DNA of 43,803 bases from a virus (Duplodnaviria > Caudoviricetes). The DNA is taken from positions 1-43,803 of IMG/VR virus record IMGVR_UViG_3300048598_000512; one strand, 5' to 3'. Of the stretch, positions 1 through 43,803 are shown one piece after another. The notes under the pieces were generated by a model. The model worked only from the letters and a program-made list of their open reading frames with translations. It had not been told where the DNA came from and ran no database searches. The translations under genes were made by a program, and so were the position numbers. The number at the start of each line of letters is the position of its first letter. Position 1 is the stretch's first letter.

Positions 1-492
1 CTACCCTCTCGCTTCCATCATCTTCATCAGCGGCAGGCCAGCCCAGGGGGCGGCATCTTTCTGCGCGGCCTTCGGCAGGGGCACCTCCAGGAACTCCCGC
101 ACCACGGCCACGAGCGCCTTGCCCTGGAGGTCCGGCTTGCGGTTGCCTCTGGTCCCAAACCAGATGCTCGGGCCGCTTGCCATGGCCGTGTGTCCGGGCC
201 CCCAGCTTGATCCGCTCCATTCTCCGAACTCCTTGGCGATGGCCTCGCGCAGGTCCGCGTCTGTCAGCCCGGTGGCGATCCGCGCCGCCCAGCGCTTTGG
301 TGCATCCTGGTAGCCGTGCAGAGCCCGGTGCAGGGCCTTGGGGCAGACCTCACCCTGCTGGAAGCGGTCTCTGGACTGCCCGGAGTCCTTGGCGGCTTTG
401 ATCTCCGCGAAGGTGTAGTGCCGCCACGTGCACGCCTCGCGGTCCGGGCAGTCGCAGCTCACGCAGAGCATCTTGCGGACCGGTGCGGTCAT
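1..492 (-). CDS. Hypothetical phage protein with Cys-rich N-terminus
   Basis: 163 aa ORF whose start overlaps the stop of the upstream gene (ATGA), in the leftward operon. Confidence 0.75.
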   Translation of the reverse strand: MTAPVRKMLCVSCDCPDREACTWRHYTFAEIKAAKDSGQSRDRFQQGEVCPKALHRALHGYQDAPKRWAARIATGLTDADLREAIAKEFGEWSGSSWGPGHTAMASGPSIWFGTRGNRKPDLQGKALVAVVREFLEVPLPKAAQKDAAPWAGLPLMKMMEARG

Positions 493-1310
493 GCGCGGTT
501 TTCCTTCAGCTCGTTGCTTCCCTCACCGCCGATCCTGTTCAGCTGCTGAAGCAGATCCAAGCGCCTGAATATGAGGTGAATCGTCCCCGCCGAATCGAAC
601 CATGCCAGCTTGAAATACTCCGTCTCCATTCCCTTCTGCCCAGCGCGGCGCGCCTGCTCCATCTGTAGGCCCAGATTGTTGTCGGCCTTCGGAAGCCCCT
701 TGCCGTCGAGCACATGGAACACCTTGTTCAACTCGTTGAAGCGCTGCTTTACGTCCAGGTCCATGTAGCTGGAACTCCAGGAATACCCCCACGACAGAAT
801 GACCTTGCGTTGCACGCCGGAGCAGTCGGCATTCGTCTTGTGCCGGTTCGCCCAGCTGGTTCCCGGCCGGAACAACTCCCACACCGCGCGCGCCGCGCCC
901 TTGAAAATTTCGTCGCTGTTCTCGGCCAGCCCCTGAAGCGTGGCGACCACGTTGGCCAGGTCAAAGGGCGGCGTCTTGTGCTCCTCGAACATCTTGTGCA
1001 TGCGCTCGCGGTCCGCCGGGCTCATCATGGCCCCCACGCCTGTCTGCGCCAGGGTGTACTTCCAGAACCCCTCCTGGATGGCCAGTTGAGCCTTTGCCGC
1101 TGCGTCTTCCGGCTTTCCGTAGGTGATCCAGCTATCCACGCGGCGGAATCCGTAGGCATCAGGCAGCACCGATGCATAACCTCCGCACGCGACCTTCATC
1201 AGGGCTTGCGCCGCGAAGAGCAGGGTAATGCCCTGCTGGGCCTGGGCCTGGATAGCGTCGTGCTGTTCGACCAGCGTGGCGATGGTCTGCCGGGGCATCA
1301 GCTCGTTCAC
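489..1310 (-). CDS. DUF4942-like protein
   Basis: 273 aa; motifs PPFDLANVVATL, ELNKVFHVLDGK, ETEYFKLAWFD..GTIHLIFRRLDL recalled as typical of DUF4942; coupled to the methyltransferase gene. Confidence 0.7.
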   Translation of the reverse strand: MNELMPRQTIATLVEQHDAIQAQAQQGITLLFAAQALMKVACGGYASVLPDAYGFRRVDSWITYGKPEDAAAKAQLAIQEGFWKYTLAQTGVGAMMSPADRERMHKMFEEHKTPPFDLANVVATLQGLAENSDEIFKGAARAVWELFRPGTSWANRHKTNADCSGVQRKVILSWGYSWSSSYMDLDVKQRFNELNKVFHVLDGKGLPKADNNLGLQMEQARRAGQKGMETEYFKLAWFDSAGTIHLIFRRLDLLQQLNRIGGEGSNELKENRA

Positions 1311-3334
1311 AGCGCCCCCTCGGCGGCCATGAGCCCGGCCACGATGGGCTGCACCCAGATCGGCGTGTTGCCCATGGCGAAGGTCTCGCCGCTCCAGGTG
1401 AGCAACAAGACCTGGCCCATGGCCCCGGCGATGGCCCGGGCGGCCGGGGGCGGCACGGCGTTTCCGATGCGCTCCCGCCAGTGCATGTCCGACAGGCCAT
1501 CCAACTCCAACTGCTCCTCCACATCCACCAGCCCCTGCAGGGCGGCCAGCTCGAACGTGGTGAAGGGCCGGTGCCAGGTGCCGTCCAGGGCCTGGATCAC
1601 GGCCACGAGGTTCTGCCGTGGCTCGGGCATGCGGGGATCAGCCACCGACCATCGGCCGTTGTCGGCCCCGGCAGAAGCGGCCACGGCCCCGCATGCGGAA
1701 TCCCAAGGCACCACGCCGAAGTGGCCGCCGCCGTTGTAGTGCTCGCGCTCCTGGCCGCCCCACATGCGCGGGTCGGCGACGGCGAACGCGCCCTGGCCAG
1801 TGGTGCTTCCGGAAATCACGGTGCCCGCGGGCTCGGTGAAGTCCGTCACCCCGTACTTGCCGAAGCAGTTGCTGGGCATCCTGGGGTCGGCCACGGCCAG
1901 GCCCCCGGCGCTCGGGCCACCACCGCCGGTCACGGCCGGGGAGGTCTCACCGAAGCGCACCACGCGGAAGATGTTGTTGTGCCTCACGCCGTCAAAGCGC
2001 GGGTCAGCGACCGCGTAGGGACCGCCCCCGGGCGCGCTCTGGCCGCTCACGGCCCCCATGCTCTGGTCCCAGCCGCGCACGCCATACTGACCGTACTCGT
2101 GGCCCACGAAGCGGGGATCGGCGACCGCAAAGGCTCCGTTCGTCGGGAAGCTCTCCCCGGCCACGGTGCCCGTGGGGCTTTCCCAGGACCGGACCCCGAA
2201 GGCCCCGGTGCGCAAGTCCAGGCCACGAGGATCTGCCACGGAGAACTGCCCATTGGTCGGGCCTGTCCGGCCCCGGATGGCCCCAGCATTGTCGGCCCAG
2301 GGGATGAGCCCGAGGAAACCATTCTGGCAGTGGCCACGCTCAATGCGCGGGTCGGCCACGCTGAACCGGCCGCACGTGGGTCCGGCGTTCCCGGTGACGA
2401 CTCCGGACGGGTCGGTCCAAGGCAGCACGCCCAGGGCCCCGTCCTGCCAGCTGCCAGCGGGCACGATGCCGAAGTCGGCCAGCTGGCCGTCCTCGACCCG
2501 CAGACGGTTCAGGCTGCGCCAGTCGCTCCCGGCCTCCACGAAGGCCAGGCGCAGCCACGTGCGCCACTGCAAGGCGGGCATGCGGTGCATCGGGCCTGCG
2601 GCCGGGTGGCCGGGCATGGGCATGGGGCCCAGCACGTCGCCCACGGCGCGCAGGGGGCGCTTGCGGGGCTCGTAGAGGTAGGGCGGCACCTTGGCCTGGT
2701 GCCGGGCCACCAGAAGGAAGCGCTTGCGGCTCTGGGCCAAGCCGCCAAGCTCTCCGCAGTCGTGCGTGGTCTCGGCCACGGCGTAGCCGTAGGAGCGCAG
2801 GAGCGCGCCGATCTGGTCCAGCAGGTGCCGGCCGCGCGTGGCGATCCTGGGCACGTTCTCGAACACGATCAGCTCGGGCGGCCCGTCGTCGTGGTCGGCC
2901 CAGGCCTCCAGCATGAGCCAGACGCCGCGCAAGGTCAGCCGGTTGAGCGCCTGGTACTTGCCGGTCTTGCTCCGGGTCTCGGACAGCAGGCCCGAGAAGC
3001 CCTTGCAGGGCGCGGACAGGAACACGATGTGCGGGCGCTCGCCGCCAGCTGCGCGGCGGATTGCATCCGGCCCGGCCTCGCGCCAATCGGCCGGAGGCTC
3101 ATGGCCGTGGAAGGCCAGGTACTGCTCGCGGTCGAACATATCCAGGCAGGTGCCCGGCACCCCGGCCATGCGGCCGAAGTCGGCGATGGCGGCCCGGTCC
3201 ACGTCCACGCCGCCGATGCAGCGGAAACGGGCCTGCAGGTTGCCTACGCGGGCTTCGCCCTGGTTGAACCCCTTAGCGCCGCCGCCCAGGCCGCAGAACA
3301 GGTGGAAGTGCTTGATCTCGGCGAAGGAGGTCAT
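1307..3334 (-). CDS. C5 DNA cytosine methyltransferase with repeat-expanded variable region
   Basis: Motif I LFCGLGG, IV SAPCKGFS, VI FENV, VIII QSRKRF, IX RPFTTFELAALQG, X IGNAVPP; start moved to ATG at 3334 (MTSFAEIK), which overlaps the upstream stop. Confidence 0.93.
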   Translation of the reverse strand: MTSFAEIKHFHLFCGLGGGAKGFNQGEARVGNLQARFRCIGGVDVDRAAIADFGRMAGVPGTCLDMFDREQYLAFHGHEPPADWREAGPDAIRRAAGGERPHIVFLSAPCKGFSGLLSETRSKTGKYQALNRLTLRGVWLMLEAWADHDDGPPELIVFENVPRIATRGRHLLDQIGALLRSYGYAVAETTHDCGELGGLAQSRKRFLLVARHQAKVPPYLYEPRKRPLRAVGDVLGPMPMPGHPAAGPMHRMPALQWRTWLRLAFVEAGSDWRSLNRLRVEDGQLADFGIVPAGSWQDGALGVLPWTDPSGVVTGNAGPTCGRFSVADPRIERGHCQNGFLGLIPWADNAGAIRGRTGPTNGQFSVADPRGLDLRTGAFGVRSWESPTGTVAGESFPTNGAFAVADPRFVGHEYGQYGVRGWDQSMGAVSGQSAPGGGPYAVADPRFDGVRHNNIFRVVRFGETSPAVTGGGGPSAGGLAVADPRMPSNCFGKYGVTDFTEPAGTVISGSTTGQGAFAVADPRMWGGQEREHYNGGGHFGVVPWDSACGAVAASAGADNGRWSVADPRMPEPRQNLVAVIQALDGTWHRPFTTFELAALQGLVDVEEQLELDGLSDMHWRERIGNAVPPPAARAIAGAMGQVLLLTWSGETFAMGNTPIWVQPIVAGLMAAEGAL
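1631..2440 (-). repeat. Seven tandem ~35-45 aa protein repeats ending in VADPR inside the methyltransferase
   Basis: Approximate pattern GxxGVxxWxxxxGxV...G.FxVADPR occurs seven times in the translation. Confidence 0.9.
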
Positions 3335-3939
3335 GCGGGCACACCCGCCATTTCCAGCACCTGCGCTGCGACATCGGCAAGGCCACCCAGCCGCGGTGTC
3401 GCACGGAGGTCCCATGCGGCCCATCTGTCCAGGGTCGTCTCTGACTCGTGGTCAGCGTGCGGGCCCGGCTCCCAGCCCTGGTACGGGTCCAGGCGCACGA
3501 GCTGGCCACCGAGCTCGTTGATCAGCAGCGCCTCGTTGGCGAAGCGCACGTCGTCGATGACGACCAAGAGCGAGGCCCCGTCGTGCTTCTTTTCGTAGTT
3601 GCTGAGTTGTTCACGCATGGCTTTGACCCAGTAATCGGGGTCTGCCGCGCGCCGGTATTCCGTTCCGTACCACTGCAGCGCCTGGCGGACGGTGAAGGGC
3701 AGCGTGGCCACGCGCATCCCGTTGGTCGCAGCGCAGACAGGGATGTCCACTGTCTTCTGCTTCCCTTCCTGGCTGCTGCACCATTCGACGGGGAAGCCGA
3801 AGAAGGCAGCGCACTCGCGTTTCAGCAGGTCGCCGAAGGCCATGCGCGCGGCGACCTCAACGGGAGCGTCTTCGATGATCATTCTGGCCAGCGTGGTCTT
3901 GCCGCAGCCGATCTTGCCGGAGATACCGAGGAGGATCAT
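3331..3939 (-). CDS. Phage deoxynucleoside monophosphate kinase
   Basis: P-loop GISGKIGCGKTT, AFGDLLK, RQALQWYGTE..R..DPDYWV, VIDDVRFANE, HESE. Confidence 0.88.
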   Translation of the reverse strand: MILLGISGKIGCGKTTLARMIIEDAPVEVAARMAFGDLLKRECAAFFGFPVEWCSSQEGKQKTVDIPVCAATNGMRVATLPFTVRQALQWYGTEYRRAADPDYWVKAMREQLSNYEKKHDGASLLVVIDDVRFANEALLINELGGQLVRLDPYQGWEPGPHADHESETTLDRWAAWDLRATPRLGGLADVAAQVLEMAGVPA

Positions 3940-5258
3940 GCGCCCACCACCTTGACGTCTTCCGTCTCGACGAACTCACCGGCCACGGTGAGGAGATAGT
4001 TCTGGTGAGGCTTGATGCCCTCGGGTCCTCCGACCTTGGCGGACTTGACGCACACGAGGTTGCCTTCATCGTCGTAGGCGGCGAGCACGATCCAGCCCTC
4101 GGGCCCAGCCTTCGCCGTCCCGCGGTATCCGAGCGCCGCCGCGATCGCGTTTTTTCCAGCCGTGGCGCAGTGGGCATCATCCCCGGTGCTGGCGCAGTGG
4201 GCATCATCCCCGGTGCTGGCGCAGTGGGCCCGAGGCCCGGTGCTGGCGCAGTGGGCCCGAGGCCCGGTGCTGGCGCAGTGGGCCCCCCAACCGGTGCTGG
4301 CGCAGTGGGCCCCCCAACCGGTGCTGGCGCAGTGGGCCCCCCAACCGGTGCTGGCGCAGTGGGCCCGAGGCCCGGTGCTGGCGCAGTGGGCATCATCCCC
4401 GGTGCTGGCGCAGTGGGCCCGAGGCCCGGTGCTGGCGCAGTGGGCATCATCCCCGGTGCTGGCGCAGTGCCGTTCGAGGGCGCGCTTCCAAACATAATCG
4501 AAAGCGGCCTTGACCAGGCCGGGCAGGCCGATCTCCACGCCGATGTGGATCTCCGTCGTCACGCGCTTGCTGTCGCCTTCCTTTTCCGGGCTGACACAGG
4601 GCGTCGAGACCTCACAAAAGCGACCGCCGACGGGAGAGTAGTAGGTGAGCGCGTCGAGCGGGAACTCCACGAAGTGAAGTCCCTTGTGGCACAGGCGCGC
4701 TTCGGGCTCCGTGTAGATCTTCCCGACCTCGAACTGCATGTCGCGGCAGCGCAGCTGCTTGTCGAAGCCCTTGTATCCGCGCGTGATCGTCGGCTCGGGC
4801 TGCGCCTTCTTGGCCGGGGCCTTCTTCTTCGCCGTGGTCGTCTTTGTGGTCGCCATGTCGTTCCCCTGGGCATCCATGCGCTGTGCCATGTCGAACATGC
4901 AGGTCTGCAAGCCCTCGTAGAGATCCTGGACCAGGCGGCCCTTGCCGATGCTCAAGAGCAGGGCCATGGCCTTCTCGCTCGCATGGCAGTCCTGGGGCAT
5001 GCGCAGCAGCTTCAGCTCCTCAATGGCCTCGCTGAGCGACATCTGGTTCGACTCCAGCTCCTCGCGCAGCTCCTGCTCACGCTCGTACAGCCAGGCGTCG
5101 GCATCGCGCATGGCGTAGAAGTCGATCTGGTCCGGGAACGGCAAGCGCCCCTGCGTGTAGGCGCGGAAAATCGGGTGCAGGGGCTGGCCCTGCTCAGCGA
5201 CGGCGATGGTGGTCTGCTGCGCGACGCCCGCGCTGCGCTTCTTCTTGCTGGCCTTCAT
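3936..5258 (-). CDS. Phage protein with YKGFD..L.CR (DUF7666-like) domain and 9-aa repeats; internal in-frame start at 4856
   Basis: GYKGFDKQLRCRDMQFEVG..LCHKGLHF..PLDALTYY; C-terminal VKSAKVGGPEGIKPHQNYLL; SD AGGAGG before 5258 and AGGGGAA before ATG 4856. Confidence 0.8.
   Translation of the reverse strand: MKASKKKRSAGVAQQTTIAVAEQGQPLHPIFRAYTQGRLPFPDQIDFYAMRDADAWLYEREQELREELESNQMSLSEAIEELKLLRMPQDCHASEKAMALLLSIGKGRLVQDLYEGLQTCMFDMAQRMDAQGNDMATTKTTTAKKKAPAKKAQPEPTITRGYKGFDKQLRCRDMQFEVGKIYTEPEARLCHKGLHFVEFPLDALTYYSPVGGRFCEVSTPCVSPEKEGDSKRVTTEIHIGVEIGLPGLVKAAFDYVWKRALERHCASTGDDAHCASTGPRAHCASTGDDAHCASTGPRAHCASTGWGAHCASTGWGAHCASTGWGAHCASTGPRAHCASTGPRAHCASTGDDAHCASTGDDAHCATAGKNAIAAALGYRGTAKAGPEGWIVLAAYDDEGNLVCVKSAKVGGPEGIKPHQNYLLTVAGEFVETEDVKVVGA
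4164..4469 (-). repeat. 11 x 27-bp coding tandem repeat (HCASTG-xx-A)
   Basis: 11 full units plus 9 bp; variable dipeptide order DD,PR,DD,PR,WG,WG,WG,PR,PR,DD,DD. Confidence 0.97.
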
Positions 5259-5291
5259 GTGGTTCCTCCTCCCTGGTCGGTTGTGGTTGTG

Positions 5292-5480
5292 CTACAGCCT
5301 GGCGCTGTTGCTTGCGGTCTTGGTTCCCGGGATGTTGGCACATGCCAAACAGTCCGGCAGGCGACGGCCGTGCGGTCCTTTCCCGAAGGCCTCCAGCGGA
5401 AGAAGCTGGTGGCAGCTGCGGCAGCGCTTCTCGGCGCGCGGCCGGTTGCTCTTGCGGGCGGCCGTGCTGGAGGTCTTCAC
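5292..5480 (-). CDS. Small CxxC...CxxC zinc-finger protein (62 aa)
   Basis: GTG start overlaps the upstream TGA, GGAGG SD; CRSC...CLAC. Confidence 0.65.
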   Translation of the reverse strand: MKTSSTAARKSNRPRAEKRCRSCHQLLPLEAFGKGPHGRRLPDCLACANIPGTKTASNSARL

Positions 5481-5830
5481 GCCGCCTCCTCGATTTCCGC
5501 CTGAATGCGGGCCATTGTCGCGTTGGCCTCGGTCATGTCGCGCTGCATCTTCGCGCCGGCATCCTTGGCGCACTGCACCCAGTAGTCGGCAGCTGCATCG
5601 TCCGCGGCATCGTCGGCCTCGATCTCCATGCGCTCGGTCCAGACGGCAGAACTGCCGGGCCACACGATGCTCGTGTGGTAGAAGTCCATGCAGGCCTCTG
5701 CGGCGATCTGCTTCGCCTCGCCCAGTGTGGCGGCGCGTCCGATCAGCTCAAACCTCGTGTCCCCGAGGCCGACAACGGCCAGCGTTTCGTCCTTGATCCC
5801 GTCGATGTTCGTCCATGCGGCAATGAGCAT
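5477..5830 (-). CDS. Hypothetical acidic protein (117 aa)
   Basis: GGGAGG SD before ATG at 5830 (MLIAAWTN); operon continuity. Confidence 0.7.
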   Translation of the reverse strand: MLIAAWTNIDGIKDETLAVVGLGDTRFELIGRAATLGEAKQIAAEACMDFYHTSIVWPGSSAVWTERMEIEADDAADDAAADYWVQCAKDAGAKMQRDMTEANATMARIQAEIEEAA

Positions 5831-5835
5831 TGGTG

Positions 5836-6003
5836 CTACCTCCCGACCAGCGCGTGGCTGACCCATTCGATTGCCCCGACAGCCACCCAGGACGCGAAAA
5901 CCCCCAGGATCACGATGCACAGCAGTTTAGCAATGGCCTTTCGGCGCGCGAGGCGCGGGCTGTCTTCGGGCTGGCCGAGTTCAAGGATGCGTGTCTGCGT
6001 CAT
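5836..6003 (-). CDS. Small single-pass membrane protein (55 aa), first gene of the leftward operon
   Basis: GGAGGG SD; basic RRK stretch then hydrophobic LLCIVILGVFASWVAVGAI. Confidence 0.65.
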   Translation of the reverse strand: MTQTRILELGQPEDSPRLARRKAIAKLLCIVILGVFASWVAVGAIEWVSHALVGR

Positions 6004-6037
6004 GGGTTCCCTCCGTCGTTGCGTTCTGGCCCTGGCC

Positions 6038-6213
6038 GTCGCAGTCATTGATTCGGGCGCTGCATGCGGACCCGTGGGTCTCACTGCCGCCGCGGCGCCC
6101 TAGCCAGCCTTCCCCACTATGTCCGCCTACCGACAGGCTTGGAGACTCGGCACCTTCCGACTACGGGCTTGGCGTTCCCCAAATCCGGCGAAGGCTGGCT
6201 CAATGACTGCGAC
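6038..6213 (-). ncRNA. Candidate structured RNA in the PL leader
   Basis: Nested inverted repeats 6038-6051/6200-6213, 6102-6112/6190-6200, 6055-6063/6092-6100, 6069-6073/6076-6080. Confidence 0.5.
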
Positions 6214-6352
6214 TCAAAAACTCTGCGCCCGTCGGCCCCCGTCCCGTGGAGTTCCCTTCTTGATACCGTCCCCGCTGCCTGGGCTTTGCCCCGCTTAGTC
6301 AGGTCCGCTCATCCGGGCTTTCTGTTGCCGGGTTCCGTGCTTGCGTGAGTCG

Positions 6353-6409
6353 ATATTTATCGAAATAGATAAACATGGTCAAGAAGTATTTCGCGAAAAG
6401 GATAAACAA
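6353..6409 (-). promoter_or_regulatory. PL-like promoter with two operators (OL1 6353-6376, OL2 6386-6409)
   Basis: Minus-strand -35 TTGACC (6382-6377) followed by the palindrome ATGTTTATC-N6-GATAAATAT; matches the OR block. Confidence 0.8.
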
Positions 6410-6416
6410 CGGGCAC

Positions 6417-6438
6417 AAAAAAAGCCCACCGAAGCGGG
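6417..6438 (-). terminator. Intrinsic terminator (second of a tandem pair)
   Basis: Minus strand CCCGC-TTCG-GTGGG followed by C and T7. Confidence 0.6.
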
Positions 6439-6526
6439 AGGAGGACGGGAACCAAGGGTTCACGGTAGAAAATGCCATCCGGGACCGTATGGCGAGACGG
6501 AGTATTTGCCCGCGCCCTAAGGGCGC

Positions 6527-6549
6527 AAAAAAACCGCCCGAAGGCGGTT
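6527..6549 (-). terminator. Intrinsic terminator ending the cI-cargo transcript
   Basis: Minus strand AACCGCC-TTCG-GGCGG followed by T7. Confidence 0.85.
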
Positions 6550-6586
6550 CAGGGTGTCATGTGGGCATGACCTTTCGGCTTGTAGG

Positions 6587-7108
6587 CTACCAGGGCACAG
6601 CGTGGCCCCGGTGCTTCTTCCACTCCTCCAGGTAGAGCCGGGCCAGCTCGGGCGAATCCAGAATCAGCAGGTTCTCGGCGTTGCTGGCCTCAGCCGCCCC
6701 GGTGAAGTTGAAGCTGCCCGTGGCCACGGCCTGGCCATCCAGCACCATCACCTTGTTGTGGGCGATGGCATGCTTCGCGTCGATGTAGACCGCGGCGCCG
6801 GAGTTGGCCAGGCGCTGCCCCTGGCCGCCCTTGGCTCTGCGCTGCCCACGATCCAGGACCGCTTCCACGTGCACCCCGCGGCGAGCTGCCCGGGCCAGGG
6901 CCTCAGCAATGGGTGCGCTGGTGAAGCTGTAGGCCAGGACGAAGATGGACTCGCGCGCAGCGTCGACCCGGGCCACCAGGGCCTCGGTGGCGCCGCCACG
7001 GGGCGAGAAGTGGATCTCGGCCGGCGTGTCGTGAAGGGTGAGCTCGAAGGCCTGGGCCGGAGTGGCCAGGCAGAAGGCGAGGATGATGGAGAGAACCGGG
7101 CTGCGCAT
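6587..7108 (-). CDS. Exported phospholipase D-family (Nuc-like) endonuclease
   Basis: Single HxKxxxxD motif (HNKVMVLD), TGSFNFT, NAEN, FSPRGG, AYSFTS; signal peptide ending PAQA-F. Confidence 0.92.
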   Translation of the reverse strand: MRSPVLSIILAFCLATPAQAFELTLHDTPAEIHFSPRGGATEALVARVDAARESIFVLAYSFTSAPIAEALARAARRGVHVEAVLDRGQRRAKGGQGQRLANSGAAVYIDAKHAIAHNKVMVLDGQAVATGSFNFTGAAEASNAENLLILDSPELARLYLEEWKKHRGHAVPW

Positions 7109-7113
7109 GGACG

Positions 7114-7563
7114 CTATTGTACGGCCTCAACGGGGAGAAGCCAACTCTCTGTTTCGCCCTTGACCCTAACGACAATCACGCCTGTTGAGTATGGTGCCTC
7201 TACATAGACGTCTTGTCCCTCGGCAAGAGCTACGCATTGCCCGGAAGAGACGCATTGCATAATCTGCTTTTTCCAGGCGACGTTGTCACCAGAAGCCGCA
7301 AGGGCAACGCTTCTCGTCAGCAAATCAATGTGACTGTAGCCGATCCAATTACCATGCTTGATTTTGTTGACCCCATGTGGTGCGGGTTCACTTTTACTTT
7401 CAGCCGCCACTATCGGTTGCGCGGGCATCTTATCTTTCGGTGCAGATTCGCTCGACGGACGTGAATAAGCGACTAGAGCAATCACGGCTGCCAAGAACAG
7501 CAAGGAAGCTGCCGCCACAATGCGGGCAATACCGAATTTCTTCTTTCCGCTTTCCATCCCCAT
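7114..7563 (-). CDS. Single-pass membrane hypothetical protein, lower GC
   Basis: KKK then hydrophobic IVAAASLLFLAAVIALVAY; Cys pair CVSSGQC; co-oriented directly after cI. Confidence 0.75.
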   Translation of the reverse strand: MGMESGKKKFGIARIVAAASLLFLAAVIALVAYSRPSSESAPKDKMPAQPIVAAESKSEPAPHGVNKIKHGNWIGYSHIDLLTRSVALAASGDNVAWKKQIMQCVSSGQCVALAEGQDVYVEAPYSTGVIVVRVKGETESWLLPVEAVQ

Positions 7564-7566
7564 CCC

Positions 7567-8358
7567 CTATTTGCCCCGCACGTCTGACCAAGCCCAGATC
7601 ACTGTGCCGCCGATAGCCCGGTTGAGCTCGTTGTCATAGTCGGCGCGCAGCATGTGGTTGACCGGCGGGTTGTCGCGTGAGTTCTCCGAGTAGAACGTCA
7701 GCTCGTAGTCTCCGTTCTTCTTCTTCATGCTCACCCGCTTGATCATGCAACCGCCCTCCATGCCCGGCTCGCACGCCAACATGATCTTGCCCGAGGGGTT
7801 CGGGTCCCTGTCGCCCTTATCGACCAACAGTATGTCCCCGGGGTTGAACAGCGGCGTCATCGAGGTCTCGTTCTTCCCGATCTCTACAGCCACCAGGTCG
7901 GTCTTGAAGCGCACGGACTCGTGGTGCCGCCAGACCAGCACCCATCCTCTTATATCATCGCTGGGGATTCGGCCCGGCCCGGCAGCTACAGCCTCAGCGG
8001 CCAGGGGCACAGCCAGGTAGTCTTCCGACTCCGGCGCCTTCGCACCGTCCATGGCCGAGACAATGCGCGGGTTGACGAAGCAGACCTCGCGGGCGTGCTC
8101 CTGCTGGTCCGGCTCCGATCCCGGGAAGATGATCTTCGCCCCCATGGCCTCGAGCCACGGCAGGAAAGAGTCGATGCGTGGCATCGTGCCCTTGTTGAGC
8201 ATCTTGTAGAACTTCGACGCCTCGCTCTTGCTCAGGCCAAGCGCTGCGGCCGCCTGGTGCGGGTTCTCATACCGGCCGCCCTTGCACTCTTTCTTGAGCC
8301 ATTCAAGCGTTTTTTGGAGCATTTCCATCATCCCCCCTTGGCACATCTTGTTCAGCAT
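7567..8358 (-). CDS. CI-like repressor (HTH plus S24 peptidase); start could be 8331, 8328 or 8322
   Basis: HTH-like PHQAAAALGLSKS; cleavage site VAAG; catalytic SM.P..PGDILLVD and IKRV; divergent from a cro-like gene. Confidence 0.88.
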   Translation of the reverse strand: MLNKMCQGGMMEMLQKTLEWLKKECKGGRYENPHQAAAALGLSKSEASKFYKMLNKGTMPRIDSFLPWLEAMGAKIIFPGSEPDQQEHAREVCFVNPRIVSAMDGAKAPESEDYLAVPLAAEAVAAGPGRIPSDDIRGWVLVWRHHESVRFKTDLVAVEIGKNETSMTPLFNPGDILLVDKGDRDPNPSGKIMLACEPGMEGGCMIKRVSMKKKNGDYELTFYSENSRDNPPVNHMLRADYDNELNRAIGGTVIWAWSDVRGK

Positions 8359-8359
8359 G

Positions 8360-8415
8360 TCATCTCGCGAAAAGGCGAAATGTTCTTGACTATGTTTATC
8401 GAATTAGATAAACAT
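8360..8415 (+). promoter_or_regulatory. PR-like promoter with two operators (OR1 8392-8415, OR2 8360-8383)
   Basis: -35 TTGACT at 8386-8391 followed by the perfect palindrome ATGTTTATC-N6-GATAAACAT. Confidence 0.85.
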
Positions 8416-8421
8416 GCAGTC

Positions 8422-8637
8422 ATGAACACATTCGAACCCGCTGAAATCATCCGTGAGGGCCTTGAGCGCACTGGTCTTTCCCAGCGTGAACTCTCCCTCA
8501 AGTCTGGGGTCTCTGAGGTCACCCTCAGCAGAATTTTGAATGGCCACAGCGAAGGCGGCGGCAAGACGCTCAAGAAGCTGCTTCCCTTCCTGCGACCGGC
8601 CCAGGCCTCGACCACCGAACCTCAACACTCGGTCTAG
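8422..8637 (+). CDS. Cro-like HTH (XRE) protein
   Basis: 71 aa, GLSQRELSLKSGVSEVTLSRILNG; divergent from cI. Confidence 0.88.
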   Translation: MNTFEPAEIIREGLERTGLSQRELSLKSGVSEVTLSRILNGHSEGGGKTLKKLLPFLRPAQASTTEPQHSV

Positions 8638-8647
8638 GAGCTCGGGC

Positions 8648-8839
8648 ATGGCGGGGAAAAAGGAAAAGAAGTTCGAGTTCCGTTGTGACGAGGACTTCTT
8701 CAACTGGCTCAACGCCCAGATTGCGATGTCGGATATGCGCTCCAGCGAATTCATCCGGGGAGCCCTCCTTTACGGGTCACCGCTCGTGAATGCGTTTCAG
8801 GGCATGAAGCCCAGCCTGGAGAATATCCGAGAAAAATGA
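8648..8839 (+). CDS. Small ribbon-helix-helix-like regulator (CII position)
   Basis: AGGAG SD; KKFEFRCDEDFFNWL...SSEFIRGAL strand-helix-helix pattern. Confidence 0.6.
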   Translation: MAGKKEKKFEFRCDEDFFNWLNAQIAMSDMRSSEFIRGALLYGSPLVNAFQGMKPSLENIREK

Positions 8840-8973
8840 GGAGGTCTGTCAGATAGTTGTCGGACAGCAGAAGAAAAAAGCGAATAGAGGCGCGTAGTTA
8901 AAAAATCTCTAGTGCCACAAAAAGCAGAAGCGCCTACGCGGGCAAGGCGAGGCGCTTCAAGGGGGACTCAAAG

Positions 8974-9450
8974 ATGACAGAGGCAACGTACTTCGATCTG
9001 GCCCAAGCCGTCAATGCCAAAGCGCAGGCCCAGGCGCTCTTGAATTCTCAGCTCCAGCCGCTGCGCGACCAGATGGATCAGCTCCTGCTCGGCCCGCTGG
9101 CCACGCAGATCACGGAGCTTGAAGGCAAGATCAACGCGCATTGCATCGCCAAGGCTGACGAGCTGCGCCGCCTGCAGGGCAAGGACACCGGAGCCGCTTC
9201 TTTCGTTGATGGCGGCCTCAAGGTGACCGTCACGCTTCCCAAGACCGTGAAGTGGGACAACGACCGCCTGGCCGAACTCGCGGCCAAGATGAAGGACTGC
9301 GGCGACGACCCGGCCCAATACCTCAAGCTGACCTACGGCGTCGACGAGCGCCGCTACAAGGAATGGCCGGACACGATTCAGGCCGCGTTCCTTCCCGCGC
9401 GCACCGTCACCACCGGCAAGCCCAAGATCGAGATCAAGGAGGCGAAGTAG
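8974..9450 (+). CDS. Conserved phage protein of the recombination module
   Basis: 158 aa, GGGGGA SD; PKTVKWD..L, VDERRYKEWP..PART pattern seen in genes preceding AAA_24 ATPases. Confidence 0.8.
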   Translation: MTEATYFDLAQAVNAKAQAQALLNSQLQPLRDQMDQLLLGPLATQITELEGKINAHCIAKADELRRLQGKDTGAASFVDGGLKVTVTLPKTVKWDNDRLAELAAKMKDCGDDPAQYLKLTYGVDERRYKEWPDTIQAAFLPARTVTTGKPKIEIKEAK

Positions 9451-9452
9451 CC

Positions 9453-9851
9453 ATGAACAGGACGCAGATCAACTATTTCGAGGAGCGCATGTTCCGCATC
9501 CAGAAATCGATCCTGGACCGCTTGGACAAGGAACTTCCCATGCGCGACAGGCCTGACAAGGTCGAACTGGCGGGAATGATCGCATCCGGAAAGGCACGCT
9601 TCAAGGAAGAGATGTTCACCGGGCCGAATTGCCCCTCCAGCATCTACCTGTTCGACGCCTTCGAGTTCCCCGGCGAGGACGACCGCCAGGCCTTCAACTC
9701 CGCTCGCGCTGCCGAGCAGGCAAAAATCGTCGCCAAGGTCAGGGAGGAGTGCCGCAAGCTCATAGACCAGTTCGTGCTGGAACGCATCACCTTCGAAGAG
9801 GCTGCCGCCAAGCTTGAGGGCATGAAGTTCTGGAAGAAGGGGGGCAAGTAG
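9453..9851 (+). CDS. Hypothetical protein
   Basis: AAGGAGG SD, ATG at 9453 (MNRTQINY), 132 aa. Confidence 0.75.
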   Translation: MNRTQINYFEERMFRIQKSILDRLDKELPMRDRPDKVELAGMIASGKARFKEEMFTGPNCPSSIYLFDAFEFPGEDDRQAFNSARAAEQAKIVAKVREECRKLIDQFVLERITFEEAAAKLEGMKFWKKGGK

Positions 9852-9853
9852 CC

Positions 9854-10702
9854 ATGCGCATCATCAGCGCCGACGAGCGCATCAACGAGAACAGCGGCAT
9901 CAAGGGCGTGATCTTCGGACCGGCCAAGATCGGCAAGACATCGCTGCTCTGGACCCTGGACGCGGCCACGACCCTGTTCGTGGACATGGAGGCCGGTGGC
10001 CTGAGCGTGCGCGACTGGAAGGGTGACAGCGTCGAGGTGACCGACTGGCAGACCGCCAAGAACCTCGCCTGCTGGCTCGGTGGCCCGGACATGGCCAGGG
10101 CCGGGACCATGGAGGACTACTCCGACGCCCACTACGCCCACGTCTGCCAGACCTACGGAGATCCGGCGATTCTGGCCAAGTACAAGACCATCTTCATCGA
10201 CTCCATCACCGTCCTGGGGCGCCTGTGCTTCGGCTGGTGCAAGCGCCAGCCCCAGGCGTTCAGCGAGAAGACCGGCAAGCCGGACACCCGCGGGGCATAC
10301 GGCCTGCACGGGCAGGAGATGATCGGCATCCTCACCCGCTTTCAGCGCGCCAAGGGCAAGAGCGTGTGGCTGGTCGGCCTGCTCGACGAGAAGACCGACG
10401 ACTACGGCCGCAAGACCTATCAGGCCCAGATCGACGGCAGCAAGACCGGCCTGGAGCTGCCCGGCATCGTCGACCAGGTCATCACCATGGCAGCGCTTCC
10501 GGACGGCGAGGGCAAGCTGCAGCGCCAGTTCGTCTGCTCCAACCCCAACGACTTCGGCTTCCCCGCGGGCGACCGCTCGGGCGCGCTCAACACCATTGAG
10601 CCCGCGCACCTGGGCAAGCTCATGGACAAGATCCTGGCGGGCATGGCGACCAGCCCGGCCACGAACCTCACCTACACCAACCCCACCACCACGGAGGAAT
10701 AG
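9854..10702 (+). CDS. AAA_24 / Sak4-like ATPase (putative single-strand annealing recombinase)
   Basis: Walker A GPAKIGKT, FVDMEAG, Walker B IFIDSIT; followed by an SSB-like gene. Confidence 0.85.
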   Translation: MRIISADERINENSGIKGVIFGPAKIGKTSLLWTLDAATTLFVDMEAGGLSVRDWKGDSVEVTDWQTAKNLACWLGGPDMARAGTMEDYSDAHYAHVCQTYGDPAILAKYKTIFIDSITVLGRLCFGWCKRQPQAFSEKTGKPDTRGAYGLHGQEMIGILTRFQRAKGKSVWLVGLLDEKTDDYGRKTYQAQIDGSKTGLELPGIVDQVITMAALPDGEGKLQRQFVCSNPNDFGFPAGDRSGALNTIEPAHLGKLMDKILAGMATSPATNLTYTNPTTTEE

Positions 10703-10706
10703 CATC

Positions 10707-11450
10707 ATGGCTTCCAACAGCGACAACTTCTTCGATTTCAGCAACGCCGACGACCAGCGCGAATTCTCCGGGGAACCGATCCCCGGCGGGACCATCGCCC
10801 TGTTCAAGATGAACATCCGCCGGCCGAAGCCCGAGCAGGCCGCGCAGCACCCCATGGTGACCAAGTCCAAGACCAGCGCCTTCCAGTACCTGGACTGCGA
10901 GTTCGAATGCGTGTCCGGATCTCTCAAGGGCCGCAAGTTCTGGCAGAACATGGGTGTCGGCGGCGATGGCTCGGACGGCCACACCAAGGCCATCAACATC
11001 ACCCGCGCCACCTTCAAGGCCATGCTCCAGGCCGCGCGCAACGTCGCCCCCGGCGACAACAGCCCGGCGGCGCAGGCCGCCCTCATCATCAAGGGCTTCG
11101 AGGACCTGGACGGCCTGACCTTCCCCGTGAAGGTCGGCTACGAGAAGCCGCAGGCCGGATACACCAACGTGCGCAACTGCATCCGCGCGATCGTCACCCC
11201 CGACAAGCAGGAATACGGCGCCGTCATGGCCGGAGGCGAGGTCCTGGGCTCCGAGCCCGCGCCTTCCGCCCCCGCGGCCGCTGCTGCTGCCCCCGCCGCC
11301 ACCGGCGGGTGGGCTGCTCCTGCTGCCGCCGCTCCCGCGGCTCCTTCCCCCGGCTGGTCCCCCGGCGCTCCTCCCGCCGGTTCGGCCCCCGTGCCTCCCG
11401 CCGCCCAGGGCGGCTTGCCTGGCGCCTCTGTCCCCGCCTGGGCGCGGTAG
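10707..11450 (+). CDS. Putative single-stranded DNA-binding protein
   Basis: GGAGG SD; YLDCEF..V.G..KGRKFWQN OB-like core; Ala/Pro-rich tail ending PAWAR; position after Sak4-like gene. Confidence 0.65.
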   Translation: MASNSDNFFDFSNADDQREFSGEPIPGGTIALFKMNIRRPKPEQAAQHPMVTKSKTSAFQYLDCEFECVSGSLKGRKFWQNMGVGGDGSDGHTKAINITRATFKAMLQAARNVAPGDNSPAAQAALIIKGFEDLDGLTFPVKVGYEKPQAGYTNVRNCIRAIVTPDKQEYGAVMAGGEVLGSEPAPSAPAAAAAAPAATGGWAAPAAAAPAAPSPGWSPGAPPAGSAPVPPAAQGGLPGASVPAWAR

Positions 11451-11463
11451 GCACTCATCACTC

Positions 11464-11485
11464 GGAGGGGCCTTCGGGCCCCTCC
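11464..11485 (+). other. GC-rich UUCG hairpin without U-tract before the helicase RBS
   Basis: GGAGGGGCC-TTCG-GGCCCCTCC. Confidence 0.6.
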
Positions 11486-11501
11486 CCTCCGGGGGGAGAC
11501 C

Positions 11502-13220
11502 ATGATTCTCAGACCATACCAGACCCGCTTCGTTGAAAAGATGAACGCCGCGCTCAAGGAGAAGGGCAACTCCCTGGGCATCGCGGCGACGGGCGCGGGC
11601 AAGACCATCATGCTGGCCGCCGTTACCAAGCGCGTGCGCAAGAAGGGCAAGGCGCTCATCCTGCAGCACCGCGACGAGCTGGTCGATCAGAACCTCCGCA
11701 AATTTCTCAAGGTGAACCCCGGCGAGCGCTGCTCGCTGTTCACCGCCGACGTGAAGTCCTGGCACGGCGACACGGTGTTCGCTATGCAGCAGACCCTGGC
11801 GCGCAACCTGGACCGCATGCCCAAGTTCGACGTGTGCGTGGTCGACGAGGCCCACCACATCGCAGCCCCGACCTATGCCCGCATCATCGAGGCCGTGCGC
11901 AACATCAATCCGGACTGCAAGCTGGCGGGCTTCACGGCTACGCCCGAGCGTGGGGACCGGACCTCTCTGCGCCGCTGGTTCGACAACGTGGCCGACAAGG
12001 TGACGATCCGTGAACTCGTGAGCCTCGGCTTCCTCGTGCCGCCCAGGGCCTTTGTCATTTCCGTCGGCTCCTCGCGCGAGGACCTTCAGGCCCTGGGCCG
12101 CGTGACGGGCTTCGAGCAGGACAAGGTCGCCGCGGTGCTCAACAACGTGGCCGTGACCTCGGAAGTGCTGCGCAACTGGAAGGAGAAGGCCCACGACAGG
12201 CCCACCGTCGTGTTTTGCGCTACCGTGCAGCATGCCCAGGACATGGCGGCCGCATACCGTGAAGCCGGGGTGGCCGCGGCCTGCGTGCATGGCGATATGC
12301 CCGACTGGGAGCGCGAGCACGTCCTCAAGGACTTCGACAAGGGCAAGCTGCAGGTCATCACCAACTGCATGGTGCTGACCGAGGGCTGGGACTGCCAGCC
12401 GGTCAGCTGCGTGGTGCTCCTGCGCCAGTGCTCGGAGAAGGGCCCGCTGATCCAGATGGCCGGCCGCGGCCTGCGCACCGTTGACCCGGAGATGTACCCG
12501 GGCGTGCGCAAGAGCGACTGCGTCATCCTCGACTTCGGCACCAGCATCCTGACGCACGGCAACCTGGATCAGGATGATGGCCTGCACGATGAATCCGAAA
12601 AGACCCCGGGCGAGGCCCAGACGAAGACCTGCCCGCTCGACGGTGACTGCGACTACATCTTCCCCGACCGCAACGGGAAGACCGGGTGTGGCGCCGAGCT
12701 GCCGGTGCAGACGCGCACGTGCCCCATCTGCGGCTTCCTCTTCGAGCGTTCGGATGGCAAGGAGACCGAAGTCACCGAAGTCGACCTGACCGAGATGGAC
12801 ATCCTGAACGCCAGCCCCTTCCGCTGGGTGGATCTGTTCGGCTCCGGCAAGGTCATGATCGCGACCGGGTTCGCCGCCTGGGTGGGCATCTTCAGCGCGG
12901 ACGGCGACACCTTCCACGCCCTGGGCAAGCAGAACGGCTCCTACATCCTGCACAAGCTGGCCTTCACCGACCGCCTGCACGCCATGGTAGCCGCTGACGA
13001 CTTCCTGCGCGAGCACGAGACGGACTCGGCCGCGCGCAAGAGCAAGCGCTGGCTGAACGACGGTGCCTCGGACAAGCAGATCGAGATCCTGAACCGCTTC
13101 GGCTACGGCATCACGCCCGACATGCTCGGGAACTCCTGCTTCACCAAGTACACGGCCAGCTGCCACGCGACATTCCAATTCAACCGCCGCGCCATTGAGG
13201 GCGCTCTGGGGGTCTCATGA
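11502..13220 (+). CDS. SF2 DEAH helicase (RadD/YejH-like) with C-terminal Zn finger
   Basis: LRPYQ, ATGAGKT, DEAHH, TATPER, LTEGWD, QMAGRGLR, CP..C and CPICG. Confidence 0.93.
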   Translation: MILRPYQTRFVEKMNAALKEKGNSLGIAATGAGKTIMLAAVTKRVRKKGKALILQHRDELVDQNLRKFLKVNPGERCSLFTADVKSWHGDTVFAMQQTLARNLDRMPKFDVCVVDEAHHIAAPTYARIIEAVRNINPDCKLAGFTATPERGDRTSLRRWFDNVADKVTIRELVSLGFLVPPRAFVISVGSSREDLQALGRVTGFEQDKVAAVLNNVAVTSEVLRNWKEKAHDRPTVVFCATVQHAQDMAAAYREAGVAAACVHGDMPDWEREHVLKDFDKGKLQVITNCMVLTEGWDCQPVSCVVLLRQCSEKGPLIQMAGRGLRTVDPEMYPGVRKSDCVILDFGTSILTHGNLDQDDGLHDESEKTPGEAQTKTCPLDGDCDYIFPDRNGKTGCGAELPVQTRTCPICGFLFERSDGKETEVTEVDLTEMDILNASPFRWVDLFGSGKVMIATGFAAWVGIFSADGDTFHALGKQNGSYILHKLAFTDRLHAMVAADDFLREHETDSAARKSKRWLNDGASDKQIEILNRFGYGITPDMLGNSCFTKYTASCHATFQFNRRAIEGALGVS

Positions 13221-13420
13221 ACTTTGATCTGCCGACTCTCGCCGGACGCCTCAGTGGTTCCGGCATCATCGACAAGCGCGTGGCCGACATGACCAAAGAA
13301 GAGGCCCTGGAGCTCTGCGACGCCGTGTTGGACGCGGCCAGCCAGCGCACACTGTTCATCAAAGCCGTCGGTTCGGACCTGGCCGGGAAGGTCGGGCTCG
13401 TCGACGACGTGCCGTTCTGA
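13217..13420 (+). CDS. Hypothetical protein (67 aa)
   Basis: ATGA coupling to the helicase; ends DDVPF. Confidence 0.65.
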   Translation: MNFDLPTLAGRLSGSGIIDKRVADMTKEEALELCDAVLDAASQRTLFIKAVGSDLAGKVGLVDDVPF

Positions 13421-13608
13421 TGGACTGCGCCGAGGTAATCAAGGCGCACTCGAAGTTCTGCAAGAAGATGTGCGCCAGCTTCCACGAGAAGCCGAGTCCC
13501 GGATGGTGCGGGATGGCGTTCATGCACATGATGAATGGCCACCAAGGTCAGGGCAAGTGCCCTTGGCAGGATGAAGAAATTCTCAGGTACACAGGGGGAA
13601 AACGATGA
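13420..13608 (+). CDS. Small Cys-rich hypothetical protein (62 aa)
   Basis: TGATG and ATGA overlaps on both sides. Confidence 0.55.
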   Translation: MDCAEVIKAHSKFCKKMCASFHEKPSPGWCGMAFMHMMNGHQGQGKCPWQDEEILRYTGGKR

Positions 13609-14357
13609 ACGACTACAGCAGCCTTTTCGATCTTCGGCACAGGCTCTCGCTTTCCGAAACGCTGGACGAACTGCTGGGCGCGCCCCTGCAGCGTGAGCGT
13701 CAGGAGCAGGGCCAGCGCGCCTACCTCGGGGCGTCGATCATCGGCCGGCCGTGTCCGCGCGCGATCCAGTACAGCTTCCTCGGCACGCCCCAGGACCCGG
13801 GCAGCGAGTTCACCGGCCAGAAGCTGCGCATCTTCCACCGCGGCCACGAGGGCGAGAAGTGGATGATCCGCTGGTTCCGCCAGGCCGGGTTCGACCTGCG
13901 CACCGAGAAGAAGCAGAACGGCGAGCAGTTCGGCTTTGAGGCCTGCGATGGCAGGTTCAGCGGCCACTGCGACGGCGTGTTCTGCGCTGGCCCGACCATC
14001 ATGCTGTACCCGGCCCTCTGGGAGAACAAGGTCCTCGGCGCCAAGGGCATCGCCAAGCTGAAGAAGGACGGGCTCAAGACCGCCTACCCTGAATACTGGG
14101 CCCAGGTGCAGATCTACATGGCGTACATGGGCCTGGAGGCCAACCCGGCGCTTTTCACCGCGCTCAACGCCGACACCATGGAGATCCACGCCGAGCAGGT
14201 CTCCTTCGACGCGTCCGAGGCGCAGCGCGTGTCCGACCGGGCCGTCACCGTTCTGCGCGCCTGCGATGCCGGTGTGCAGCTGCCGCGCATTGCCCAGAAC
14301 GCGGATTTTTTCGTTTGCAAGTGGTGCGACTTCGCGCAGCGCTGCTGGGCGGCGTAG
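13605..14357 (+). CDS. PD-(D/E)xK exonuclease, Cas4-like fold
   Basis: YLGASIIGRPCPR, GHCDG, WENK, QVQIYM, C-terminal CKWCDFAQRC (four-Cys arrangement). Confidence 0.85.
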   Translation: MNDYSSLFDLRHRLSLSETLDELLGAPLQRERQEQGQRAYLGASIIGRPCPRAIQYSFLGTPQDPGSEFTGQKLRIFHRGHEGEKWMIRWFRQAGFDLRTEKKQNGEQFGFEACDGRFSGHCDGVFCAGPTIMLYPALWENKVLGAKGIAKLKKDGLKTAYPEYWAQVQIYMAYMGLEANPALFTALNADTMEIHAEQVSFDASEAQRVSDRAVTVLRACDAGVQLPRIAQNADFFVCKWCDFAQRCWAA

Positions 14358-14366
14358 GGGGCCATC

Positions 14367-16550
14367 ATGGGCGACGTCGTCAACTTCTTCGACTTCCGGG
14401 ATGCACCACCCCAGCAGGCCGACACGGCCGGGGCCCGGTCGTTCACTGACCCGGTCGGCGAGTTCCAGGACGCGCTCGATGCCGCCGGGTACGGCCGGCC
14501 GGACATCAGGGCAGGGGGCATTGAGCGCTTCTCCGTGCCCGGCGACAAGCCGGGCAGCAAGAACGGCTGGTTCATCTTCTACCCGGACGGCATCCCGGCC
14601 GGGGCCTTCGGCTCCTGGAAGACCGGGGACTCGCAGGAATGGTGCGCCAGGGCCGTGCACGACATCAGCCCGGTCGAACGCGAGGCCAACCGCCGCCGCA
14701 TGGTCGAGGCCATGGCCAGGCGTGACGAGGAGCTGGCCAAGAGCCGGGTGCTCGCCGCCGAGCGCGCCGCGTTCCTCTGGGAGCGCGCCAAGCCTGCCCA
14801 CGCGCACGCCTACCTCTCCACCAAGGGCGTGGCCGCCCACGGCCTCAAGGTCGACGAGCACGGCAACCTGGTCGTGCCGCTCATGGATCGCACCGGCAAG
14901 ATCCACTCGCTGCAGTTCATCAAGCCGGACGGTGCCAAGCTGTTCCTCACCGGAGGCGCCAAGAAGGGCAACGCCTTCTGGATTCCCGGCGACCCGGCCA
15001 AGGCCGTCTACATCGCCGAGGGCTACGCCACGGCCGCCAGCGTGCACGCCGCGACGGGTGCCACGGTGTTCGTGGCCTTCGATGCGGGCAACCTGGGCCC
15101 CGTGGCCCAGGAGGTGCGCGCCACGATGCCCACGGCGCGCATCATCATCGCCGCGGACAATGACGCCTGGACGGACGGCAACCCGGGCCTGAGCGCCGCG
15201 CAGGAGGCCGCCATGGCCGTCGGCGGATCGGTGGTCATGCCGAGCTTCAAGGACGTGGCCACGCGACCGACAGACTTCAACGACCTGCATCACCTGGAGG
15301 GCCTGGACGTGGTGACAACGCAGATCACCGGGGCCAGCATGCCCGGGCAACGGCCCCTTGATGTCAGCGCCTGGGGCGTCGACAGCTTCACGGGCGAGGT
15401 CCCGGAGCGCCGCTGGCTTGTTGAGGGCGTGCTCCCCATGTCCACGGCCGTCATGCTCGCCAGCATGGGCGACGCGGGCAAAGGCATGCTCACCCTGGAC
15501 CTGGCGCTCAAGGTGGCCGGCGGCGACGGCAGCATGTTCGACTTCAATTCCGGCTCCAAGGGCTGGTGGGGGCACGACGTGCTCACCCAGGGCGAAGCGG
15601 TAATCATCACCGCAGAGGACGACCGCGACGAGATGCATCGCCGCATGGCGGGCATGGACCCCAAGGGCAAGCGGCGCGAGGCCGCGCGCGGGAAACTGTT
15701 TGTGGTTCCCCTGCCGAACTACGGCGGCCCCATGCCGCTCGTGGTCATGGGCAAGCACGGGCCCGAGGCCTCCGAGTCATGGTGGCGCCTGCGCGACGAG
15801 CTCGCCAAGTTCCAAAACCTCAAGCTGGTCAACCTCGACCCGCTGGCCAGCTTCATTATGGCCGACCTGAACGCCGACCCCATGGTCGGAGCCTTCACCA
15901 CGGGCCTATTCGCCTCCCTGGCCAGCGAGAGCGGGGCCGTGGTCATGCTCGCGCACCACATGCGCAAGGCGGGCGGCAAGGACGGCAAGCAGACGCTCTC
16001 CCCGGCGGCCATGCGCGACGCCGTGCGCGGCACCACGGCCCTGGTCGACGGCGTGCGCTGCCTCATCGGCCTAGCCGTCGAGGAGAGCTCCAAGGCGCGC
16101 AAGGTCTGCAAGAAGCTGGGCGAGGAGTGGGCCCCGAACAAGGTCTTCCGCGGGGCAGTCTGCAAAAGCAACGGCCCGGCTGACCGCGGCATGCCCACCT
16201 TCGTGCGCAACGCCAACGGGCTGCTGGTGTGCCGTGACGCCGAGCTGCAAGGCTTCGCCAGCGAGAATGACCTCCTGGGCACCCTGCAGGCCGACATCGC
16301 CAAGGCGGCGAAGGATGGCCGCCCGTTCACCAAGTCCGGCAAGAACGGCGTGCACGAGCGCATCGAGGAGCTTTCGAACGAGCTGCAGGACATCAGCCGC
16401 GACCGCGTGCGCAAGCTCGTCGACCAGCTCCTCACCGACAAGGCCATCGTCAAGCCCAACTACAAGGGCCGGATCTGCGCCTTCCTCGACGTGCCCGACG
16501 GTCCTTTCAGCATGGGAATCGGCGAATTTGCCATGGGGTACGCCGAATGA
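14367..16550 (+). CDS. Primase-helicase (TOPRIM plus RepA/AAA_25 helicase)
   Basis: SLQFI, IAEGYATA, AADND, TDFNDL (TOPRIM); GDAGKG, TAEDD, LDPL, AHHMRK, RGTTALVD (RepA-type helicase). Confidence 0.92.
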   Translation: MGDVVNFFDFRDAPPQQADTAGARSFTDPVGEFQDALDAAGYGRPDIRAGGIERFSVPGDKPGSKNGWFIFYPDGIPAGAFGSWKTGDSQEWCARAVHDISPVEREANRRRMVEAMARRDEELAKSRVLAAERAAFLWERAKPAHAHAYLSTKGVAAHGLKVDEHGNLVVPLMDRTGKIHSLQFIKPDGAKLFLTGGAKKGNAFWIPGDPAKAVYIAEGYATAASVHAATGATVFVAFDAGNLGPVAQEVRATMPTARIIIAADNDAWTDGNPGLSAAQEAAMAVGGSVVMPSFKDVATRPTDFNDLHHLEGLDVVTTQITGASMPGQRPLDVSAWGVDSFTGEVPERRWLVEGVLPMSTAVMLASMGDAGKGMLTLDLALKVAGGDGSMFDFNSGSKGWWGHDVLTQGEAVIITAEDDRDEMHRRMAGMDPKGKRREAARGKLFVVPLPNYGGPMPLVVMGKHGPEASESWWRLRDELAKFQNLKLVNLDPLASFIMADLNADPMVGAFTTGLFASLASESGAVVMLAHHMRKAGGKDGKQTLSPAAMRDAVRGTTALVDGVRCLIGLAVEESSKARKVCKKLGEEWAPNKVFRGAVCKSNGPADRGMPTFVRNANGLLVCRDAELQGFASENDLLGTLQADIAKAAKDGRPFTKSGKNGVHERIEELSNELQDISRDRVRKLVDQLLTDKAIVKPNYKGRICAFLDVPDGPFSMGIGEFAMGYAE

Positions 16551-16554
16551 ACGC

Positions 16555-16819
16555 CATGACGGCCACTTGTCCTTTTATTCCATGCGACTACACGCGCATG
16601 ACGGCCCATGACGGTCCGTTCCTGACATATAGCAAACCAAGCATAAGCCATGACGGCCCGTTCCTGAAATCGGTCATGACGGCCATTACGGAGCAGGTCA
16701 AAAATTTCAGGAACGTCCTACTGCGAGTAGGGCTAGAGCCCGTTACGGAAATGGCCGTTCCTGACGACACCCCGGAACGCCCGCAAACCGTTGGGACAGT
16801 AGGCCATGACGGATTACGG
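16555..16819. repeat. Iteron-like cluster, candidate replication origin
   Basis: Six exact CATGACGG (16555, 16597, 16607, 16649, 16675, 16805), TTACGG variants and three CCGTTCCTGA, directly after the primase-helicase. Confidence 0.65.
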
Positions 16820-16931
16820 ATTTCTCCCCCTACGGGGGGGAGTGTCCCGTAACAGACGGACACCCCCCAGCACACCGTGAAGAGCGCGACCGACCGGAAC
16901 GAACACGAGTAACACGAAAGGATGAAATGAT

Positions 16932-17330
16932 ATGCAGCTTGCCTTGTGCCTCCCTTTCCCGACCATAGCCGGAAACCATCAGCACGGGATCAACTGGAAA
17001 TCGAAGCGTGTGTTCACCGTGGCCAAAATCAAAACCTACCGGCTCGCGGTCAAGTCGGCCGCGCTCACCGACGGCTATCGTGGAGGGCCCAGGTTCGGCC
17101 CGGGCGTGCACCTGGACGTGAAAGTGCACCTGCATCCGCCCGACAAGCGCAGGCGCGACCAGGACAACGCCGAGAAGGTGTTCTTCGACGCCTGCACGAA
17201 GGCCGGCATTTGGGCCGATGACTCGCAGATCAAGCACAAGGACGTGACATGGGGAGAGCCGGTTAAGGGCGGGCTTGTCCGCCTGGAGGTCAAAGCCACG
17301 GAGAAACAATCCGCGGAGCCGCGAGCCTGA
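16932..17330 (+). CDS. rusA: RusA Holliday junction resolvase
   Basis: PPDKRRRDQDNAEK..FDA..KAGIWADDSQI signature. Confidence 0.92.
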   Translation: MQLALCLPFPTIAGNHQHGINWKSKRVFTVAKIKTYRLAVKSAALTDGYRGGPRFGPGVHLDVKVHLHPPDKRRRDQDNAEKVFFDACTKAGIWADDSQIKHKDVTWGEPVKGGLVRLEVKATEKQSAEPRA

Positions 17331-17386
17331 GCTTCGCTGGCGGAAACAATCCCATGCACGAGCAAAACAAAAAGGAGCACCACGAC

Positions 17387-17968
17387 ATGACGCAGCCCGC
17401 CCGCAACCTGATCGACGACGAGCCCCTGTTCCAGAACGTCGGGAGCGCCCTGGCCTTCGCCTTCAACTACTCGGCCCAGTTCCCGCAGACCGCGATCGGC
17501 AAGATGATGCGCGAAGCCCTGGGCCGCGGTAGCCGTCCGCAGGGACGGGGGCTTGCCGGGCTCGATGGTGCTGGCCAGGCCGGAATGATGCTCGCCGAGG
17601 TCGACAGGCTGCCCGGCCTGATGCCGGTGATGCTGCGCCTGCGCTTCGGCTCCTGCGAGGATCAGTGCCCCGACTACATGGAGAAGCAGCCGTGTCAGGA
17701 GTGGACGGACGCCCTGGGCACCCTGACCCGTTCGATCGAGGCGCGCTTGGTCAACGACCCGATGCTCCGGCGCTTCATCGTGGCGCAGCTCGTGCGCGGT
17801 GTCTCCGTCAGCAAGATCACCACCTACGAGCCCATCGCTGTCATCTGCGACCGCGCCCCGCGCACGCTGCGCCGCCACATTGCGGAGCTGCGCGACCAGC
17901 TGCGCATTCTTGCCGAGGACGCGCTGAGCGCGGCAGAAGACCGCTTCGTCGAGCTGGGGTGGATATAA
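17387..17968 (+). CDS. Putative late-gene regulator (antiterminator Q position)
   Basis: AAGGAG SD before ATG 17387; last early gene before terminator and terminase; C-terminal HTH-like IAVICDRAPRTLRRH. Confidence 0.55.
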   Translation: MTQPARNLIDDEPLFQNVGSALAFAFNYSAQFPQTAIGKMMREALGRGSRPQGRGLAGLDGAGQAGMMLAEVDRLPGLMPVMLRLRFGSCEDQCPDYMEKQPCQEWTDALGTLTRSIEARLVNDPMLRRFIVAQLVRGVSVSKITTYEPIAVICDRAPRTLRRHIAELRDQLRILAEDALSAAEDRFVELGWI

Positions 17969-17996
17969 AAAATAGACACCTCGTCTCGACTTTTTC

Positions 17997-18038
17997 TTGA
18001 CAATGGCCAAAAAGAGGCCCAAAAGTGGCCCTAACGAT
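17997..18038 (+). promoter_or_regulatory. Candidate late promoter (PR'-like)
   Basis: TTGACA at 17997, repeated GGCC(C)AAAAG, weak -10, AACGAT at 18033. Confidence 0.45.
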
Positions 18039-18057
18039 CATGCTTACAAATGCGCCG

Positions 18058-18082
18058 AAGGCCCGCCACAAGCGGGCTTTTT
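18058..18082 (+). terminator. Intrinsic terminator (tR'-like) before terminase
   Basis: GCCCGC-CACAA-GCGGGC-TTTTT. Confidence 0.8.
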
Positions 18083-18100
18083 GCGTTTTGGGAGGTCCGC

Positions 18101-18628
18101 ATGGCTGATCCATGTGGGGCCAAAACGCGAACTGGGGCCCCCTGCAAGAACACCGCGATCCTGGCCAACGGTCGTTGCCGCATGCATGGCGGGACGAACA
18201 CCGGAGCGCCAGCCAAGAACACCAACTCGGTCAAGCACGGCTTCTACTGCAACGCGTTGCAGCCTGACGAGAAGAAGCTGTGGGAGCGCGTTGAGCTGGG
18301 CACCGTCGACGACGAAATCCGGCTGATGAAGGTCAAACTGTTCCGCCTGGTGAAGCTCTCCGGAAACGCGGACGTCGCCGGCTTGGTCGACTCGGCCCTT
18401 GAGATCGCACAGAAGCACGGCGAAGATGTGAAGGGCCTGCCCTTCGACAAGACGGAGATCAAGGTCAACTCCCCGCAGTATGGCGAGCTGATCATCAAGG
18501 CCCTGGACTCCATCGCCAAGCTGGAGCGCACGCGCTTACAGCTGCGCCTGGGCGAGAAGGAACTCGAGAAGGACGACCCGAACGCCAACACCATCGACGG
18601 CATTGAGGTCGTCGAATATGACGACTAG
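18101..18628 (+). CDS. Terminase small subunit (HGGxSTG-type N-terminus)
   Basis: CGAKTRTGAPC..NGRCRMHGG, NSVKHGFY; GGAGG SD; directly upstream of the large subunit. Confidence 0.85.
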   Translation: MADPCGAKTRTGAPCKNTAILANGRCRMHGGTNTGAPAKNTNSVKHGFYCNALQPDEKKLWERVELGTVDDEIRLMKVKLFRLVKLSGNADVAGLVDSALEIAQKHGEDVKGLPFDKTEIKVNSPQYGELIIKALDSIAKLERTRLQLRLGEKELEKDDPNANTIDGIEVVEYDD

Positions 18629-19892
18629 GCGCGTGCTCCGGTTCCGCGCCACAACCCCGCAAGCAGCCTTCGCCAACTCGCCCGCCAAATTCCCGGCCTT
18701 CGTCGGGGGATTTGGCTCGGGCAAGACGCACTCCGGCGTGATGCGGGCCCTGCGGCTCAAGTTCGCATACCCGATGCAGGACGTGGCTTACTACCTACCG
18801 ACCTACGATCTGGTCAGCATGATCGGCTACCCGCGCTTTCAGTTGTCCCTCGACGCCGCGGGCATCAAGTACCGGCTCAACGAGAGCAAGCACATCGTCT
18901 ACATCGCCGGGCGCGGCAAGGTGTTCTTCCGGACGCTCGACAACCCGGACAGGATCGTCGGCTACGAGGTGGCCGACAGCATCGTCGACGAGCTGGACAC
19001 GCTCAAGACGCCGGACGCTGAGCGATGCTGGCAGCAGATCATCGCGCGCAACCGGCAGAAGAAGCCGGACGGCATGCCGAACACAGTCGGCGTGGCCACG
19101 ACGCCGGAAGGCTTCCGGTTCTGCTACGGCCGCTGGCAGAAGGACCCGGCCCCGGGTTATGAGCTGATCAGGGCCAGCACGCACAGCAACGCGCGCAACC
19201 TGCCCGCGGACTACATCGACGCGCTCATGCGCTCCTACCCGGCCCAGCTGGTGCAGGCGTACCTTGAGGGCTACTTCGTCAACCTGACCCAGGGCGCGGT
19301 CTACCCGGACTTCTCCCGCGAGCTGAACCACACGCCCGAGACCATCATCGAGGGCGAAGAGCTGCACATCGGGCTCGACTTCAACGTCTACAACTGCACG
19401 GCCATCGTGGGCGTGATCCGCTTCGGCTGGCCGCTCATCCTGGGCGAGCTGGTCAAGATGCGCGACACCCCTGACGTGTGCGCCACGATCAAGGAGAAGT
19501 TCCCGGGCCACAAGGTGCACGTCTACCCGGACGCCTCTGGCCAGAGCAACCGCACCGTGAACGCCACGGAATCGGACATCACGATTCTGCGCGCGGCCGG
19601 TTTCAACGTCCGCGTCCCCAGTAGGAACCCTTTCGTCAAGGAGCGCGTGGCCGAGGTCAACGCCTTGATCTGCAACGGCCTGGGCATGCGCACGCTCATG
19701 GTCAACACCCACGCCTGCCCGGTGCTGACCGAGTGCCTGGAGCAGCAGACCTACGACAAGAACAGCGAGCCGGACAAGGCCACGGGCAAAGACCATCCGC
19801 CCGATGCGCTCGGATACTTCGTGCATTTCAACTGGCCGATTGTGCGGCCCACAGCAACACAACGCGCCGTGGTGGTGCATATGGACAGGTAG
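18618..19892 (+). CDS. Terminase large subunit
   Basis: GGFGSGKT, IVDELD, ATTPEG, IGLDFN, YPDASG, DHPPDALGY. Confidence 0.95.
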   Translation: MTTRRVLRFRATTPQAAFANSPAKFPAFVGGFGSGKTHSGVMRALRLKFAYPMQDVAYYLPTYDLVSMIGYPRFQLSLDAAGIKYRLNESKHIVYIAGRGKVFFRTLDNPDRIVGYEVADSIVDELDTLKTPDAERCWQQIIARNRQKKPDGMPNTVGVATTPEGFRFCYGRWQKDPAPGYELIRASTHSNARNLPADYIDALMRSYPAQLVQAYLEGYFVNLTQGAVYPDFSRELNHTPETIIEGEELHIGLDFNVYNCTAIVGVIRFGWPLILGELVKMRDTPDVCATIKEKFPGHKVHVYPDASGQSNRTVNATESDITILRAAGFNVRVPSRNPFVKERVAEVNALICNGLGMRTLMVNTHACPVLTECLEQQTYDKNSEPDKATGKDHPPDALGYFVHFNWPIVRPTATQRAVVVHMDR

Positions 19893-19896
19893 CAGC

Positions 19897-21348
19897 ATGC
19901 TCAAGACGCTCAAAGCCACCTTCCCGCGTGACCCGGACCTCCCGGACCGCACCGCTGAGCTGGTGTGGCTCACCCACGTCCTGCGAGGCCGCCTGTACGA
20001 CAACCTGACTCATGCCTTCCACACCGAGAAGAACGAGGCGGGCGAGTATGTCCCCTTGCGGGACCGCCGGCCGAGCGTGCGCTACAAACTCTGCTCGCTC
20101 GTGGTCGACGACTCCGTGTCCCTGCTCTTCAGCGAGAGCCATTTCCCGGAGATCGAGCACGAGGACAAGGAGACCAAGGAGTTCCTGGCCAGGCTCTGCA
20201 AAGAACTGGCCCTGAACATGGTGATGATCGACGCCGCGACCCGCGGGTCGGTCGGGTCCGTGGCCCTGTTCCTGCGCGTCATTGAGCAGCGCGTGTTCCT
20301 GGAGGCCCTGGACACCGCATACCTGACGCCCACCTGGCGCCCGACCGCACCCGACACCTTGGCGGGCGTCACCGAGCGCTACAAGGTCAAGGGTCGCGTC
20401 CTGAAGGCCATGGGATACCTGGCCGACAAGGACGAAGAGGACTACTGGTTCCAGCGCGACTGGACCGAGGCTCAGGAGATCATTTACTACCCGCTCTCCG
20501 TGGCCGACGCGAAGGCGGGCATGCAACCCCAGGTGGACCCCGGCCGCGTCACCACGCATAGCCTGGGCTTCGTGCCCCTGGTGTGGGTCAAGAACCTGCC
20601 GGGCGGCGACGAGATCGACGGGCTGCCGACCTTCCCGAATGAGGCCATCGAGACGGGCATCGAGATCGACTACCAGCTCTCGCAGGCCGGGCGCGGCCTG
20701 AAGTACAGCAGCGATCCGACCTTACTTGTCAAGGAACCCGCCAACGGCGAGAGCGGCAAGATGGTCAAGGGCGGCGGGAATGCCATCGTAGTCGGTAAAG
20801 ACGGCGATGCGAAGATGCTCGAGATCAACGGGACCGCGGCCGAGGCCGTGCTCGCGTATGTCGACAAGCTGCGCACCCTGGCCCTGGAGTCCATGCACGG
20901 CAACCGCAGCGACGCGGACAAGCTGAGCGCGGCCCAGAGTGGGCGCGCCCTGGAGCTGATGCACCAGGCCCTGATCTGGCTGGCGGACCGGCTGCGCATC
21001 TCCTACGGCGAGGGCGCTCTCCTTTCGTTGCTCAACATGATCGTCCAGGCGTCCGAAAAGCTCGGCGGCCTTCGGTTCAAGGACGGCACGAAGTTCGTCT
21101 TGAAGGCCGACAAGCCGTTGTCGCTTCGCTGGCCCGCGTGGTTCACGCCGACGACACAGGACATGCTCCAGACCGCCCAGACGCTCAACACGCTCGTCAA
21201 GGGCGGGCTCATGAGCCGCGAGACTGCGGTCAAGGTCCTCGCCGCCCAGTACGACATCGAGGACACCAAGGCCGAGCTTGCGCTGATCCAGGCCGAGATG
21301 GTCGCACGCGACGAGGCGGCCAAGAAAACCATTTCCATCGCCGAGTAA
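19897..21348 (+). CDS. Portal protein (SPP1 gp6-like)
   Basis: 483 aa directly after terminase; HSLGFVPLVWVKN, AQSGRAL, MSRETAV. Confidence 0.85.
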   Translation: MLKTLKATFPRDPDLPDRTAELVWLTHVLRGRLYDNLTHAFHTEKNEAGEYVPLRDRRPSVRYKLCSLVVDDSVSLLFSESHFPEIEHEDKETKEFLARLCKELALNMVMIDAATRGSVGSVALFLRVIEQRVFLEALDTAYLTPTWRPTAPDTLAGVTERYKVKGRVLKAMGYLADKDEEDYWFQRDWTEAQEIIYYPLSVADAKAGMQPQVDPGRVTTHSLGFVPLVWVKNLPGGDEIDGLPTFPNEAIETGIEIDYQLSQAGRGLKYSSDPTLLVKEPANGESGKMVKGGGNAIVVGKDGDAKMLEINGTAAEAVLAYVDKLRTLALESMHGNRSDADKLSAAQSGRALELMHQALIWLADRLRISYGEGALLSLLNMIVQASEKLGGLRFKDGTKFVLKADKPLSLRWPAWFTPTTQDMLQTAQTLNTLVKGGLMSRETAVKVLAAQYDIEDTKAELALIQAEMVARDEAAKKTISIAE

Positions 21349-21420
21349 CGCCCGGGCCCTGCGCCCCGGCTCAACTTTAACTGGCCCGCTTGATGCGGGC
21401 CTTCCCTTTTGGAGGGCTTG

Positions 21421-21966
21421 ATGCCTGACCCGAACGCTGATCCGAACAATCCCCCGGCCAAAGACCCCGGCACCCCGCCGCCCGCCGCTCTCCCGCGTGA
21501 GCCCGAGACCTTCTCGCGCGACTACGTGAAGGAGCTGCGACACGAGAACGCCAGCTACCGCACCAGGGCCCAGGAGGCCGCGCGCGCAGCTGAAGAGGCC
21601 AAGTTGGCGGCCGAAAAAGCCACCAAGGATGCCGAGGACCGCGTGACCAGCGCCACGCAGGCGGCCAACGAGCGCATCATCCGCGCCGAGCTCAAGGCCG
21701 CGGCGCTCAAGGCTGGTATGGTCGACCTTGACGGGCTCAAGCTCGCTGACCTCTCCAAGGTCAAGCTGAACGACGAGACCGGCGAAGTCGAAGGTGCTGA
21801 CGAGCTCATGGCCGCCATGAAGGAGGCCAAGCCGTACCTCTTCGGAACCGGGTCGACCACGAACCTGGACAAGACGCCCCCCAAGGACCCGCCCAAGGCC
21901 AAGACGGCCCAGGACATGACGCCTGAGGAGTGGAAAGCCCACCAGAAGAAGACCGGCGTGCGCTAG
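21421..21966 (+). CDS. Head scaffolding protein
   Basis: YVKELRHENASYR, coiled coil, AKPYLFG; between portal and capsid. Confidence 0.82.
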   Translation: MPDPNADPNNPPAKDPGTPPPAALPREPETFSRDYVKELRHENASYRTRAQEAARAAEEAKLAAEKATKDAEDRVTSATQAANERIIRAELKAAALKAGMVDLDGLKLADLSKVKLNDETGEVEGADELMAAMKEAKPYLFGTGSTTNLDKTPPKDPPKAKTAQDMTPEEWKAHQKKTGVR

Positions 21967-22046
21967 TCGCGCGCCGCACAAGCACCTGATCGGGGCCTGG
22001 CGCCCATGCAGGGGACCCCAAACCATCAACTGCAAGGAGCCCGACC

Positions 22047-23357
22047 ATGGGTATCACCGCTTTCCCGGCTGCGCTGCAGCCCATCATCCAGCAGGGCTTT
22101 CTGGAGCGCCAGTTCCAGAGCGGCCTGCAGTCCCGGCTCGGCTTTCGCGCCATCGCTGACCGCGAGACCTTCGCCATCGGCATCGGCGAGACGCTGACCA
22201 AGACCCGCACCGGCCTCAAGGCCGCTGCCACCACGCCGTTGACCCCGTCCGGCAACACCAACCTGGACAATGGCCTGACCCCTGCCGGGTTCAGCGTCGA
22301 GCAGTACACCATGGCCCTGGCCATGTACGGCGACACCATCGACCTGAACATGGTGACCAGCCGCGTGGCCATCGCCAGCCAGTTCGAGAAGAACGCCTAC
22401 GTGAACGGCGAGCAGGCCATGAAGACCCTGGACGTGCTCGCGCGCGACGCGCTGTTCGGCGCCTACCTGGGCGGCAACACCCGCGTCGTGACCACCCTGG
22501 GCGCGCCCGGCACTACCGTGGCCGTCGACGACATCCGCGGCTTCCGGTACGTGCTGGTCAACGGCGTCATGACCGCCGTGTCCGCAACGCACGTCCTGGC
22601 CGTCACCATCAACGGCGCGGCCTACACCTGTACCGGCGCCACCGCTGACGAAGTCAACGTGAGCACCGCTCCCGGCGGCATCAGCGGCACCCTGACCTTG
22701 AGCGCCAACTGCAGCGTGGCCAACGGCACCGCCGCCAACGCTGTCGTGGCCGCGACCGCCCCCATGGTCTACCGCCCCAGCGCCCGCGCCACCACCGCTG
22801 CCCTGGTGGCCGGCGACACCCTGAAGATGAAGAACGTGCTTCAGGCCGTGGCCGACCTGCGCAGCAACAACGTGCCCACCGTCGATGGCCGCTACCATTG
22901 CTACCTCGACGACCGGCAGATCCTGGGCCTGTTCGACGACACCCAGTTCCAGTACCTCTACCGCGGCCAGTATGGCAGCGAGGCCTACCAGGAGGGGCAG
23001 ATCATCGACCTCATGGGCGTGCGCTTCGCTCCCAACAACCTGGCCCCGCAGCAGGCCACCCTGGGCGCTGGCGCGATTCACCGCGGCATCGTCTGCGGCG
23101 CGGGCGCGCTGGTCGAGGGCAACTACGCCGCGACCGGCTACACGGACGTCGACAACCCCGACAGCCTGAAGGTCATGGTCGACGACGTGTGCATGGTCAC
23201 CCGTGAGCCCCTGGACCGCCTGCAGCAGATCATCGCGCAGTCGTGGTACTGGATCGGCGGCTACGCCGTTCCGACCGACGCGACCGCCAATGCCACCGTG
23301 CTGCCGACCGCGACGAACAGCTACTTCAAGCGCGCCGTGGTCCTCGAGTCCCTGTAA
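22047..23357 (+). CDS. Major capsid protein
   Basis: 436 aa, AAGGAG SD, strongly biased codon use, position after scaffold, followed by a terminator. Confidence 0.85.
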   Translation: MGITAFPAALQPIIQQGFLERQFQSGLQSRLGFRAIADRETFAIGIGETLTKTRTGLKAAATTPLTPSGNTNLDNGLTPAGFSVEQYTMALAMYGDTIDLNMVTSRVAIASQFEKNAYVNGEQAMKTLDVLARDALFGAYLGGNTRVVTTLGAPGTTVAVDDIRGFRYVLVNGVMTAVSATHVLAVTINGAAYTCTGATADEVNVSTAPGGISGTLTLSANCSVANGTAANAVVAATAPMVYRPSARATTAALVAGDTLKMKNVLQAVADLRSNNVPTVDGRYHCYLDDRQILGLFDDTQFQYLYRGQYGSEAYQEGQIIDLMGVRFAPNNLAPQQATLGAGAIHRGIVCGAGALVEGNYAATGYTDVDNPDSLKVMVDDVCMVTREPLDRLQQIIAQSWYWIGGYAVPTDATANATVLPTATNSYFKRAVVLESL

Positions 23358-23370
23358 CCGTCAATCCGCA

Positions 23371-23406
23371 AAGGGGTGGGGTGGCTTCGGCTGCCCCGCC
23401 CCTTTT
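23371..23406 (+). terminator. Intrinsic terminator after the capsid gene
   Basis: GGGGTGGGGTGGC-TTCG-GCTGCCCCGCCCC-TTTT. Confidence 0.75.
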
Positions 23407-23420
23407 CTATGGAGAAAGCC

Positions 23421-23780
23421 ATGGCCAAGAGAAACAGCCCCAAGGCCCCGAAGGTCCCGCCCGCTCCTGCCGTCGGCCCCGACGAGCCCAAGGCCGCCGA
23501 CGCTGCGGCCGTTCCCGCTGACCTGACCCTGGGAACCCCGGACCCTGCCCCGGCTGCCCCTGCTGCCTCGGCCGACCCCGTGGCCCCGGCCCCGGATGAG
23601 ACGAAGAAGGCCAAGTCGAAGCTGCCCGAGTCCGTCACCCTGGCGGCCCCGCACGGCTACATCGACGACAGCGGCGAGAACCACCACTGGCACCCGGGCA
23701 CCGTCGTGACCGACCAGAAGGAAATCTCCGAGCTCATGAAGCGCAAGGCCCCGCTCAAGGGCATCACCCACGAAGGCTAG
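23421..23780 (+). CDS. Hypothetical virion-module protein, Pro/Ala-rich N-terminus
   Basis: GGAG SD, ATG 23421, 119 aa. Confidence 0.7.
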   Translation: MAKRNSPKAPKVPPAPAVGPDEPKAADAAAVPADLTLGTPDPAPAAPAASADPVAPAPDETKKAKSKLPESVTLAAPHGYIDDSGENHHWHPGTVVTDQKEISELMKRKAPLKGITHEG

Positions 23781-23790
23781 GAGCTGACCC

Positions 23791-24171
23791 ATGGCTTTGA
23801 CAGACGCCCAAAAGGTGGACGTGCGGCGCTACTGCGGCTTCCCGGCCTACGGCGGGCAGCCTGTCCAGGCCTTCGGCCATCGCTTCTACCAGCATTACGG
23901 CACCCTCGAGTTCCGCATGAACAACATGCAGGCAGCGGAGGAAACGGTCGTTACCGGCTACCTCACGAAGCTGGCCACGCTCGAGGCTGCCGTGACCGGG
24001 GCCAGTGACAACCTGGACACGGCCGTCGCCGCGGTCTGGACTCACAACCCGAACGAGGTGCGCGACCGCATGGGCCTTTACCGCATGTGGCGCCTGGAAC
24101 TCTGCAAGTTCTTCGGCGTCCCGGCGGGCCCGGGCCTGGAAGGGTCTGGCGGCATCGAGCTTGTGGTGTAG
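23791..24171 (+). CDS. Putative head-tail adaptor
   Basis: 126 aa, AGGAG SD; function inferred from position. Confidence 0.6.
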   Translation: MALTDAQKVDVRRYCGFPAYGGQPVQAFGHRFYQHYGTLEFRMNNMQAAEETVVTGYLTKLATLEAAVTGASDNLDTAVAAVWTHNPNEVRDRMGLYRMWRLELCKFFGVPAGPGLEGSGGIELVV

Positions 24172-24175
24172 GGCC

Positions 24176-24547
24176 ATGACTGCTTACCCGAAGGTCAAGC
24201 TGACCCCGCTCACCCTGGCCCGGAACAGGTGGAAGGACGGGAAGAACTGCTGGTCCGTAGCCAGCCTCATTGAGGAAGCCAAGGGCCTGAAGCCGTTCGA
24301 CCTTCCCTTGTGCTGCATCTACATCGCCACGGACATCTTCGCTCCGGTGACGAACGCCAAGGCCCTGGCTGAGCATGTCATGCGGGTGAACGCTGTAGAC
24401 ATGGACCACCCGGTCATTCTTGATGCTGATGGCTTTATCATGGACGGCTGGCACCGCGTCGTGCGGGCCCTCGCCGAGGGGCGCGAGACCATCAAGGCCG
24501 TGCGCTTCGAGGTGACACCAGAGCCGAACTACCTCGAAGAAGGCTAG
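24176..24547 (+). CDS. ParB/sulfiredoxin N-terminal-like protein
   Basis: HPVILDADGFIMDGWHRVVRALAEG is a ParBc-type motif; 123 aa. Confidence 0.65.
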   Translation: MTAYPKVKLTPLTLARNRWKDGKNCWSVASLIEEAKGLKPFDLPLCCIYIATDIFAPVTNAKALAEHVMRVNAVDMDHPVILDADGFIMDGWHRVVRALAEGRETIKAVRFEVTPEPNYLEEG

Positions 24548-24554
24548 GGACATC

Positions 24555-25208
24555 ATGGACGCGACCAAGCTTCAGGCGAAGATCAACGGCGGCTACGCCA
24601 AGGCCGCCCAGCGCCTGGGCCTGTCGTGCGGCCAGTACCGGCCGACCTCGGCCCTCACCGCAGCCATCGCCCCGGGCAATCGGCTGCGCGCGATCCTGGC
24701 CAGCTTCAACGCCGAGGACATGAAGTACAGCAAGCCCAACAAATATGGCAAGGCCACGTGGTACTGCCTGGCCGACGGCTCGCTGCTCAAGGTCGGCGAC
24801 TACCTCGTGCAGCCTGACGGCTCGGCCTATTTCATCGCGGGCATGCAGCTGCATCTGCCGATCTTCGTGGTCGGCTGCAACCGCACCGTGGACATCTTGC
24901 GCCCTCAGCAGGCCTCTGGTGTCGGCGCAGTCGGCTACGGCGGCAACATCGCGGCGACGGAGACACCGCTCGTCACGCAGTTCGCTGCCAGCATCCTGCA
25001 GGGCACCAAGGGCGAAAAGAGCCCCGTGGACCTGCCGGGCGACGTGCGCATTCCCTGGTGGGCCGTGCTCCTCCCCGTGCTCCCCGGCGGGGTGTCCCTG
25101 CGCACCGGAGACATCATCAACGACGACATGGCCAGGCGCTACATCATCTCGAGCGCCGAACTGACGGACCTGGGCTGGCGCATAACGGCCATGCAGGCGG
25201 AGACATAG
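24555..25208 (+). CDS. Putative head-closure/neck protein
   Basis: 217 aa with two similar beta-rich halves (LKVGDYLV, LRTGDII); position. Confidence 0.6.
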   Translation: MDATKLQAKINGGYAKAAQRLGLSCGQYRPTSALTAAIAPGNRLRAILASFNAEDMKYSKPNKYGKATWYCLADGSLLKVGDYLVQPDGSAYFIAGMQLHLPIFVVGCNRTVDILRPQQASGVGAVGYGGNIAATETPLVTQFAASILQGTKGEKSPVDLPGDVRIPWWAVLLPVLPGGVSLRTGDIINDDMARRYIISSAELTDLGWRITAMQAET

Positions 25209-25211
25209 GCC

Positions 25212-26069
25212 ATGGCGGATATCACAGACGTTTTCAACGCGCTCGTGTCCAAGAGCGCCCAGGTGCTGTACCCACAGGGCACCAGCGCGCCGTCCGGCGT
25301 TGGCGTCCCGGCCATGGTCTACGCTGGCTGGCCCATCGCGGCGACTCTGGACGAAGACCTCTTGGCGCTGTCCAAGGGCCTCTCCACCGGCAAGGTGCAC
25401 GTCAGCGTGTTCGCCTCGGACATCGAGCGCAACACCACGCGCTACCTGCGCGACTGGAAGACGGCCGTCGAGCCCGTGCAGACCCTGACGACGGCTATCT
25501 CTGGCCAGACCATCACCATCGGCGGGACGGTGGCCACGCCCCAGAACGTCATGGCCATGGTGGACAGGCTGCCCTACGTCTACCCGGTGCAGGCGGGCAA
25601 CACGCTCACCAGCATCGCGACTGGCCTTGCGGCCCTGATCCCCGGGGCCACGAGCGTCGGCCATGTTGTCACCGTGCCGGACAGTTCCATGCTGACCGCG
25701 GCCCGGGTCGGCGCGGCCGGCACAAGCGTCATGGAGATCCGGCGCCAAGAGCGCATCATGATGCTCTCGGTCTGGGCCGACAGCCCCGCGCACCGTGACG
25801 CCGTGGCTCAGGCCCTGGACATCGCCCTGGCGGACACCACTTTTTTGACGATGCCCGACCACACGGCAGCACGCCTACTCTACCGGGCATCGCACATCAT
25901 CGACGACAAGCAGAAGGTCCGGCTCTACCGGCGCGATCTGCTCTACTCGGTGGAGTATGCCACCACGCTCGTCGAGAACGACATGCAGATCACGCAGACC
26001 CAGCTGGACGTAAGCGCGGCCGTCGCGGGCGTCGAGCCTTACACCCCTGTCGCAACGACTTTTGACTGA
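25212..26069 (+). CDS. Putative tail completion/terminator protein
   Basis: 285 aa upstream of the sheath gene; function inferred from position. Confidence 0.55.
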   Translation: MADITDVFNALVSKSAQVLYPQGTSAPSGVGVPAMVYAGWPIAATLDEDLLALSKGLSTGKVHVSVFASDIERNTTRYLRDWKTAVEPVQTLTTAISGQTITIGGTVATPQNVMAMVDRLPYVYPVQAGNTLTSIATGLAALIPGATSVGHVVTVPDSSMLTAARVGAAGTSVMEIRRQERIMMLSVWADSPAHRDAVAQALDIALADTTFLTMPDHTAARLLYRASHIIDDKQKVRLYRRDLLYSVEYATTLVENDMQITQTQLDVSAAVAGVEPYTPVATTFD

Positions 26070-26080
26070 GGAGAAACGCC

Positions 26081-26248
26081 ATGCTCGCACTCACCGTCGT
26101 CCATGACTTCGGCCCCTACACCCGGGGCGACCAGATCACCGACCCGGCGCTGATCGCCGAGATCAAGGATTCCGAGAACCACGCCAACGTGGTGCAGGTC
26201 GATGTCCCCGATGCGCTTGATGCGCCGAAGGCCCGCGCGAAGTCCTGA
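26081..26248 (+). CDS. Small hypothetical protein (55 aa, not in the ORF track)
   Basis: GAGGAG SD; MLALTVVHDFGPYTRGDQITDP...KARAKS. Confidence 0.7.
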   Translation: MLALTVVHDFGPYTRGDQITDPALIAEIKDSENHANVVQVDVPDALDAPKARAKS

Positions 26249-26276
26249 CGGCTCCGCGACCAACCACCAACAGCCG

Positions 26277-26301
26277 AAAGCCGCCCAGGGGCGGCTTTTT
26301 T
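26277..26301 (+). terminator. Intrinsic terminator before the sheath gene
   Basis: AAAGCCGCC-CAGG-GGCGGC-TTTTTT. Confidence 0.8.
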
Positions 26302-26328
26302 ATGCGCATCGCATAGAGGAGGCCAGCC

Positions 26329-27873
26329 ATGCCCGTGACCCAGCAGGGCCAGATCAACACGACCGCGTTGGTCGTGCCGGACCTTTACGTCCAGATCGTC
26401 CCGCCCCAGACCCAGTACATCAACGGCGTGCCGACCAACATTCTCGGCATCGTCGGCACCGCCAGTTGGGGCCCGACGAACAGCCCGACGGTGGTCGGAA
26501 ACATGGCGCAGTACGCCGCCATCTTCGGCCCCGTGATGCCCAGGAAGTATGACCTGGGCACCCCCTTGGCCGCCGCGATCATGCAGGGGGCGAACAACTT
26601 CCGCGTGGTGCGCGTGACCGACGGCACCGACACCGCGGCCCTGATCGCGGTCCTGACCAACTGCATCACCTTCACCAGCAAGTACACCGGCAGCTTCGGC
26701 AACCAGATCTCCGTCACCGTGGGCCCGGGCTCCCAGGCCAACACGCAGAAGGTCGTTGTCGCCGCTCCTGGTCTGGTGCCGGAGTGCTTCGACAACATCG
26801 GCCTTGGCCTCACCGGCAACGCCCTCTGGGTCGCCATCGCCAATGCCATCAACAACGGGACCAACGCCCTGCGCGGCCCCTCTCAGCTCATCGTGGCCTC
26901 GGCTGGCGTTGGCACCACCGCCCCGGTGAACACCGCGACCAGCTACGCCCTGGCTGGCGGAACCGACGGCACCGCGACCCTCACCGCTTCGGTGCTTCTG
27001 GGCGTTGACACCGTGCCCCGTAAGGGCATGTACGCCTTGCGCAACACCGGGGCCAGCGTGGCCATGCTCGCCGACACCGACGACAACACGTCCTGGGCCG
27101 CGCAGATCGCTTTCGGCCTGGCCGAGGGCATCTACATGATCCTGGCCGGGCCGTCCGGAGACACCATCAGCAACGCCGTGACCGTCAAGGGCACCGCGGG
27201 CGTCGACAGCTACGCCGCGAAGCTCCTGTTCGGCGACTGGGTCTACTGGCTGGACACCTACAACAACCAGCTGCGCCTGATCAGCCCGCAGGGCTTCATC
27301 GCTGGCCTTCTGGCGAACCTGAGCCCGCAGAACAGCACGCTCAACAAGCAGCTGCAGGGCATCGTTGGCACCCAGAAGACCTACGCGAACCAGCAGTACA
27401 GCTCGGCTGAGCTCCAGCTGCTCGGGTCTGCCGGGATCGACCTGATCACCAACCCGGTGCCCGGCGGCAGCTACTTCGGCGCTCGCTTCGGGCACAACAC
27501 GTCCAGCAACCCCATGGTGCACGGCGACAACTACACCCGCATGACCAACTACATCGCCTACACGCTGAACGGCGGCATGGGCGGCTTCGTTGGCAAGCTG
27601 CAGAGCCCGACCGTGCGCCAGCAGGCCCAGGACACCATCAGCGCGTTCCTGTCCAACCTGGAGCAGCAGGGGATGATCGGCGATGCCGACGGCGGCGCCG
27701 CCTTCAGCGTGGTCCTGGACAAGGGCAACAACCCGCCTTCGCGTGTGGCCCTGGGCTACATGCAGTGCGATGTGAAGGTGAAGTACCTGAGCGTCATCGA
27801 GTTCTTCCTCATCAACGTGGAAGGCGGCCAGAGCGTCCAGGTCTCCAGGCCCGCGACCAAGTTCGCGGCCTAG
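26329..27873 (+). CDS. Tail sheath protein
   Basis: VPDLYVQI, GIVGTASWGP.N.P, LAGGTDG, FSVVLDKGNNPPSRVALG, VIEFFLINV. Confidence 0.92.
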   Translation: MPVTQQGQINTTALVVPDLYVQIVPPQTQYINGVPTNILGIVGTASWGPTNSPTVVGNMAQYAAIFGPVMPRKYDLGTPLAAAIMQGANNFRVVRVTDGTDTAALIAVLTNCITFTSKYTGSFGNQISVTVGPGSQANTQKVVVAAPGLVPECFDNIGLGLTGNALWVAIANAINNGTNALRGPSQLIVASAGVGTTAPVNTATSYALAGGTDGTATLTASVLLGVDTVPRKGMYALRNTGASVAMLADTDDNTSWAAQIAFGLAEGIYMILAGPSGDTISNAVTVKGTAGVDSYAAKLLFGDWVYWLDTYNNQLRLISPQGFIAGLLANLSPQNSTLNKQLQGIVGTQKTYANQQYSSAELQLLGSAGIDLITNPVPGGSYFGARFGHNTSSNPMVHGDNYTRMTNYIAYTLNGGMGGFVGKLQSPTVRQQAQDTISAFLSNLEQQGMIGDADGGAAFSVVLDKGNNPPSRVALGYMQCDVKVKYLSVIEFFLINVEGGQSVQVSRPATKFAA

Positions 27874-27887
27874 TCGTAACACCAGAA

Positions 27888-27916
27888 GGGGGGCCCACAC
27901 GGCCCCCCTCTTCTTT
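27888..27916 (+). terminator. Hairpin / weak terminator between sheath and tube genes
   Basis: GGGGGGCC-CACAC-GGCCCCCC-TCTTCTTT. Confidence 0.5.
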
Positions 27917-27927
27917 CGGAGGAAACC

Positions 27928-28359
27928 ATGCCGGTCAACGGATTCACTGTCGGCAGGGACGTCACCCTGACCATCATCACTTCCAGCGGTCCGCTCAACC
28001 TGAGCCTGATCACCAGCTTCAAGTCCAAGCAGGACACCTCGGAGCAGAAAGTCAAAGGCCTGGACGGCATCACCCGGCACGCCAGGTTCTACGACGGCTG
28101 GTCGGGCAGCTTCAGCCTCGACCGCATGGACTCCAACGTCGACGACTACTTCGCCCAGCTCGAAGAGAACTACTTCATGGGCATCAACGAGCTGCCCTGC
28201 ACCATCACCGAGACCATCCAGGAAGCGGACGGCTCCGTGAGCCAGTACCGCTACACCAACGTGCTGCTGAAGCTCGACGATGCTGGCGACTACTCCGGCG
28301 ACAAGACCGTCAAGCAGTCGATCAGCTTCGTGGCCTCGCGCCGCCAGCAGACCGCCTAG
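27928..28359 (+). CDS. Tail tube protein
   Basis: 143 aa beta-rich protein directly after the sheath gene; GGAGG SD. Confidence 0.8.
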   Translation: MPVNGFTVGRDVTLTIITSSGPLNLSLITSFKSKQDTSEQKVKGLDGITRHARFYDGWSGSFSLDRMDSNVDDYFAQLEENYFMGINELPCTITETIQEADGSVSQYRYTNVLLKLDDAGDYSGDKTVKQSISFVASRRQQTA

Positions 28360-28369
28360 AGGAACCATC

Positions 28370-28744
28370 ATGGCAAAAATGACCGTGAATAAGACCCCGA
28401 CCCCGAGCGAACAGATAGTGAAGGCCGCCAGCGCCGACGTGCTGGTCACCGACAAGCGCGGACGCTCTTTCAAGCTCAAGAAGCCCGGCGTGCTGGCCCA
28501 GTTCCGCCTTGTCGAGGCCCTGGGCGACGTGGCCAAGAACGAAGTCTACATGGGCATGGTGCTGCCCTTGATCTTCATCGTGGCCATCGACGACGACCCC
28601 GTGGTGCAGCCCACCAGCAAGCTCCAGGTGGAGGCTCTGATCCAGCGCCTGGACGAAGACGGCATTGAGGCCGTCATGAACGGCGTGCAGGAGCACTTCG
28701 GGCAGGTCGACCCCGCGGCCTCTAAAAAAAAATCCGAGGGATAG
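28370..28744 (+). CDS. Tail assembly chaperone (G)
   Basis: After the tube gene; ends in an A9 slippery run. Confidence 0.8.
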   Translation: MAKMTVNKTPTPSEQIVKAASADVLVTDKRGRSFKLKKPGVLAQFRLVEALGDVAKNEVYMGMVLPLIFIVAIDDDPVVQPTSKLQVEALIQRLDEDGIEAVMNGVQEHFGQVDPAASKKKSEG

Positions 28745-28920
28745 CCACCTCCGAGCCCATCCGTGAGGCCCTGCTCCTGGTGCAGCATGGCATTCCCTTT
28801 GATCTGGCGTTCCAGCTCGATGACGAAACCCGCGCGGGCTTCTGCATCGCCTTCTGCGAGATGGAGGGGGCGCGTTTCAACTGGAACAGCATGCAGTTCG
28901 AGGAGAGGGCCGAGGGATGA
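28370..28920 (+). CDS. Tail assembly chaperone GT via -1 frameshift at 28724-28732
   Basis: -1 frame is open (IRGIATSEPIREALLLVQHGIPFDLAF...FEERAEG) to TGA 28918-28920, which overlaps the next ATG. Confidence 0.75.
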
Positions 28921-29414
28921 TGGAATTCGACAGCATGGCGGACCTCGCCCACCACCTCATGCAAGAGACCGTGGGCGGCCTGACTCAGGTGAAGAAGGGG
29001 CTTGAAGCCGCGGCCGTCTTGCTTGAGGAGACTGCCAAGGAAGAGATCGGCCACTACCAAGAGGCCATCGGCCCCTTCGACTCCTGGGCCCCCCTGGCCG
29101 AGAGCACCGAGGCCCGCAAGGCCGCCAAGGGCTACCCACCGGACTCCCCGCTCCTGGCCACGGGCGCGATGCGCGACAGCATCACCCATGAGACCGAGAG
29201 CTGGGAGGCCACGGTCGGTTCGACCGACCCGAAGATGGTCTACCACGAGTTCGGGACCGCCAGAATCCCCCCGCGGCCCGTGCTGGGGACGGCGCTCTAC
29301 AAGAAGCTGGCCAAGGTGCAGAAGCTCATCGGCAATGCGGCCGTTTCCGGCTTCGTCGGCGGCGACCCCATTCACCCGAGCCTGGGCTACGACGTCGAGG
29401 GCCAACCGGAATAA
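28917..29414 (+). CDS. HK97 gp10-like / virion morphogenesis protein
   Basis: LLATGAMRDSI, VGS, YHEFGTARIPPRPVLG. Confidence 0.75.
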   Translation: MMEFDSMADLAHHLMQETVGGLTQVKKGLEAAAVLLEETAKEEIGHYQEAIGPFDSWAPLAESTEARKAAKGYPPDSPLLATGAMRDSITHETESWEATVGSTDPKMVYHEFGTARIPPRPVLGTALYKKLAKVQKLIGNAAVSGFVGGDPIHPSLGYDVEGQPE

Positions 29415-29438
29415 AGCCTCCAGGCGAGGAGAACGCCC

Positions 29439-31313
29439 ATGTCCTTTGCATATTCTGTCGCGATCAAGCTCAGCGTCGCGAATCTCGCCAGCCAGGGCGT
29501 GAAGCTCCTCGCCACGGACCTCCTGACCGCTCATGGCGCCGCGACCAAGCTCGAAGACAAGCTCAAGGCCCTCAAGATGATGGCCGTCGGCTATGGTATG
29601 TCCAAGGTCGGCAGCGGCATCCTCGGGTTCCTTGAAAAGTCCGTTGACGCCAGCAAGGAGTACACCCGGCAGCTGTCCCTGATGAACGCGGCCGGCATGA
29701 CCCAAAAGGACATCGCCGAGGCCACGGCCGCAGCCTGGAAGACGTCGAAGGAAGTCATCACCAGCAGCGCGGCCGACAACCTGACCTCCCTGCGTGAGCT
29801 GCGCACCGTCTTCGGCAAAGACCACATGCACGAGGCCTACTCGATCCTGCCGACGGTGATGCGCACCAAGGCCATCCTGGAAGCCCTGACGGGCAAGGAA
29901 CAGCACGGCGTGGCCTTCGACATGGTGAAGGCCATCGAATTGCGCACGTCCGGCATCATGACCCCCGAGCGCATGCAGTCCAACGCCGACCTGATGGCCC
30001 GCACCCTGATGGCCATGGGCGGCACGCTCGACGTCCGCGATTTCCATTCGACCCTAAAGCAGGCCAAGATGTCGGCTTTCGGGCTGTCCGATGACTTCGT
30101 CTACAAGTACCTGCCCACCTTCATGCAGGAGGTGAAGACGAGCGGCGGCGGGTCCGGCGGCGGCGCCATGACCGCGGGCACGGCCCTGATGACCACCTAC
30201 CGGGCGCTGGTGCAGGGCGTCATCAAGAAGTCCGCCATCCCGGTGTGGGAAGAGCTTGGCCTTATCAACCCCAAGGACGTGGTGCGCAACTCCACCGGGG
30301 CCATGCAGCTCAAGCCCGGCGCGGTCAAGGACGTCCAGCTTTTCCAGTCCAACCCCTACGAATGGGCGAACACCGTGCTTGCCCCTGCTGTCGCCAAGTA
30401 TGGCGCCAAGCACAACCTGAACCGCGAGCAGGTCCTGGCGGCCATGTTCGGCGACAGGAACTCGCAATTCTTCCTCAACACCTTGATCGGAAAGGCCGCG
30501 CAGTTCGAGCGCGACAAGAGCCTGATTGAGACCGGCGGGGGCAGCAAGGAGACCTACGAAAAGCTGCTCAAGACGAATCCCCAGCTCGCGCACCAGGCGC
30601 TGCAGGCCCAGTGGCAAAATATTCAGGCCCGCATCGGGTTCGAGGTGCTTCCGCGCCTCATCCCCTACATGATCAAGTTCGCCGACACCTTGGACAGCGT
30701 CTCGCAGTGGATGCAGAACCATGGGACCGCGACCACGGCCCTGGTCTTTGGGCTCGGCGGCCTCGGTCTTGCCCTGTCCGTGCTGGGCAAGGTGCTCATG
30801 GCGGCTGGCCTGATCAAGTTCTTGGGCATGGGGCCGATGATCGGCACGGCACTCCGGGTCGTCGGCACCGGGATCATGTTCGTCGGCCGGGCGCTCCTGA
30901 TGAACCCGATCGGCCTCGTGATCACAGCCATCGCGGCCGCGGCCTATCTGCTCTGGAAGAACTGGGACTACGTCGGCCCGAAGCTGCAGGCGGCCTGGGA
31001 CACCATCAAATCGGCCGTCGGGGCCCTGTCGGACTGGCTGCGCTCGAAGTGGGAGTGGATCAAGTCCTTCCTGCCGAGCAGCTGGTTCAGCGGGTCGGAG
31101 AAGTCTGGCACGGCGCGCACTGGCGGCAGCCCGTACATCTCCACCAAGGCCTCTCACCCCATTCAGGTCTCGACCAAGATCAGCCTGGACGGGCGCAGGG
31201 TGGCCGAGGCGGTAACGAATCATCAAGTTAAGGCGGCTCACAAGCCCTACGGCGGTTCTGCCTATGACACGACCATGGGGCTCCCGACCGTCGGGCTTGC
31301 CTATGCCGACTAG
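29439..31313 (+). CDS. Tape measure protein
   Basis: 624 aa helical; hydrophobic segment, NPIGLVITAIAAAAYLLWKNWD, ISLDGRRVAEAV. Confidence 0.88.
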   Translation: MSFAYSVAIKLSVANLASQGVKLLATDLLTAHGAATKLEDKLKALKMMAVGYGMSKVGSGILGFLEKSVDASKEYTRQLSLMNAAGMTQKDIAEATAAAWKTSKEVITSSAADNLTSLRELRTVFGKDHMHEAYSILPTVMRTKAILEALTGKEQHGVAFDMVKAIELRTSGIMTPERMQSNADLMARTLMAMGGTLDVRDFHSTLKQAKMSAFGLSDDFVYKYLPTFMQEVKTSGGGSGGGAMTAGTALMTTYRALVQGVIKKSAIPVWEELGLINPKDVVRNSTGAMQLKPGAVKDVQLFQSNPYEWANTVLAPAVAKYGAKHNLNREQVLAAMFGDRNSQFFLNTLIGKAAQFERDKSLIETGGGSKETYEKLLKTNPQLAHQALQAQWQNIQARIGFEVLPRLIPYMIKFADTLDSVSQWMQNHGTATTALVFGLGGLGLALSVLGKVLMAAGLIKFLGMGPMIGTALRVVGTGIMFVGRALLMNPIGLVITAIAAAAYLLWKNWDYVGPKLQAAWDTIKSAVGALSDWLRSKWEWIKSFLPSSWFSGSEKSGTARTGGSPYISTKASHPIQVSTKISLDGRRVAEAVTNHQVKAAHKPYGGSAYDTTMGLPTVGLAYAD

Positions 31314-31325
31314 GAGCGTGTGGCC

Positions 31326-32297
31326 ATGAAGCGAGACACCATCCTCTCGATCGGTCAATTCGAGTTCGGCCGCTTCGAGTTCTCGGGCATGGAGATCCCG
31401 GCGAGCATCCCGTTCGGGGGCTCTCAGCACATGGCCAAGCACGAAATGATCGGCGGAACGCGCGTCATCGACTGCCTGGGCCGCTCTGAGAAGCCCTTGG
31501 AGTGGTCCGGCCTCTTCCAGGGGCCCACGGCGGTGCAGCGCGCCCGTTACCTGGACGCCCTGCGGGTGGCTGGCAACGACTTGCTGCTCACCTGGGGCGA
31601 GTTCCGCTACACGGTCGTCATCAAGGAATTCTCGGCCACCTATGAGCGGTTCTACCAGGTTCCGTACCACATCTCTTGTGAGGTCGTGGAAGACCTGGTG
31701 CAGCCGTTGCGGCGGATCGCGATGCCGCCCATTGATCAGGCCATCGCGGACGACCTCGCCGCAGCCCAGGCCAGCGGCGACACCATCGCAGACGGCACGC
31801 TCTCGGGGCTGCTGAACACGCTCGACTCGGCCATTAAGAACGTGAGCACGTTCGCCAGGGCCGCGCAGAGCACGATTCAGAGCGTCTTGCAGCCGATCGC
31901 CGCAGTGCAGGCCCGGGTGAAGATCCTGATCGCCTCCACGACGAATGCCATGGGCAACGTGACGACCTTCGGCGGGGTGTTCCCCGGGAACAAGGTATCG
32001 GTCGCAGCGGCCAAGCTGAGCAGTCAGATCACAGGGACGGCCAAGCTCGGCGCGCTGCAGAACCTTCTCGCCGTGACCGGGCGCATGAACGGGAACATCG
32101 GGGCCATCAACACCCCCGGCAACACGCAGACCGTGGCCGGCGGGAATATGTTCAGCATCGCCCAGAAGCAATACGGCGACCAGAACGCCTGGACCGGCAT
32201 CGCCAAGGCCAACGACACGACGGACCCGTTCATTCAGGGTACCAAGACGCTCACCATCCCGCCCCAGCCTGACACGACTGGCGGCGTTCCGAAGTAG
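31326..32297 (+). CDS. Tail tube initiator (gpU-like) with C-terminal LysM domain
   Basis: After tape measure; TVAGGNMFSIAQKQYGDQNAWTGIAKAN...LTIP is LysM-like; alternative GTG start at 31320. Confidence 0.7.
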   Translation: MKRDTILSIGQFEFGRFEFSGMEIPASIPFGGSQHMAKHEMIGGTRVIDCLGRSEKPLEWSGLFQGPTAVQRARYLDALRVAGNDLLLTWGEFRYTVVIKEFSATYERFYQVPYHISCEVVEDLVQPLRRIAMPPIDQAIADDLAAAQASGDTIADGTLSGLLNTLDSAIKNVSTFARAAQSTIQSVLQPIAAVQARVKILIASTTNAMGNVTTFGGVFPGNKVSVAAAKLSSQITGTAKLGALQNLLAVTGRMNGNIGAINTPGNTQTVAGGNMFSIAQKQYGDQNAWTGIAKANDTTDPFIQGTKTLTIPPQPDTTGGVPK

Positions 32298-32305
32298 GGG
32301 CCCCC

Positions 32306-33436
32306 ATGCTGAACCACGTCCCGGCACTTTCGGCCGTTCGGCTCCCGCGGGGCATGGTCAAGCTCAACGGCCAGCCCATCACCGGGTGGGTGGAGTGGGA
32401 GGTCGACAACAACGCCCACTACCAGGCCGACACCTGGCGCGTGACCTTTGCCGCGGCGGCGTTGCCCATCGCCAAGAACGCGGCATGGCTCACCGCCCAG
32501 GCCGACCTGACGGTGGAACTGCTGGCCGGGTTTCCGGCCGACCCAAGGGCCTATGACGCCAGTGAGCTGACGAGCTTCATCATCGGCCGCGCTGACGACA
32601 TGACCTTCGACCCGGCCAAGAACGTGATCGAGCTCTCCGGGCGCGACTACACGAGCCAGTTCATCGACGCGAAGACCACGGAGAAGTTCGCCAACAAGAC
32701 GGCTTCCCAGATCGCGCAGATACTGGCCGCCCGGCACAACATGACCTGCAACACGGTTCCGACCAAGGCCCTGGCGGGCACGTACTACCAGATTGACCAC
32801 GCCACGATGGCCGACGAGCGGACCGAATGGGATCTGCTCGTCTGGCTGGCGCGGATGTGCCAGTACAGCGTTTTTGTCACGGGGACCGTGCTCAACTTCG
32901 TGCCCCAGCTCGACCCCGAAAAGGGCGACAAGTACATCATCAAGTGGCAGGCCCCGACGCCGGAATGCGCGTCGCCCACGGCCAACGTGGAGCGCATCCG
33001 CTTCTCGCGGAACCTGACCATCGCAAAAGACGTGATCGTTATCGTGAAAAGCTGGAACGCTAAGCAGAAGAAGGCTTTCTCGGTCACGGCCAGGGCGACG
33101 AAGAGCAAGAACAAGGTGACGCGTAATTCCAAGGTGCCCTATGGCCAGCCGCAGACCTACAGCTACACGATTCCCGGTCTGACTCATCAGGCGGCCCTGG
33201 AGAAGGCCCAGGCCATCTTGGCCGACATCAGCAAGCACGAAATGCGCATGGACTCAACGCTCCCTGGCGATGGCATCCTGAGCACGCAGACGCTGGTACA
33301 GGTGGTCGGGACCGAGACAGCGTTCGACCAGGTGTACTACCCCGAGAGCGTGATCCGGTCCCTGTCCCTGCACGAGGGCTACAAGATGGAGCTGCGCGCC
33401 AAGAACCACAGCCCGGAAACGACGGTGACAATATGA
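32306..33436 (+). CDS. Baseplate hub protein (P2 gpD / Mu gp44-like)
   Basis: ADTW, LSGRD, EWDLL..LA, VIVKSWN; position. Confidence 0.78.
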   Translation: MLNHVPALSAVRLPRGMVKLNGQPITGWVEWEVDNNAHYQADTWRVTFAAAALPIAKNAAWLTAQADLTVELLAGFPADPRAYDASELTSFIIGRADDMTFDPAKNVIELSGRDYTSQFIDAKTTEKFANKTASQIAQILAARHNMTCNTVPTKALAGTYYQIDHATMADERTEWDLLVWLARMCQYSVFVTGTVLNFVPQLDPEKGDKYIIKWQAPTPECASPTANVERIRFSRNLTIAKDVIVIVKSWNAKQKKAFSVTARATKSKNKVTRNSKVPYGQPQTYSYTIPGLTHQAALEKAQAILADISKHEMRMDSTLPGDGILSTQTLVQVVGTETAFDQVYYPESVIRSLSLHEGYKMELRAKNHSPETTVTI

Positions 33437-34056
33437 GAGGCGCGGCCAGGCTTCAGAACGCCATGCGCATGCAGGCCATGGCGCACGGGAACACCCGCGC
33501 GGACTCTCGCATGGGCCTCGTGACCGGCTACGACCCGAACGCCTACGCCGTGAAGGTGCAGATCATGCCCGAGGGCGCGGAGACCGGATGGCTTCCGCTT
33601 GCCTGCCCCTGGATCGGCAATGGCTGGGGGCTCTTTTGCCCGCCTTCCATCGGGGACATGATCGAGGTCGAGTTCCAGGAGGGCAGCCCCCAGGCCGGGC
33701 ACGCCGACATGCGCTTTTACAATGACTCGGACCGGCCGTTGCCGTGTCCCTCTGGCGAATTCTGGCTGGTGCACAAGTCGGGCAGCCTGCTCAAGTTCCA
33801 CAACGACGGAACGGTGGAGCTCCACGCCGCCACGGCGCTGAACAGCAGCGCGCCGCTCTGGACGCACACCGGGGACATGATGATCCACGGGCACGTGACG
33901 GGTGACGGCGGCCTGGCCATCTCTGGCGGCTCCGGGGCGTCGGTGCAGGTTTCCGGCTCCATCACCGCCACGGGCGACATCGTGGGCGGCGGGATCAGCC
34001 TGGACCACCACACCCACACCGACCCGCAGGGCGGCAACACCGGAGGCCCGGCCTGA
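33433..34056 (+). CDS. Baseplate spike (gpV-like)
   Basis: TGWLP, PPSIGD.V.F OB fold; C-terminal ISLDHHTH metal-binding tip. Confidence 0.9.
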   Translation: MRGAARLQNAMRMQAMAHGNTRADSRMGLVTGYDPNAYAVKVQIMPEGAETGWLPLACPWIGNGWGLFCPPSIGDMIEVEFQEGSPQAGHADMRFYNDSDRPLPCPSGEFWLVHKSGSLLKFHNDGTVELHAATALNSSAPLWTHTGDMMIHGHVTGDGGLAISGGSGASVQVSGSITATGDIVGGGISLDHHTHTDPQGGNTGGPA

Positions 34057-34430
34057 TGAACGACCTCTACCACTACTGGGGCAGCGACCTACAGCGGGGG
34101 AACACCGGAGACCTGATGCCGGTGAGCAGCACCGAGCGCGGCCAGCAGCGCATCATCCGCAGGCTGCTGACCAACCCGGGCGACTACATCTTCCAGCCGG
34201 ACTACGGCGCAGGGCTCCCGGCCTACATCGGCCAGACCGTGGACATGGGCAAGATCCTCTCGCTCATCCGGTCGCAGATCAGCCTTGAAGACTGCGTGGC
34301 CCAGACCCCGGCGCCGGAGATCACCATCAAGCAGCTGCCCACGGAGTTGAGCGGCTTCACCGTGACGATCGCATACAACGACGCGGTGACGAACACCCCG
34401 CAGATCCTGTCCTTCAACGTCACGAGGTAG
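34056..34430 (+). CDS. Baseplate wedge protein (gp25/W/gp46-like)
   Basis: RRLLTNPGDYIFQPDYGAGL motif. Confidence 0.82.
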   Translation: MNDLYHYWGSDLQRGNTGDLMPVSSTERGQQRIIRRLLTNPGDYIFQPDYGAGLPAYIGQTVDMGKILSLIRSQISLEDCVAQTPAPEITIKQLPTELSGFTVTIAYNDAVTNTPQILSFNVTR

Positions 34431-34437
34431 GCCGCGC

Positions 34438-35562
34438 ATGAGCATTCAGACTCAGACCTTCACGCAGATCGTCCAAAACGCCGTCACTGCCATCCAGGGC
34501 GGCGCGGCGCAGCTGGTCGACCTGACGGTCGGCTCCATCCTGCGCGCGTTCGTGGAGGCCACGGCGGCCATCGTGCTGTGGCTCCAGGGCATCGCCTTGC
34601 AGATTGCGGCCCTGACGCGCTTCGCCTCCAGCTCGGGAGCGGACGCGGACAGTTGGGCGGCCGACTACGGCTTCGCGCGGCTCCCGGCCCAGGCTGCAAC
34701 GGGTGCCGTGACCTTCTCGCGCTTCACGCCCACTCTGCAGGCCGTGATCCCGGTGGGAACGCTGGTGCAGACCGCGGACGGCTCCCAGCAGTACCAGGTG
34801 GTGGCCGACACCACCCAGCCGTCTTATAGCGCGGCCCTGCTGGCCTACGTCATCGCTGCGGACACGGCGGACTGCACCGCGACGGTGGTGGCCCTGAGCG
34901 CGGCCGCAGCGTCGAACGCCAGCGCGGGTATGGTCAACACCCTGAGCGGCGCGATCCCCTACGTGGACACCGTGACCAACGCCCTGGGCTTCACCAACGG
35001 CGCGGATGCCGAGTCGGACGCCGACTTTCGGACTCGCTTCGTGGCCTGGGTGGCCAGCTTGTCCAAGGCGACCAGGGGGGCCATCGGCAACGCGCTCCTG
35101 AGCTTGCAGCAGGGCGTCAGCTACTCGATCACGGAGAACTACCTCTACAACGGCACGCCCAGTCAGGGGCACTTCTACGTGGTCGTCGACGATGGCACCG
35201 GCACGCCGGGCAGCACGTTCTTGTCCTCGGCCTCGAATGCTGTTGACGCCGTGCGGCCGGTCGGGTCGACCTTTGACGTGCACGCCCCGGTGGTGGTCCC
35301 GGCCAACGTGGCCATGGTGCTCAGCACGGCCGGCGGATACGACCACGCAGACGTGGTGGCCCTGGTTGTGGCCGCCCTGACCGCCTACATCAACTCGCTC
35401 ACCATCGGGACCACCCTGGCTTACAGCAGGCTGGCCCAGGTGGCCCACGACGCCTCACCCGGTGTGCTCAGCATCACCGGCGTCACCCTCAACAGCGGAA
35501 CAGCTGACCTCGCGGCGACCTCGCAGCAGGTCATCAAGGTCGGCACGCTCAACGTCACCTAG
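34438..35562 (+). CDS. Baseplate J-like protein
   Basis: GSILRA, R.PA.AATG.VTF, GADAESDADFR.R, VRPVG. Confidence 0.92.
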   Translation: MSIQTQTFTQIVQNAVTAIQGGAAQLVDLTVGSILRAFVEATAAIVLWLQGIALQIAALTRFASSSGADADSWAADYGFARLPAQAATGAVTFSRFTPTLQAVIPVGTLVQTADGSQQYQVVADTTQPSYSAALLAYVIAADTADCTATVVALSAAAASNASAGMVNTLSGAIPYVDTVTNALGFTNGADAESDADFRTRFVAWVASLSKATRGAIGNALLSLQQGVSYSITENYLYNGTPSQGHFYVVVDDGTGTPGSTFLSSASNAVDAVRPVGSTFDVHAPVVVPANVAMVLSTAGGYDHADVVALVVAALTAYINSLTIGTTLAYSRLAQVAHDASPGVLSITGVTLNSGTADLAATSQQVIKVGTLNVT

Positions 35563-35574
35563 GGGGTGAGGACC

Positions 35575-36249
35575 ATGGCGATCGGAGACCAGGAAGACAT
35601 TGTTTCTCGGCTGCAGCAGCTGAACCCGGTCGGCTGGTTTGAGGCAGGCTACGCCACCATTCGGGACGCCCTGATGGCCGGGGTGGCGAATGGCCTTTCG
35701 TTCATCTATTCGCTGCTGGCCTATGTGCGCCTGCAGACCAGGATCAGCACGGCCACGGACGGCTTCCTGGATATGATCGCCGGGGACTTCCTCGGTGACG
35801 GGCTGCCCAGGGCGACGAACCAGACGGACGCCAGCTACCGTGCACGCATCATCGCCGCGATCTTCCGAGAGCGGGGCACGCGCAAGGCCATCATCGCGGT
35901 GCTGACGCAGCTCACGGGCCGAGCGCCGGTTGTTTTCGAGCCGCAACGCCCCATGGACACCGGGGCTTACGGCATCGCCTACGGCTACGGCTCTGCTGGC
36001 GGATACGGTTCGCTGCTGTTGCCCTTCCAGGCCTTCGTGACGGCCTTCCGGCCATCAGGAGGCGGCGTGGCAAACGTGGCGCCCTACGGCGTGCCTGGGG
36101 GCAGCGTGGGCGGCGGGTATGGCGTCGGAAGCATGGAGCAGGTCCCCTTGGCCAGCATGCAGGGCCAGGTGACGGACGCAGACATTTTCAACGCGATCGA
36201 GAGCTTGCGCCCGGCCGGGTACACGGTCTGGGCCAGAATCAGCAGCTAG
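35575..36249 (+). CDS. Baseplate wedge protein (gpI-like)
   Basis: TATDGFLD, TDASYRARI, RGTRKAI, RPAG; follows J. Confidence 0.78.
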   Translation: MAIGDQEDIVSRLQQLNPVGWFEAGYATIRDALMAGVANGLSFIYSLLAYVRLQTRISTATDGFLDMIAGDFLGDGLPRATNQTDASYRARIIAAIFRERGTRKAIIAVLTQLTGRAPVVFEPQRPMDTGAYGIAYGYGSAGGYGSLLLPFQAFVTAFRPSGGGVANVAPYGVPGGSVGGGYGVGSMEQVPLASMQGQVTDADIFNAIESLRPAGYTVWARISS

Positions 36250-36287
36250 TCCACTCGGCATAGGCCAACGCGCGCAGGCGCCCAAAC

Positions 36288-36310
36288 AGACCCCGCCCCG
36301 GCGGGGTTTT
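36288..36310 (+). terminator. Intrinsic terminator-like hairpin before the tail fibre gene
   Basis: ACCCCGC-CCCG-GCGGGGT-TTT. Confidence 0.6.
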
Positions 36311-36328
36311 CCATTCCAGGAGGCAACC

Positions 36329-37747
36329 TTGGATCGTCAAACTGTCTACCCCGGCCAGATCCCGCTTGAGACGGACCTGCTGAACACCAACAAGAACATG
36401 CTGATCGCGCTGGGCTTCCTGGCCCAGGACATCCTTGGGGTCAACACGCTCGTCAGCGGCCTCGCGTGCACTCCGAACAGCCCCGCGGCCCTGAACGTGT
36501 TGGTGGCCCCCGGGCGCATCTACGCGCTCGAGAACATGGATGCCACGGCCTATTCTTCCCTGGCCGCTGACCTCGTGCACAGCCTGGTCAAGCAGGGCAT
36601 CAGTCTGGACACGACCACGCTGGCCTGTGCTGCCCCTGGGACCGTCGGCTACTCGGTCAGCTACCTGATCCAGGCCGCCTTCTCTGAAGTGGACGCGAAC
36701 CCCGTGGCGCTGCCGTACTACAACGCCAGCAACCCGGCCCAGCCCTACAGCGGGCCGAACAACAGCGGGACTGCGCAGAACACCACGCGCAAGGGCACCA
36801 TCGTCCTGACCGCCAAGGCGGGCGTTGCTGCTGCCACCGGCACGCAGACGACCCCCGCGGCCGACGCGGGCAACGTGGGCCTGTGGGTTGTGACCGTCGC
36901 CTATGGCCAGACGCAGATCATTGCGGGCAACATCGCACAGGCTTCTGGCGCACCGTTCATCGCCAACACGTTGACCCTGTTGGCCCCGCTGGTCTCTCCG
37001 GCCTTCACTGGCTACCCGACTGCGCCGACTCCCGCCACGTCGGACGTCAGCACGAAGCTGGCCACCACCGAATTCGTCGCTGGCCATGTTCCGGCCCAGG
37101 CCACTACGGCCGCCAAAGGCATCGTGGAGCTGGCCACCAACGCCGAGGCCGTCACGGGCACGGATACCGAGCGCGCCGTCACTCCGGCCGGGCTGGCGGC
37201 GGCTCTTTCTGCCGGAGGCTCCTCCGTCGACGAGCTGTACATCGACGCCGGGGCCATGACGCCGGCGATCACCGCCGGGGCGGCCCTGGCCGTGGTGGAG
37301 GATGGCACAAACGACCTGACGCGCAACGTCATGTCGTTCCAGGGCTCCACGGCCGACACCAGCGCCGCCATGAACTTCCGCCTGCCCAGCAACTGGGACC
37401 GGGGCACGGTCAAGGCCAAGGTGCTTTGGACCCCTGCGGCCGGAGCCAGCGCAGGGGACAATGTGCGCTTCGGCCTGGCCGGTGTGGCCGTGTCCGACGA
37501 TGACGCGCTCGACGTCGCCCTGGGTACTGCCGTCACCATCGACGACACGGTGATCGCTGTTGGCGACCTGCATGTGAGCGCGGCCAGCGCCGCCCTGACC
37601 ATCGGCGGCACGCCCCAGGTGGGAGACTATATCCGCCTGGTGCTGACTCGGGATTACGATTACGGCGCAAGCCCCATGTCCGAGGCGGCCCAGGTCCTGG
37701 GCATCGTGCTCCAGTACGGCATCACCGGCAGTATCGCGGCCTGGTAG
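36329..37747 (+). CDS. Tail fibre protein
   Basis: TTG start with AGGAGG; fibre motifs SPAFTGYPTAPT..LATTEFV and ATTAAKGIVELAT..RAVTP. Confidence 0.88.
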   Translation: MDRQTVYPGQIPLETDLLNTNKNMLIALGFLAQDILGVNTLVSGLACTPNSPAALNVLVAPGRIYALENMDATAYSSLAADLVHSLVKQGISLDTTTLACAAPGTVGYSVSYLIQAAFSEVDANPVALPYYNASNPAQPYSGPNNSGTAQNTTRKGTIVLTAKAGVAAATGTQTTPAADAGNVGLWVVTVAYGQTQIIAGNIAQASGAPFIANTLTLLAPLVSPAFTGYPTAPTPATSDVSTKLATTEFVAGHVPAQATTAAKGIVELATNAEAVTGTDTERAVTPAGLAAALSAGGSSVDELYIDAGAMTPAITAGAALAVVEDGTNDLTRNVMSFQGSTADTSAAMNFRLPSNWDRGTVKAKVLWTPAAGASAGDNVRFGLAGVAVSDDDALDVALGTAVTIDDTVIAVGDLHVSAASAALTIGGTPQVGDYIRLVLTRDYDYGASPMSEAAQVLGIVLQYGITGSIAAW

Positions 37748-37758
37748 GAGGCACCACC

Positions 37759-38496
37759 ATGAGTATGATCGCAATGGGTTCCGGCGCTGCGGCGCGCGGC
37801 GTCCCCGTCATCCTGCCCACGTCGCAGGCCAATGCCGACGCGTACACCTATGTGGTCAATATGGCCGGTGCATCGGCCGGGGCGTCCGAGACCGGCGCGG
37901 GCGGCGGGCTGACTGGCGCTGATCTCGTGCTGCCGGCCTTCGGCGGCCCCGCCGCGGTGTCGAGCAGCTACAGGCAAATCAACGGAGGCCAGGGCTTCAG
38001 CTGCACGGCCGCACTGCTCGCGGCGTTGCTTGCGGGCAAGGAGTGGACCGTGTCCATGCTGCTCAAGGACATCACGTACAGCGGGTCTGGCGGGAACTAT
38101 TTGAACTTTCTGTACGGCGCGAGCATCCTTGATTTTTTTATCGACTCCAGCGGACATTTCGCGCCGCAAACGGGCGGCTATCTGGCCGGTGGCACCGTCA
38201 ACCTCGCAGCGCTGGCGACCGTGACGCCTGCGGCCACGATGTTGTGGGCGTCGCTTTGGCGCAAGGGCAACAACGTCCATTTCGGGTTCAGCGCCAATGG
38301 CTCGACCACCGAAAGCCCGACGGGATGGGACGACTTCCCGACGCTTCAGAGGACTATCGCGATCAACGCTGGCAACTACGCAACCGAAGCGTGGGCCACG
38401 ACGCGCAATATCATAGGCAACAATACGTCGAATGCGACGTTCAAGGTCGCAACCCTGATCGTGAGCAAGAAGGGCCTACAAGCCCCGCCGTTTTAG
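37759..38496 (+). CDS. Putative tail fibre-associated / receptor-binding protein
   Basis: 245 aa beta-rich, AGGAGG SD, follows the fibre gene. Confidence 0.55.
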   Translation: MSMIAMGSGAAARGVPVILPTSQANADAYTYVVNMAGASAGASETGAGGGLTGADLVLPAFGGPAAVSSSYRQINGGQGFSCTAALLAALLAGKEWTVSMLLKDITYSGSGGNYLNFLYGASILDFFIDSSGHFAPQTGGYLAGGTVNLAALATVTPAATMLWASLWRKGNNVHFGFSANGSTTESPTGWDDFPTLQRTIAINAGNYATEAWATTRNIIGNNTSNATFKVATLIVSKKGLQAPPF

Positions 38497-38505
38497 GAGA
38501 TCGCC

Positions 38506-38850
38506 ATGCAATACCGCGATTACATCTTGACGGACTTGGGCTTTTTCGATCCTGAAACCGGCGAACACAGGAACAGCATCGAGGGCCTGGACAACCAGAC
38601 GCCCGGCCAGTTGTTCCGACATGCGGGCATTGAGGGGCAGCCCAGCAACGCCTTGCGCATCATCGACATCCCCGGCGAAAGCCCGAAGACCAAGTGCCTG
38701 GGGCTCATCGCGGACGACGCGACGCCCGACGCCGGCGGCACGGAGATCGCCGCGGCCGACGTGCCGGCGCTGCTGGTGGCCGAGTACGGCTGGCCCGAGG
38801 GCACGGCCCTGGGCGAGGACGGGATGCCGGTGTGGCCGGCCACCCTCTAA
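38506..38850 (+). CDS. Hypothetical protein (possible fibre assembly factor)
   Basis: AGGAG SD, 114 aa acidic. Confidence 0.65.
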   Translation: MQYRDYILTDLGFFDPETGEHRNSIEGLDNQTPGQLFRHAGIEGQPSNALRIIDIPGESPKTKCLGLIADDATPDAGGTEIAAADVPALLVAEYGWPEGTALGEDGMPVWPATL

Positions 38851-38942
38851 GGCCCTTCCTCCCCCTGTCTGGCCCGTCCCGGCCCTGGCGCTTTCGCCGG
38901 GGCGGGCCTTTACCTGCGCCCACCACCCTTGAAGGGAACCAA

Positions 38943-39272
38943 ATGGAAGCACTCCTCTCGCAGTACGGTATCGCTGGCCTCCAGGTGGGCCTTCTCGGGC
39001 TCTTGGGCTGGTTCGCGAAACGTGAATTCGATGCCTCCAAGAAGGCCCAGGCGGAAGCCAAGGCGTTGCAGACGGAGGCCAACGAGGCCCACGCCAAGAA
39101 GCTCGACAAGGTCTACAGCCGCATGGACTGCTTCGAGGCCTCGCAGCACGCCTGCCAGCTCGCCAACGCGAAGGACTTCGCCACGAAAGAGGAGCTGGGC
39201 AAGGTCTGGGAACACACGGACCGCAACAGCTCCGACATCGCCCGGATTCAGGGCGTTCTGGATAAAAAGTAA
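38943..39272 (+). CDS. Single-TM coiled-coil protein at the start of the lysis cassette (holin/antiholin-like)
   Basis: AAGGGA SD; YGIAGLQVGLLGLLGWF then coiled coil. Confidence 0.6.
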   Translation: MEALLSQYGIAGLQVGLLGLLGWFAKREFDASKKAQAEAKALQTEANEAHAKKLDKVYSRMDCFEASQHACQLANAKDFATKEELGKVWEHTDRNSSDIARIQGVLDKK

Positions 39273-39296
39273 CCACCAAAACACCGGAGGTTCCGA

Positions 39297-39656
39297 ATGG
39301 AACGCATCAAGGCTCTCATCATCATGGCCACCGCCTGGCTGTTCAGCAAGCTCCCGCGCATGACCTGGACCGCCCTGGCCGCCAGCGCCGCGCTCGTCGG
39401 CCTCTACATCATCGCCCCGCACCGCATGGAGTTGGCGCTCTACAAGGTGAGCTTCGTGCCCCTGGCTGGCGTGGTCGCGTACTGGACCTGGCGGGAGCTC
39501 TTCCCCGACTGCCGTCCCAGCAAGTTTCTGTCGCCACCGGACGCGGACGGTTGGCGGGCCATCAAGCCCGGGTGCGAACGGCTCTACCTCTTTGCGGTTT
39601 CGGGCCAGGTGGTGATGATCGTCGCGGGCATGGCCTGCATGGCGGTGGGGCTGTGA
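39297..39656 (+). CDS. Putative holin (2/3-TM family)
   Basis: Three hydrophobic segments, LYKVS..LAGVVAYW..R.LFP; upstream of the endolysin. Confidence 0.78.
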   Translation: MERIKALIIMATAWLFSKLPRMTWTALAASAALVGLYIIAPHRMELALYKVSFVPLAGVVAYWTWRELFPDCRPSKFLSPPDADGWRAIKPGCERLYLFAVSGQVVMIVAGMACMAVGL

Positions 39657-40303
39657 CCCTGCGGCAGCCCTCGGACACCGTCAAGGCGCTGCTGCTGGCC
39701 ATAGGCACTATCGTGACCCTGTTGGCCGTGTGTGCGCCTTTCGCCAACGCTGAGGGCGTTCCCCGGGCCGCCGAGCAGTATCGGCGCGACCTCACCCGGT
39801 CTGCGCAGTATGTCTTCGGCCTGGGGGCCCCCGTGGCCGTCCTGGCGGCCCAGGTGCACCAGGAATCCGGGTGGAACACCAACGCCCACAGCGCCTACGC
39901 CGCAGGCCTGGCGCAGTTCACCCCGGCGACCGCGAAGGACATGGCCAGGCTCTACCCCACCGATCTGCGCAATCCGGTGCCGACCAACCCGACCTGGGCG
40001 CTTCTGGCCCTCTGCCGGTATGACCTTCAACTCTACAGCGCCTGCGGCTATGCGGCCACCGACCTGGACCGCTGGGCATTCACGCTCAGCGGCTACAACG
40101 GCGGCCCCGGCTGGGTGACGCGTGACCGCGCCAAGGCCAGGGCGCAGGGCCTGGACCCTGCTTTTTGGTGGGACAGCGTCGAGAAGGTCAACGCCGGCCG
40201 AGCGCCGGAGTTCTGGAAAGAGAACCGGGGCTACCCCCGGCGCATCCTGCTGTTGCTCCTGCCGGTCTACGTCAAGGACGGGTGGGGGAAAGGAGTTCGA
40301 TGA
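39653..40303 (+). CDS. Endolysin, lytic transglycosylase (SLT) with N-terminal signal/SAR segment
   Basis: AQVHQES, GLAQFTPAT, YNGGPG, ENRGYP; GTG overlaps the holin stop. Confidence 0.9.
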   Translation: MTLRQPSDTVKALLLAIGTIVTLLAVCAPFANAEGVPRAAEQYRRDLTRSAQYVFGLGAPVAVLAAQVHQESGWNTNAHSAYAAGLAQFTPATAKDMARLYPTDLRNPVPTNPTWALLALCRYDLQLYSACGYAATDLDRWAFTLSGYNGGPGWVTRDRAKARAQGLDPAFWWDSVEKVNAGRAPEFWKENRGYPRRILLLLLPVYVKDGWGKGVR

Positions 40304-40890
40304 TGTGGAGTCTGCTCAAAGCCTTCGGCGGGTCGGCCTGGTCCTGGCTGACCGGCAACCTGACGTTGGTGCTCATCATCCTGGCCCTGGCCGGGACCCT
40401 GGGCGGGGTCTGGTGGGGCTGGTCCCACGGCTCAGCCAGCGCCCGCAATGAGCTGCAGGCCGAGTACCAGAAGAACCTGGCCGACGCCACGCGCGAGGCC
40501 ATGACCAAGCAACAGGCCGCCCAGGTGTTCGCCAATGGCCTGGCTTCCGAGCTCATCACCACGAAGCGCGCCATCGAGGCGCAGCGCGCGAGCCTGCGCG
40601 GGAGGATCGTCTATGTCACGCGTGAGATTCCTGCTGATTGTGGCCTGCCTCCTGATGCTGTCCGCTTGTGGAACGCGGCCCGGCGCCTGTCCGCCCCCGG
40701 TCTGTCCCAAGCCGGTGCCCCCGGCCGAGCTGATGGACCGGCCGCCCCCGCCGCCTCTTCTGGCCCCGGGCAGGGCAACGCAACCGTAGCCGACGCCATC
40801 GCCGACCACGTGGACTACGTGAGCTGGTGCGAAGGCGTGGTGGCCCAGCGAGACAGGCTCCAGGACCTGATCAGGGGGTGGACGCAATGA
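40300..40890 (+). CDS. Inner-membrane spanin (Rz-like)
   Basis: N-terminal TM, coiled coil, AAGGAG SD, follows the endolysin. Confidence 0.75.
   Translation: MMWSLLKAFGGSAWSWLTGNLTLVLIILALAGTLGGVWWGWSHGSASARNELQAEYQKNLADATREAMTKQQAAQVFANGLASELITTKRAIEAQRASLRGRIVYVTREIPADCGLPPDAVRLWNAARRLSAPGLSQAGAPGRADGPAAPAASSGPGQGNATVADAIADHVDYVSWCEGVVAQRDRLQDLIRGWTQ
40613..40789 (+). CDS. Outer-membrane spanin lipoprotein (Rz1-like), embedded in an alternative frame
   Basis: GGAGGA SD; MSRVRFLLIVACLLMLSAC lipobox; Pro-rich mature part. Confidence 0.82.
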   Translation: MSRVRFLLIVACLLMLSACGTRPGACPPPVCPKPVPPAELMDRPPPPPLLAPGRATQP

Positions 40891-41108
40891 GCGACATCGT
40901 CGACCAGGCCCAAGAGGCCGAGATGCAACTGCGCGCCGAAGCCCTGGACCGCATGCGCGCGCGGCCCCCGGAACCGGGGCCCCTGTTCATCGGTGGAGTG
41001 GCGTGTTGCCTGGACTGCCAGGAGCCGATCCTGTCCGCCAGGATCAAGGCCAAGCCCGGCTGTAGCCGATGCGTGACGTGTCAGAGCGTGCAGGAAGAAA
41101 GAGGCTGA
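40887..41108 (+). CDS. TraR/DksA C4-type zinc-finger protein
   Basis: MSDIVDQAQE (DxxDxA), CLDC..I..AR.KA.PGC.RCVTCQ. Confidence 0.9.
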   Translation: MSDIVDQAQEAEMQLRAEALDRMRARPPEPGPLFIGGVACCLDCQEPILSARIKAKPGCSRCVTCQSVQEERG

Positions 41109-41119
41109 GCTTGAGACCG

Positions 41120-41243
41120 CCAGGGGGGCCGTGAGGCCCCCACTGGCTTGGAGTGGAGAGGCAGGGGCGCGCGAACGCCCCCACTGGCCCGGTGTTCGAG
41201 CATCGGACCACGGCCGAAACCGCTCTCCGGCCCGTGCACGGGT
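41120..41243 (-). ncRNA. Candidate cloverleaf antisense RNA upstream of com
   Basis: Stem 41155-41160/41223-41228 closes three hairpins; flanking hairpins at 41120-41146 and 41231-41242; minus-strand promoter upstream. Confidence 0.5.
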
Positions 41244-41249
41244 TGCCGG

Positions 41250-41279
41250 GGTATAGCAGCGGTCAGGCACTACCGTCAA
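41250..41279 (-). promoter_or_regulatory. Candidate sigma70 promoter antisense to the late operon
   Basis: TTGACG-N18-TATACC with TG extended -10 on the minus strand. Confidence 0.55.
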
Positions 41280-41286
41280 AGGTATC

Positions 41287-41475
41287 ATGGAGAAGGAGAT
41301 TCGCTGCGGGAAATGTAACCGTCTTCTGGCCAGGGGCGAGGCCCTGGTGCTCACCATCAAATGCCCGCGCTGCGGGCAGTTCAACCACGTGAGGGCCCAG
41401 AGCCCCGGCCGAGAGCTGCATGGACAGCCGAACGCCCTGGAGGCTCAATGTGGCTCTACATCCCCAAGGACTTGA
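41287..41475 (+). CDS. com: Mu Com-like zinc-finger translational regulator
   Basis: EIRCGKCNRLLA...IKCPRCGQFN; stop overlaps the start of a DNA-modification gene as in Mu com-mom. Confidence 0.88.
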   Translation: MEKEIRCGKCNRLLARGEALVLTIKCPRCGQFNHVRAQSPGRELHGQPNALEAQCGSTSPRT

Positions 41476-42329
41476 TGGAATCGCCCTCTGCGCCGGAGCG
41501 GGAGGGCTCGAACTCGGCCTGCACATCGCCGAGCCCGGATACCGGTCTGTTTGCTTCGTCGAGCGGGACGCACACGCTGCGGCCACTCTCGTGGCTAGGA
41601 TGGCAGACCAGGCCCTGGATGAAGCTCCTGTGTGGTCTGACGTGCGATCCTTCGACGCTCGCCCGTGGCGTGGCTGCGTGGATATCCTCACTGCGGGATA
41701 CCCGTGCCAGCCGTTTAGCTTCGCCGGAAAGCGCCTGGGCGAAGCCGACCCCCGGCACCTCTGGCCGGACATCGCCCGGATCATCGGCGAGCTCGCCCCC
41801 GAGTGGGTCTTCTGCGAAAACGTCGTCGGCCACCTTCACATGGGATTCCCGGATGTCGCCCGAGACCTTGAAGGCCTGGGCTACCGGGTTGCTGCGGGCG
41901 TGTTTTCGGCGCGAGAAGTCGGCGCGGGCCACCATCGGCGGCGACTCTTCATCCTGGCCCACGCCGACGGCGGTCTGGTTCAAGTACGAGATCGGAGTGA
42001 CGGTGGGGGCAGGGCGCCTGAAGTTCGAGGCGAAGCACCAAAACCAGCTGGGCGGCGCGGCGATCTCCTGGACCCTGTTCTGGAACCTGCTGCACTCGAC
42101 CCTGGGCATGGATCTGGTGAGGAGCCTCGCGATCTACCCCTCTTCGCCCCAGACCCAGGTGACATTGCGGCCTGGTCCGACGTCTTCCTGCGCGACCCTG
42201 AACTTAAACCCGCGCTTCCTGGAGATGTTGATGGGGTGGCCGGATGGCTGGACCGACAGCGCCTCGCCGGTAACGGGGTTTGCCCTCTGGCTGCAGCGCT
42301 CGCGTTGCGCACTCTCTCGGCTGTGCTGA
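41448..42329 (+). CDS. Overlapping-frame C5 methyltransferase beta polypeptide (motif IX), EcoHK31I-like
   Basis: Open frame across the alpha gene with WPTPTA and LNPRFLEMLMGWPDGWT; ATG at 41448 after GGAGG; true start could be internal. Confidence 0.7.
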   Translation: MWLYIPKDLMESPSAPEREGSNSACTSPSPDTGLFASSSGTHTLRPLSWLGWQTRPWMKLLCGLTCDPSTLARGVAAWISSLRDTRASRLASPESAWAKPTPGTSGRTSPGSSASSPPSGSSAKTSSATFTWDSRMSPETLKAWATGLLRACFRREKSARATIGGDSSSWPTPTAVWFKYEIGVTVGAGRLKFEAKHQNQLGGAAISWTLFWNLLHSTLGMDLVRSLAIYPSSPQTQVTLRPGPTSSCATLNLNPRFLEMLMGWPDGWTDSASPVTGFALWLQRSRCALSRLC

Positions 42330-42361
42330 TGGGCTTGCCTGACGACGGCGCGATGTCCTAG
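41450..42361 (+). CDS. C5 DNA methyltransferase, alpha polypeptide (motifs I-VIII and X)
   Basis: ALCAGAGG, VERD, DILTAGYPCQPFS, ENV, HHRRRLF, RLAGNGVCP; GTG at 41450 after GGAGG (upstream ATG at 41420 also in frame). Confidence 0.9.
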   Translation: MALHPQGLDGIALCAGAGGLELGLHIAEPGYRSVCFVERDAHAAATLVARMADQALDEAPVWSDVRSFDARPWRGCVDILTAGYPCQPFSFAGKRLGEADPRHLWPDIARIIGELAPEWVFCENVVGHLHMGFPDVARDLEGLGYRVAAGVFSAREVGAGHHRRRLFILAHADGGLVQVRDRSDGGGRAPEVRGEAPKPAGRRGDLLDPVLEPAALDPGHGSGEEPRDLPLFAPDPGDIAAWSDVFLRDPELKPALPGDVDGVAGWLDRQRLAGNGVCPLAAALALRTLSAVLMGLPDDGAMS

Positions 42362-42367
42362 AAACAG

Positions 42368-42396
42368 AGGGGGCAGGGTTGACCTGTCCCCTTTTT
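42368..42396 (+). terminator. Intrinsic terminator at the end of the prophage late operon
   Basis: AGGGGGCAGG-GTTGA-CCTGTCCCCT-TTTT. Confidence 0.75.
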
Positions 42397-42479
42397 CACA
42401 GCCAGGTCGTGAGCAGGGGGAACGGTGGGGAAACGTCGAACTCGATGCGCGCAATCAGCCCCTTGTGGTCTGCAAGATT

Positions 42480-42500
42480 TAAAGCCGTATCCCTGCGGCT
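42480..42500. other. Right prophage-host junction (att site), approximate
   Basis: ComM motif NPCPCGY reads KPYPCGY; ComM similarity begins abruptly here. Confidence 0.7.
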
Positions 42501-42973
42501 ATCTGACCGACGACCGCCACGTGTGCTCCTGCCAGCCGCTGGCCATCCAGCGCTACCGTTCGCGCATCTCCGGCCCGCTCATGGACCGCATCGACCTGCA
42601 GGTGGAGGTACCGGCCGTGCCCTACGAGGACTTGCGCGCCCCGCGCGGCGGGCGCAGCTCGGCGGACATGCGCGCGGGCATCCTGCGCGTGCGGGCCGTG
42701 CAGGCCGAACGCTACCAGGGCGAGCGCATCCGCACCAACGCGGACCTCACAGGCTCGCTTCTGGAACGCTGGTGCGCCGTGGGCGAGGCGGAGCAGAAAT
42801 TTCTGGAGCGGGCCGTGCACCGCCTGGGCCTTTCGGCCCGGGCCTACACGCGCGTGCTGCGCATCGCCCGCACCATCGCGGACATGGAAGGCCGGGAGCG
42901 CCTGGAGATCGGCCAGCTGGCCGAGGCCATCAACTTCCGCACCATGGACCGGGTCAACGCGCCGGAGGGATGA
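42491..42973 (+). pseudogene. comM: 3' part of comM/yifB (Mg-chelatase-like AAA+ helicase), interrupted by the prophage
   Basis: PCGY..C.C....RYRSRISGPLMDRIDL, LGLSARAYTRVLRIARTIAD, EAINFR; N-terminal two thirds absent. Confidence 0.92.
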
Positions 42974-43170
42974 CCCTTGCACCCGTTGACTGATTACGGC
43001 CGAATTCTCCGCTTGACCGCGAACAGCCTCCCGCCGCGCTGAAACGCCCGGCCCAGCCGCAGGGCCAGCCCCGGCCGGCACCACACGATGAAATGGCTGG
43101 CCTGCGACGCCAGCCGCCTGGAGAGGCCTCCCCGCACGGACGGATCAGACGGGGCCGGATGTTGTTCCGT

Positions 43171-43803
43171 CTAGACCCTGATAACGATCTTGCCCAGGAT
43201 GGCGCTCAGCTCCGACTCGCTGCACACGTACTTGTGGGTGTACGTGTACGTCTTGCCTTCCACCTCCACAGTGCCCACGCCAGGAGCCGGGTCCGTGGCG
43301 ATGTCGACGACCTGGGTCTTCGGATTGGTGACAATCTGCTGCCACAGCGGCTTCAGGTCGTGCTCGCCGCCCTTGCTGTCCTTGACCTTGGCGCCGTCGT
43401 TCAGGATCCTGCCGCCGTCCTTGAACACCACGAAGATAGGCGCGACGCTCTTCTCAGTGATGATGCGCTGGTACCAGTTGAATTCCTCCCAGCACCAGTT
43501 GGACCTGAGCCAGGGCTCGGAGATCAGGAAGACCATGTACTGGCAATTATCCATGGCGCTGCCGTAGTACTGCTTCCAGAACTCGTTGCTCATCTTCCAG
43601 ATGCCGAGCTTGTCATCCCAGGTGTACCGCGTGGCCTGGTCCTCGCGCAGGGATTCCGCGTCGAGGTAGACGAAGGTCGGGTCATCCAGAAACTGTTTGC
43701 CGTACTTGGCCATGATGTTCCGGCGCAGCTCCATGGCGAACTCGAATCCGCCGGCGGCCGCTCCGAAGCTCAGCACAACGCGTGTCTTGGTAAAATCCGG
43801 CAT
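43171..43803 (-). CDS. TIR domain-like protein (host side)
   Basis: VVLSF, VYLD, MVFLISEPWLRSNWCWEEF (S..S.WC..E pattern), IFVVF. Confidence 0.72.
   Translation of the reverse strand: MPDFTKTRVVLSFGAAAGGFEFAMELRRNIMAKYGKQFLDDPTFVYLDAESLREDQATRYTWDDKLGIWKMSNEFWKQYYGSAMDNCQYMVFLISEPWLRSNWCWEEFNWYQRIITEKSVAPIFVVFKDGGRILNDGAKVKDSKGGEHDLKPLWQQIVTNPKTQVVDIATDPAPGVGTVEVEGKTYTYTHKYVCSESELSAILGKIVIRV

Follow-up and report, generated by a model that had tools for sequence, protein, structure and literature searches.

Can a single ribosome-binding site start two long proteins in two frames of the same DNA? The question is raised by the final gene of the late strand in a provirus, which we analyzed as a window of 43,803 nucleotides (IMG/VR record IMGVR_UViG_3300048598_000512, 89% complete, left end missing). 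The initial annotation proposed that a GGAGG followed by ATGTG begins both subunits of an orphan phage methyltransferase resembling the two-frame heterodimer M.EcoHK31I. Our analysis indicates that the locus probably encodes a two-chain cytosine-C5 methyltransferase, both chains coming from one Shine-Dalgarno (SD) sequence and being likely under the control of a Com protein.

Results

The locus and its neighbors

When 45 proteins of the window were compared with PHROGs, the matches included a repressor, helicase, primase, terminase, portal, sheath, baseplate, holin, endolysin, spanin, and DksA/TraR; the phage carries terminase, portal, and contractile tail genes. No transposase was matched among these 45 proteins, and we rejected a Mu-like transposable phage on that ground for this provirus with its left end missing. 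The methyltransferase locus has the following features.

41287 to 41475, plus strand: com, in the third frame, a Mu Com-like zinc-ribbon translational activator of 62 aa
41391 to 41406, plus strand: bipartite GAG(N)2CC-N2-GAG(N)2CC box, an exact match to the Mu Com SELEX consensus
41415 to 41428, plus strand: 4-bp hairpin GCTG-CATGGA-CAGC with GA ending the loop; covariation across com-linked leaders
41439 to 41443, plus strand: Shine-Dalgarno GGAGG, read from the sequence, 4 nt from ATG and 6 nt from GTG (DtoStart 12/14)
41448 to 41452, plus strand: overlapping start codons ATG (beta) and GTG (alpha), as ATGTG
41448 to 42329, plus strand: beta coding sequence, 293 aa, with a conserved N-terminal arm, a likely target-recognition region from WPTPT on, and a motif IX-like segment
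41450 to 42361, plus strand: alpha coding sequence, 303 aa, with the C5-methyltransferase large domain, a disordered linker, and motif X
41580 to 41630, plus strand: block covering beta aa 45-61 (RPLSWLGWQTRPW..L), under selection in the beta frame
41955 to 41969, plus strand: WPTPT motif of beta, opening the likely recognition region; a single copy in the window
42204 to 42242, plus strand: motif IX-like segment of beta, LNPRFLEMLMGWP, labeled from position; no profile match
42366 to 42394, plus strand: strong hairpin and U-run past the alpha stop, likely the intrinsic terminator of the late transcript

The elements that the initial annotation had read from the letters are all in place. GGAGG at 41439-41443 is followed by ATGTG at 41448-41452. 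ATG 41448 opens the 293-aa frame (MWLYIP...) with WPTPTA at aa 170-175 and LNPRFLEMLMGWPDGWT at aa 253-269, closed by TGA at 42327-42329, and GTG 41450 opens the 303-aa frame with a PF00145 match and GNGV of motif X at aa 274-277, closed by TAG at 42359-42361. The com gene runs across the start junction and ends at 41475, its stop lying 26 nt past the GTG of alpha. A scan of 41050-42500 gave no sigma-70 promoter. The hairpin past alpha (-22.3 kcal/mol, z -4.3), which is missing from the list of the consensus terminator scan, is followed by a 3' fragment of a comM/YifB-type gene. Within what we tested, the methyltransferase is an orphan, as had been claimed: com and the terminator adjoin it, no restriction endonuclease family was found among the 45 proteins scanned against PHROGs, and the adjacent cognate endonuclease of a type II restriction-modification system is missing from the locus. 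In an exact look-up, the window's alpha and beta were both absent from the protein collection; the beta frame of L001 was present. Sequencing runs gave no sign of expression, the best of them sharing 0.18 of the locus.

Alpha as the likely catalytic chain

Alpha matches PF00145 over aa 11-172 (E 3.5e-32). It carries the catalytic motifs I (41486-41506), IV (PCQ; 41693-41719), VI (ENV; 41816-41824), VIII (41930-41950), and X (42269-42280), together with the large-domain fold. Motif I reads LCAGxG, with Cys at the position where Phe is the usual residue in C5-methyltransferases. The alpha model (pLDDT 76.9) found the large domains of M.HaeIII and M.HhaI in Foldseek, the former with E 1.4e-12 and an rmsd of 2.5 over 169 columns. 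Two parts of the model are disordered (pLDDT under 50), aa 183-224 and aa 256-270, and the linker is poorly conserved among homologues. Sequence and model together suggest that alpha is likely the catalytic chain of a cytosine-C5 methyltransferase. Alpha lacks motif IX; a segment assigned to it by position lies in another frame of this gene, the arrangement of EcoHK31I-type enzymes. The initial annotation's remark that alpha lacks motif IX agrees with the disorder at aa 256-270 and with the beta segment, which fills the place before motif X seen in gp53 of Gordonia phage Upyo.

A second frame selected as protein

We assembled 344 homologous loci, including the window, of which 295 are complete from motif I to motif X. 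The 49 dropped loci comprise 29 whose alpha frame extended beyond the available DNA, 4 that missed the motif pattern, and 16 that were short of flank, longer than the extraction window, or broken; about ten of the 49 are broken. Complete loci at <90% identity gave 208 representatives. In 204 of these (176/180 among those found by alpha alone), beta runs from motif I to motif X free of stops; the third frame averages 8.2 stops over the same 208. Of the four exceptions, one carries an insertion, and the other three are interrupted by a single stop, beta being otherwise intact. Between the start and motif IV, one stop was seen where 279 were expected across 198 loci, which are related and for which no p-value is therefore given.

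Could the second frame be a compositional shadow of alpha in GC-rich DNA that is never translated? In the window alone, redrawing the codons of alpha among their synonyms at realistic usage gives an open beta with a probability of 0.02-0.05, and no beta stop in codons 1-172 with one of 0.10-0.25. These values leave some room for a shadow, as do the Ser/Arg/Pro-rich composition of beta and its lack of a Pfam match. However, ten ordinary genes of the window show 0.7-4.5 stops per 100 codons in the equivalent frame, and at beta aa 254-268 the beta-frame motifs are better conserved than alpha on the same bases. Because 204 of 208 homologues are stop-free in a family whose third frame is full of stops, we dismiss a chance open frame and regard a shadow as barely credible.

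Furthermore, alpha codon endings that are rare in the flanking genes occur exactly where beta needs a residue. T-ending codons are used at alpha Pro60 in 98% of cases versus 10% in the flanking-gene background and at Thr81 in 99% versus 7%; G-ending codons are used at Arg50 (93% versus 33%), Val48 (98% versus 37%), and Ala154 (100% versus 38%). The bias spans beta aa 45-61, which lie 5' of the point where internal-start relatives begin: such relatives occur in K1H, Tadhana, a Citrobacter plasmid, and L023, each with beta-frame stops before motif IV. Since aa 45-61 are selected upstream of those stops, beta is under selection as a protein from its first codons onward. Judged by these comparisons, the N-terminal half of beta is under selection at the protein level, the second frame is genuinely coding, and translation of both frames is very likely. 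The conservation of the second frame that the initial annotation proposed to look for in homologous loci was borne out.

Beta matches phrog_1008, annotated as a DNA methyltransferase, over aa 80-179 (E 1.6e-17). It had no match among PDB sequences, in Foldseek against PDB, among viral models, or with VIA-align (best Z 3.9), and 112 beta members gave no meaningful Pfam match. The roles that we assign to beta are therefore based on position and genetics.

A probable shared start site

In 198 of the 208 representatives, 2 or 4 nt separate the two starts, and beta opens with M-W or M-x-W in all 198. The window's arrangement, NTGTG with beta first (class A), occurs in 123 representatives, where N completes TTG in 60, GTG in 38, and ATG in 25. 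All 123 read NTGTGG, so Trp always follows the start in beta. Because the GTG then follows automatically from beta Met-Trp, its conservation at NTGTG loci is no independent evidence of a shared start. The junction GTG is alpha's sole possible start before motif I in 77 of the 123. A second geometry, RTG-N-ATG with alpha first and beta 4 nt later (class B), occurs in 75 representatives, and here the RTG four bases 5' of the beta ATG is not forced by the beta sequence. The ten representatives that fit neither pattern include several with starts 5-7 nt apart, one that has lost the GTG, and two that are rearranged. Additional in-frame ATGs lie 5' of both starts in the window, at 41420 for alpha and 41361 for beta; neither is conserved, and we rejected them as starts.

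We counted SD spacing as DtoStart, resolving ties towards 13. One SD places the ATGTG of the window at DtoStart 12/14. Among ATG-type loci, DtoStart is 12 in 16 of 25 (16/18 of those with an SD at 10-18); of the others, one is at 11, one is at 16, four have only a distant best match, and three have no SD. GTG-type loci have DtoStart 12-15 in 33 of 38 cases, and TTG-type loci 13-14 in 52 of 60. Start codon and spacing are strongly associated when loci are pooled (p 2e-12). On a FastTree tree, the link gave 3-5 supported independent pairs and a nonsignificant sign test (p 0.25-1), so we keep tuning of SD spacing to the start codon only as a lead.

Spacing of this kind was mapped in E. coli by Kohl et al. 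(PMC9841429). In their account, AUGUG directs initiation at GUG only when the spacer is 2-3 nt and mainly at AUG when it is 5-6 nt; both codons are used only at 4 nt, which is DtoStart 12/14, and there AUG is favored about 3.5-fold over GUG in vitro. GUGUG is ambiguous from DtoStart 12/14 upward. The rule was derived with strong-SD reporters in E. coli; UUGUG, the commonest form in our set (60/123), is outside the codon pairs that it covers. The window thus has the spacing at which dual initiation was mapped, and overlapping starts behind one ribosome-binding site imply that ribosomes are likely split between the two frames. Taking the sequence comparison and this analogy together, we consider it quite likely that both chains are started from the shared site.

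The single initiation region proposed by the initial annotation thus gains support from the adjacent starts in 198 of 208 loci and from the spacing in the window. Its idea that the arrangement fixes stoichiometry holds in part: initiation from one site would fix some ratio of the chains, though probably one other than 1:1, given the roughly 3.5-fold lead of AUG in the E. coli experiments of Kohl et al. Likewise, the exact GGAGG-N4-ATGTG junction is one variant among several. Adjacency is general and the spacing recurs in 16 of 25 ATG-type loci, whereas other loci use other codons or the other geometry.

Com and the leader RNA

The com product matches PF10122 (E 6e-21) and phrog_6417 (E 4e-18). 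Where enough flank was available, a com-like open reading frame lies upstream of 98 of 121 NTGTG loci versus 0 of 69 class B loci. It is in the third frame in 93 of the 98 and overlaps the start junction in 67; the position of its stop varies from -65 to +53 nt, and the junction stays fixed. Class B loci mostly follow the stop of an adenine/N4-type methyltransferase-like gene, as read from translations.

Mu Com selects a bipartite GAG(N)2CC sequence and binds a small hairpin whose loop contains GA, as described in PMC6483171. The exact bipartite box occurs twice in the window, at 41391-41406 and at 15396, against 0.39 expected; 7 of 100 shuffles reach two. A relaxed GAG(N)2CC box is found in 78 of 100 com-linked leaders (the strict SELEX form in 11 of 100), in 8 of the 23 class A leaders where no com was detected, in 0 of 70 class B leaders, and in about 1% of shuffles. 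Relative to the codons of com, the second box occurs in two phases (53 and 23 cases), which argues that the constraint is on the RNA. The 4-bp hairpin, which we chose by eye in alignment A5, has each of its 4 pairs altered on both sides across 93 distinct com-linked leaders, with 89.8% of cells paired versus 70.9% when shuffled and 17-52% when slid; its stability in the window is unremarkable (z 0.36). Covariation suggests that the hairpin is a likely Com target, and the match to the Mu consensus that the bipartite box is likely Com-binding RNA.

The locus thus resembles a Com operon, with a zinc-ribbon com directly 5' and GAG(N)2CC boxes and a small GA-loop hairpin before the start. The Com-type RNA elements go with com-linked loci, and the relaxed box is absent from all 70 class B leaders, which strengthens the link to Com in the initial annotation. 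From the sequence and the analogy with Mu, we think it fairly likely that Com controls the locus. A conserved inhibitory stem over the start is not supported: RNAalifold returned 0 pairs and no consensus structure, and the best fold of the window pairs the SD and start but is not unusual (z -0.46). The single translational switch for both chains that the initial annotation put forward is therefore a proposed step.

Likely division of labor between the chains

The single-chain models are complementary. Beta is ordered over aa 175-293 (pLDDT about 85-90), alpha is disordered at 183-224, and beta aa 1-135 are of low confidence when folded alone. We take LNPRFLEMLMGWP to be motif IX from its position. 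In Upyo gp53, a WPTP array and LNP..W.MG.P run straight into motif X in one frame, and hhalign of alignment A4 against this protein gave E 8.7e-5. Most class A loci have one WPTP unit; class B loci have tandem arrays of five or more. The small domain of C5-methyltransferases contains the variable region and motif IX (PMC3404938).

Five loci (L152, L171, L352, L353, and L355) form a three-piece clade. In these, alpha ends after motif VIII, the alpha linker contains 4-14 stops, beta is intact, and the motif-X piece restarts at a conserved ATG, preceded in four of the five by an SD-like GGTG. With the linker filled with stops, recognition in these five loci cannot depend on it. Sequence and models together make it rather likely that the recognition region, as well as motif IX, resides in beta. 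This placement differs from the published assignment for M.EcoHK31I, which gives recognition to alpha.

Discussion

The initial annotation read this locus as EcoHK31I-like and two-chained, and both frames with their adjacent starts are indeed conserved across homologues. The two-chain enzyme started from one SD could work as follows. A late transcript covering the lysis genes, traR, and com would carry the leader, and Com would bind the GAG-CC boxes and the hairpin and turn translation on. At spacing 12/14, the 30S subunit would choose between AUG and GUG, so that the two chains are made in a set ratio, probably with beta in excess. Beta would supply the small domain (recognition region and motif IX), and its N-terminal arm would dock on alpha. 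The dimer would methylate cytosines of the phage DNA late in infection, which would likely shield it from host restriction; the locus occupies the slot held by mom in Mu. A wider picture is possible and is offered more tentatively. It is that of a widespread phage family with ribosome partitioning at an ambiguous start, in which the NTGTG and RTG-N-ATG geometries are interchangeable, SD spacing is tuned to start strength and so to subunit ratio, Com gates both chains, a modular recognition domain lies in a frame that annotation misses, and one clade is split into three chains.

We also weighed other explanations. The enzyme might have two chains of which beta or alpha starts elsewhere, at an internal Met or by re-initiation after com or an upstream stop, the overlap of starts being incidental. 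Published work on M.EcoHK31I describes a beta able to start at internal Met 17 or 26, the stop-bearing relatives (K1H, Tadhana, the Citrobacter plasmid, and L023) have their beta-frame stops before motif IV, in class B alpha starts a few bases 3' of an upstream stop in most loci, and Alfacinha1 has TGATGTG, so that translational coupling could feed one start. Yet the first residues of beta (M-W or M-x-W, L3, P6) are selected in the beta frame along with aa 45-61, stops are depleted from the start to motif IV, every class A locus has a start-like codon (ATG, GTG, or TTG) ahead of Trp, and the junction stays fixed while the com stop moves from -65 to +53 nt; separate starts are thus unlikely. 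A second explanation accepts the shared site and makes beta a regulator or stabilizer, with alpha alone binding DNA, possibly with little specificity, like the Com-linked FluMu-type adenine methyltransferases. The EcoHK31I papers give recognition to alpha (PMC2836561, PMC3404938), enzymes in the mom slot can be nonspecific according to PMC3299994, and beta matches no solved recognition domain. Against this, the alpha linker is disordered, poorly conserved, and lost in five loci, whereas the overlapping beta region is ordered and varies in its number of WPTP units, so we find a purely regulatory beta quite improbable.

Programmed frameshifting could also yield a single polypeptide running from alpha I-VIII into beta for recognition and IX and back into alpha for X. 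The functional blocks do alternate between frames in canonical motif order, Upyo has the recognition region, IX, and X in one +1 frame, and the alpha linker is untranslated in the three-piece clade. But frameshifting leaves the selection on beta aa 1-170 unexplained. The alpha linker is open in 193 loci where 371 stops would be expected if only beta were read (zero by construction, with only five stop-filled-linker loci seen). Furthermore, the motif-X piece of the three-piece clade is preceded by an SD and an ATG of its own, and M.EcoHK31I is described as working as separate chains. We consider frameshifting very improbable and favor two chains from a shared site.

M.EcoHK31I is an established two-frame heterodimer, and some phages have annotated nested pairs. 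M.EcoHK31I (YGGCCR) is a natural alpha/beta C5-methyltransferase heterodimer (PMC2836561, PMC3404938), with motifs I-VIII and X in alpha and the motif IX chain in another frame of the same DNA. The enzyme described here differs from it, as presented in those papers, in that beta extends over the entire gene, would start from the ribosome-binding site of alpha itself, and likely carries the recognition region, and in that the gene lies behind com in a prophage where we saw no restriction partner. A plasmid search with the K1H beta gave no EcoHK31I-named record among the 28 records listed. The beta of M.EcoHK31I reportedly has an internal start and about 176 aa. In K1H ORF29/ORF28, Paenibacillus phage Tadhana gp54/gp55, and PHROGs 363 and 1008, alpha likewise contains a nested +1 frame with WPTP and LNP..W.MG.P. 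The beta frames of K1H and Tadhana have upstream stops and must start internally, unlike beta here. M.AquI (CYCGRG), as described in PMC3404938, is split after motif VIII. Like Upyo gp54/gp53, it has the recognition region and motif IX on the second chain; in both, motif X is also on that chain and the first chain ends after VIII, whereas here X is in alpha.

The operon compares with com-mom of Mu and with FluMu-type prophages, in which adenine methyltransferases replace mom behind com (PMC3299994). Shared with these, in the descriptions of PMC6483171 and PMC3299994, are a com that lies directly 5' and overlaps, GAG(N)2CC boxes, a GA-loop hairpin, and a position at the late end. In contrast to Mu, the modifier is a split C5-methyltransferase in a transposase-free set of 45 proteins, and RNAalifold found no conserved counterpart of the translation-inhibition (TIS) stem described for com-mom.

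One-signal starts in two frames have so far been described for few natural bacterial genes. The natural sites given by Kohl et al. (PMC9841429) are Thermus rpmH/rnpA and two E. coli short-peptide sites. All share one SD and two starts in different frames, with the window at their 12/14 spacing. The AUGGAUG of Thermus rpmH/rnpA, behind one GGAGG, is cited there as the only earlier bacterial case, and it has the RTG-N-ATG geometry of class B. The E. coli sites, pqiA and tamA, yield peptides of 10-15 aa of unknown use in that account, whereas both products here are about 300 aa, conserved, and likely subunits. In the open-access literature (outside subscription journals and REBASE), we found no whole-gene overlap or shared start in phage methyltransferases; within the same literature, we found no dual-initiation spacing match, Com-type RNA elements at such loci, or three-piece form. 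What is new here is the evidence for a shared start and the three-piece clade.

These findings bear on annotation. Two cultured phages carry such loci, Acidovorax phage Alfacinha1 (TGATGTGG) and Synechococcus phage Yong-M2-251, and GenBank names one frame only in each: in Alfacinha1 only beta, which lacks the catalytic motifs, is annotated as a methyltransferase, and in Yong-M2-251 only alpha is annotated. If beta carries recognition, specificity predictions for such phage enzymes are being made from the wrong frame, and the published EcoHK31I assignment deserves a second look. If the shared start is true, natural ambiguous initiation would occur in about 200 divergent loci, with both products long and likely parts of one enzyme. 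Co-regulation by ambiguous initiation would therefore be directly testable in this family, including in the cultured phages Alfacinha1 and Yong-M2-251.

The alpha/beta locus, in which the catalytic C5-methyltransferase frame (alpha) overlaps the frame carrying WPTP and a motif IX-like segment (beta), has homologues among the loci we collected; these are given in their own coordinates (L-numbers):

L152:1451-3097, three-piece alpha/beta variant, also found in L171, L352, L353 and L355
L348:1000-2269, alpha/beta locus of Gordonia phage Upyo
L345:2501-3634, locus of Acidovorax phage Alfacinha1 (OP131590)

In all five three-piece loci, alpha stops after motif VIII, and 4 to 14 stops fill the linker. 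Beta is unbroken there and has a long WPTP array, while motif X forms a separate 87-aa piece (MGNA...GNGV) that restarts at a conserved ATG. Upyo is split like M.AquI: motif VIII is the last motif in its alpha, and WPTP repeats as well as motifs IX and X lie in the +1 frame. A distant clade of loci (L362 to L381) has betas only 25 to 43% identical to that of L152; they still begin with MWI(L/I)P, shortly before motif I. Two loci carry insertions. In L177, the gene has an additional stretch 3′ of motif IX; in L173, a transposase-like ORF is joined to it in frame.

For Alfacinha1, GenBank places the cytosine methyltransferase name on the beta frame and leaves the PCQ- and ENV-bearing frame unannotated. 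At its junction, TGATGTGG, the upstream stop, ATG and GTG overlap.

The window contains these further genes:

489-1310, ORF adjoining the second C5-methyltransferase, weak match to a methyltransferase PHROG
1307-3334, minus strand, second C5-methyltransferase, single-frame (PF00145, phrog_116), early region
6587-7108, minus strand, ORF close to the repressor, matching phrog_12711 (unknown function)
40887-41108, plus strand, DksA/TraR zinc-finger gene between spanin and com, the Mu Com-like activator gene
42425-42973, plus strand, comM/YifB Mg-chelatase-family gene, 3′ portion, directly after the terminator

The +1 frame of the second C5-methyltransferase has 11 stops. The ORF close to the repressor presumably resembles a phospholipase D-family nuclease. 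comM is likely the prophage integration site.

Methyltransferase-like sequences also neighbor some of the collected loci. Of 123 class A loci (NTGTG junction, beta first; e.g., L075), 22 have a Dam-like adenine methyltransferase motif 3′ of the gene, as do 21 of the 98 with a full flank. Its presence suggests that class A includes com-controlled cassettes with two modifiers. In class B (RTG-N-ATG, alpha first; e.g., L047, L092 and L165), an adenine/N4-type methyltransferase-like ORF usually precedes the gene. Since its TGA lies 1 to 4 nt 5′ of the alpha start in most class B loci, these data suggest that translational coupling takes the place of Com.
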